NCBI GenBank assembly: GCA_050258075.1
Contig: JBLMYC010000023.1
Coordinates: 1 to 40,250, forward strand
DNA length: 40,250 nucleotides
Reading direction: 5' to 3'
Origin: Acidobacteriota bacterium
Lineage (GTDB): Bacteria; Acidobacteriota; Thermoanaerobaculia; Multivoradales; JAGPDF01
Shown here: piece by piece, positions 1 to 40,250 of the stretch
Layout: the number at the start of each line of letters is the position of its first letter
Position numbering within the stretch: position 1 is the first letter of the stretch
Program-made: the position numbers and the translations under genes
The notes under the pieces: generated by a model
Told to the model about the DNA's origin: nothing
What the model saw: only the letters and a program-made list of their open reading frames with translations
Database searches by the model: none

Positions 1-630
1 GGCGGCGATCGTGAAGTGCACGCGGCAGAACGAGCCCGCGTCGGTGGCGTAGGCGGCCGCCTCGAGGATCTGCTCCTCGAACGGTGTGCGCGGGCCGGCG
101 TCGCCGCGGTGGAACGCCACCAGGGCCTTCGGCAGGTCGCCGTAGCCGAGGCCGTCGGCGGCGAGCAGAGCGGCCAGGCAGTCGTTGACGTCCTCCGGGT
201 CGCCGCCGCGTCGGCGGAGCGCCGCCAGGAGATCGTCGTGAAAGGGGAACTCGTGGCGGTGGCGCCAGAATCGCGTGGCGTCGGCGGAGGCCGCGTCGCC
301 GGCGCCGGCGCGGCGTTCGAGGTCGGCAAGGGTGCTGGGCTCGCTGGTCGCCGCCAGCAACGACTCGAACATCCGCGAGGCGGCGCCGGAAGCGGGGACG
401 AACACCCGGAACCGACCGGAGCGCGCCGCCTGGTCCGCCTCGGCAACGAGGCCGGCGGCTTCGCCGGCTTCGATGCGGACGATGCCGTCGCCGACGCGGC
501 ACGGGCGCAGCAGGCGCAGCCGCGGCGGCGGCGCGGCGAACAGCCTCAGTTGGCGTTCCACCTCGGCGAGCTCGAGGCCGTGGGCGGCGACCTGCTCGCG
601 GTCGCGCTCGGTGAGCGCCGGCGGGTTCAC
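1..630 (-). CDS. DUF4301 family protein (5' part; runs off the window edge)
   Basis: Not in the ORF track; translated by hand from GTG 630, which overlaps the rmlC TGA (GTGA). Reads MNPPALTERDREQVAAHG...RPCRVGDGI...FVPASGAASRMF...LPKALVAFH...RTPFEEQILE...VHFTI, motifs recognised as DUF4301. Confidence 0.8.
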   Translation of the reverse strand, partial: MNPPALTERDREQVAAHGLELAEVERQLRLFAAPPPRLRLLRPCRVGDGIVRIEAGEAAGLVAEADQAARSGRFRVFVPASGAASRMFESLLAATSEPSTLADLERRAGAGDAASADATRFWRHRHEFPFHDDLLAALRRRGGDPEDVNDCLAALLAADGLGYGDLPKALVAFHRGDAGPRTPFEEQILEAAAYATDAGSFCRVHFTIAA

Positions 631-1187
631 CCCTGGCCCTCGTAGCGCGGCAGCTGGTCGAGGATCTCGGCCAGGCGCGGCAGCCGGCGATCCTTGTCCG
701 ACAGCAGCGGCTCGCCGACCGGCCAGGGGATCGCGAGCTCGGGATCGCTCCACAGGACGCCGATCTCGTCGCTCGGGTCGTAGAAGTCGGTGACCTTGTA
801 CTCGATCTGCGCCGGGCTCTGCAGCACGCAGAAACCGTGCAGGAAGCCCGGCGGCACCCAGATCTGGCGGAAGTTGGCGGCCGAGAGGACGACGCTCACC
901 CAGCGCGCGAATCTCGGCGATCCCCGCCGCACGTCGACCGCCACGTCCCAGATCTCGCCCTCGATGACGCGCACCAGCTTGCCCTGCGGCTTGCGGCGCT
1001 GGGCGTGCAGGCCGCGCAGGACCGGTCCCTCGGAGCGCGAGTGGTTGTCCTGGACGAAGCTGGCTGCGATGCCCAGCGCCCGATAGCGCTCGGCGTGGTA
1101 GCTCTCGAGGAAGAAGCCGCGCGGATCGCCGAACACCTTGGGCTCGACGACCAGGACCTCCGGCAGATCGGTCGGCAGGACGCGCAT
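627..1187 (-). CDS. rmlC: dTDP-4-dehydrorhamnose 3,5-epimerase
   Basis: FGDPRGFF, QDNHSRS, LRGLH, QGKLVRV, DVAVDVRRGSP and PPGFLHGF motifs; start placed at ATG 1187 (MRVLPT). Confidence 0.95.
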   Translation of the reverse strand: MRVLPTDLPEVLVVEPKVFGDPRGFFLESYHAERYRALGIAASFVQDNHSRSEGPVLRGLHAQRRKPQGKLVRVIEGEIWDVAVDVRRGSPRFARWVSVVLSAANFRQIWVPPGFLHGFCVLQSPAQIEYKVTDFYDPSDEIGVLWSDPELAIPWPVGEPLLSDKDRRLPRLAEILDQLPRYEGQG

Positions 1188-1194
1188 CGCGGCT

Positions 1195-2298
1195 TCAGAC
1201 GGTGGGCTCGGCGACAAGCCCGAGCCGGCCGAGCCGTTCGCGGCGGTAGCTGCCGCTCTGCACGCTGGCGCACCAGTCGAGGTGGTCCAGGTACCAGCGC
1301 ACGGTGCGGCGCAGGCCGGCCTCGAAGTCGTGCGCGGCGCGCCAGCCGAGCTCGCTAGCCGCCTTGCTGGCGTCGATCGCGTAGCGGCGATCGTGGCCCG
1401 GCCGGTCGGCGACGAAGCTCACGAGATCGCGGTAGGAGCGCCGACCGGCGGCGGCGAGCGCCGGGTTGGCGGCGGCGGGACGCTCTTCCTCGAGCAGCGC
1501 GCAGATGCGCTCCACGATCTCGAGGTTGGTGCGCTCATTGCCGCCGCCGAGGTTGTACTTCTCGCCCGGACGGCCGTGCGCGAGCGCCAGCAGGACGCCG
1601 GCGCAGTGGTCCTCGACGAAGATCCAGTCGCGCACGTTGCGGCCGTCGCCGTAGATCGGCAGCGCCTTGCCCTCGAGGGCGTTGAGGATCATCAGCGGGA
1701 TCAGCTTCTCGGGGAACTGATACGGCCCGTAGTTGTTCGAGCAGTTGGTGACCAACGCCGGCAGCCCGTACGTGTGGTGATAGGCGCGCACCAGGTGGTC
1801 GGCGGATGCCTTCGAGGCCGCATACGGCGAGTTCGGGGCGTACGCGGTGTCCTCGCGGAACAGGCCGGTCGGGCCCAGCGATCCATAGACCTCATCGGTC
1901 GAGACGTGCAGGAAGCGGAAGTGCTCGCGCTCGCCCTCGGGCAGGCCGGCGCAGTGCAGGCGGGCCGCCTCGAGCAGCTCGAACGTGCCGACGATGTTGG
2001 TGCGCACGAACTCGCCCGGGCTGTCGATCGAGCGGTCGACGTGGCTCTCGGCGGCGAAGTTCAGGATCGCCGTCGGCCGGTGCGTGGCGAGGGCCTGGCG
2101 TACGGCTGTGCGGTCGGCAATGTCGGCGTGGACGAAGACGAAGCGCGGGTCGCCGGCGAGCTCGCGCAGGTTGAGCAGATTGCCCGCGTACGTGAGCTTG
2201 TCGTAGACGACGATGCGCGCCGCCGTCCTGGCGAGCGCCAAGCGCACAAAATTGGCGCCGATGAAGCCGGCGCCGCCGGTGACGAGCAGGGTTTCCAT
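1195..2298 (-). CDS. rmlB: dTDP-glucose 4,6-dehydratase
   Basis: VTGGAGFIG, DKLTYAGN, FAAESHVDRSI, STDEVYG, PYAASKA and DRPGHDRRYA motifs. Confidence 0.97.
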   Translation of the reverse strand: METLLVTGGAGFIGANFVRLALARTAARIVVYDKLTYAGNLLNLRELAGDPRFVFVHADIADRTAVRQALATHRPTAILNFAAESHVDRSIDSPGEFVRTNIVGTFELLEAARLHCAGLPEGEREHFRFLHVSTDEVYGSLGPTGLFREDTAYAPNSPYAASKASADHLVRAYHHTYGLPALVTNCSNNYGPYQFPEKLIPLMILNALEGKALPIYGDGRNVRDWIFVEDHCAGVLLALAHGRPGEKYNLGGGNERTNLEIVERICALLEEERPAAANPALAAAGRRSYRDLVSFVADRPGHDRRYAIDASKAASELGWRAAHDFEAGLRRTVRWYLDHLDWCASVQSGSYRRERLGRLGLVAEPTV

Positions 2299-2445
2299 GG
2301 TGGGCGCCGCCCGCCGGGCGGTGCAGCGAGTATATCCGAGGGGCGCGCCTCTCCCCTCCTGTGCCGGCGCGGTTCTGCCGTAAGATCGCGCCGCCGCGGC
2401 CGGCGCCGGACGTCACGCCGCGCTGCGGAAAGGGGACAGCGAGCC

Positions 2446-3252
2446 ATGAGCTGGGTGCAGGCGATCGTTCTCGGTGTGGTGCAGGGGCTCACGGAGTTCC
2501 TGCCGGTCAGCTCGTCGGCGCACCTGATCCTCGCGCCGCGGCTGCTGGGGTGGCCGGACCAGGGGCTCGACGCCGACCTTGCGGCTCATCTCGGGACCTT
2601 CCTGGCGGTCGCGGTGTACTTCCGCCGGGACCTGGTCGAGATCGTCTCGGGCGGCCTCGACGCGCTGCGTGGTGATCGCCCGCGCGGGCGGCTGGCGTGG
2701 ATCCTGATCGTCGGCACCGTTCCCCTCGCGATCGGCGGCCTGCTCCTCGCGCACTGGGCGGAGACCGCGGCGCGCGACCCGCGCATCATCATCGGCAGCT
2801 CGATCGGCTTCGGCCTGCTGCTGGCGGTGGCCGACCTCTGGGGAAGGCGTCAGCGCGAGTTGCACGGCGTCACGACCGCGGACGGCCTGTGGGTGGGCGC
2901 AGCGCAGGTCCTGGCTGCCATACCGGGCACGTCGCGCTCCGGCATCACTATTACCGCCGGTCTCTTCCGCGGGTTGGATCGCGCCTCGGCGGCGCGGTTC
3001 TCGTTCCTGCTCGCCGTGCCGGCGATGCTGCTGGTCGCCGCCAAGCACGTGCTCGACGTGGCGCTCGGCAAGGTGCCGCTCGGTGCGCTGGGCCCGCAGG
3101 CGCTGCTGTTCGCGGTTTCCGCGGTGGTCGGCTTCCTGGTGATCGCGTGGCTACTGCGCTATCTCCAGCGCGGCAGCTTGATGGGTTTCGTCATCTACCG
3201 GATCGTGCTGGGGCTCGTCGTACTGGCGCTGTGGTGGCGCGGCGGCCTCTGA
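2446..3252 (+). CDS. uppP: Undecaprenyl-diphosphate phosphatase
   Basis: QGLTEFLPVSSSAH and PGTSRSGIT motifs; multi-TM protein; start ATG 2446 (MSWVQA). Confidence 0.95.
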   Translation: MSWVQAIVLGVVQGLTEFLPVSSSAHLILAPRLLGWPDQGLDADLAAHLGTFLAVAVYFRRDLVEIVSGGLDALRGDRPRGRLAWILIVGTVPLAIGGLLLAHWAETAARDPRIIIGSSIGFGLLLAVADLWGRRQRELHGVTTADGLWVGAAQVLAAIPGTSRSGITITAGLFRGLDRASAARFSFLLAVPAMLLVAAKHVLDVALGKVPLGALGPQALLFAVSAVVGFLVIAWLLRYLQRGSLMGFVIYRIVLGLVVLALWWRGGL

Positions 3253-3292
3253 GGCGACGTGGATCCGCGAAACGTTGCGTCGCTCAGGCATA

Positions 3293-3321
3293 TTGACATT
3301 TCTCTACATAAGGGCTATCTT
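3293..3321 (+). promoter_or_regulatory. sigma70-type promoter
   Basis: TTGACA (3293-3298), 17-bp spacer, TATCTT (3316-3321), in a locally AT-rich patch. Confidence 0.75.
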
Positions 3322-3327
3322 GCGGCT

Positions 3328-3393
3328 GCGGGGAGGATCCAACCTCCTCTCATCCCTCCCACAGAGGGGCCCCAAGTGCCCCTCTCTTTTTTT
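3328..3393 (+). ncRNA. Candidate ~65-nt small RNA (two hairpins)
   Basis: Lies between the promoter above and an intrinsic terminator. Hairpin 1 is GGGAGG(AU)/(AU)CCCUCCC with a C-rich loop containing ACCUCCU. No credible ORF. Confidence 0.6.
3363..3393 (+). terminator. Rho-independent terminator
   Basis: AGAGGGGC (3363-3370) / GCCCCTCT (3378-3385) stem, 7-nt loop, T7 tract at 3387-3393. Confidence 0.85.
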
Positions 3394-3404
3394 GCCCGGG
3401 CGCC

Positions 3405-3962
3405 CTACTGGCCGAGCACTGCGTTCTTGAAATCAGTCCCCGGCGCAGGATCGGGGCCGATCCAGGTGGCGAGCGTCGCGTCGGCGACGTCCTTGCCGGC
3501 CAGAGTTCCTTTGGCCTTGCCGTTGACCTCGACCAGCGTGCCCTGACCGGGGACGTAGGTGAGGACCAGCTCGTTGCCCTTCGGGATCTCCTCCATGTAG
3601 GAGCAGAGGGTCTTGAAGGCTGCCTTGACGTCCGCCGACGGGTTCGGTGTGTTCTGCTCCAGGCCCTCGTCCCAGGCGTCGCACATCTGGCTGGCGCTCA
3701 CGCCGTAGAGGAAGTGCATGACCATGCGGCGCGGCGAGTCCGCAGCGAGGACCTTCGCCGCGTCGTGCTCCTTGGCGGTGAGGTAGAGACCACCGACGTA
3801 GATCTTGATGAACAGCTTCTTGCGCAGGCCAAGCCCGTTGAGGACCAGGTCCTTGTCCCCCGCCTTGGCGGTGTCGGGCAGCATGACGCCGGCCAGCTCG
3901 CCGGCGAGGACCGGCGCGGCCAGGGTGGAGACGAGTGCGAAGGCGAGCAGCGTGCGACGCAT
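3405..3962 (-). CDS. Chalcone isomerase-like secreted protein
   Basis: Signal peptide; LVLNGLGLRKKLFIKIYVGGLYL and WIGPDP motifs; GGAGG RBS upstream. Confidence 0.85.
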   Translation of the reverse strand: MRRTLLAFALVSTLAAPVLAGELAGVMLPDTAKAGDKDLVLNGLGLRKKLFIKIYVGGLYLTAKEHDAAKVLAADSPRRMVMHFLYGVSASQMCDAWDEGLEQNTPNPSADVKAAFKTLCSYMEEIPKGNELVLTYVPGQGTLVEVNGKAKGTLAGKDVADATLATWIGPDPAPGTDFKNAVLGQ

Positions 3963-4000
3963 CGAGAACCTCCTTGCGAGAGTCGGGACTTCGGTGCAAG

Positions 4001-4028
4001 TCTAACTTTCGGGGAACCCGGGCGTAAA
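4001..4028 (+). promoter_or_regulatory. Putative ECF-sigma promoter upstream of the sigma gene
   Basis: TCTAAC (4001-4006), 16-bp spacer, CGTAAA (4023-4028); ATG 4036 follows 7 nt later. Confidence 0.45.
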
Positions 4029-4035
4029 CCGATCC

Positions 4036-4611
4036 ATGGCCCTGTCCGACGCCGATCTGGTCGAGCGCGCGCTGGCGGGACGCGAGGACGCGTACGAGGA
4101 GCTCGTCGTGCGCTACCAGCGGCCCCTGCTGAGCCTGCTCGGGCGCTGGCTGGGGGACAGGGCGCTGGCCGAGGACCTGGCCCAGGAGGTGTTTCTCAAG
4201 GCCTTCCGGGCCCTCGCGACGTATGCCCCGGAGCGCAAGTTTTCGAGCTGGCTGTTCAAGATCGCGCACAACGCCGCGATCGACCAGCTGCGCCGCCGCG
4301 GCATCGCGACCGAGCCGCTGGAGGCGGGGGAGGAGGGCGCTCCCGATCGGCTGGCGACCCTGGGCGACGATCGAGCGGAGAGCCCGGCGGCGCGACCGGA
4401 GCGTCGTGAGCTTGCCGCCGCCCTGGAGACGGCGATCGGCGGCCTGCGTCGCGAATACCGCGAGGTGGTGCTACTGCGTTTCCGGGAGGAGCTGTCATAC
4501 GAAGAGGTGGCCGAGGTGACGGGTTTGCCGCTCGGCACGGTGAAGACGTTCCTGCACCGGGCGCGCAGGGAGCTTGCGGAGGCCCTTGCCGGAATGGGGT
4601 GGAAGGCATGA
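4036..4611 (+). CDS. ECF RNA polymerase sigma factor (SigW-like)
   Basis: Region 2 AEDLAQEVFLKAF...FSSWLFKIAHN and region 4 LSYEEVAEVTGLPLGTVKTFLHRAR. Confidence 0.93.
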   Translation: MALSDADLVERALAGREDAYEELVVRYQRPLLSLLGRWLGDRALAEDLAQEVFLKAFRALATYAPERKFSSWLFKIAHNAAIDQLRRRGIATEPLEAGEEGAPDRLATLGDDRAESPAARPERRELAAALETAIGGLRREYREVVLLRFREELSYEEVAEVTGLPLGTVKTFLHRARRELAEALAGMGWKA

Positions 4612-4635
4612 AACTCGGGAGGCTCAGCGGCCGTA
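4609..4635 (+). promoter_or_regulatory. Putative ECF (SigW-type) promoter overlapping the sigma stop codon
   Basis: TGAAAC (4609-4614), 17-bp spacer, CGTA (4632-4635); 22 nt upstream of ATG 4658. Confidence 0.55.
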
Positions 4636-4657
4636 GGGCCTTGTCGAGGGGGTTGGC

Positions 4658-5191
4658 ATGAAGGATCGACACCAGGACCTGGAGGAGTGGCTGGCGGCCG
4701 AGGCTGCCGAGCCCGGCTCCGACAACCCCGCGGCCGAGGAGGCCCTGGGGGTCCTGTTGCGTCGCCGGCTGCCGGACCTCCAGCCGCGGCGGGGCTTCGC
4801 CGCGCGAGTGCTGCGCCGGGCCGGCCTGCGCCAGCGCGACCCGTTCGCCTGGCCGGCGGTGCGGGTGGCGATCGCCGCCAGTCTGGCGCTGGCTGGATGC
4901 GCCTGGCTGCTGATGCCACCGGTCGTCTGGCAGCTCGCGTCGCGGGTCGGCCTGGCCGAGGTGCTCGGGGCGGTCACCCGCCTGCTCGCCGCCGGCGGTG
5001 AAACGGTTGCCCGGGCCGGCGTGCTGTGGCGTCCGATGACCGATCTCGCCGCCGCCCTGGTCAAGATTCTCGGTCAGCCGGCGGTGGCGCTGGCCGTTGT
5101 CGTCGCTTCGACGCTCGCCGCCCTGGCGCTGCGAGCTTTGCATGGCCTGATTTCCCTCGAGAGGAGGGTGTCGTATGTACGCTTCCATTGA
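4658..5191 (+). CDS. Putative membrane anti-sigma factor-like protein
   Basis: Directly downstream of the ECF sigma; short soluble N-terminus, a PxxGFAARVL linker and two hydrophobic segments; no HxxxCxxC motif. Confidence 0.6.
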   Translation: MKDRHQDLEEWLAAEAAEPGSDNPAAEEALGVLLRRRLPDLQPRRGFAARVLRRAGLRQRDPFAWPAVRVAIAASLALAGCAWLLMPPVVWQLASRVGLAEVLGAVTRLLAAGGETVARAGVLWRPMTDLAAALVKILGQPAVALAVVVASTLAALALRALHGLISLERRVSYVRFH

Positions 5192-6752
5192 CTCGAATCG
5201 CTGCCGGGCTCTCTGCGCGCGCGCCGCGCTCGTGGCGCTGGCCGTGCTGGCCGTCGGCGCTTTGACCTTGCCGGCCGCTGCTGCTCCGGCCGCGCCCCTG
5301 TCGACCGCCAGCGCCGCGCAGCTGGGCCGCGCGGTCGCCGATCGCTTCGACGTGCTGCAGCTGCGCTCCGGGCCGGTTCTGCGGCCGCGCGGCGCCGCCA
5401 GCTATCACGCGGTGGAGTTTGCCGAGGGCAAGGTTGCGGTCGACGGCGAGACGCTGACCGGTGACGTGCTGCGCCGCCGGCTGGGAGATGACTACGAGCT
5501 GATCACCCATCTCGCGAGCCTGGATGCCGCGAGTCGTGCCGAAGTCCTGCGGGCGGGTGGCGAAGGGCCCGCCGCGGGAGAGCAGGCCGAAGCGTCCGAG
5601 GCGCCTGAGCCGGCGGAGCGGACTGGGCGGTCACCTGGCTCGCGTGGGAACACCGAGGCCAAGGTCTCGGTCGGCAGCAGCACGACGGTCGAGGCCGGCG
5701 AGGTGGCGCACGACGTGGTGGTGATTGGCGGCTCGGTCGACGTCGAAGGTGAGGTGCTGGGCGACGCGGTCGCGGTGGGCGGCAGCGTGGAGGTCAGCGG
5801 CCGAGTGACCGGCAACGTCGTGGCGGTCGGCGGTGGCGTGACGCTCGGCCCGCACGCCGAGGTGCTGGGCGACGTCTCCAGCATCGGCGGACGGGTGGAC
5901 CGCGATCCCGGTGCCAAGGTGGTGGGGCAGGTCTCCGAGGTCGCCCTGGGTCCGCTGCTGCGGCTGGGTGCCCTGCGCCACGGGCGCTGGCAGTGGCACG
6001 CCAGGGAGGTTGAGAGCGATTTCGCGTTCGCCGGCGTGGCTCGATTCCTGCGCAGCGTCCTCACCTTCGGTGTCCTGGTGCTGCTCGCCTGCCTGGTGGT
6101 GCTGCTGGCTCGGACGCCGCTCGAGCGGGTCAGCGAGAAGGTGGGGAACGATCCCTGGCGGGCCGGACTCACCGGCTTGGCGGCGCAGGTCCTCTTCCTG
6201 CCGCTCGCCTTCCTGATCGGGCTGGTGCTCGTCGTCTCGATCATCGGCATTCCGCTCCTGATCGTGGCGATCTTCGTCGTGCCGGTCGTCCTGGCGGTGA
6301 TCGGCTTCCTCGGCTACGCCGCGGTCGCGAACCGCCTCGGCCGCTGGTCGGAGGCCCGGTTCGGCTGGAGGCTCGGCAGCCCCTATGTGGTCGCACTGGT
6401 GGGCGTCGCGATGATCCAGATCTGGACGGTGGCGGCGCGGATGCTCGACTGGGGATTCTTCCCGATGGGCGTGATCGCCTTCTTCGGGCTGTTCTTCGGT
6501 TTCTTGGCTCAGTACGCGGCCTGGACCGTGGGGTTCGGCGCGGTGCTCCTCACCCGCTTCGGCACTCAGGATCAATGGCGCCGGCCGGTGGGCGTCGCCG
6601 CCCCGGCTGCAGGGTCGGCGATGGTGCCGACGGCACAGTCGGCGGACACGGTCGCGGCCGAGGTGGTCGCGCCTCCGGCCCCGTCAACTCCTGCGCCGTC
6701 CTCGAGCCCGGAGCCCGGCGTGTCCGAGGAAAAGCCGGAGCCGCCCGCCTGA
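5175..6752 (+). CDS. Membrane protein with bactofilin-like (polymer-forming) beta-helical repeats
   Basis: N-terminal signal/TM, repeated (V/A)xxGGxVxVxGxVxGD units, ~5-6 C-terminal TM helices, Pro-rich tail; GGAGGG RBS. Confidence 0.75.
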   Translation: MYASIDSNRCRALCARAALVALAVLAVGALTLPAAAAPAAPLSTASAAQLGRAVADRFDVLQLRSGPVLRPRGAASYHAVEFAEGKVAVDGETLTGDVLRRRLGDDYELITHLASLDAASRAEVLRAGGEGPAAGEQAEASEAPEPAERTGRSPGSRGNTEAKVSVGSSTTVEAGEVAHDVVVIGGSVDVEGEVLGDAVAVGGSVEVSGRVTGNVVAVGGGVTLGPHAEVLGDVSSIGGRVDRDPGAKVVGQVSEVALGPLLRLGALRHGRWQWHAREVESDFAFAGVARFLRSVLTFGVLVLLACLVVLLARTPLERVSEKVGNDPWRAGLTGLAAQVLFLPLAFLIGLVLVVSIIGIPLLIVAIFVVPVVLAVIGFLGYAAVANRLGRWSEARFGWRLGSPYVVALVGVAMIQIWTVAARMLDWGFFPMGVIAFFGLFFGFLAQYAAWTVGFGAVLLTRFGTQDQWRRPVGVAAPAAGSAMVPTAQSADTVAAEVVAPPAPSTPAPSSSPEPGVSEEKPEPPA

Positions 6753-6778
6753 TTCCCTTTGCCGTTCCGGGTCGGGAA

Positions 6779-6803
6779 AAGGGCCGGGTGTTCCCCGGCC
6801 CTT
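6779..6803 (+). terminator. Stem-loop after the ECF module
   Basis: AAGGGCCGGG / CCCGGCCCTT 10-bp stem with a 5-nt loop; weak U tail. Confidence 0.45.
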
Positions 6804-6864
6804 GGTGTTGAGGCCGGAAGATTCCCGTTGCGGGCCGGGCGGCATGTGCCAGAATGGCGCCATC

Positions 6865-8253
<1,389 letters not shown>

Positions 8254-8263
8254 AAGGGAGACG

Positions 8264-8479
8264 ATGGAAATTCCATCCGAAGTGCTGATCCACAACGAGC
8301 TGCTCGGCATGAAGGGCGCCCGCGGGCGCCTGCTGACCATCGCGCCCGAGGGCTACTACGAGCTGAACTGTCAGTTCGGGGACCGCATGCACCGGCTCCT
8401 GCTGCCCATCTCCGGCACGGTGATCATCAGCAGCAGCGCCGAGCAGAGCTTCGTCGGCGAGACGGAGGTCGAGCGCTAG
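8264..8479 (+). CDS. Small hypothetical protein (71 aa)
   Basis: GGGAG RBS, 10 nt after the regulator stop codon; GC3-rich codons typical of genuine genes here. Confidence 0.75.
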   Translation: MEIPSEVLIHNELLGMKGARGRLLTIAPEGYYELNCQFGDRMHRLLLPISGTVIISSSAEQSFVGETEVER

Positions 8480-8490
8480 GTGACGCGCTC

Positions 8491-9228
8491 TCAGCCGCGG
8501 CGTGCGGCGCAGATCGCGACGTAGCGCCGCACCGTCTCGGCCATCCCCAGCTCGAGGGCCTCGGCGGTGAGCGCGTGGCCGATCGACACCTCGAGCACCG
8601 CGGGGACGGCGTCGAGGAAGGCACCGAGATTGCCAAGGTTGAGGTCGTGCCCGGCGTTGACGCCGAGCCCGGCCTGCTGCGCCGCGTGCGCGGTGTCGCG
8701 GAAGCGGGGCAGGACCTGGTCGTGCTCGTGGTCGACGAAGGCGCGGGCGTAAGGCTCGGTGTAGAGCTCCACCCGGTCGGCGCCGACCGCGCGTGCCGCG
8801 ATGGCCTGATGCGGATCGGGATCGACGAACAGCGAGACCCGGATCCCGTGGCGGCGCAGCCGCTCGACCACCGGCCGCAGCAGATCGGCGTGCGCCACGC
8901 AGTCCCAGCCGTGGTCGCTGGTGCGCTGGTCGGGCGCGTCGGGGACCAGCGTGCACTGGTCGGGGCGGGTCTCCTCGACCAAGGCCAGGAGCTCCGCCGC
9001 CGGATAGCCCTCGACGTTGAGCTCGACCCCGAGCTCGCGGGTCAGGCGGCGCAGGGCGCGCACGTCCTCGGGCGTGGCGTGGCGGCGGTCGGGGCGCGGA
9101 TGCACGGTCAGGCCGGCCGCTCCAGCCGCGATCGCGATCCGCCCGAAGCGCAACGGATCGGGAAGGCCGAGGTCGCGCAGGTTGCGCAGCAGGGCGACCT
9201 TGTTGAGGTTGACGCTCAGCGCGGTCAC
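8491..9228 (-). CDS. pdxJ: Pyridoxine 5'-phosphate synthase
   Basis: LSVNLNKVALLRN, TVHPRPDRRH, ELYT, VNAGHDL and EVSIGHAL motifs. Confidence 0.95.
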   Translation of the reverse strand: MTALSVNLNKVALLRNLRDLGLPDPLRFGRIAIAAGAAGLTVHPRPDRRHATPEDVRALRRLTRELGVELNVEGYPAAELLALVEETRPDQCTLVPDAPDQRTSDHGWDCVAHADLLRPVVERLRRHGIRVSLFVDPDPHQAIAARAVGADRVELYTEPYARAFVDHEHDQVLPRFRDTAHAAQQAGLGVNAGHDLNLGNLGAFLDAVPAVLEVSIGHALTAEALELGMAETVRRYVAICAARRG

Positions 9229-10583
9229 GCGGCGCCTCCGATCTCCCGCTCGATGGCGGACGCGAGATCGGCGGCGAGGGTCTCGATCAGGCCCTGCTCA
9301 GGTCCCTCGATCATGATGCGCGCCAGGGGCTCGGTGCCGCTGTAGCGCAGCACCAGGCGGCCGTCGCTGCCCAGCCGCGATTCGACCCGGTGCCGCGCGG
9401 CGGCGACCGCAGGCAACCCGTCGAGATCGGGCTTGCGCGCCACCCGGACGTTGCGCAGCAGCTGCGGAAAACGGCGGAAGCCGGCGAGCAGGGCGGACAG
9501 CGGGCGCTGGGCAGCGGCGACCACGGCGGCGAGGTGGAGGGCGGTCAGCAGTCCATCGCCGGTCGTCGCCAGCCGGAGATTGACGATGTGACCCGACTGC
9601 TCGCCGCCGAGTGACAGTCCCCGGCCGCGCAGCGTCTCCACCACCGCACGATCGCCTACGTCGCAGCGCACGACGCCGATGCCCTCGGCGGCGAGGGCGC
9701 GCTCGAGGCCGAGGTTGCTCATGCTGGTGGCGACGATCGCCGCCGGCTCGAGCTCGCCTCTGCGTCGCAGGGCGGTCGCCCAGAGATAGAGCATGGCGTC
9801 GCCGTCGCGTACCTCGCCGCATTCGTCGGCGAGGATCGCACGATCGGCGTCGCCGTCGAACGCGACCCCGAGATCGGCGGCGATCTCGCGCACCCGCCCG
9901 GCGATCACCTCAGGATGCGTCGAGCCGCAGCCGCGATTGATGTTGCGCCCGTCGGGCCGGTCGTTGATCACATCGACCTCGGCGCCGGCGTCGGCGAAGA
10001 GCGCCGGTGCGTGCGGGGTGGCGGCGCCGTTCGCGAGGTCGAGCGCGATGCGCAGGCCGGCGAGTGGCCGCCCCCCGGGCAGGGAGGCGAGGAGGTCGTC
10101 GAGGTAGACGCGGCCGGCGCCGACATCGGCGGCGAGGTCGGTGGACGCCGCGGACGGCGCGTCAGCGCTCGCCAGCAGACGGCGCTCGAGCTCGGCCTCG
10201 TCGGCCGGGCCCCACTTGAAGCCGGCCGCGTCGAACAGCTTGATGCCGTTGTCGGGATGAGGGTTGTGGCTGGCGGAGACCGCGACGCCGGCGGCGGCGG
10301 AGAAGTGGCGCACCAGCTCCGCGACGCCCGGGGTCGGCAGGACGCCGGCGAGCTCGCAGCGCGCGCCGGCCGAGGCGAGGCCGGTTGCGAGCCATTCCGC
10401 GATGCGCGGCGTCGAGTCGCGGGTGTCACCGCCGAGAACGACGAGCGGCGCCGCGGCCCTCTCTGCAAGCCAGCGGCCGAGCTCGCGCCCGAGCCGGGTC
10501 ACGGTCGCGCGGTCGAGCGGATACTCGCCGGCGACGCCGCGCATGCCGTCGGTTCCGAACAGGACGGGGCGGGGAGCGCTCAG
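9225..10583 (-). CDS. glmM: Phosphoglucosamine mutase
   Basis: FGTDGMRG, SASHNP, DGDADR, GGEQSGH and LRYSGTEP motifs. The conserved FGTDG lies upstream of the track's ATG 10544, so the start is extended to CTG 10583, which overlaps the cdaR stop. Confidence 0.93.
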   Translation of the reverse strand: MSAPRPVLFGTDGMRGVAGEYPLDRATVTRLGRELGRWLAERAAAPLVVLGGDTRDSTPRIAEWLATGLASAGARCELAGVLPTPGVAELVRHFSAAAGVAVSASHNPHPDNGIKLFDAAGFKWGPADEAELERRLLASADAPSAASTDLAADVGAGRVYLDDLLASLPGGRPLAGLRIALDLANGAATPHAPALFADAGAEVDVINDRPDGRNINRGCGSTHPEVIAGRVREIAADLGVAFDGDADRAILADECGEVRDGDAMLYLWATALRRRGELEPAAIVATSMSNLGLERALAAEGIGVVRCDVGDRAVVETLRGRGLSLGGEQSGHIVNLRLATTGDGLLTALHLAAVVAAAQRPLSALLAGFRRFPQLLRNVRVARKPDLDGLPAVAAARHRVESRLGSDGRLVLRYSGTEPLARIMIEGPEQGLIETLAADLASAIEREIGGAA

Positions 10584-11260
10584 GGCGACTTCTCGCGCGG
10601 CCGCGACTCGCCGATCGCGGGCGGCTGCATCGGCACCCGTACCGTCACCATGGTCGGGCGCAGGACCCGCACCAGGGGGTCGGGGCTGACGACCACCGCG
10701 GTCTCCTCGAAATCGAGCGCGTGGCCGTTCAGGTTGACGTTGCTGGTCGTGAGCCAGCGCAGGTCACGCAGCCGCGACTCCGGACCGCTGACCAGCACCT
10801 CGTCGGGCGTGATCGCGACCTCGCCGACGACCGCGCCCGCTGCCGGCTCGCCCATGAGCTTCACCTTGACCGGCAGCGACTTCTGCACCTCGCGGTCGAT
10901 CTGCAGCAGCAGGCGATTGGGCTCGATCGAGGCGACCTCGATGTCCTCCGGCACCACCACGTTGTCGGCGCTGAGCTGGACCTCGACCGGGCCGCGTGCC
11001 CCTTCGGGGACGTTGACCACGACGTCGACCGCGAACTGGTTCAGCGAGCGGATCCGGCTGGTCTTGCCGCGCAGGCGGATGCGCACGTCCTGCACCGGGT
11101 CCACCAGCGTCGTACCGGTGGGCAGGTTGTAGGTGATGGAGGCGTCAATGACCTTCTCGCTCTGCTGCTCGCGGCGCTGCAGGCTGACGAAGAACCACAG
11201 CAACAGAGCGATCGCCAGGGCCAGGAAGCGAATGCCCCACAGGCTGCCGCGGCCGTTCAC
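10580..11260 (-). CDS. cdaR: CdaR/YbbR-domain diadenylate cyclase regulator
   Basis: LALAIALLLWFFV anchor followed by YbbR-like beta repeats; sits between cdaA and glmM; GTG 11260 overlaps the cdaA stop. Confidence 0.85.
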   Translation of the reverse strand: MNGRGSLWGIRFLALAIALLLWFFVSLQRREQQSEKVIDASITYNLPTGTTLVDPVQDVRIRLRGKTSRIRSLNQFAVDVVVNVPEGARGPVEVQLSADNVVVPEDIEVASIEPNRLLLQIDREVQKSLPVKVKLMGEPAAGAVVGEVAITPDEVLVSGPESRLRDLRWLTTSNVNLNGHALDFEETAVVVSPDPLVRVLRPTMVTVRVPMQPPAIGESRPREKSP

Positions 11261-12045
11261 AGATGTGCCCTCCGCCGGACGCTGAGGTCGCGGACCAGAT
11301 GGTCGTACAGCCTGCCGCGCAGCGCCCGGTCGTCGAGGCCGCTCGTGATGCGGCCGTCGAACGCGATCGAGATCTTGCCGGTCTCCTCCGAGACCACGAT
11401 CGCCACCGCGTCGGTCTCCTCGCTGATGCCGAGCGCCGCTCGGTGGCGGGTGCCGAGCTCCTTCGATACCTCCGGATTGGCGGACAACGGCAGGAAGCAC
11501 GCCGCCGCCGCCATGCGATCGCCTTGGATGATCACCGCGCCGTCGTGCAGCGGCGTATCGGGGGTGAAGATGTTGATCAGCAGATCGTAGGAGATCGTGG
11601 CGTTCAGCGCGATGCCGTTCTCGACATAGTCGCGCAGGCCTTCGAGGCGCTCGAGCACGATCAGCGCGCCGATCCGGCGGCTGGCGAGGGTGGTGCAGGC
11701 GAGCACGATGTCGGAGAACGCGGTCTCCGGGTCGACCGCGGCGTGGCGGCGGCCGAGCGGGTTACGGCCGAAGCTGGCGAGGGCGCGGCGGATCTCGTGC
11801 TGGAACAGAACCACGATCGCGAAGGGCAGCACGATCAGGAACTTCTCCAGCACCGTGGTCAGGGTCTCGAGGCGCGCCAGCCGCGCCAGGTCGTAGACCA
11901 GCCCCACGAACAGGATGCCGAGCAGGATCTGCACGGCGCGGGTGCCTCGGATCAGCAGCAACAGGTAGTACAGGACCAGCGCCACCAGAAGGACGTCGAC
12001 CAGATCGCGCCAAGTGAGGAGCCGCAGGAGGACCGGGAAGCTCAC
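11257..12045 (-). CDS. cdaA: Diadenylate cyclase CdaA
   Basis: Three N-terminal TM segments, FQHEIRRAL, TPLHDGA and GTRHRAA; GTG 12045 overlaps the folP stop. Confidence 0.95.
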   Translation of the reverse strand: MSFPVLLRLLTWRDLVDVLLVALVLYYLLLLIRGTRAVQILLGILFVGLVYDLARLARLETLTTVLEKFLIVLPFAIVVLFQHEIRRALASFGRNPLGRRHAAVDPETAFSDIVLACTTLASRRIGALIVLERLEGLRDYVENGIALNATISYDLLINIFTPDTPLHDGAVIIQGDRMAAAACFLPLSANPEVSKELGTRHRAALGISEETDAVAIVVSEETGKISIAFDGRITSGLDDRALRGRLYDHLVRDLSVRRRAHL

Positions 12046-12947
12046 TCGCCGGCCTCGCTTGCGGAGCCGCCGATTGCCCGCCAGATCTCGAGGAACTGCA
12101 CGGTCTCGGCGACGTCGTGGACGCGAAGCAGCGCCGCGCCGCCCTCCACCGCCCGCGCCGCGGCGGCGAGGCTTCCCGCCAGGCGGCGCTGCGGCTCGGC
12201 GCCGGTCAGGTTGCCGATGAAGCTCTTGCGGCTGGCGCCGACGAGCAGCGGACGGTCGAGCGCGCCGAGGACGTCGAGCCGGCGCAGCAGCAGCAGGTTC
12301 TGCTCGGTGGTCTTGCCGAAGCCGATCCCGGGGTCGAGGATCAAGCGCTCGGCCGCGATGCCCGCGGCGGTGGCGCGGCGCATGGCGTCGGCGAGCTCGT
12401 TGCGCACCTCGCGCAGCACATCGGCGAACTGGATGTCGCGCTGCATGGTCGCCAGGGCGCCGCGCGAGTGCATCAGCACGACCGGGCAATGGGCCGCCGC
12501 CAGGGTGGCGCCCATCTCCGGGTCGGCGAGGGCGCTGACGTCGTTGACCAGGTCGGCGCCGGCGGCGAGCGCGGCACGCGCCACCGCCGCCTTGCGGGTG
12601 TCGACCGAGATCGGCGCGGCGGTGCGCACCCGCAGGCGGCGCAGCACCGGCAGCAGGCGGGCGATCTCCTCCTCGGCGGGGACCTCGCGCGCACCGCCGC
12701 CGTAGACCCCGCCGCCGGGGCGTGTCGACTCGGCGCCGAGATCGACCAGATCGGCACCCTGCGCCAGGAGCTCCATCGCGTGGTCGGCGGCGCGGTCGGC
12801 CTCCAGCCACAGGCCGCCGTCGCTGAACGAATCCGGAGTGATGTTCACCACCCCCATGACCAGGGGACGATGGCCGAGCTCGAGCGCGCGTCCCTGGGGG
12901 AGCGCGAGAGTCCAGCGGCGGGGCGGCGCGTCGATCAGCTTCGTCAT
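12042..12947 (-). CDS. folP: Dihydropteroate synthase
   Basis: MGVVNITPDSFSDGG, GAESTRPG, DPGIGFGK, SRKSF and LRVHDV motifs. Confidence 0.96.
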   Translation of the reverse strand: MTKLIDAPPRRWTLALPQGRALELGHRPLVMGVVNITPDSFSDGGLWLEADRAADHAMELLAQGADLVDLGAESTRPGGGVYGGGAREVPAEEEIARLLPVLRRLRVRTAAPISVDTRKAAVARAALAAGADLVNDVSALADPEMGATLAAAHCPVVLMHSRGALATMQRDIQFADVLREVRNELADAMRRATAAGIAAERLILDPGIGFGKTTEQNLLLLRRLDVLGALDRPLLVGASRKSFIGNLTGAEPQRRLAGSLAAAARAVEGGAALLRVHDVAETVQFLEIWRAIGGSASEAGE

Positions 12948-12949
12948 CG

Positions 12950-12986
12950 GCGGTCGGGCCCGACGCCGCGGCGTCGGGCCGACCGC
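12950..12986. repeat. Inverted repeat between ftsH and folP
   Basis: Perfect 24-bp palindrome GGCCCGACGCCGCGGCGTCGGGCC (12957-12980), extendable with one bulge to 12950-12986. Confidence 0.8.
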
Positions 12987-13036
12987 GTCGAGCCCGTCCA
13001 GTTTATCGGAGGGAAGGGGATTCCGGGGCGCGGCTC

Positions 13037-14977
<1,941 letters not shown>

Positions 14978-15018
14978 GTCGCCAGTACCCCTTCGTTGCT
15001 ACAACGCCCGAGCGGGCG

Positions 15019-15552
15019 TCAGGATTCCCTCTCGATTACGCGCCCGACGTAGGGAAGGTTGCCGTGCCGCCCGTGATACTTGAGCCCGTAGCCGACGAAC
15101 GTGCCGTGCCGCTCGACGATGAAGGCCGAATAGTCGACCGCGAAGCTGGCCCGGCGCTCGCTCGGCACGTCGAGCAGGGCCGCGAAGCGCACCGTCTGCG
15201 CGCCATGCTGGCGGAGCTGCTGCTCGAGGTAGACGTCGATCACGCCGGTCGCGACGATGTCCTTGAGCACCAGGAGGTTCTGGCCGGCCAGGTCGAGCGG
15301 GATGGGGAAGTGGATCTCGCGCGGGCCGCTGTCGTCGGGGGTCGTGTAGCCCACCTGGATGAACTCGAAGCGCAGCGGCGTCTTGATCGCGCGCAGCAGA
15401 TCGGTGAGGAAGAACACCGAGCCGCCGAGCAGTGACACCACCACCGGATCGTCCTTGCCGAGGTCGTGCTCGATCATGCTCCCCAGGTCCGCGACCCGGG
15501 CCGCGACCTGGTCGGCGGCGAACAGCGGCTCGATCCTCGGTGGTACGGTCAT
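15019..15552 (-). CDS. hpt: Hypoxanthine phosphoribosyltransferase-like protein with a degenerate active site
   Basis: Full-length HPRT-like sequence in the tilS-hpt-ftsH position, ATG overlapping the tilS stop. Motifs are altered: LLGG, KDIVATG, LLDV, GYGLKY, HGNLPY. Confidence 0.8.
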   Translation of the reverse strand: MTVPPRIEPLFAADQVAARVADLGSMIEHDLGKDDPVVVSLLGGSVFFLTDLLRAIKTPLRFEFIQVGYTTPDDSGPREIHFPIPLDLAGQNLLVLKDIVATGVIDVYLEQQLRQHGAQTVRFAALLDVPSERRASFAVDYSAFIVERHGTFVGYGLKYHGRHGNLPYVGRVIERES

Positions 15553-16895
15553 TCCGCCTCCAGCTCCGCCAGCCACGCCGTGCGCTCGCCGCGCAGGCGG
15601 CAGCGCTCATCGATCGTGATCCCTGGCACCCAGACGATCCGCCCTTCGACGATCAGCAGCGGGATCGAGTCCCGGCCCTCCGCGGGCACGTGGCGGTCGA
15701 TGAGGACGTCCTTCAGCCGACGCTCGCCTGGTCCGCCCAGAGGATGCAGCCGGTCGCCCGGCCGGCGGTTGCGCACCGTGATGGTGTCGCCCTCGCGCAG
15801 GGCCAAAGTCAAGCCCGCCCGTCGAGGATCGCCGGCGTACATCCAATCGTCGACGGGTGTCGGCCGCAGTTGCAGCCGGAGCCCGATCTCGGGGATCGCC
15901 ACGGCACCGGGCACCCGAACAGTATACGTGAACGGCGGGGTCGGCCTCGGCGGACGCCGAAGCTCGAGACGGTCGGGCCCGACGACCCACTGCCAGCCGT
16001 CTCCGCAGTGGCAGACGGCGCGCGCCCGGCGCTCGAGCTGGCGGGCGAGCTCGGCGCGGGCTCGGCGGCTGGCGGGGTAGGGGATCGAGGCGAGCCGGCG
16101 GAGCAGGTCGAGGGCGGGTTCGCGAAGGGCGCTCGGCAGGCGGTCGTAGCTTTGGCGGTCGACCGCGATGGAGCTCGGTCCGATCTCTGGCCGAAGGGCC
16201 TCTTCCAGGCGGCGTTCAATCGACCTCTGCGCTCCCGCTGCTGCGGCGGCGAGGTCTGCCAGCTTGACGGCGAGCGTTTCCGGGTCGGGGTCCAGTCCCG
16301 GCAGGAGGTACCTGCGAATCCTGCCCCTGCGGTTCGAGCCATCCTCGTTGGTCGGATCGAGCGTGGGCTCGAGCCCAGTCGGCGGCAGGGAAGCGAGGAT
16401 CTCCCGGCGTCCGAGCGCGAGGAGCGGCCGGACGACCGCTCCATGGCGGGGCCGGATGGCGCTCAGACCCGCGACGCCGGTGCCCGCGAGCAGGCGCAAG
16501 GCCACCGTCTCGGCCTGGTCGTCACGGTGGTGGGCCGTGGCGATGAGCGCGGCTCCGGAGCGCCGGCGCCGCTCCTCGAGGAACGCGTAGCGCACCCGGC
16601 GGGCGGCCGCCTCGACGCTCTCTCCGGCTCGGCGCTCGGCGTCCACCGGGCGGCGCTCGATCTCACACGGAATCCCCAACTCGCCGGCCAGGGCGGCGGC
16701 ACGCTCCGCGCGGCGGGCGCTGTCGGGGTCGAGGCCGTGATCGAGATGGGCCGCGGTGAGGTGCAACGAGAGGATGCTGCGCACCGTTGCCAGACCGGCG
16801 AGGAGTGCCAGCGAGTCGGGGCCGCCGGAGAAAGCCACGAGCACGCCGGCGCCGGGCGGCAAAGGGCTGACATCGCGGAAGAAACGCAGGATCAC
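15549..16895 (-). CDS. tilS: tRNA(Ile)-lysidine synthetase
   Basis: AFSGGPDS, HLDHGL, EAAARRVRY, TAHHRDDQAET and a C-terminal domain (RNRRPGDR...RDSIPLL). Start uncertain; first GTG outside the tRNA was used. Confidence 0.93.
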   Translation of the reverse strand: MILRFFRDVSPLPPGAGVLVAFSGGPDSLALLAGLATVRSILSLHLTAAHLDHGLDPDSARRAERAAALAGELGIPCEIERRPVDAERRAGESVEAAARRVRYAFLEERRRRSGAALIATAHHRDDQAETVALRLLAGTGVAGLSAIRPRHGAVVRPLLALGRREILASLPPTGLEPTLDPTNEDGSNRRGRIRRYLLPGLDPDPETLAVKLADLAAAAAGAQRSIERRLEEALRPEIGPSSIAVDRQSYDRLPSALREPALDLLRRLASIPYPASRRARAELARQLERRARAVCHCGDGWQWVVGPDRLELRRPPRPTPPFTYTVRVPGAVAIPEIGLRLQLRPTPVDDWMYAGDPRRAGLTLALREGDTITVRNRRPGDRLHPLGGPGERRLKDVLIDRHVPAEGRDSIPLLIVEGRIVWVPGITIDERCRLRGERTAWLAELEAE

Positions 16896-16930
16896 CGCGC
16901 AGAGCCGCTCGGTCGGAGCGGGCGAGGCGA

Positions 16931-17006
16931 TGGTGGCGGTGACGGGACTTGAACCCATGACCTAGCGGTTATGAGCCGCTCGCTCTAACCACTGAGCTAC
17001 ACCGCC
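16931..17006 (-). tRNA. tRNA with CAT anticodon (probably elongator Met; Ile2 not excluded)
   Basis: GGCGGTG/CACCGCC acceptor stem, AGCGG-CTCATAA-CCGCT anticodon arm, GGTTCAAGTCC, CCA end; G1-C72 is paired, so it is not an initiator. Confidence 0.93.
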
Positions 17007-17103
17007 GTTGGGCTGCATGCGGGTCGGAGGGACTGCCGAAAGGCGACAACGACAGGCTGCGCGCTCGCCTGCCCGCCGTGCGATTATATCCGAGGGCGGA
17101 ACC

Positions 17104-17283
17104 ATGAAGCGAGCGACAGAAGCCTGCCACCTCTGCGGCAAGACGCGCGAGGCAACCTACCTCTACAAGTGCGTCATCTGCCACAAGAGCTTCTGCCGGT
17201 CCTGCGGCGTGCGGAGCCACGGGAAGTTCTTCTGCAGCGCTCGCTGCGCCGACTACTTCTTCTTCGGCGACGAGGACGACTGA
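17104..17283 (+). CDS. Small Cys-rich putative zinc-binding protein (59 aa)
   Basis: MKRATEACHLC...CVIC...CRSC...FCSARC...FFFGDEDD; GAGGG RBS-like element; GC3-rich codons. Confidence 0.8.
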   Translation: MKRATEACHLCGKTREATYLYKCVICHKSFCRSCGVRSHGKFFCSARCADYFFFGDEDD

Positions 17284-17333
17284 GGACGCCCCGACCGCCG
17301 GTCGGGATGTCGTGCGCGGGTCGTCCCCGAGCG

Positions 17334-17666
17334 CTAGCGCAGCGCCTGCTGGCAGGAGCGGAACTGCCCGAAGAACTCGCGCATCGACGACGAGAGCGCG
17401 TCATCGTTCAGACGATAGACGACGTTCTGTCCCCGGCGCTGGTCGACGACGAGGTTCGCTTCCTTGAGCACCGACAGGTGGCGCGAAATCGTCGGCTGCG
17501 AGAGGCTGAAGTTGCCCACGATCTCGCCGACCGTGCACTGATTCCGCTCCAGCAGCCGCAGGATCTCCTGCCGCGTGCCGTCCGACAGGGCCTTGAACAC
17601 CTTGGTCATCTGCCGTCCCGGCCGCATGGTCACGACACCGCGCTGGATTCGCTCGCTCATTTCCAT
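17334..17666 (-). CDS. ArsR/SmtB family transcriptional regulator
   Basis: FKALSDGTRQEIL, LSQPTISRHLSVLKEANLV and RRGQNVVYRL; ATG 17666 has a GAGGGAG RBS (17609 is an alternative start). Confidence 0.92.
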   Translation of the reverse strand: MEMSERIQRGVVTMRPGRQMTKVFKALSDGTRQEILRLLERNQCTVGEIVGNFSLSQPTISRHLSVLKEANLVVDQRRGQNVVYRLNDDALSSSMREFFGQFRSCQQALR

Positions 17667-17714
17667 TTGTTCTCCCTCAGGGCCATCCACGGCACGAAAG
17701 GCTACGCGAACCAT

Positions 17715-17803
17715 AGTTGAACAAATGCTGAAATATGCGCATCAAATGCGTTCTCATGTGCTCAATTGGTGAGCATTAGTTTGCAAACTTCTCCATATTC
17801 AAA
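17715..17803. promoter_or_regulatory. AT-rich regulatory region with several inverted repeats upstream of the ArsR gene
   Basis: CGCAT-caa-ATGCG (17738-17750), TGCTCA-N5-TGAGCA (17759-17775) and the perfect palindrome AGTTTGCAAACT (17778-17789). Confidence 0.55.
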
Positions 17804-17836
17804 CCTTCGGCGTCGGGGTTGCCGGGGAAAATGGCA

Positions 17837-17872
17837 GCGAGGCCGCAGCGACGCGACTCGCTGCGGCCTCGC
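17837..17872 (-). terminator. Hairpin terminator downstream of sodA
   Basis: 15-bp perfect stem GCGAGGCCGCAGCGA / TCGCTGCGGCCTCGC with a 6-nt loop; followed by TGCCATTTT on the minus strand. Confidence 0.7.
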
Positions 17873-17893
17873 GGAAAGAGACGGCGGGCAGAT

Positions 17894-18499
17894 CTAGCCG
17901 CGGGCGCGGTGGAAGCGCTCTTCGACCGCCTTCCAGTTGACCACGTTCCACCACGCCGCGAGGTAGTCGGCGCGACGGTTCTGGTACTTGAGGTAGTAAG
18001 CGTGCTCCCACACGTCGACCCCCAGAATCGGCGTCTTGCCCTCCATCAGCGGGCTGTCCTGGTTGGGCCGGGGGAGGATTTCGAGCTTGCCGCCGGCTGC
18101 GACCAGCCAGCCCCATCCGGAGCCGAACTGTCCCATCGCTGCGGCGTTGAGTTTCTCCTTGCAGGAGTCGATGGTGCCGAAGGCCGAGTCGATCGCAGTC
18201 TTCAGGTCACCGGACGGGGAACCGCCGCCGGGGCCCATCACCTGCCAGAACAGGCTGTGGTTGGCGTGACCGCCGCCGTTGTTGCGCACCGTCGTGCGGA
18301 TCGCCTCGGGGACTCGGTCGATTTGCCGCAGCAGCTCCTCGACCGTGAGCTTCTGCAGGTCGGGGTGGCTCTCGAGCGCCTTGTTGAGGTTGTTGATGTA
18401 GGCCTGATGGTGCTTGGTGTGGTGGATCTCCATCGTGCGCGCATCGATGTGCGGCTCGAGGGCGTCGTAGGCATAAGGGAGGCGGGGCAACTCGAACAT
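17894..18499 (-). CDS. sodA: Superoxide dismutase (Mn-type signature)
   Basis: [26 protein letters not shown] and DVWEHAYY motifs. Confidence 0.95.
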
Positions 18500-18595
18500 G
18501 GGATCGCTCCTTTCTGCGAGGTTCCGCGGCGGTGAACGCCGTTCGCCGTCATTGTGTCACGAAGGGTCGGAACGACTGCCAGTAGGGCCAGGTCG

Positions 18596-18624
18596 TTGAC
18601 TTCGCCCGACGGCTCCCATACGAT
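18596..18624 (+). promoter_or_regulatory. sigma70 promoter of the tRNA-Val / tRNA-Asp / rpmG unit
   Basis: TTGACT (18596-18601), 17-bp spacer, TACGAT (18619-18624). Confidence 0.7.
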
Positions 18625-18642
18625 TGTTCGGCTCCGGCGGTG

Positions 18643-18717
18643 GGGAGGTTAGCTCAGTGGTAGAGCACCTGCCTTACACGCAGGGGGTCGCGGGTTCGAG
18701 TCCCTCACCTCCCACCA
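18643..18717 (+). tRNA. tRNA-Val (TAC)
   Basis: GGGAGGT/ACCTCCC acceptor stem, CTGCC-TTACAC-GCAG anticodon region, GGTTCGAGTCC, CCA end. Confidence 0.96.
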
Positions 18718-18759
18718 GGCTTGCCGTTGGGGGAGGGCGGCCGGAGCAGGAGACCTTGC

Positions 18760-18836
18760 GGGGTCGTAGTTCAGCTGGTTAGAACGCCGGCCTGTCACGC
18801 CGGAGGTCGCGGGTTCGAGCCCCGTCGGCCCCGCCA
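18760..18836 (+). tRNA. tRNA-Asp (GTC)
   Basis: GGGGTCG/CGGCCCC acceptor stem, CCGGC-CTGTCAC-GCCGG anticodon arm, G discriminator, CCA end. Confidence 0.97.
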
Positions 18837-18869
18837 TTTCGCAGCATCAAGCTCGTCGAGGAACGCAAC

Positions 18870-19025
18870 ATGCGCGAGAAGATCAAGCTGGTTTCGTCGG
18901 CAGGCACCGGGCACTTCTACACGGCGACGAAGAACAAGAAGGCGGGCACCGAGAAGCTGCGCCTGAAGAAGTACGATCCCAAGGTGCGCAAGCACGTCGA
19001 GTACGTGGAAGAGAAGCTGCGCTAG
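18870..19025 (+). CDS. rpmG: 50S ribosomal protein L33 (Cys-free form)
   Basis: Not in the ORF track; manual translation gives [51 protein letters not shown]; GAGG RBS. Confidence 0.96.
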
Positions 19026-19141
19026 CGGCCGGCTCTCTGTTGTGGTAGGTTCCTAGTCGTTCCTTCCGTCGCGGGCCCCTGCGGTCCGCGTGTCCGTTTT
19101 CGGCCATCATCCCCTTCTCCCGGCTTCGAAAGGAGCCGGAG

Positions 19142-19783
19142 ATGGAAGCATGTCTGGGTGCCGGATTGCTGCGCCGTTGCGCCAGCGACGACCAGGATCC
19201 ATGGACGGAGCTCACCGCGCGTTTCGGAGCGCGTCTCGAGGCCGGCGTTCGCCGCGCGTTGCGCCGCGCTGGCTGGCAAGCCAGCGCCGACCAGATCGAG
19301 GACTTTCTGCAGGACGTGTACTGCCGCTTGCTCGAGCGCGACCGGCGTGCGCTGAGCCGTTTTCGCGGCGCGAGCGAGGGCGAAGCGGCGGCGTACCTGC
19401 GCCGTATCGCCGAGACGGTGACTCTGGACGCCTTGCGCCAAGCCGCGGCGGCGAAGCGGGGCGGCGAGCATCCTCCTGCCGACGCCGTCGACCTCGACAA
19501 CGCACCGTCGCGGACGGCTTCGCCGGAGGACGAGCTGCTTGCCCGCGAGCGGTGGGCGCAACTCGCGACGCGCTGCGCCGCGGCGGCGGGACGCCACGCC
19601 GCGCGGCGCAACCGCTGGATCCTGCGCAAGGCGCTGGTCGAAGGGTGGAGCAGCCGCGAGATCTCGGCCGGCCTGGGGGGTGGCCTGACGCCGGGCAGTG
19701 TCGACTCGATCGTGGCGCGGGCGCGGCGTCGCCTGGCGCGGGAAGGCCTGGCCCTGCGTCGCCGCGCCGCTGCGTCGGGCTGA
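19142..19783 (+). CDS. ECF-type sigma-70 family factor (divergent)
   Basis: IEDFLQDVYCRL, YLRRIAETVTLDALR...AKRGG and EGWSSREIS...SVDSIVARARRRL; AGGAG RBS. Confidence 0.8.
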   Translation: MEACLGAGLLRRCASDDQDPWTELTARFGARLEAGVRRALRRAGWQASADQIEDFLQDVYCRLLERDRRALSRFRGASEGEAAAYLRRIAETVTLDALRQAAAAKRGGEHPPADAVDLDNAPSRTASPEDELLARERWAQLATRCAAAAGRHAARRNRWILRKALVEGWSSREISAGLGGGLTPGSVDSIVARARRRLAREGLALRRRAAASG

Positions 19784-19798
19784 AGCTATGATCGCGAC

Positions 19799-20746
19799 GT
19801 GATCCGCGCTTTCAGCGGCCGGCGCTGTCTGCTTCACGAAGCGCCGCCCGGCTATCCGGAGGTGCCGCAGCGCCTGGCGGGCGTGCTGCAGGCTGTGCAG
19901 GGGGCGGCCTGGCCGGTGGACGAGATGCCGGCCCATCCGATGTCGCGGGAAGCCGTTCTGGCGCTCCACGATGCCGCCTACGTCGAGCGTTTCGAGCATG
20001 CCGTACGGCGCGGCGATGGGCTGCTCGATTCGGCCGACAACCCGCTTGGGGCTGGCACCTGGGACGCTGCTTGGGGGGCGATCGATGCCACCCTGCACGC
20101 CGCGGACTGGGTGCTCGGCGGGTCGGGCCGGGTGGCGTTCGCGGCGGTGCGGCCGCCGGGCCACCACGCCGAGCGTGACTTGGCGATGGGCTTCTGCTTC
20201 TTCGACAATGTCGCGGTCGCCGCCGACCACCTGCGGCGCCGCGGCGGCGTCGAACGGGTTGCGATCTTCGATTTCGACGTTCACCACGGCAACGGCACGC
20301 AGCACCTCTTCGAGGAGCGGGCCGACGTCTTCTACGCCAGCACCCATCAGTTCCCCTTCTACCCTGGAACCGGCGCCGCCAGCGAATGCGGCCGTGGGGC
20401 GGGGAGCGGCGCCACGCTGAACGTCCCTCTGCCGGCCGGAAGCGGAGACGAGGAGTATGCCGCCGCGTTGCGCGAGCGCATCCTCCCGGCGCTGCGCGAG
20501 TTCGCGCCCCAGGCGCTGCTGCTGTCGGCTGGATTCGACGCCTGGCGCGGCGATCCCCTGGGAGGGATGCGGGTAAGCGAACAGGCTTTCGAGGGCTGGG
20601 GGCGCGCCCTCGGCGAGCTGGCGGGGGAGCTGTGCGACGGCCGGGTGCTGGCGGTGCTGGAGGGCGGCTACGACCTGCGGGCGTTGCCCGGGCTGGCCGT
20701 CGCCCACCTGCGTGGGCTCGCGACCGGCCTGGGTCTCGCGCCATGA
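19799..20746 (+). CDS. Histone deacetylase family (Zn-dependent acetyl-amidohydrolase)
   Basis: VRPPGHHA, GFCFF, DFDVHHGNGTQ, HQFPFYPGTG, SAGFDA and LEGGY motifs. Confidence 0.95.
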   Translation: MIRAFSGRRCLLHEAPPGYPEVPQRLAGVLQAVQGAAWPVDEMPAHPMSREAVLALHDAAYVERFEHAVRRGDGLLDSADNPLGAGTWDAAWGAIDATLHAADWVLGGSGRVAFAAVRPPGHHAERDLAMGFCFFDNVAVAADHLRRRGGVERVAIFDFDVHHGNGTQHLFEERADVFYASTHQFPFYPGTGAASECGRGAGSGATLNVPLPAGSGDEEYAAALRERILPALREFAPQALLLSAGFDAWRGDPLGGMRVSEQAFEGWGRALGELAGELCDGRVLAVLEGGYDLRALPGLAVAHLRGLATGLGLAP

Positions 20747-20775
20747 CATGGCGGCATTTTCAGCCCTGGACCTCG

Positions 20776-20805
20776 TTGACTTTCTCCTGTATCCATCGGT
20801 AGAAT
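20776..20805 (+). promoter_or_regulatory. sigma70 promoter
   Basis: TTGACT (20776-20781), 18-bp spacer, TAGAAT (20800-20805). Confidence 0.7.
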
Positions 20806-20931
20806 GCCGCCGAGAGTTCACGTAAAACTTTCAATACGCTTCGCAAAGGAGCTGTTGATCGCGTAACGGTTGGGCGTCCCGGATCCGGCAGTCGTAGCAC
20901 CGTGCCGGCGGACCCCAGGGAGGTCACTCGC

Positions 20932-22146
20932 ATGCGGCGTTCCTTCGTCATTCTCGGTTTGCTTGCCGGACTCCTGGTCTCCGCACCCGGCTGGGCTGCC
21001 CTGCCTTTCGGTCACCTGGACGGGAAGCTCCGGGGCGGCAACGCCGGCGGCGGCGTGATGGGGATCACGGGATGGGCTCTTGACGACGACGGCGTGTATC
21101 AGGTCGCCATTCTCGTCGACGGCGTCGAGATCGGACAGGCGAACTACCATCAGACGCGTCCGGGCGTCACACGCCAGCATCCGGGCTATCCGGACTCCCC
21201 TCGCCCTGGTTTCGGGTACCAGCTCGACACCACGCGCTTCCTGAACGGCCTCCATCGGGTTTCCGTGCTGGTGCGCAGCCTGCGGGCCGGCGAGGTCGCG
21301 GTCCTCAACTCGGTGACGCTCCAGTTCACGAACAGCACGCACACCGCAGTGCCGTTCGGGCAGATCGAGTACCCGCGGCCGCACGACGAGGTGTGGGGCA
21401 AGTGCGTCACCGGCTCGTCGTACCCGCGGCGCTACGCGATCGTGTCAGGCTACTCGCTCGACCCCAGCCTGGAAGGCGACGCCGAGGGCCAGGGCTACGT
21501 CGAGCTGATGTTGGACGGCGTGATCCTGTACAACTCGCTGAGCGATTGCACCTATGTCTCCTCGCTCGGCGGCCTGGTCGAGTGCTACGGCCTGCTGCGC
21601 CTCGACCTCGCCAACCAGTATCCGTCGCTGAAGAACGCGGTGCACTCGGGCTTCCGCTTCGCGGTCGACGTCGGCGCGATGATCGAGGCCGGCTTCACCA
21701 CCCGCGGCTCGCATCGCTTCACGATCCGCTCGGGTGACGTGCCGGGCACGGTGTCGAAGATCGACGACATCGTGGTGACCTTCAACTGCACCGAGGACGT
21801 CGCCAACGAGGAGGCGATCGGCTCGATCGACTTCCCGCAGCCGGGTTTGATCTATGCCGACAACGTGATCGCCTCGGGCTGGGCGCTCGATCGCGACGAC
21901 GTGGTGCGGGTCGAGGTCTACGTCGACGGCGTGTACCAGGGCAATGCCAACTATGGCCTGGCCCGGGCCGAGATCTCCGCGGCCTATCCGGGCTTCCCGG
22001 ACAGTGCCGCGCCGGGCTGGCAGTTCGGCCTCAACACCCACAATGTCTCGAACGGTCAGCACTACCTGCAGGCCATTTCGGTCGACGCGCTCGGTGGTCG
22101 CACGACGCTCGGCCAGCGGGCGTTCGTGGTCGACAACGAGCCGTAG
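20932..22146 (+). CDS. Secreted protein with three Ig-like repeats
   Basis: GGGAGGT RBS; signal peptide; three units of G.(I/L)(D/E)...G(W/Y).LD...V...(V/L)DGV...R......P......G(F/W).......G.H. Confidence 0.8.
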   Translation: MRRSFVILGLLAGLLVSAPGWAALPFGHLDGKLRGGNAGGGVMGITGWALDDDGVYQVAILVDGVEIGQANYHQTRPGVTRQHPGYPDSPRPGFGYQLDTTRFLNGLHRVSVLVRSLRAGEVAVLNSVTLQFTNSTHTAVPFGQIEYPRPHDEVWGKCVTGSSYPRRYAIVSGYSLDPSLEGDAEGQGYVELMLDGVILYNSLSDCTYVSSLGGLVECYGLLRLDLANQYPSLKNAVHSGFRFAVDVGAMIEAGFTTRGSHRFTIRSGDVPGTVSKIDDIVVTFNCTEDVANEEAIGSIDFPQPGLIYADNVIASGWALDRDDVVRVEVYVDGVYQGNANYGLARAEISAAYPGFPDSAAPGWQFGLNTHNVSNGQHYLQAISVDALGGRTTLGQRAFVVDNEP

Positions 22147-22196
22147 CTGCAGACGACTGACGGGCGCCGGCTGTTGGCGCGCCCGCCGCGCTTCTT

Positions 22197-22229
22197 CCGG
22201 GGGCCCTGGCCACGAGGCGGGGCCCCCGG
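22197..22229. terminator. GC-rich hairpin between convergent genes
   Basis: CCGGGGGCCCTG / CGGGGCCCCCGG 12-bp stem (one G-U pair). Confidence 0.5.
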
Positions 22230-22260
22230 TCGTTTCCTGCGACAGGAAGGTGGGAGCGAG

Positions 22261-23886
22261 CTAGGGTAGCGCGGCGCGCTGCGTCTTGGCCTGGCCCAGG
22301 CTCTGCCGCGCCGCGAGCAGTTCGGCGGCGCGCGGGAACGCCTTCAGCGCCGCCTGGATCTGGACGTCGCCGCCGGCCTGGACCTGGTGACCAGCCTCCA
22401 GGCCGAAGGTGGCGTTGAACATCTCGGCCTGGATCTGACGCTGGGTGAAAGCCCGTGTCGCGTCGTCGGCGAAGGCCTTGTCGAGCTCCTCGGCGGTGGA
22501 GATCTTCTGCGCCAGGAGCCAGGCCTTGAACTGGTCGAGCAGGCCGGCATCGGGCTTCCAGTCGCGGGTCGGCGGCTGGCGGCCGTCGCGCTCGACGGCG
22601 AAGTTGAAGAACGCGTTGTGCGCGAACAGATACTGGGCGAACACCGGCACTTCGTTGGGCTCCACCTTCACGTCGGGCGTGATGCCGCCGCCTCCGTACA
22701 CCTTGCGCCCGAGGTCGGTCGCGTACTCGGTGCCCGGCTTCTGCGGGGTGGCCGGTGCGGTGGCACCGCCGTCGTGCGGGTTGTCGGCGCTCTCGGCGTG
22801 GTTGTACAGATAGTCGAGATAGGAGCTGTAGTCGCGCTGGATCAGCCGTCCGGACGGCGTGTAGTACTTGGCGGTGGTCAGCGCCAGGCCGGCGCCGTAC
22901 GGCAGGTTGTAGACCGACTGCACCAGCCCCTTGCCCCAGGTGGGAGTGCCGACGATCAACCCGAAGTCGTGGTCCTGGATGGCGCCAGAGACGATCTCCG
23001 AGGCCGATGCCGTGCCGTTGTTGACCAGCACGACGAGCGGCATGCCGAGGACCGGGTGGTTGCCGGCCGCCGCGTATTGCTGGAACGAGTCGCGGGTGCG
23101 GCCGCGGGTCTCGACGATCTTGCTGCCCTTGGGCAGGAACTGGTCGGCGACGTCGATCGCCGCGTCGAGCAGCCCGCCGCCGTTGTTGCGCAGGTCGAGG
23201 AGCAGCCGCTTCATGCCCTGGCCGCGCAGCTTCTCGATCGCCGTGGCGACCTCGTCGCCGGTGCCGCGCCCGAAGTCGCTGATCAGGATGTAGCCGGTGC
23301 CGGGCTCCAGCATGTAGGCGTAGCGCACCGTGGTCTGGGGGATCTCGGCGCGGGTGACGGTCAGCTCCAGCGGCCGGTCGAGGCCGACGCGGACGACGGT
23401 GACGTGCACCTGGGTGCCCTTCGGGCCCTTCAGCTTGTTGACCGCCTCGTCCAGGGTCATCTTCTCGGTCGGCTGGCCCTCGATGTCGCTGATCACGTCG
23501 CCGGCCCGCATGCCGAGGCGGGCCGCGGGCGAGCCCTCGATCGGGCTGATCACCGTCAGCTGGTTGTTGCGGATCCCCACCAGCAGGCCGAGCCCGAAGT
23601 ACGTGCTCTGCTGCTTCTCGCGCATCGAGTTGTAAGCCTCGGGCGTGAGGAAAGCGGTATGCGGATCGAGTGGTCGCAGCAGGCCCTGGATCGAGGCCCA
23701 GACCAGCTCCTTGTAGGAGGTGTCGCCGGCGTAGTTGTCGTGCGCGGCGGTGAGCAGATCGGTGTACAGGCGAAGGCCTTCGCGGGTCTCCTCGGTTACC
23801 GCCAGCAGGCGGTCGCCGAAGAACCCGCCGAGCAGCAGGCAGCTGCAGAAGGCGGAGATGGCGAGAATCTTCCAGGAGCGCGACAT
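22261..23886 (-). CDS. Carboxyl-terminal processing protease (S41A, CtpA/Prc family)
   Basis: LDPHT, PDZ domain (GSPAARLGMRAGDVI), DLRNNGGGLL, TASASEIV, GKGLVQ and YYTPSGRLIQ; start placed at ATG 23886. Confidence 0.95.
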   Translation of the reverse strand: MSRSWKILAISAFCSCLLLGGFFGDRLLAVTEETREGLRLYTDLLTAAHDNYAGDTSYKELVWASIQGLLRPLDPHTAFLTPEAYNSMREKQQSTYFGLGLLVGIRNNQLTVISPIEGSPAARLGMRAGDVISDIEGQPTEKMTLDEAVNKLKGPKGTQVHVTVVRVGLDRPLELTVTRAEIPQTTVRYAYMLEPGTGYILISDFGRGTGDEVATAIEKLRGQGMKRLLLDLRNNGGGLLDAAIDVADQFLPKGSKIVETRGRTRDSFQQYAAAGNHPVLGMPLVVLVNNGTASASEIVSGAIQDHDFGLIVGTPTWGKGLVQSVYNLPYGAGLALTTAKYYTPSGRLIQRDYSSYLDYLYNHAESADNPHDGGATAPATPQKPGTEYATDLGRKVYGGGGITPDVKVEPNEVPVFAQYLFAHNAFFNFAVERDGRQPPTRDWKPDAGLLDQFKAWLLAQKISTAEELDKAFADDATRAFTQRQIQAEMFNATFGLEAGHQVQAGGDVQIQAALKAFPRAAELLAARQSLGQAKTQRAALP

Positions 23887-23986
23887 TGCAGCTGCGCAGT
23901 CTAGCACCTCGGGCGAGGCGTTCCCGCGGCGAATGGGCTAAGATCGGCCGGAGACGCGACGGCCCGATGCCGTCGGAGGTGCTAGC

Positions 23987-24313
23987 GTGAATCTCGGCCT
24001 GCCCGAGCTGTTGTTCATCCTGATCCTGGCTCTGCTCATCTTCGGCCCCAAGAAGCTGCCGGAGATCGGCCGCACCCTCGGCAAGGGCATGGCGGAGTTC
24101 CGCAAGGCGTCGACCGATCTGCGGCGCACGATCGAGCGCGAGCTCGACGTGGAGGGGCAGCAGCCCGCGCCGCCGCGGCCCGCTCTGGCCCAGCCGGTCG
24201 TGCCGATGGCGGCGCCCACCGCTGTCGTCGTGGAGCCGAAGGCGGCGGACCAGACGGTCGCCCGCGTGGAAGTCACCACGGCGCCGCCGGCGGACCCTAC
24301 CGTCCCCTCCTAG
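23987..24313 (+). CDS. tatA: Twin-arginine translocase TatA/TatB subunit
   Basis: [39 protein letters not shown]; GGAGGT RBS. Confidence 0.9.
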
Positions 24314-24319
24314 CCCAAC

Positions 24320-25111
24320 GTGGAAGCCATCCCGCGCCGACCCGGAGGAGAAGGGGAGGACGCTCTGCCGCGCATGACGCTGCTCGAGCATCTCGAGGAG
24401 CTGCGTCGGCGGATCATCTATGCCGTGCTCGCGGTGGCGATCGCCTTCTCCGTGTGCTGGGTCTACGCGCAGGAGATCTTCCGCTGGCTGTGCGCCCCGA
24501 TCCAGCCCTACCTGCCGCCGGGGACCAAGCTGGCGTTCATCGGCATCGTCGATCCGTTCGTGCTGTACATGAAGGTGGCGCTGCTGGTCGGGCTGTTCGT
24601 CGCCTCGCCGATCGTCCTCTACCAGATCTGGGGCTTCGTCTCGCCCGGCCTGTACTCGCGTGAGAAGCGCTGGGCGGTGCCGTTCATCTTCTTCGGGTCC
24701 GCCTTTTTCATCGCCGGCGGCCTGTTCGCCTACTATGTGGCGTTTCCCTTCGCGGTGCAGTTCCTGCTCGGCATCGGCCAGGACTTCCAGCCGGTGATCA
24801 CGGTCGAGAACTACTTCTCGTTCCTGACCTTCGTGATGCTCGCTTCGGGGCTGATGTTCGAGCTGCCGGTGCTGATCTTCCTGCTCGCCGAGATCGGCGT
24901 CGTCACGCCGCGCTTCCTGATGCGCCACTTCCGCTGGGCGGTGCTGCTCATCTTCATCGTCGCGGCGATCATCACGCCGACGCCCGACATCTTCAACATG
25001 TGTCTGATCGCGCTGCCGGCGCTGGGACTGTATCTGCTCGGGGTCGGTGCGGCGTGGCTCTTCGGGCGCGGCCGCCGCAAGGCTCGCAGCGAAGAGCTGG
25101 CGCGCACCTGA
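24320..25111 (+). CDS. tatC: Twin-arginine translocase TatC
   Basis: MTLLEHLEELRRR, FVSPGLYSREK, FELPV and IITPTPD motifs. Confidence 0.96.
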   Translation: MEAIPRRPGGEGEDALPRMTLLEHLEELRRRIIYAVLAVAIAFSVCWVYAQEIFRWLCAPIQPYLPPGTKLAFIGIVDPFVLYMKVALLVGLFVASPIVLYQIWGFVSPGLYSREKRWAVPFIFFGSAFFIAGGLFAYYVAFPFAVQFLLGIGQDFQPVITVENYFSFLTFVMLASGLMFELPVLIFLLAEIGVVTPRFLMRHFRWAVLLIFIVAAIITPTPDIFNMCLIALPALGLYLLGVGAAWLFGRGRRKARSEELART

Positions 25112-25118
25112 TCGCCGC

Positions 25119-26948
25119 TCAGAAGTAGCCGAGCGCCTGCAGGTCCGCACGATCCTCGTCGTCGAGCGGCTGGCGTGGGGACCCCGGCGGGGCTCGGCGG
25201 TTGGCCAGGAACCGCTCGAGCGCGGCGCGCATCCGCGCTTCCTCCGGCCGGCCCTGGCCGGCGAGGTTGTGGAGCTCGGCGGGATCCTGGCCGACGTCGA
25301 AGAGGTAGGGACCGTCGGGAATCCGGCGGTTGCCGCGGCTCTCGAAATACAGGCTCTGCTTGGTGCGCATCATCGCTCCCAGCCCGTTGGCGTGCTCGGC
25401 GAAGACCGCGGAGCGTCCGTTCCTTCCGGACGCGAAGAGCTCGTCGAGCGGCACGCCATCCTGATCGGGAGGAGGGCGCAGACCGGCGGCGCGCAGCAGA
25501 GTGGGGTAGACGTCGAGCGTCTGGACCAGCCCGCGTCGGACGCGCAGAGATCGCTGGCCGGGCCAACGGAGGATCAGCGGGACGTGGGTGGTCGTGTCGT
25601 ACAGACCGGCGTGCCGGTAGCGGATGCCGTGCTCGCCGAGGCTCTCGCCGTGGTCGGCGACGATGACGACGATCGTGCTATCGAGCAGACCACGGGAGCG
25701 CACGTAGGCGAGTAGTCGCCCGATCTGGCGATCCACGTAGGCCACCTCGCCGAGGTAGAGATCGCGGTTGCCAGCGAGGACCGGCTCGTCGAAGTCGCGG
25801 CCACCGGGGGAACGGAAGTCGAGCCACTGGCGGACCGGCCCGAGGCCGGAGGCCATCGCCGGTTGCTCGCCGACCGAGAAGGGCGCCGGCGGCGTGTGTG
25901 GGGTGTGCGGGTCGAACAAGTGCACCCAGGCGAAGAAGGGTCGCCGGGCCGTGGCAAGCCAGCCCATGGCCACCTGCACAGCCGTCTCGGCGGCGAATTG
26001 GCGGTCCGCCCGCACGACCGTTCGAAAGCCGCGACCCAAGCCGGAGACGTGATCGCCGAGGTGCCGCGCCGAGATGACCGCCAGGGTGTCGTAGCCGGAG
26101 CGGGCGAGAGCCTGTGCCAGCGTCTGCTCACCGATTGGCAGCTTCGTCCCCAGGTCGTACACGCCGTCATCCTTGGGATAACGGCCGGTGAACATCGAGG
26201 CGAAGCTCGGATTGGTGGCGTTGATGGCCGTATACGCGTCAGGGTAGACGTCGCTCTCCCTCGCCAGGCGATCGATCTCCGGCGTCAGCGATGGCCCGCC
26301 GCGCCGCGGTCCGACGACGTCAGCACGCAGCGTGTCGACCGCGATTAGCAGGATGCTGGGTGGCCCGTCGGGCGGCGCCACGGCGGGCGCCGAATCCCGC
26401 CAGTACACCGCCGGGCTGGCCCAGCGGACCGGAGCGCGCTCGCCTTTGGAGGCGTGGACCTCGAAGATCAGGTCGACCCGGCGTCCCGCCCAGGCGCCGA
26501 GGTCGATCTCGGCCGGCGCCGGCGCGAACCTGGCGCGGGTCGGCGCCGCGCCGCGGAAGATCTCTCGCTCGCCGCGCGAGTCCCGCACTGCGATGCGGCA
26601 CGTGTCGGCGCCGCTCCCCAGGAGCCTTGCCGAGAGGTAAGGCATGGCGCCGAGGGAAAGTGACCAGACGAGTCGCGATCCCGAGCGCTGCTCGATCGCC
26701 CGGACCTCGCCGGCGACGAGCTGCCGAGACGGCTGGCTGGCGGGGCCGGGGGTCGGCTCGGGGAGCTCGGCGCCGCCCAGCGTGGCTTGCACGATGCGCC
26801 AGGGGCGGGCGCGCCGTTGGTGAAGCGGCCGCTCGATCTGCGGCGCATGCGCAAGGAGGTCGTAGCGCTGCCAGGGATGGAGCGATTCCGGATGAGCGAC
26901 GACCAGCGCCAGGAGGCCGAGGATGAGCAAGTGGGCGCTGCGGCGCAT
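25119..26948 (-). CDS. Sulfatase-like hydrolase/transferase with an N-terminal membrane anchor and beta-rich domain
   Basis: IAVDTLRAD, TNPSFASMFTG, HLFDPHTP, VADHGESLGEHG, HVPLI and LQALGY; start placed at ATG 26948. Confidence 0.88.
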   Translation of the reverse strand: MRRSAHLLILGLLALVVAHPESLHPWQRYDLLAHAPQIERPLHQRRARPWRIVQATLGGAELPEPTPGPASQPSRQLVAGEVRAIEQRSGSRLVWSLSLGAMPYLSARLLGSGADTCRIAVRDSRGEREIFRGAAPTRARFAPAPAEIDLGAWAGRRVDLIFEVHASKGERAPVRWASPAVYWRDSAPAVAPPDGPPSILLIAVDTLRADVVGPRRGGPSLTPEIDRLARESDVYPDAYTAINATNPSFASMFTGRYPKDDGVYDLGTKLPIGEQTLAQALARSGYDTLAVISARHLGDHVSGLGRGFRTVVRADRQFAAETAVQVAMGWLATARRPFFAWVHLFDPHTPHTPPAPFSVGEQPAMASGLGPVRQWLDFRSPGGRDFDEPVLAGNRDLYLGEVAYVDRQIGRLLAYVRSRGLLDSTIVVIVADHGESLGEHGIRYRHAGLYDTTTHVPLILRWPGQRSLRVRRGLVQTLDVYPTLLRAAGLRPPPDQDGVPLDELFASGRNGRSAVFAEHANGLGAMMRTKQSLYFESRGNRRIPDGPYLFDVGQDPAELHNLAGQGRPEEARMRAALERFLANRRAPPGSPRQPLDDEDRADLQALGYF

Positions 26949-26958
26949 GCCGCCCCCC

Positions 26959-27507
26959 TCAGCCCGCGAACGCGGCCAGGGCGCGGTCCCATTCGTCGCG
27001 GGCGCGCAGGATCGCCTCCACTGTCTCGCGCACTGCGCCGTGGCCGCCGGGCTGCGCCAGCACGCGGTGGACGGTGGCGCGCACCTCGGGCACGGCGTCG
27101 GCGGGTGCCAGCGCCAAGCCGCAGCGCCGCAGGATCGCGAGGTCCGGCAGATCGTCGCCGATGTACGCCACCGCACCGGCGTCGAGCTCGTGCGCGGCGA
27201 GGAACTCGGCGAACGCGGCGCCCTTGTCGGTGCGTCCCATCACCACGGCGTCGAGCCCCAGCTCGCGGGCGCGCTGGCGCAGCGCCTCGGAAGAACGGCC
27301 GGAGAGAACACCCACCCGCAGGCCGCAGGCCTGGGCGAGCTTGAGGCCGAGCCCGTCCTTGATGTCGAAGCCGACCAGGGCGTGGCCGTCGGCGCCGTAG
27401 TACACCCGCCCGTCGGTGAGCACGCCGTCGACGTCGCACAGCAGCCAGCGCAGGGCGCGGGCGCGGGCGGTGAAGTCCTCGGCGGAGAGAAGCTGCGGCT
27501 GATCCAT
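26959..27507 (-). CDS. kdsC: KDO 8-phosphate phosphatase (HAD family)
   Basis: DVDGVLTDG, KDGLG, YIGDDLPD and GGHGAVRE motifs. Confidence 0.93.
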   Translation of the reverse strand: MDQPQLLSAEDFTARARALRWLLCDVDGVLTDGRVYYGADGHALVGFDIKDGLGLKLAQACGLRVGVLSGRSSEALRQRARELGLDAVVMGRTDKGAAFAEFLAAHELDAGAVAYIGDDLPDLAILRRCGLALAPADAVPEVRATVHRVLAQPGGHGAVRETVEAILRARDEWDRALAAFAG

Positions 27508-27513
27508 GCGCGA

Positions 27514-28494
27514 CTAGAACAGCTCGAGGCGCCAGAGGTCGTGCAGGTGGACGATGCCCAGGAGCCGCCGCTCGGCGCACACGAAAAGCGACGTGATGCG
27601 GTGATCCTCCATGGTCTTCAGGGCCGCCGAGGCGAGCTCGTCGGGGCCGATCGTGCGCGGTGTCGTGCGCATGCATTCCCCGGCGGTGTGGCGCAGCAGG
27701 CCTTCGTCCTTCTCCAGCAGACGGCGCAGGTCGCCGTCCGAGATGCAGCCCACCAGCTCGTCCGCTCCTGCGGGGCCGTCGACGACCGCGGTGATGCCGA
27801 GGCCCTTGCGCGACATCTCGTAGATCGCGTCGCGCATCGGGGTCGAGCGGTGGACCTTGGGCAGGTCGTCGCCCGAGTGCATCAGCTCCCCGACCCGCAG
27901 CAGGCGCTTGCCGAGCTGGCCACCGGGGTGGAGGCGAGCGAAGTCCTCGGCGGTGAAGCCGCGCGCCTCGATCAGGGCCATGGCGAGGGCGTCGCCGAGC
28001 GCCAGGGTCGCGGTGGTCGAGGCGGTGGGAGCCAGGTTGAGCGGGCAGGCCTCGCGGTCGATCGCCACCCGCAGGTGGAAGTCGGCATGGCGGGCGAGCG
28101 GGCTCGCCGGATTGCCGGTCATGGCGACGAGCGGCACGCCGAGCCGCTTCAGGGTCTCGACCAGGCGGAGCAGCTCCTCGGTGGTGCCGGAGAACGACGC
28201 GGCGAGCACGACGTCGCCTGTGACCAGCATGCCGAGGTCACCGTGGATGGCCTCCGCGGGATGGAGGAAGAAGGCCGGGGTGCCGGTCGAGGACAGCGTG
28301 GCGGCGACTTTCTTCATCACGATGCCGCTCTTGCCCATGCCGGTGCACACGACGCGGCCGCTGCAGCGGCGGATGAGGTCGACTGCGCGATCGAACGCCT
28401 CGTCGAGCTGCGGCACCAGGCCGAGGACCGAGCGGGCCTCGGTCTCCAGCACCTCGCGCGCGACCTCGCGCGGCGGGCGTGGCTTGCCGCTCAT
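27514..28494 (-). CDS. kdsD: Arabinose 5-phosphate isomerase (KpsF/GutQ family)
   Basis: GMGKSG, HPAEAIHGDLG, EACPLNLAPTASTT, HPGGQLG and tandem CBS domains. Confidence 0.95.
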   Translation of the reverse strand: MSGKPRPPREVAREVLETEARSVLGLVPQLDEAFDRAVDLIRRCSGRVVCTGMGKSGIVMKKVAATLSSTGTPAFFLHPAEAIHGDLGMLVTGDVVLAASFSGTTEELLRLVETLKRLGVPLVAMTGNPASPLARHADFHLRVAIDREACPLNLAPTASTTATLALGDALAMALIEARGFTAEDFARLHPGGQLGKRLLRVGELMHSGDDLPKVHRSTPMRDAIYEMSRKGLGITAVVDGPAGADELVGCISDGDLRRLLEKDEGLLRHTAGECMRTTPRTIGPDELASAALKTMEDHRITSLFVCAERRLLGIVHLHDLWRLELF

Positions 28495-29327
28495 GCTTCG
28501 CTCTCCCGGAGCGCGCGGCGCATGGCGAGGAGCGAGCGCAGCAGGCGCTCGGCGCGCGCCGGGTTGAGCTGGGTCGCGCGGTCGGACAGCGCGTGCTCCG
28601 GATCGGGGTGCACCTCGAGGAACACGCCGTCGGCGCCGGCGGCGATCGCGGCGCGCGCCAGCGGCTCGGCGAAGGCGCGCTCACCGCCGGTCTCCTCGCC
28701 GGCGGCGCCGGGGAGCTGCAGCGAGTGGGTGACGTCGTAGATGACCGGGATGCCGTCGCGGTGGAGAAGCGCGAAGCTGCGCATGTCGACCACCAGGTTG
28801 TGATAGCCGAACGAGAAGCCGCGCTCGGTCACGGTCACCCGTGGGTTGCCGGCGGCGCGCGCCTTGTCGACCACCCGCCGCATGTCGTCGGGGGCCATGA
28901 ACTGGCCCTTCTTGACGTTCAGCGCCCGGCCGGTGCGCGCCGCCGCGACGATCAGGTCGGTCTGCCGGCAGAGGAAGGCGGGAATCTGCAGCACGTCGCA
29001 GACCGCCGCCGCCGGCGCGCAGTGCGCCGGCTCGTGCACGTCGGTCAGGATCGGCATCCCGGTCTCGGCCTTGACCCGCGCCAGGATGCGCAGACCCTCG
29101 GTCAGGCCCGGGCCGCGGAAGCTCTGGATCGAGCTGCGGTTGGCCTTGTCGTAGGACGCCTTGAAGACGATCGGCAGGCCGAGGCGTTGCGCCATGTCGC
29201 GCACCAAGCGCCCCGCCGCGAGCGCCATTGCTTCGCTCTCGATGACGCACGGCCCGGCGACGACCGGCAGCGTTTCGCCGCCGATCGTGATGCCCGGGGC
29301 AAGCTCCAGGGAAGGAATCTCCGCCAT
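28491..29327 (-). CDS. kdsA: KDO 8-phosphate synthase
   Basis: AGPCVIES, KASYDKANRSS, QIPAFLCRQTDL, KKGQF and THSLQLPG; start placed at ATG 29327. Confidence 0.96.
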   Translation of the reverse strand: MAEIPSLELAPGITIGGETLPVVAGPCVIESEAMALAAGRLVRDMAQRLGLPIVFKASYDKANRSSIQSFRGPGLTEGLRILARVKAETGMPILTDVHEPAHCAPAAAVCDVLQIPAFLCRQTDLIVAAARTGRALNVKKGQFMAPDDMRRVVDKARAAGNPRVTVTERGFSFGYHNLVVDMRSFALLHRDGIPVIYDVTHSLQLPGAAGEETGGERAFAEPLARAAIAAGADGVFLEVHPDPEHALSDRATQLNPARAERLLRSLLAMRRALRESEA

Positions 29328-29335
29328 CGTTGCGC

Positions 29336-31794
<2,459 letters not shown>

Positions 31795-31863
31795 GGCCCA
31801 ATCTACAGCGGCGGTCGGCGGCGAGTCAACGGCGCGCGCGCCGTGCTACATTCCGACCCCGCC

Positions 31864-32910
31864 ATGCGCCGTCGCGCTCTCGTCCTCCTGTTCCTCGTCG
31901 TGCCGCTTCTCGCGGTCGCCGAGCACGCCTGGCGTTCCTCGGCCGGGGTATGGCGGCGGCCGACCGGTCGTGCGGAGTGGATCTGGGCGCGGGGCGGCTG
32001 GTGGCGCCACGCCGCGCCGTCGACCCTGTGGGCGGGGCGCGACTTCGAGGTCTCCGGAGGGCCGCGCAGGGCGTGCCTGGTGGTGCAGGCGGACGAGGAG
32101 TACGTCGCCTTCCTCAACGGGCGACGGGTGGGCTCGGGCCGCATCGACGGCGGTCCGGCCGACTCCTACGAGGTCGGTTCCCTGCTGCGCGACGGCGGCA
32201 ACCGGCTGGTCATCGAGCTGCACAGCGAGCGCGGCAGCGGTGGGATGCTAGCCGCGCTCGACGTCGACGGAGTGCCGGCGGTGTGGAGCGACGGCTCGTG
32301 GAGGATGCTGCACGAGCTGTCCGCGGCCCAGCTCTCGGGCCTCGAGCCGTTGGGCGGCGAGCGGGCGGTGTCCTGGGGCCTGCCGCCGGTGGGGCGCTGG
32401 CCGGTGCCGCGGCCGGGGGCGATCCGCCCGGCCGGCTGGCAGATGGGCGGCGGGGCATGGCTCCCCGGAGCCCGCCGCAAGATCGAGGTCGGATCGACCC
32501 GCGAGGGGTTGCGGGTCGAGGCGACCCTGTTCGAATGGGCGCAGCCGGTCCGCGGCTTTCTGCGCCTGCGCGTGCGTCCCGATCCCGGTCGCGGCGCCAC
32601 GCTGCTCTTCTACGGCGACACGCCGCCCGACACCGCCCACCGCCGCGCCGACGAGGCGGTGATGGCGCCTCCGGGCAGCGCCGTGTGGCGCGCCGCAGTG
32701 GAACGCTCCTTTCGCTACGTGACGGTGCTGGGGGAGGCCGACGCGCTCGCGGCCTGGGTGGAGCCCGCCGCCGCCGGAACGACGGTCGCTCCCGCCGCGG
32801 TCGAGCGCGGCGTCTTCGGGCTTCCGCCGCCGCTAGGAGCGCCGATGCAGGACGAAATTCGGCGCGAACTCGAGGGCTTCCCGCGCATCCCCGGGCGGGA
32901 AGAAGGCTAG
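31864..32910 (+). CDS. Membrane-anchored hypothetical protein with an alpha-L-rhamnosidase N-terminal-like domain
   Basis: N-terminal TM; AEWIW...F...ADEEY..FLNGRRVG...YEV..LLRDGGNRL...SDGSWR and a later FRYV; no catalytic GH78 barrel. Confidence 0.6.
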   Translation: MRRRALVLLFLVVPLLAVAEHAWRSSAGVWRRPTGRAEWIWARGGWWRHAAPSTLWAGRDFEVSGGPRRACLVVQADEEYVAFLNGRRVGSGRIDGGPADSYEVGSLLRDGGNRLVIELHSERGSGGMLAALDVDGVPAVWSDGSWRMLHELSAAQLSGLEPLGGERAVSWGLPPVGRWPVPRPGAIRPAGWQMGGGAWLPGARRKIEVGSTREGLRVEATLFEWAQPVRGFLRLRVRPDPGRGATLLFYGDTPPDTAHRRADEAVMAPPGSAVWRAAVERSFRYVTVLGEADALAAWVEPAAAGTTVAPAAVERGVFGLPPPLGAPMQDEIRRELEGFPRIPGREEG

Positions 32911-33852
32911 CTGCTCGCGCGCTTGGCGCGCGAACCCGTTGGCGAGCTGCTCGACCTCTTCGATCGTCCCCTCGGCGCGCACCAGCTCCAGGATCTGCTC
33001 CGGGCTGACGCGCTCGAAAGCGCGGTCCTCGAGCACCATCTCGATCAGTCGCCGGCGGCCGGTCTCGACCCGCGGCAGGGCGAGAATCAGCGGCAGCGTC
33101 AGCTTGCCCTCCTTGAGGTCGGAGAGCACCGGCTTGCCGAGCTCGGACTGCTTGGCGGTGAAGTCGAGCAGGTCGTCGACCAGCTGGAAGCAGGTGCCGA
33201 GCGCCGTGCCGTAACGGCGCAGCGCCTCGCCTGCCTCCGGGCGACGGGGGTGGATCAGGCTGGGAATCGAGCAGGCGGCGGAGAACAGGTAGGCCGTCTT
33301 GCGGTCGATGATCGAGAAGTACTCCTCGGCGGTGAGGTCGAGCGCCCCCAGCCGCTGCAGGGTCAGCAGCTCGCCCTCGGTCATGCGCAGCGTCGCGTCG
33401 CACAGCCGCTTGACGACCTCGAGGTTGTCGTGGGCGAGCGCCATCTGCATGGCGGTCGTGTAGATCCAGTCGCCGAGCAGCACGGTCATGCTGTTGCCCC
33501 ACAACTGGTTGACCGTCTGCTTGCCGCGTCGCAGGTCGGCGTGGTCGATGATGTCGTCGTGGATCAGGGTCGCGGTGTGGATGAACTCGACGACCGCGGC
33601 GTACGTGACCTCCTCGGCACCGTCGTGGCCGAGCAGGCGCGAGGCGAGCAGCAGCAGCGCCGGGCGCATGCGCTTGCCGCCGCCGTCCGAGATGTACTGC
33701 CCGGCGTTGTGGATGAATGGCACGTCCGAGGCGAGGTTGCTGCGGAACACCTCCTCGGTCGCCGCCAGCTTGTCGGCGATCAGGTCGAGGAAGCGCGCGG
33801 GCGTAGTCGGCGCCGCGCTCCCGGATCGGGCCAGGAGTGGGGGGTTGCTCAT
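32833..33852 (-). CDS. ispB: Polyprenyl diphosphate synthase (IspB-like)
   Basis: GGKRMRP, LIHDDIID, RRG, RKTA, FQLVDDLLD and DLKEGKLTLP motifs. Confidence 0.9.
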   Translation of the reverse strand: MSNPPLLARSGSAAPTTPARFLDLIADKLAATEEVFRSNLASDVPFIHNAGQYISDGGGKRMRPALLLLASRLLGHDGAEEVTYAAVVEFIHTATLIHDDIIDHADLRRGKQTVNQLWGNSMTVLLGDWIYTTAMQMALAHDNLEVVKRLCDATLRMTEGELLTLQRLGALDLTAEEYFSIIDRKTAYLFSAACSIPSLIHPRRPEAGEALRRYGTALGTCFQLVDDLLDFTAKQSELGKPVLSDLKEGKLTLPLILALPRVETGRRRLIEMVLEDRAFERVSPEQILELVRAEGTIEEVEQLANGFARQAREQLAFFPPGDAREALEFAPNFVLHRRS

Positions 33853-33872
33853 GACGGCCGCCGAGGATTAGA

Positions 33873-34511
33873 TCAGAATTGCCGGATGGGGTCGAATGGC
33901 GTGGTCTCGATCAGCTTGCCGTCCCGGAAGCGGTAGGCCTTGCCGGCCTCGAAGTACCACCAGGTCGCCTCGAGACTGCCGGGGTACTGGGTGCGGTCGA
34001 CCTGATCCGGCTGGCCCATCGCGGCGTAGACCTTGTGCTCGTCGTCGCTCTTGACCGAGGCCAGGAAGTCGCGCAGCGTCTTCAGGAACGATGTGTCGGT
34101 GACCGCCAGCGCCGCGACCACCGGGCTGCCGCCCGCCATGCGCGGGGTGATGTCGAGTCGCTCCAGCTCGCGCAACTTGTCCACGCTGCCCCGGCGCACC
34201 GGAACTCCGACCACCAGCTCGAAGGAGTTGTAAAAGTCGCTCCACGGCCACTCGATCGAGTACTCGCCGCGCTCGTTGGTCGTGGTCGTGAGCCGTTGCA
34301 CACCCTGCTTCTCGCGCCGGAAGGTCTTCAGGTTGAAGGCGGAGCGCGCCGCTTCCAGCGAGACCTGGACCTGGGGCAGTGGCAGGCCCTGGCCGTCGGT
34401 GACGATACCGGTGATGACGAAGCGCTCGCCGTCGTGCGGCGCCGCCGCAAGGGCTCCGCTCGGCGCGGCGAGCAGCAGCGTGACGAGAGCGAGGAGCGGA
34501 AGGGCGCGCAT
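33873..34511 (-). CDS. Secreted protein with a carboxypeptidase-regulatory-like domain
   Basis: Signal peptide; ITGIVTDGQGLPLP...TTNERGEY; C-terminal MGQPDQV...ATWWY...YRFRDGKL module. Confidence 0.7.
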   Translation of the reverse strand: MRALPLLALVTLLLAAPSGALAAAPHDGERFVITGIVTDGQGLPLPQVQVSLEAARSAFNLKTFRREKQGVQRLTTTTNERGEYSIEWPWSDFYNSFELVVGVPVRRGSVDKLRELERLDITPRMAGGSPVVAALAVTDTSFLKTLRDFLASVKSDDEHKVYAAMGQPDQVDRTQYPGSLEATWWYFEAGKAYRFRDGKLIETTPFDPIRQF

Positions 34512-34516
34512 CGATC

Positions 34517-35011
34517 TCAGGCCGAGCGGTAATTGCTGAAGGTGAGCGGCACGTCGAGCTCCAGGCCGCGCAGGGCGGCGATCACCTGCTGCAGGTCGTC
34601 GCGCTGCTTGCCGGAGATCCGCACGGTGTCGCCCTGGATCGAGGCCTGGACCTTGAGCTTCAGGGTCTTGATCTCGGCGACGATGCGCTTGGCGGTCTCC
34701 TGCGGGATGCCCTGCTGCAGGGTGATCTTTTGGCGGGCCAGCCCGCCGCTCGCCGGCTCGATCTTGGCCGGACGCAGCGACTTCAGGTTCACGTTGCGGC
34801 GCACCAGCTTGCCCTTCAGCACCTCGAGGGCCTGGTTCAGGGTGAACTCGTCGGAGGACTCGAGCACCATCGCCTCGCCCTCGAGATCGAGCCTGGCGGC
34901 GGCGTGCTTGAGGTCGTAGCGGGTGACGATTTCCTTCTGCGCCTGCTGCACCGCGTTGCGCACTTCCTGCATGTCCACCGTGGAAACGATGTCGAATGAA
35001 TTGTCGGCCAT
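34517..35011 (-). CDS. yajQ: YajQ family nucleotide-binding protein
   Basis: SFDIVS.VDMQEV.NA, RYD, LQQGI, KVQASIQGD, RDDLQ and FSNYR; start ATG 35011; TATAAT at 35060-35055. Confidence 0.95.
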   Translation of the reverse strand: MADNSFDIVSTVDMQEVRNAVQQAQKEIVTRYDLKHAAARLDLEGEAMVLESSDEFTLNQALEVLKGKLVRRNVNLKSLRPAKIEPASGGLARQKITLQQGIPQETAKRIVAEIKTLKLKVQASIQGDTVRISGKQRDDLQQVIAALRGLELDVPLTFSNYRSA

Positions 35012-35072
35012 GGCGATTGGCGGCGCCACCAGTCGGTTGCGTCCGCGGCCGGAATTATAGCCGGCTTGCGGG

Positions 35073-35741
35073 CTACTCGGCCTCTTGCCAGGCGATCGCC
35101 GCCGGCGGCTCGAACAGCCGCGCCTCCGGCGTGACGCGATAGTCGCTGACGTCGAAGCGGGTGAGGTTGCCCTCGGCGTCGCGATAGGCGAGCGCGAGCA
35201 GCCGATGGTGCGCCGGATCGAGGGTCAGCGTCGCGCTGGCGACCGCGGCGGCGTGCTTCGTCCCGCCTTTCGGCGCGGCCGGCAGCCGCGGCTTCAGGCC
35301 GACGGTGGCAGTGCCGTCCGCGGCGGTCGAGAGCGCCGCCTCGTAGCGCAGGCGGAGTTGCTCGAGCGGCAGCAGCAGGAGGTCGAGCCCGGTCGCGTCC
35401 TGGGCCTCCAGCCGGCCGTGGCGGCCGGTCGTCTCGCCGGGGTTCCAGGCGTAGGTGTCCTTGCCGCAGAGCAGGAAGCTCTTCGGGAACGGATCGGTGT
35501 AGTCCCAGCGCAGGCAGTCGGGCAGGGCGAGCGCCAGTCGCCCGCGCTCGGACTCGCCCTGGGTGAAGCCTGCCGGCGTGTAGGTCTGGGTGAAGTCGGC
35601 TTGCAGGTGACCGGAGGCCGCGAGGTCGCTGCGCACCGCGGCGATCGCCTCCCAGGCGTCGGCGACGCTGGCTCCGCGGGCGGCGCGAGGCCCGGCCGCG
35701 AGGAGCAGGGCGAGGCTGAGTGCGGTGAGTGCGTGTCGCAT
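35073..35741 (-). CDS. lolA: Outer-membrane lipoprotein carrier LolA-like protein
   Basis: Signal peptide; LQADFTQ...G...P..LRWDY..P, D..GNLTRF and LFEPP; start ATG 35741. Confidence 0.75.
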   Translation of the reverse strand: MRHALTALSLALLLAAGPRAARGASVADAWEAIAAVRSDLAASGHLQADFTQTYTPAGFTQGESERGRLALALPDCLRWDYTDPFPKSFLLCGKDTYAWNPGETTGRHGRLEAQDATGLDLLLLPLEQLRLRYEAALSTAADGTATVGLKPRLPAAPKGGTKHAAAVASATLTLDPAHHRLLALAYRDAEGNLTRFDVSDYRVTPEARLFEPPAAIAWQEAE

Positions 35742-35763
35742 GCGCGGCGAGGATAGCCCAGAG

Positions 35764-37299
35764 CTAGTGCCGGAAGTGGCGCGTGCCGGTGAGGAGCAGG
35801 GCCATGCCGTGCTCGTCGGCCGCGGCGGTCGTCTCGTCGTCGCGCTTGCTGCCACCGGGATGGACGACGGCGGTGATGCCGGCCGCGGCGAGCACGTCGA
35901 GGCCGTCGCGGAAAGGGAAGAAGGCATCCGAGGCGGCGACGCAGCCCCGGACCGGGAGCTGCGCCTTCTCGATGGCCAGGCGGCACGAGTCGACGCGGCT
36001 CATCTGTCCGGCACCGATGCCGACCGTCTGATCGCCGTTCGCGACCACGATGGCGTTCGACTTCACCATGCGCGCCACGCGCCAGGCGAACTCCAGGGCG
36101 CGGCTCTCCTCGGGGGTGGGCGAACGCTTCGTCGGGCAGGTCCACGTGGCGGGGTCTTCCGGGCGCGCGTCGGGCTCCTGCGCGAGGAAGCCGCCGTCGA
36201 TGCCGCGCAGCTCGATCTGCGCCGGCGCGTACGGCGGGCAGACGAGGACGCGCAGCGCCTTCTTCGCCGCCAGCCGGGCGAGCGCCTCGGGATCGAACGC
36301 CGGCGCGATCAGCACCTCGACGAAGAGATCGGCCAGCGCCGCGGCGAGGGCGTCGTCGACCGGGCGGTTGACCGCGATGATCGAGCCGAAAGCCGAGATC
36401 GGATCGCAGGCCAGGGCGCGCCGGTACGCGGACACCGAGTCGTCGCCGCGGCCGACGCCGCACGGGTTGTTGTGCTTGAGGATGGCGACCGCCGGCTCGC
36501 CGAAGAGTGCCACCGATTTGCGCGCCGCGTCGGCATCCAGCAGGTTGTTCCACGACAGCTCCTTGCCTTGGAGCTGGCGCATGCCGCCGAGCACGCCGGG
36601 TCCCCCGGCTTGGCGATACACCGCCGCCGCTTGGTGAGGATTCTCGCCGTAGCGGGGCACGAGCTCGCGCTCGAGCTGGATCGTCAGCCGGGCCGGGAAC
36701 GGCGAGTCGCCCTCGACCTCGCGGCCCAGCCAGGCGGCGATCGCCGCGTCGTAGGCCGCAGTGTGGCGGAAGGCGGTGAGCGCCAGCCGTCGGCGCAGTG
36801 GCATGGGCAGCTCGCCCGTGGTGAGGGCGGAGAGAACCTCGGGATAGTCCGCGGGGTCCACGACCACCCCGACGTGGGCGTGGTTCTTGGCCGCCGAGCG
36901 CACCATCGACGGGCCGCCGATGTCGATCATCTCGACGATCTCGTCGTACGTCGCACCGGCCTTGGCGACCGTCTCGCGGAAGGGGTACAGATTCACCACC
37001 ACGAGGTCGATCGGTGCGATGCCGTGCTCCGCGAGAGCGCGGCGGTGCTCGCTCTTCTGGCGCTCGGCCAGGATGCCGCCGTGGATCTTCGGGTGGAGCG
37101 TCTTCACCCGTCCGTCGAGGATCTCGGGGAAGCCGGTGACGTCGGCGACCGCGACGACCGGCAGCCCGAGCCCGGCGAGGTACTTGGCGGTGCCGCCGGT
37201 CGAGACCAGCTCGAAGCCCAGTCCGGCGAGGCCGTGGGCGAAGGGCTCGAGGCCGGTCTTGTCCGACACGGAAACGAGGGCTCGGCGCGCGGGCGACAT
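35764..37299 (-). CDS. purH: Bifunctional AICAR transformylase / IMP cyclohydrolase
   Basis: [41 protein letters not shown] and RHFRH; start ATG 37299 with a GGAGG RBS. Confidence 0.97.
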
Positions 37300-37337
37300 G
37301 GCGTCCTCCTGGAAAGACTGCGATTGCTCGATTCGAA

Positions 37338-38117
37338 TCAGCGCCCGGCAGCCGGGGTCGGCAGCAGCAGCAGGCGGGGGCCGGCGACCACCAGGTCGCG
37401 GCGCGGATCGTAGCCGCCGCTGCGGATCCACACGTCGCGCAGCACCGCGGCGACGTCGGTCAAGGCGTGGCTGAAGGACAGCGCGGCCACCGCGAAGGCA
37501 GTCGAGCGGTCGTCGAACAGGGCGCGGCCGTCGACCGCGCCGACCCGCTGATACTCGGCGCCGATCAGCGGGTAGAGATCCCGCGAGCGCCGCAGCGAGC
37601 GGTCGATCAGGCGGGCGACGCCGCCGTTCATCGCGAAGCCGCGGTCGATGCCGTAGAAGACCGGCTGGAAGCGCGGCCGCGCGGAATCCATGTAGAAGAG
37701 GTAGTCGGCGAAGTAGTCGCCCTCGCGCGGGTCGGTGTTCGAGGCGTTCAGCGGGTTGTCGGCGTCGGCGGTGTAGTGCGACACCCGGCCGAGCTGGTAC
37801 ACGACGTCGGCGAAGCCGCGGTGGGCGCGCACCATGGCGACCGCCCGGTCGGCCTCCTCGACCACCACCCGTGCCACGACGCCGGTGCCATCGGCGTTGC
37901 CCTGATGGCGCATCGGGTCGCGATCGCGGTAGGCGTCGATCGCGCCGCGGTGGAACTGGTCGATGTGCCGCCAGATCAGCTGCGCCAGATCGGGCGGCGT
38001 GAGAGCGGCTGCCTGGTCCTCGATAGCGGTCTGCGCGGCGGGAGTCCAGGCCCGGGCGGGGCTGCCGCCGAGGGCTATACTGGCGACGACAAAAGCGGCG
38101 ACGGCGATCGAGCGCAC
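37338..38117 (-). CDS. Secreted protein, possible Zn-dependent phospholipase C / S1-P1 nuclease-like fold
   Basis: Signal peptide ending ARA-W (mature N-terminal Trp); LGRVSHYTADADNPL resembles the family HxxxD motif. Confidence 0.55.
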   Translation of the reverse strand: MRSIAVAAFVVASIALGGSPARAWTPAAQTAIEDQAAALTPPDLAQLIWRHIDQFHRGAIDAYRDRDPMRHQGNADGTGVVARVVVEEADRAVAMVRAHRGFADVVYQLGRVSHYTADADNPLNASNTDPREGDYFADYLFYMDSARPRFQPVFYGIDRGFAMNGGVARLIDRSLRRSRDLYPLIGAEYQRVGAVDGRALFDDRSTAFAVAALSFSHALTDVAAVLRDVWIRSGGYDPRRDLVVAGPRLLLLPTPAAGR

Positions 38118-38150
38118 GTTCGAATTCTACCAGCCCCGGCCGGTCTCCCC

Positions 38151-38399
38151 ATGCTCACTTCCGTGCACCATCTGGACGTCACCGGCCTGCGCTGCCCGGT
38201 CCCGGTGCTGATGACCGCGCGGGCGATGGCCACCCTCGCCCTCGGCGAGCGCATGGAGGTGGTGGGCGACGACCCCGAGATGCTGGTCGACCTGCCCGCC
38301 TGGTGCGAGCAGACCGGCAACCGCCTGCTCGCGATCGAGCGCCTCGGCGACCGCATCCAGGCACGCCTGGAGAAGGCGGCGCTCCCCGCCATCGTGTAG
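38151..38399 (+). CDS. tusA: Sulfur carrier TusA family protein
   Basis: LDVTGLRCPVPV, DDP and DLPAWCEQTGN; start ATG 38151. Confidence 0.9.
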   Translation: MLTSVHHLDVTGLRCPVPVLMTARAMATLALGERMEVVGDDPEMLVDLPAWCEQTGNRLLAIERLGDRIQARLEKAALPAIV

Positions 38400-38418
38400 C
38401 CCACTGCGCGGCGCCGAT

Positions 38419-38448
38419 TTGACCGCGACGCGCATTCCCTGCTAGAAA
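38419..38448 (+). promoter_or_regulatory. Putative sigma70 promoter of tRNA-Phe
   Basis: TTGACC (38419-38424), 18-bp spacer, TAGAAA preceded by TGc (extended -10). Confidence 0.5.
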
Positions 38449-38492
38449 TCACGGTCTCGGGGCACCAACCCTCGAGTCCTGCAGAGCTTGCT

Positions 38493-38568
38493 GGCCAGGT
38501 AGCTCAGTTGGTAGAGCACGGCACTGAAAATGCCGGTGTCGGCAGTTCGATTCTGCCCCTGGCCACCA
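38493..38568 (+). tRNA. tRNA-Phe (GAA)
   Basis: GGCCAGG/CCTGGCC acceptor stem, CGGCA-CTGAAAA-TGCCG anticodon arm, AGTTCGATTC, CCA end. Confidence 0.97.
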
Positions 38569-38673
38569 TTCCTGTCTTGTTTCGGGTAGTCCGTTCGAGG
38601 CGCGCACTCGCGCGCCTGTGCTAGGGTCCGCGATCTGCCGCACCCCATCACCGCGCGGCGCGGAGGGAGCCGC

Positions 38674-39159
38674 ATGTCGAATCGGGAATTCTTCGCCTCT
38701 TTGCTCGCCGGAGAGAAAGAACGCACCGCGCGGGTGCTTGCTGCCGTGCCCGAGGGCGACCTCGACTGGCGCCCGGCGCCGAAATCGCGCACCGCGCGCG
38801 AGCTGGTGAGCCACCTCATTGCCCACGACCAGGACCTCGAGGAGCTGATCGCGTCCGGCACCTGCAACCACCGGCTCGCGGTGCCGTTCGGCTCGATCGG
38901 CGAGGCGGTGGGGATCTTCGAGCGCGCCAACGCCGCCGCCGTCGCCGCCACGCAGCGGATCAGTGACGCCGATTGGACGAGCCCAGGAAAGTTCGTGGTC
39001 AACGGCCAGACGATCTACGAGCTGCCGCGCCAGCAGCTCGCCTGGGTGCTCTTCCTCGACGCCGTGCACCATCGCGGCCAGCTCTCGACCTACCTGCGCC
39101 CGATGGGCGGCAGCGTGCCGGGCATCTACGGCCCTTCCGCCGACGCGGGGCGCGGCTGA
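38674..39159 (+). CDS. DinB family protein
   Basis: WRPAPKSRTARELVSHL and HHRGQLSTYLRPMGGSVPGIYGPSAD; GGAG RBS. Confidence 0.92.
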   Translation: MSNREFFASLLAGEKERTARVLAAVPEGDLDWRPAPKSRTARELVSHLIAHDQDLEELIASGTCNHRLAVPFGSIGEAVGIFERANAAAVAATQRISDADWTSPGKFVVNGQTIYELPRQQLAWVLFLDAVHHRGQLSTYLRPMGGSVPGIYGPSADAGRG

Positions 39160-39194
39160 CGCGTTCGCGCCGGCAGTAGCCCGCTCGCCCGGTA

Positions 39195-39572
39195 TCAGGG
39201 CGGGTCCTTGAGCTCCACCAGGATCAGGTGAATCGTCGTCGTCCCGACGTTCTCCGCCCAGTGGGTGGTGGGCTCACGGTAGGAAACGTCGCCGGCGTGG
39301 AGGACGCCTTCGGTCGTCTTGCCGTCGGCGGTGTGGTTGCGCACTTTGCCGCCGGAGATGACGTAGAGGATCGTCGCGGGGTGCGAGTGCATCTGTTCCT
39401 TCTGGCCGGGTTGAAGCGTCGCCTCGAGAACCCGGACGTGGCGGTTCTCGAGCTTGACGTGGACAGTGCTGGAATTCACCACGACCGGATCCTGGGCCCG
39501 GGCGCTCCCGGATCCGATCAGCAGCGGCATGGCGAGCGTGACACCTGCGAGCACGAGCTCGATCCTCTTCAT
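39195..39572 (-). CDS. Secreted cupin-domain protein
   Basis: GGAGGAG RBS, ATG 39572, signal peptide; LENRHVRVL..PG....MHSHP and HWAENVG. Confidence 0.85.
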   Translation of the reverse strand: MKRIELVLAGVTLAMPLLIGSGSARAQDPVVVNSSTVHVKLENRHVRVLEATLQPGQKEQMHSHPATILYVISGGKVRNHTADGKTTEGVLHAGDVSYREPTTHWAENVGTTTIHLILVELKDPP

Positions 39573-39674
39573 GGCTCCTCCTCGGGTGGGCCTTGGAGTG
39601 GATCCTACCGAACACTCGGGGTTCGCAGCGATTGGTAGTAACGTCCCCGCACCGCCGCTGCAGCGGCGAGCGAC

Positions 39675-40133
39675 ATGGGCGCGATCCTCTCGAAATGGAA
39701 GTCGCTGGAGCCCCGTGAGCGCCTGCGGGCGATCGGTACGGGAATCCTCCTGCTGGGGCTGGCGAGCGCCCTGGTCATCTACTTGGTCGCGTCGGTCGCC
39801 CCCGCCGGGCCGCTCGGCGACCAGATCGGTTCGAAGCTGTACCTCCACCAGCTCGAGGTCTATGGCGGCAAGGCCAACATCCTCCAGGACCGATTCCTTC
39901 GTTGGTTCGACGGCCTCTGGCACGGGCGCGAGCTGGCGGGGACCGTGGCCTTTCTGACGCTGCTGACCTTCCTCGGAATCCGGTTCGCGACCAGCTTGCC
40001 GCACGCCGAGCGCAAGCCGCCTGGCCCGCCGCGCGGCGACGCCTCGCGCAGGGCCCGGGGGAAGCTCCATCTGGTGGATCTTGGCGGCGTGCCGCGCGAT
40101 CGGAGCTCTTCCCGCGACCGCAAGTCGCCCTGA
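39675..40133 (+). CDS. Hypothetical two-TM membrane protein
   Basis: Two hydrophobic segments flanking SKLYLHQLEVYGGKAN...WFDGLWHG; GC3-rich coding pattern. Confidence 0.65.
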   Translation: MGAILSKWKSLEPRERLRAIGTGILLLGLASALVIYLVASVAPAGPLGDQIGSKLYLHQLEVYGGKANILQDRFLRWFDGLWHGRELAGTVAFLTLLTFLGIRFATSLPHAERKPPGPPRGDASRRARGKLHLVDLGGVPRDRSSSRDRKSP

Positions 40134-40250
40134 GGGGCGCAGTCCGTCCGGTTGGCCGCACCCTCGGCACGGCTCGCTGCAGAGCGACCTCCGGAATCCC
40201 CCGATCTGATGGCAGACTGCTCCGCGACGATGCGCAGGAACGCGTGGATC

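Follow-up and report, generated by a model that had tools for sequence, protein, structure and literature searches.

We identified an intact gene for a remodelled hypoxanthine phosphoribosyltransferase (HPRT) in DNA of an Acidobacteriota bacterium. The gene lies between tilS and ftsH in the stretch analysed (contig JBLMYC010000023.1, 40,250 nucleotides; hereafter the window). The predicted protein has an HPRT-type fold in which residues for catalysis and ligand binding are replaced. The replacements are fixed in homologues, and a canonical HPRT is encoded elsewhere in the genome. We favour the interpretation that this variant is a pseudo-HPRT, probably kept for a non-catalytic role linked to tilS and ftsH.

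The open reading frame contains no internal stop codons. Its ATG (positions 15552-15550) shares four nucleotides with the tilS stop codon TGA (15551-15549), and the GGAGG (15561-15557) is 4 nt 5' of that ATG. Both the intact frame and its coupling to tilS had been proposed in a preliminary description of this DNA, and both can be read directly. The ftsH start is 41 bp downstream of the variant gene. The cdaA gene, for c-di-AMP synthesis, is found two genes downstream. Between positions 11000 and 18000, a scan covering sigma-70-like promoters alone identified no sites, and two terminator-like sites were found against 2.1 expected. No public sequencing run held at least half of the window's words; RNA runs held 0.06 of them. 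Contigs from the RNA runs aligned almost only to the conserved AAA core of ftsH (approximately 13430-14600), with 90-95% likeness, indicating that they derive from other organisms.

Table 1. Features of the tilS-ftsH region and replaced pocket motifs of the variant, in window coordinates.
Feature	Position	Strand	Basis
Variant HPRT-fold gene (type A pseudo-HPRT)	15019..15552	-	Open reading frame and translation: 177 aa plus stop
ATGA overlap of variant start and tilS stop, 4 nt	15549..15552	-	Read from sequence
GGAGG, Shine-Dalgarno-like, within tilS 3' end	15557..15561	-	Read from sequence; putative function
tilS (tRNA-Ile lysidine synthetase), 469 aa	15549..16958	-	PF01171, 147.2 bits; PF11734 (TilS_C), 69.1 bits
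ftsH, 646 aa	13037..14977	-	Peptidase_M41, 222.9 bits; AAA, 158 bits; FtsH_ext, 60 bits
Loop I, residues 41-44, LLGG (canonical LKG)	15421..15432	-	phmmer alignment; Gly43 in 120/121 homologues
PRPP-motif loop, residues 97-105, KDIVATGVI (canonical EDIxDTGxT)	15238..15264	-	phmmer alignment
Residues 127-129, LDV (canonical LDK, purine O6-binding Lys)	15166..15174	-	phmmer alignment
Loop IV, residues 154-166, GYGLKYHGRHGNL (canonical GYGLDY..YRNL)	15055..15093	-	phmmer alignment

Family searches place the variant with HPRTs. It scores 39.4 bits against Pfam PF00156 (cut-off 26.3) and 94.4 bits against the HGPRTase equivalog model of NCBIfam, TIGR01203, which is under the cut-off of 150. Solved HPRTs (1r3u, 2geb, 6d9q and 3h83) align to it by phmmer with E values of 4e-24 to 4e-22. 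The AF2 model (pLDDT 88.3, pTM 0.84) is of low confidence at the loop II block, residues 71-80 (pLDDT 54). In Foldseek searches, the best match to this model was HPRT 3h83 (TM 0.84, E 7e-19), and the top matches were all HPRTs (TM 0.81-0.85). We conclude that the variant is, as modelled, a type I PRT fold of the HPRT type. Of 28 variant-family members, all are matched by HPRT models (best E 9.5e-33) and eight by PyrR models, the latter weakly (best E 5.6e-5). We rejected membership of the PyrR/PurR-type regulators, as the best family match is HPRT and not PyrR.

We focused on the pocket, using 121 homologues (52-99% identity) for residue counts and 88 representative canonical HPRTs for comparison. 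By phmmer mapping, human Glu133, Asp137, Lys165, Asp193, Arg199 and Lys68 correspond in the variant to Lys, Ala, Val, Lys, Gly and Gly, respectively. In the alignments, vLKGa is replaced by LLGG, EDIIDSG by KDIVATG, LDK by LDV, GYGLDY by GYGLKY and YRNLP by HGNLP. Arg199, with Asp193 of loop IV, binds Mg-PPi, and Lys68 belongs to loop I. Ligand or catalytic roles are listed in Table 2 of PMC2228302 for human Glu133, Asp134, Asp137, Lys165, Asp193 and the Thr138-Thr141 phosphate loop. Briefly, Mg and the ribose hydroxyls are bound by the Glu-Asp pair of the PRPP motif, Asp137 is catalytic and Lys165 hydrogen bonds to purine O6 (PMC2228302). Contacts of the 5'-phosphate loop are mostly via the backbone (PMC2228302, Table 2).

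None of the 88 canonical HPRTs departs from the acidic pair of the PRPP motif or from the catalytic Asp, which aligns with position 101 of the variant and has a frequency of 1.00. Asp (position 158) and Arg (position 164) likewise reach 1.00 in these sequences, compared to 0.97 for Lys at position 129 and 0.73 for the Lys of loop I. Of these residues, the variant family keeps the Asp of the acidic pair and has the others replaced. Lys97 (canonical Glu), Lys158 (canonical Asp) and Gly164 (canonical Arg) each occur in 121 of 121 homologues, as does Asp98. Position 101 is Ser in 57 homologues, Thr in 49, Ala in 12 and Gly in three; none has Asp, and the window has Ala. Position 129 is Ile, Met, Leu or Val, with Lys in 0 of 121 and Val in the window. 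The following marks of HPRT membership are not in canonical form in the variant: the PRPP acidic pair, the catalytic Asp, the O6 Lys, the loop IV Asp and Arg, and the loop I Lys.

Loop II of HPRT closes over the transition state. Its Ser and Tyr, found in 0.92 and 0.94 of canonical HPRTs, respectively, are variable or gapped in type A. The preliminary description had listed a change from SSY to VGY here. A change is evident; the precise form is less secure, with Tyr placed differently between alignments and the loop variable and gapped across the family. The other substitutions proposed, Gly43, Lys97, Ala101, Val129, Lys158 and Gly164, are all seen in our alignments. Parts of the pocket are kept. 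The 5'-phosphate loop reads A-T-G-V-I at residues 101-105 of the window and [STA][ST]G-V-T in homologues, with Gly103 in 95 and Thr105 in 96 of 121. Asp128 is invariant (121/121) and the GYGL motif is retained. The preliminary description had proposed a test of motif conservation in orthologues; the patterns KD..[STA][ST]G and GYGLK..GN are kept in the 121 homologues.

The gene's location is also conserved. Among 41 sampled genomes of the window's order, 12 have the variant and 29 do not, and all 12 loci are between tilS and ftsH. All 80 loci from named MAGs are flanked by tilS on the upstream side and by ftsH on the downstream side, in the same orientation; 75 passed strict adjacency flags, the other five failing since the best HSP was a fragment. 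Of the 118 loci having tilS upstream, 81 show the 4-nt overlap of start and stop codons, which extends the proposed coupling beyond the window. In all 20 variant-less genomes of the order that were examined, tilS abuts ftsH directly. Since the gene is missing from 29 of 41 genomes, any role for TilS or FtsH would not be essential. Two TilS-HPRT fusions were found in the data: P0207 has the canonical residues, and P0128 has those of the variant. The latter (696 aa, on a 2.7-kb contig) joins PP-loop, TilS_C and variant PRT domains in one protein. It is the only clear TilS-variant fusion, to which one read-through locus (L116) can be added; each of the two may reflect a mistake in assembly or sequencing. 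A further candidate fusion in genome G008, an open frame of 654 aa, was rejected as tilS ends at this locus in the same 4-nt overlap as elsewhere. The 654-aa frame is an alternative one that stays open over a long stretch because the DNA is GC-rich.

The genome of the window encodes a canonical HPRT on another contig (G000, C46) that scores 200.1 bits against TIGR01203, above the cut-off of 150. The search for such a gene had been suggested together with the original observation. A canonical copy is present in all 41 genomes of the order (the window's and 40 relatives) and none adjoins tilS or ftsH. We built an IQ-TREE phylogeny of 112 rows, leaving out the six signature columns. In it, canonical copies without tilS linkage group as a single clade (53 rows, SH-aLRT 99). 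A second clade (51 rows, SH-aLRT 99) unites the fully changed type A, to which the window gene belongs, with a half-changed type B; type A (32 rows, SH-aLRT 99) is nested inside type B. Canonical copies linked to tilS in other classes are placed between those clades. The tilS-linked lineage is hence graded: canonical in other acidobacterial classes, type B in other orders of Thermoanaerobaculia, a class of soil Acidobacteria, and type A in the window's order. Two type B genomes of genus g37, G319 (98% complete) and G422 (97%), have no HPRT above the TIGR01203 cut-off, and type B, at any rate, may still serve in salvage there.

To assess selection, dN/dS was calculated by NG86 for 505 non-independent pairs with amino acid identity of 0.72-0.995 and dS < 2. 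The median for the variant was 0.25 and the maximum 0.55. Medians for the neighbours were 0.31 for tilS (474 pairs) and 0.22 for ftsH (475 pairs). We conclude that the variant gene is under purifying selection. The gene could be viewed as a decaying relic on its way to becoming a pseudogene, its frame still open by chance. Consistent with this, 29 of the 41 sampled genomes no longer carry it, and one locus (G004) appears frameshifted near its 3' end. However, the replacement residues are fixed across homologues that are not near-clonal, with identities as low as 40%. The low median dN/dS, the confidently predicted fold, the conserved coupling to tilS and the class-wide occurrence of the family also count against a relic. 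Because the replacements are fixed in 121 homologues and selection is purifying, we do not attribute the pocket to chance or decay, and we consider a relic extremely improbable. The same evidence upholds the case against decay made in the preliminary description.

It is also very improbable that the variant is an ordinary active HPRT, merely divergent, whose substitutions are tolerated or compensated. By sequence and fold, HPRT is its best match, and many members carry the JGI name hypoxanthine phosphoribosyltransferase. Against this, six positions for ligand binding or catalysis differ simultaneously, the equivalog score is short of the cut-off and a true canonical HPRT is in the same genome. 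Furthermore, the titles of PDB entries 1i13, 1i14 and 1i0l ('Analysis of an invariant aspartic acid in HPRTs') mark the Asp as a recognised invariant. A different possibility is that the protein is still an enzyme but with altered chemistry or substrate. Lys97 and Lys158 would then replace Mg ions, and the enzyme would act on a phosphorylated ribose compound. Examples would be use of a different base, a nucleotide-processing reaction or metal-independent use of PRPP related to tRNA modification. The invariant Lys97, Asp98, Asp128, Lys158, Gly164 and GYG do resemble a working active site, and GYGL and the 5'-phosphate loop are kept. Because these pocket residues are strictly invariant, and not merely tolerated, we count such an enzyme among the possible, if unlikely, explanations. 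The low dN/dS, like that of ftsH, and the genus g37 genomes, which carry type B alone, also agree with it. Conversely, the PRPP acidic pair and catalytic Asp are without exception in the 88 canonical HPRTs compared, and loop II has lost Ser-Tyr, is variable and gapped, and is modelled with low confidence. The base-recognising Lys is swapped for any of four hydrophobic residues, and losses within the order are frequent. Binding of (p)ppGpp, raised in the preliminary description, was also considered. Side chains of Glu99, Asp100, Lys131 and Arg165 contact (p)ppGpp in B. anthracis Hpt-1 (PMC6783271, section 7). Three of the four equivalents (Glu99, Lys131 and Arg165) are changed in the variant. 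This weakens the canonical binding mode, and a site of that kind is unlikely; a remodelled site may still exist.

The interpretation that best accounts for our data, and one we think reasonably probable, is a pseudo-HPRT retained for a non-catalytic role linked to tilS and ftsH. We infer loss of HPRT activity from the replaced residues. The variant would descend from an HPRT traditionally encoded between tilS and ftsH. Purine salvage in Thermoanaerobaculia would be done by the second, unlinked canonical HPRT. The tilS-linked copy would have lost residues for Mg-PRPP and PPi binding, 6-oxopurine recognition and transfer catalysis. This loss may have taken two steps, giving type B in other orders of the class and then type A in the window's order. 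Translational coupling could ensure that the variant is made in a fixed ratio with TilS. The protein may then act as a TilS-associated regulatory subunit, or as a sensor, for the function of tilS and ftsH. By analogy, such a role may have descended from the 'trigger enzyme' arrangement of the Bacillus TilS-HprT complex. The remodelled pocket keeps the 5'-phosphate loop and a hydrophobic base cleft. Invariant Lys97 and Lys158, in place of metal-binding carboxylates, would suit metal-independent binding of a phosphorylated ligand. Prediction of a complex of TilS with the variant, from a 28-row alignment of each, gave no answer, with a score of 0.00 where the mark was 0.32, and counts neither for nor against binding. 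Type A proteins are acidic, with a median net charge of -8 and pI of 4.95, compared to -4 and 5.28 for canonical HPRTs. A direct DNA- or RNA-binding subunit was also entertained and dropped, the variant family being acidic. A more detailed proposal is tentative, and we regard it as doubtful. The variant may sense a phosphorylated nucleotide without the help of metal, from within a stoichiometric complex with TilS or FtsH. Candidate ligands would be PRPP, c-di-AMP, an alarmone and a purine mononucleotide. In this way, both the decoding of AUA and the quality control of membrane proteins could be linked to nucleotide status.

Compared to bacterial HPRTs (TIGR01203; 1r3u, 3h83 and 6d9q), the variant shares the type I PRT fold (TM 0.84), approximately 30% identity and the same length. 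Both have the phosphate loop, the GYGL hood motif and the Asp that is second in the acidic pair of the PRPP motif. The variant does not share the loop I Lys, PRPP Glu, catalytic Asp, O6 Lys, loop IV Asp, PPi-binding Arg and loop II Ser-Tyr, and its score is under the equivalog cut-off. To our knowledge, the order tilS-hpt-ftsH is conserved in distant bacteria, and the Bacillus TilS-HprT complex is the sole functional link so far reported. The primary paper on the B. subtilis complex is reportedly that of Lin et al. in 2014. In B. subtilis, tilS and hprT overlap, upstream of ftsH, and the TilS-HprT complex activates the ftsH promoter (PMC8152036, section 2.1). This review documents the association of HprT with TilS in Bacillus that the preliminary description had named; for the fusion in Listeria, named there as well, no paper was found in the literature searched. 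The variant occupies the same place as Bacillus hprT (PMC8152036), and shares with that locus the gene order and overlapping frames. However, HprT of Bacillus is catalytically active and moonlights in addition; in the present case, catalysis appears to have passed to a paralogue that is not linked to tilS. The likeness is one of gene arrangement, and the natural fusion P0128 lends indirect support to a possible physical complex with TilS.

Two further comparisons are instructive. In PyrR and PurR of Bacillus, the PRT fold is reused for regulation and ligand sensing, in the case of PurR with (p)ppGpp. These regulators keep the acidic PRPP motif. The variant is not a member of either group and has no DNA-binding domain. 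Vertebrate PRTFDC1 is an HPRT paralogue that exists beside a working HPRT and is without the catalytic Asp, with far fewer changes to active-site residues. Its sequence match to the variant is detectable (PDB 2jbh, E 6.7e-8). Unlike the variant, PRTFDC1 has no tilS/ftsH context, and it stems from an independent eukaryotic duplication.

No prior description of a tilS-linked pseudo-HPRT was found in the literature searched, which was that outside subscription journals. Papers listed on HPRT together with pseudoenzymes dealt with PRPS and with trypanosome APRT, none was found that joined HPRT with Thermoanaerobaculia, and those on PRTFDC1 had no relevant titles. Most likely, the variant is a PRT-fold pseudoenzyme, a known kind of protein, in a form apparently undescribed in print. 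For metabolic reconstruction of Thermoanaerobaculia, the JGI name is probably wrong. Two roles of HPRT appear to have been split, with the chemistry kept elsewhere in the genome and the tilS-linked copy retained under ftsH-like selection. The variant should retain only non-catalytic function. It offers a handle on whether HPRT has such a role with TilS or FtsH. The passage from canonical HPRT through type B to type A is also a stepwise natural series for the conversion of an enzyme pocket. If the variant is indeed a sensor, it would be a natural separation-of-function allele, and the widespread linkage of tilS, hpt and ftsH would be explained by a non-catalytic role of HPRT.

The protein encoded by the variant, an HPRT-like gene between tilS and ftsH, matches Pfam Pribosyltran (39.4 bits). 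Its best phmmer matches among PDB sequences are HPRTs (1r3u, 3.9e-24; B. anthracis Hpt-1, 6d9q/3h83, ~3e-22). Alignments to these contain the substitutions LGG, KDIVATG, LDV, GYGLKY and HGNL claimed in the preliminary description. An AF2 model (pLDDT 88.3, pTM 0.84) superposes on HPRTs with TM 0.81-0.85. Its low-confidence part, residues ~71-80 (block pLDDT 54), is the counterpart of the HPRT catalytic flexible loop. Since the confident model superposes on HPRTs and the motif residues are changed, the HPRT fold is predicted to be intact, and the chemistry-bearing side chains are gone.

Residue changes in the variant. Motifs are from phmmer alignment to PDB HPRTs; counts are from the best 120 of 313 homologues plus the window protein; numbering follows the window protein.
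Position	Canonical motif	Window motif	Canonical residue	Residues among 121 sequences
43	vLKGa	LLGG (Gly43)	Lys	Gly 120/121
97	EDIIDSG	KDIVATG (Lys97)	Glu	Lys 121/121
98			Asp	Asp 121/121
101	EDIIDSG	KDIVATG (Ala101)	Asp	Ser 57, Thr 49, Ala 12, Gly 3; Asp 0
129	LDK	LDV (Val129)	Lys	Ile/Met/Leu/Val; Lys 0
158	GYGLDY	GYGLKY (Lys158)	Asp	Lys 121/121
164	YRNLP	HGNLP (Gly164)	Arg	Gly 121/121

In human HGPRT, Lys68 and Arg199 have roles in PPi binding. For the human HGPRT-GMP complex, Table 2 of PMC2228302 assigns phosphate binding to the Asp137-Thr141 loop, largely via backbone, ribose binding to Glu133 and Asp134, and base binding to Lys165, Val187, Asp193 and Asp137. The variant has lost every side chain contacting Mg-PPi, the ribose-Mg site, N7 and O6. 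It keeps the backbone loop for phosphate, a hydrophobic cleft for the base, and Asp98/Asp128, and at the former metal-ligand positions it has two lysines that are invariant. Thus the fold and phosphate loop of an HPRT are present; the acidic pair, catalytic Asp, O6 Lys and PPi/Mg ligands are missing. The score against TIGR01203, the NCBIfam HGPRTase equivalog profile, is 94.4 bits, below the curated cut-off of 150. Because both the score and the active site fall short, the variant does not qualify, judged by its sequence, as a functional (equivalog) HPRT.

In B. anthracis Hpt-1, section 7 of PMC6783271 describes one site common to ppGpp and PRPP, comprising Glu99, Asp100, backbone 103-107, loop I, Arg165, Mg and Lys131; mutation of side-chain contacts strongly reduced ligand binding. 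Of the four side-chain contacts described there, the variant differs at three. For this reason the (p)ppGpp binding suggested earlier appears unlikely in its canonical mode.

The preliminary description proposed looking for a canonical hpt elsewhere in the genome. A TIGR01203 search of the window's assembly (2.4 Mb, 65% complete) found one, at 200.1 bits, on contig C46. Its motifs are LKG, SSYG, EDIVDTG, LDK, GYGLDF and YRNLP. A second ORF follows it in the + direction (locus L001, ~1990-2405). Among 41 genomes of the order, the window's own included, an orthologue of this canonical gene occurs in all 41 (tblastn 185-274 bits; the window's own is a self-match), and neither tilS nor ftsH was found within ~2 kb of it (0/41). 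The variant is present in 12 of the 41, always between tilS and ftsH (12/12). The other 29 lack it, and tilS is followed directly by ftsH in 20/20 examined. Hence, the variant is an accessory, dispensable gene within the window's order.

Positions of the variant, its neighbours and the canonical copy.
Feature	Position	Strand	Remarks
Variant HPRT-fold gene	15019..15552	-	ORF, 177 residues, no internal stop
Variant start ATG	15552-15550	-	read from sequence
Stop TGA of tilS	15551-15549	-	overlaps variant ATG, giving ATGA
folP, CdaA-type diadenylate cyclase and YbbR/CdaR-like genes	10580-12947	-	directly 3' of ftsH
Canonical HPRT, 180 aa	contig C46 of the window's genome (G000), 1758-2300 (= L001:1465-2007)		all canonical motifs

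In the window, GGAGG lies 4 nt 5' of the variant ATG. The ORF upstream is tilS (PP-loop 147.2 bits, TilS_C 69.1 bits) and ftsH begins 41 bp 3' (Peptidase_M41 222.9 bits, AAA 158 bits). Because folP (Pterin_bind 249.9 bits), cdaA (DAC 151.6 bits plus CdaA_N) and the YbbR/CdaR-like gene lie downstream, the string of tilS, variant and ftsH continues into c-di-AMP synthesis. The 517-aa ORF at 11257-12810 extends cdaA too far and overlaps folP. Upstream of tilS, and divergent, is a 91-aa ORF (17008-17283, +) with several CxxC pairs (CHLCGK..CVICHKSFCRSCG..CSARC), for which a Pfam match was not found. It neighbours genes for an ArsR-family regulator (17334-17714, -) and an Fe/Mn superoxide dismutase (17894-18499, -). 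Genes for tRNA-Val(TAC) and tRNA-Asp(GTC) occupy 18643-18836 (+).

The claimed ATGA coupling is seen in the window and recurs widely. Of 132 loci surveyed, 118 had a tilS match upstream; in 81 of these, the HPRT-like start codon and the tilS stop share a 4-nt overlap. Spacing differs in 36, mostly within ~60 nt, and the remaining locus, L116, has a tilS frame that continues into the variant. Co-translation with TilS is thus predicted. Fusions also occur: protein P0128 (696 aa) joins PP-loop, TilS_C and the variant PRT domain in a single chain, and P0207 joins PP-loop to canonical HPRT. Hence, TilS fusion is found in both working and changed HPRT lineages. Protein P0180 (576 aa) has a canonical HPRT domain, then an incomplete FtsH (AAA starting at profile position 38, lid, Peptidase_M41); it may be a real fusion or an artefact of gene calling or of a frameshift at an hpt-ftsH junction. 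The primary paper on the B. subtilis TilS-HprT complex is reportedly Lin et al. 2014. The association claimed for Bacillus is documented in section 2.1 of a review (PMC8152036), in which B. subtilis tilS overlaps hprT, both lying upstream of ftsH, and the TilS-HprT complex activates the ftsH promoter.

A word-indexed protein search returned 313 proteins at E <= 1e-5 from 656 candidates, the best 120 being 52-99% identical to the window protein. We refer to this fully changed form as type A. Compared with 88 canonical representatives, type A has exchanged four invariants for other fixed residues (K43G, E97K, D158K, R164G) and gained a single inserted residue, Gly150, that is also fixed. At four other invariants, Ser and Tyr of loop II, Asp101 and Lys129, the residue now varies. 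Conversely, Arg61, Tyr82, Pro85, Gln91, Gln112, Arg114, Arg122, Phe123, Lys134, Thr135, Phe137 and Arg171 are variable in canonical proteins and >90% conserved in type A. Nei-Gojobori dN/dS across 505 non-independent locus pairs (amino acid identity 0.72-0.995, dS < 2) had a median of 0.25 and a maximum of 0.55; the same pairs gave 0.31 for tilS and 0.22 for ftsH. These values rule out neutral decay, and the gene is preserved by purifying selection. At locus L014 (G004:C12, ~370536-371052) two overlapping matches in different frames cover the variant, which is split near its 3' end and has a long tree branch. The split may come from a frameshift or from misassembly of this 55%-complete MAG.

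An exhaustive phmmer search of 1.84 billion representatives gave 5605 matches at E <= 0.001 and 12 at E <= 1e-30. In a FastTree of 147 representatives, sequences with Lys/Arg97 and Gly164 form one clade of 23 (SH-like 99). Scanning species-representative genomes identified 80 variant loci, each preceded by tilS and followed by ftsH on the same strand. The records are titled as Thermoanaerobaculia, Acidobacteriota, 'Holophagales' or 'Ca. Multivoradales' MAGs, and one as a 'Deltaproteobacteria' MAG. The latter (L150, JAHZIX010000033.1, 'Deltaproteobacteria bacterium') encodes a variant identical to that of G036, from the window's order; its NCBI label is probably a mis-assignment.

We fetched 40 loci from a phylum sample of 401 genomes. 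In other orders of the class, all 19 loci, one for every matching published genome (19/20; unpublished G063 was left out), carry a half-changed, tilS/ftsH-linked form, type B. Here ftsH is adjacent in 19/19 and tilS matched in 17/19. Type B retains the loop I Lys and has Lys97 (19/19); position 101 is Ser/Thr/Ala/His/Arg, never Asp; 129 is Arg, Lys or, once, His; 158 is Glu (16), Gly (1) or unaligned (2); 164 is Gly/Ala/Ser/Thr, never Arg. The 20 loci from other classes comprise 12 unlinked canonical copies and 8 tilS/ftsH-linked copies, of which 6 have fully canonical residues, L191 has Gln for Glu and L193 is odd. In an IQ-TREE analysis of 112 rows, with the six signature columns removed, types A and B form one clade (51 rows, SH-aLRT 99), with type A (32 rows, SH-aLRT 99) nested within type B. 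The 53 unlinked canonical copies together form another (SH-aLRT 99), and linked canonical copies of other classes fall between the two. The simplest history is that Acidobacteriota have two old HPRT lineages, linked and unlinked, and that in Thermoanaerobaculia the linked HPRT shed its catalytic residues in two stages. As the tree has no established root, this direction is inferred from the outgroup, where the state is canonical throughout.

PyrR, PurR and vertebrate PRTFDC1 are PRT-fold proteins put to non-catalytic use. The variant resembles them in this respect but belongs to none of these families. A literature search covering few subscription journals found no published description of it. 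The main rival to a non-catalytic role is an enzyme with altered chemistry, which we consider unlikely. It draws on the invariance of the pocket residues and on genus g37 of the same class. Of 10 type B genomes checked, 8 had one or more HPRTs scoring above the TIGR01203 cut-off; none was found in G319 and G422 (both g37; 98% and 97% complete), where the only HPRT-like copy is type B and tilS-linked. Hence, type B may not be fully inert; in g37 either it keeps some salvage activity or the genus is without HPRT. We propose that the variant would no longer transfer phosphoribose and would serve as a non-catalytic, TilS-associated subunit or sensor. Its pocket, lined with lysines, may accommodate a phosphorylated ligand independently of metal. 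Because type A proteins are acidic (median net charge -8), DNA or RNA binding by the variant alone is not expected. The variant would represent a class-wide natural separation-of-function form, through which the unexplained tilS-hpt-ftsH linkage becomes directly testable.
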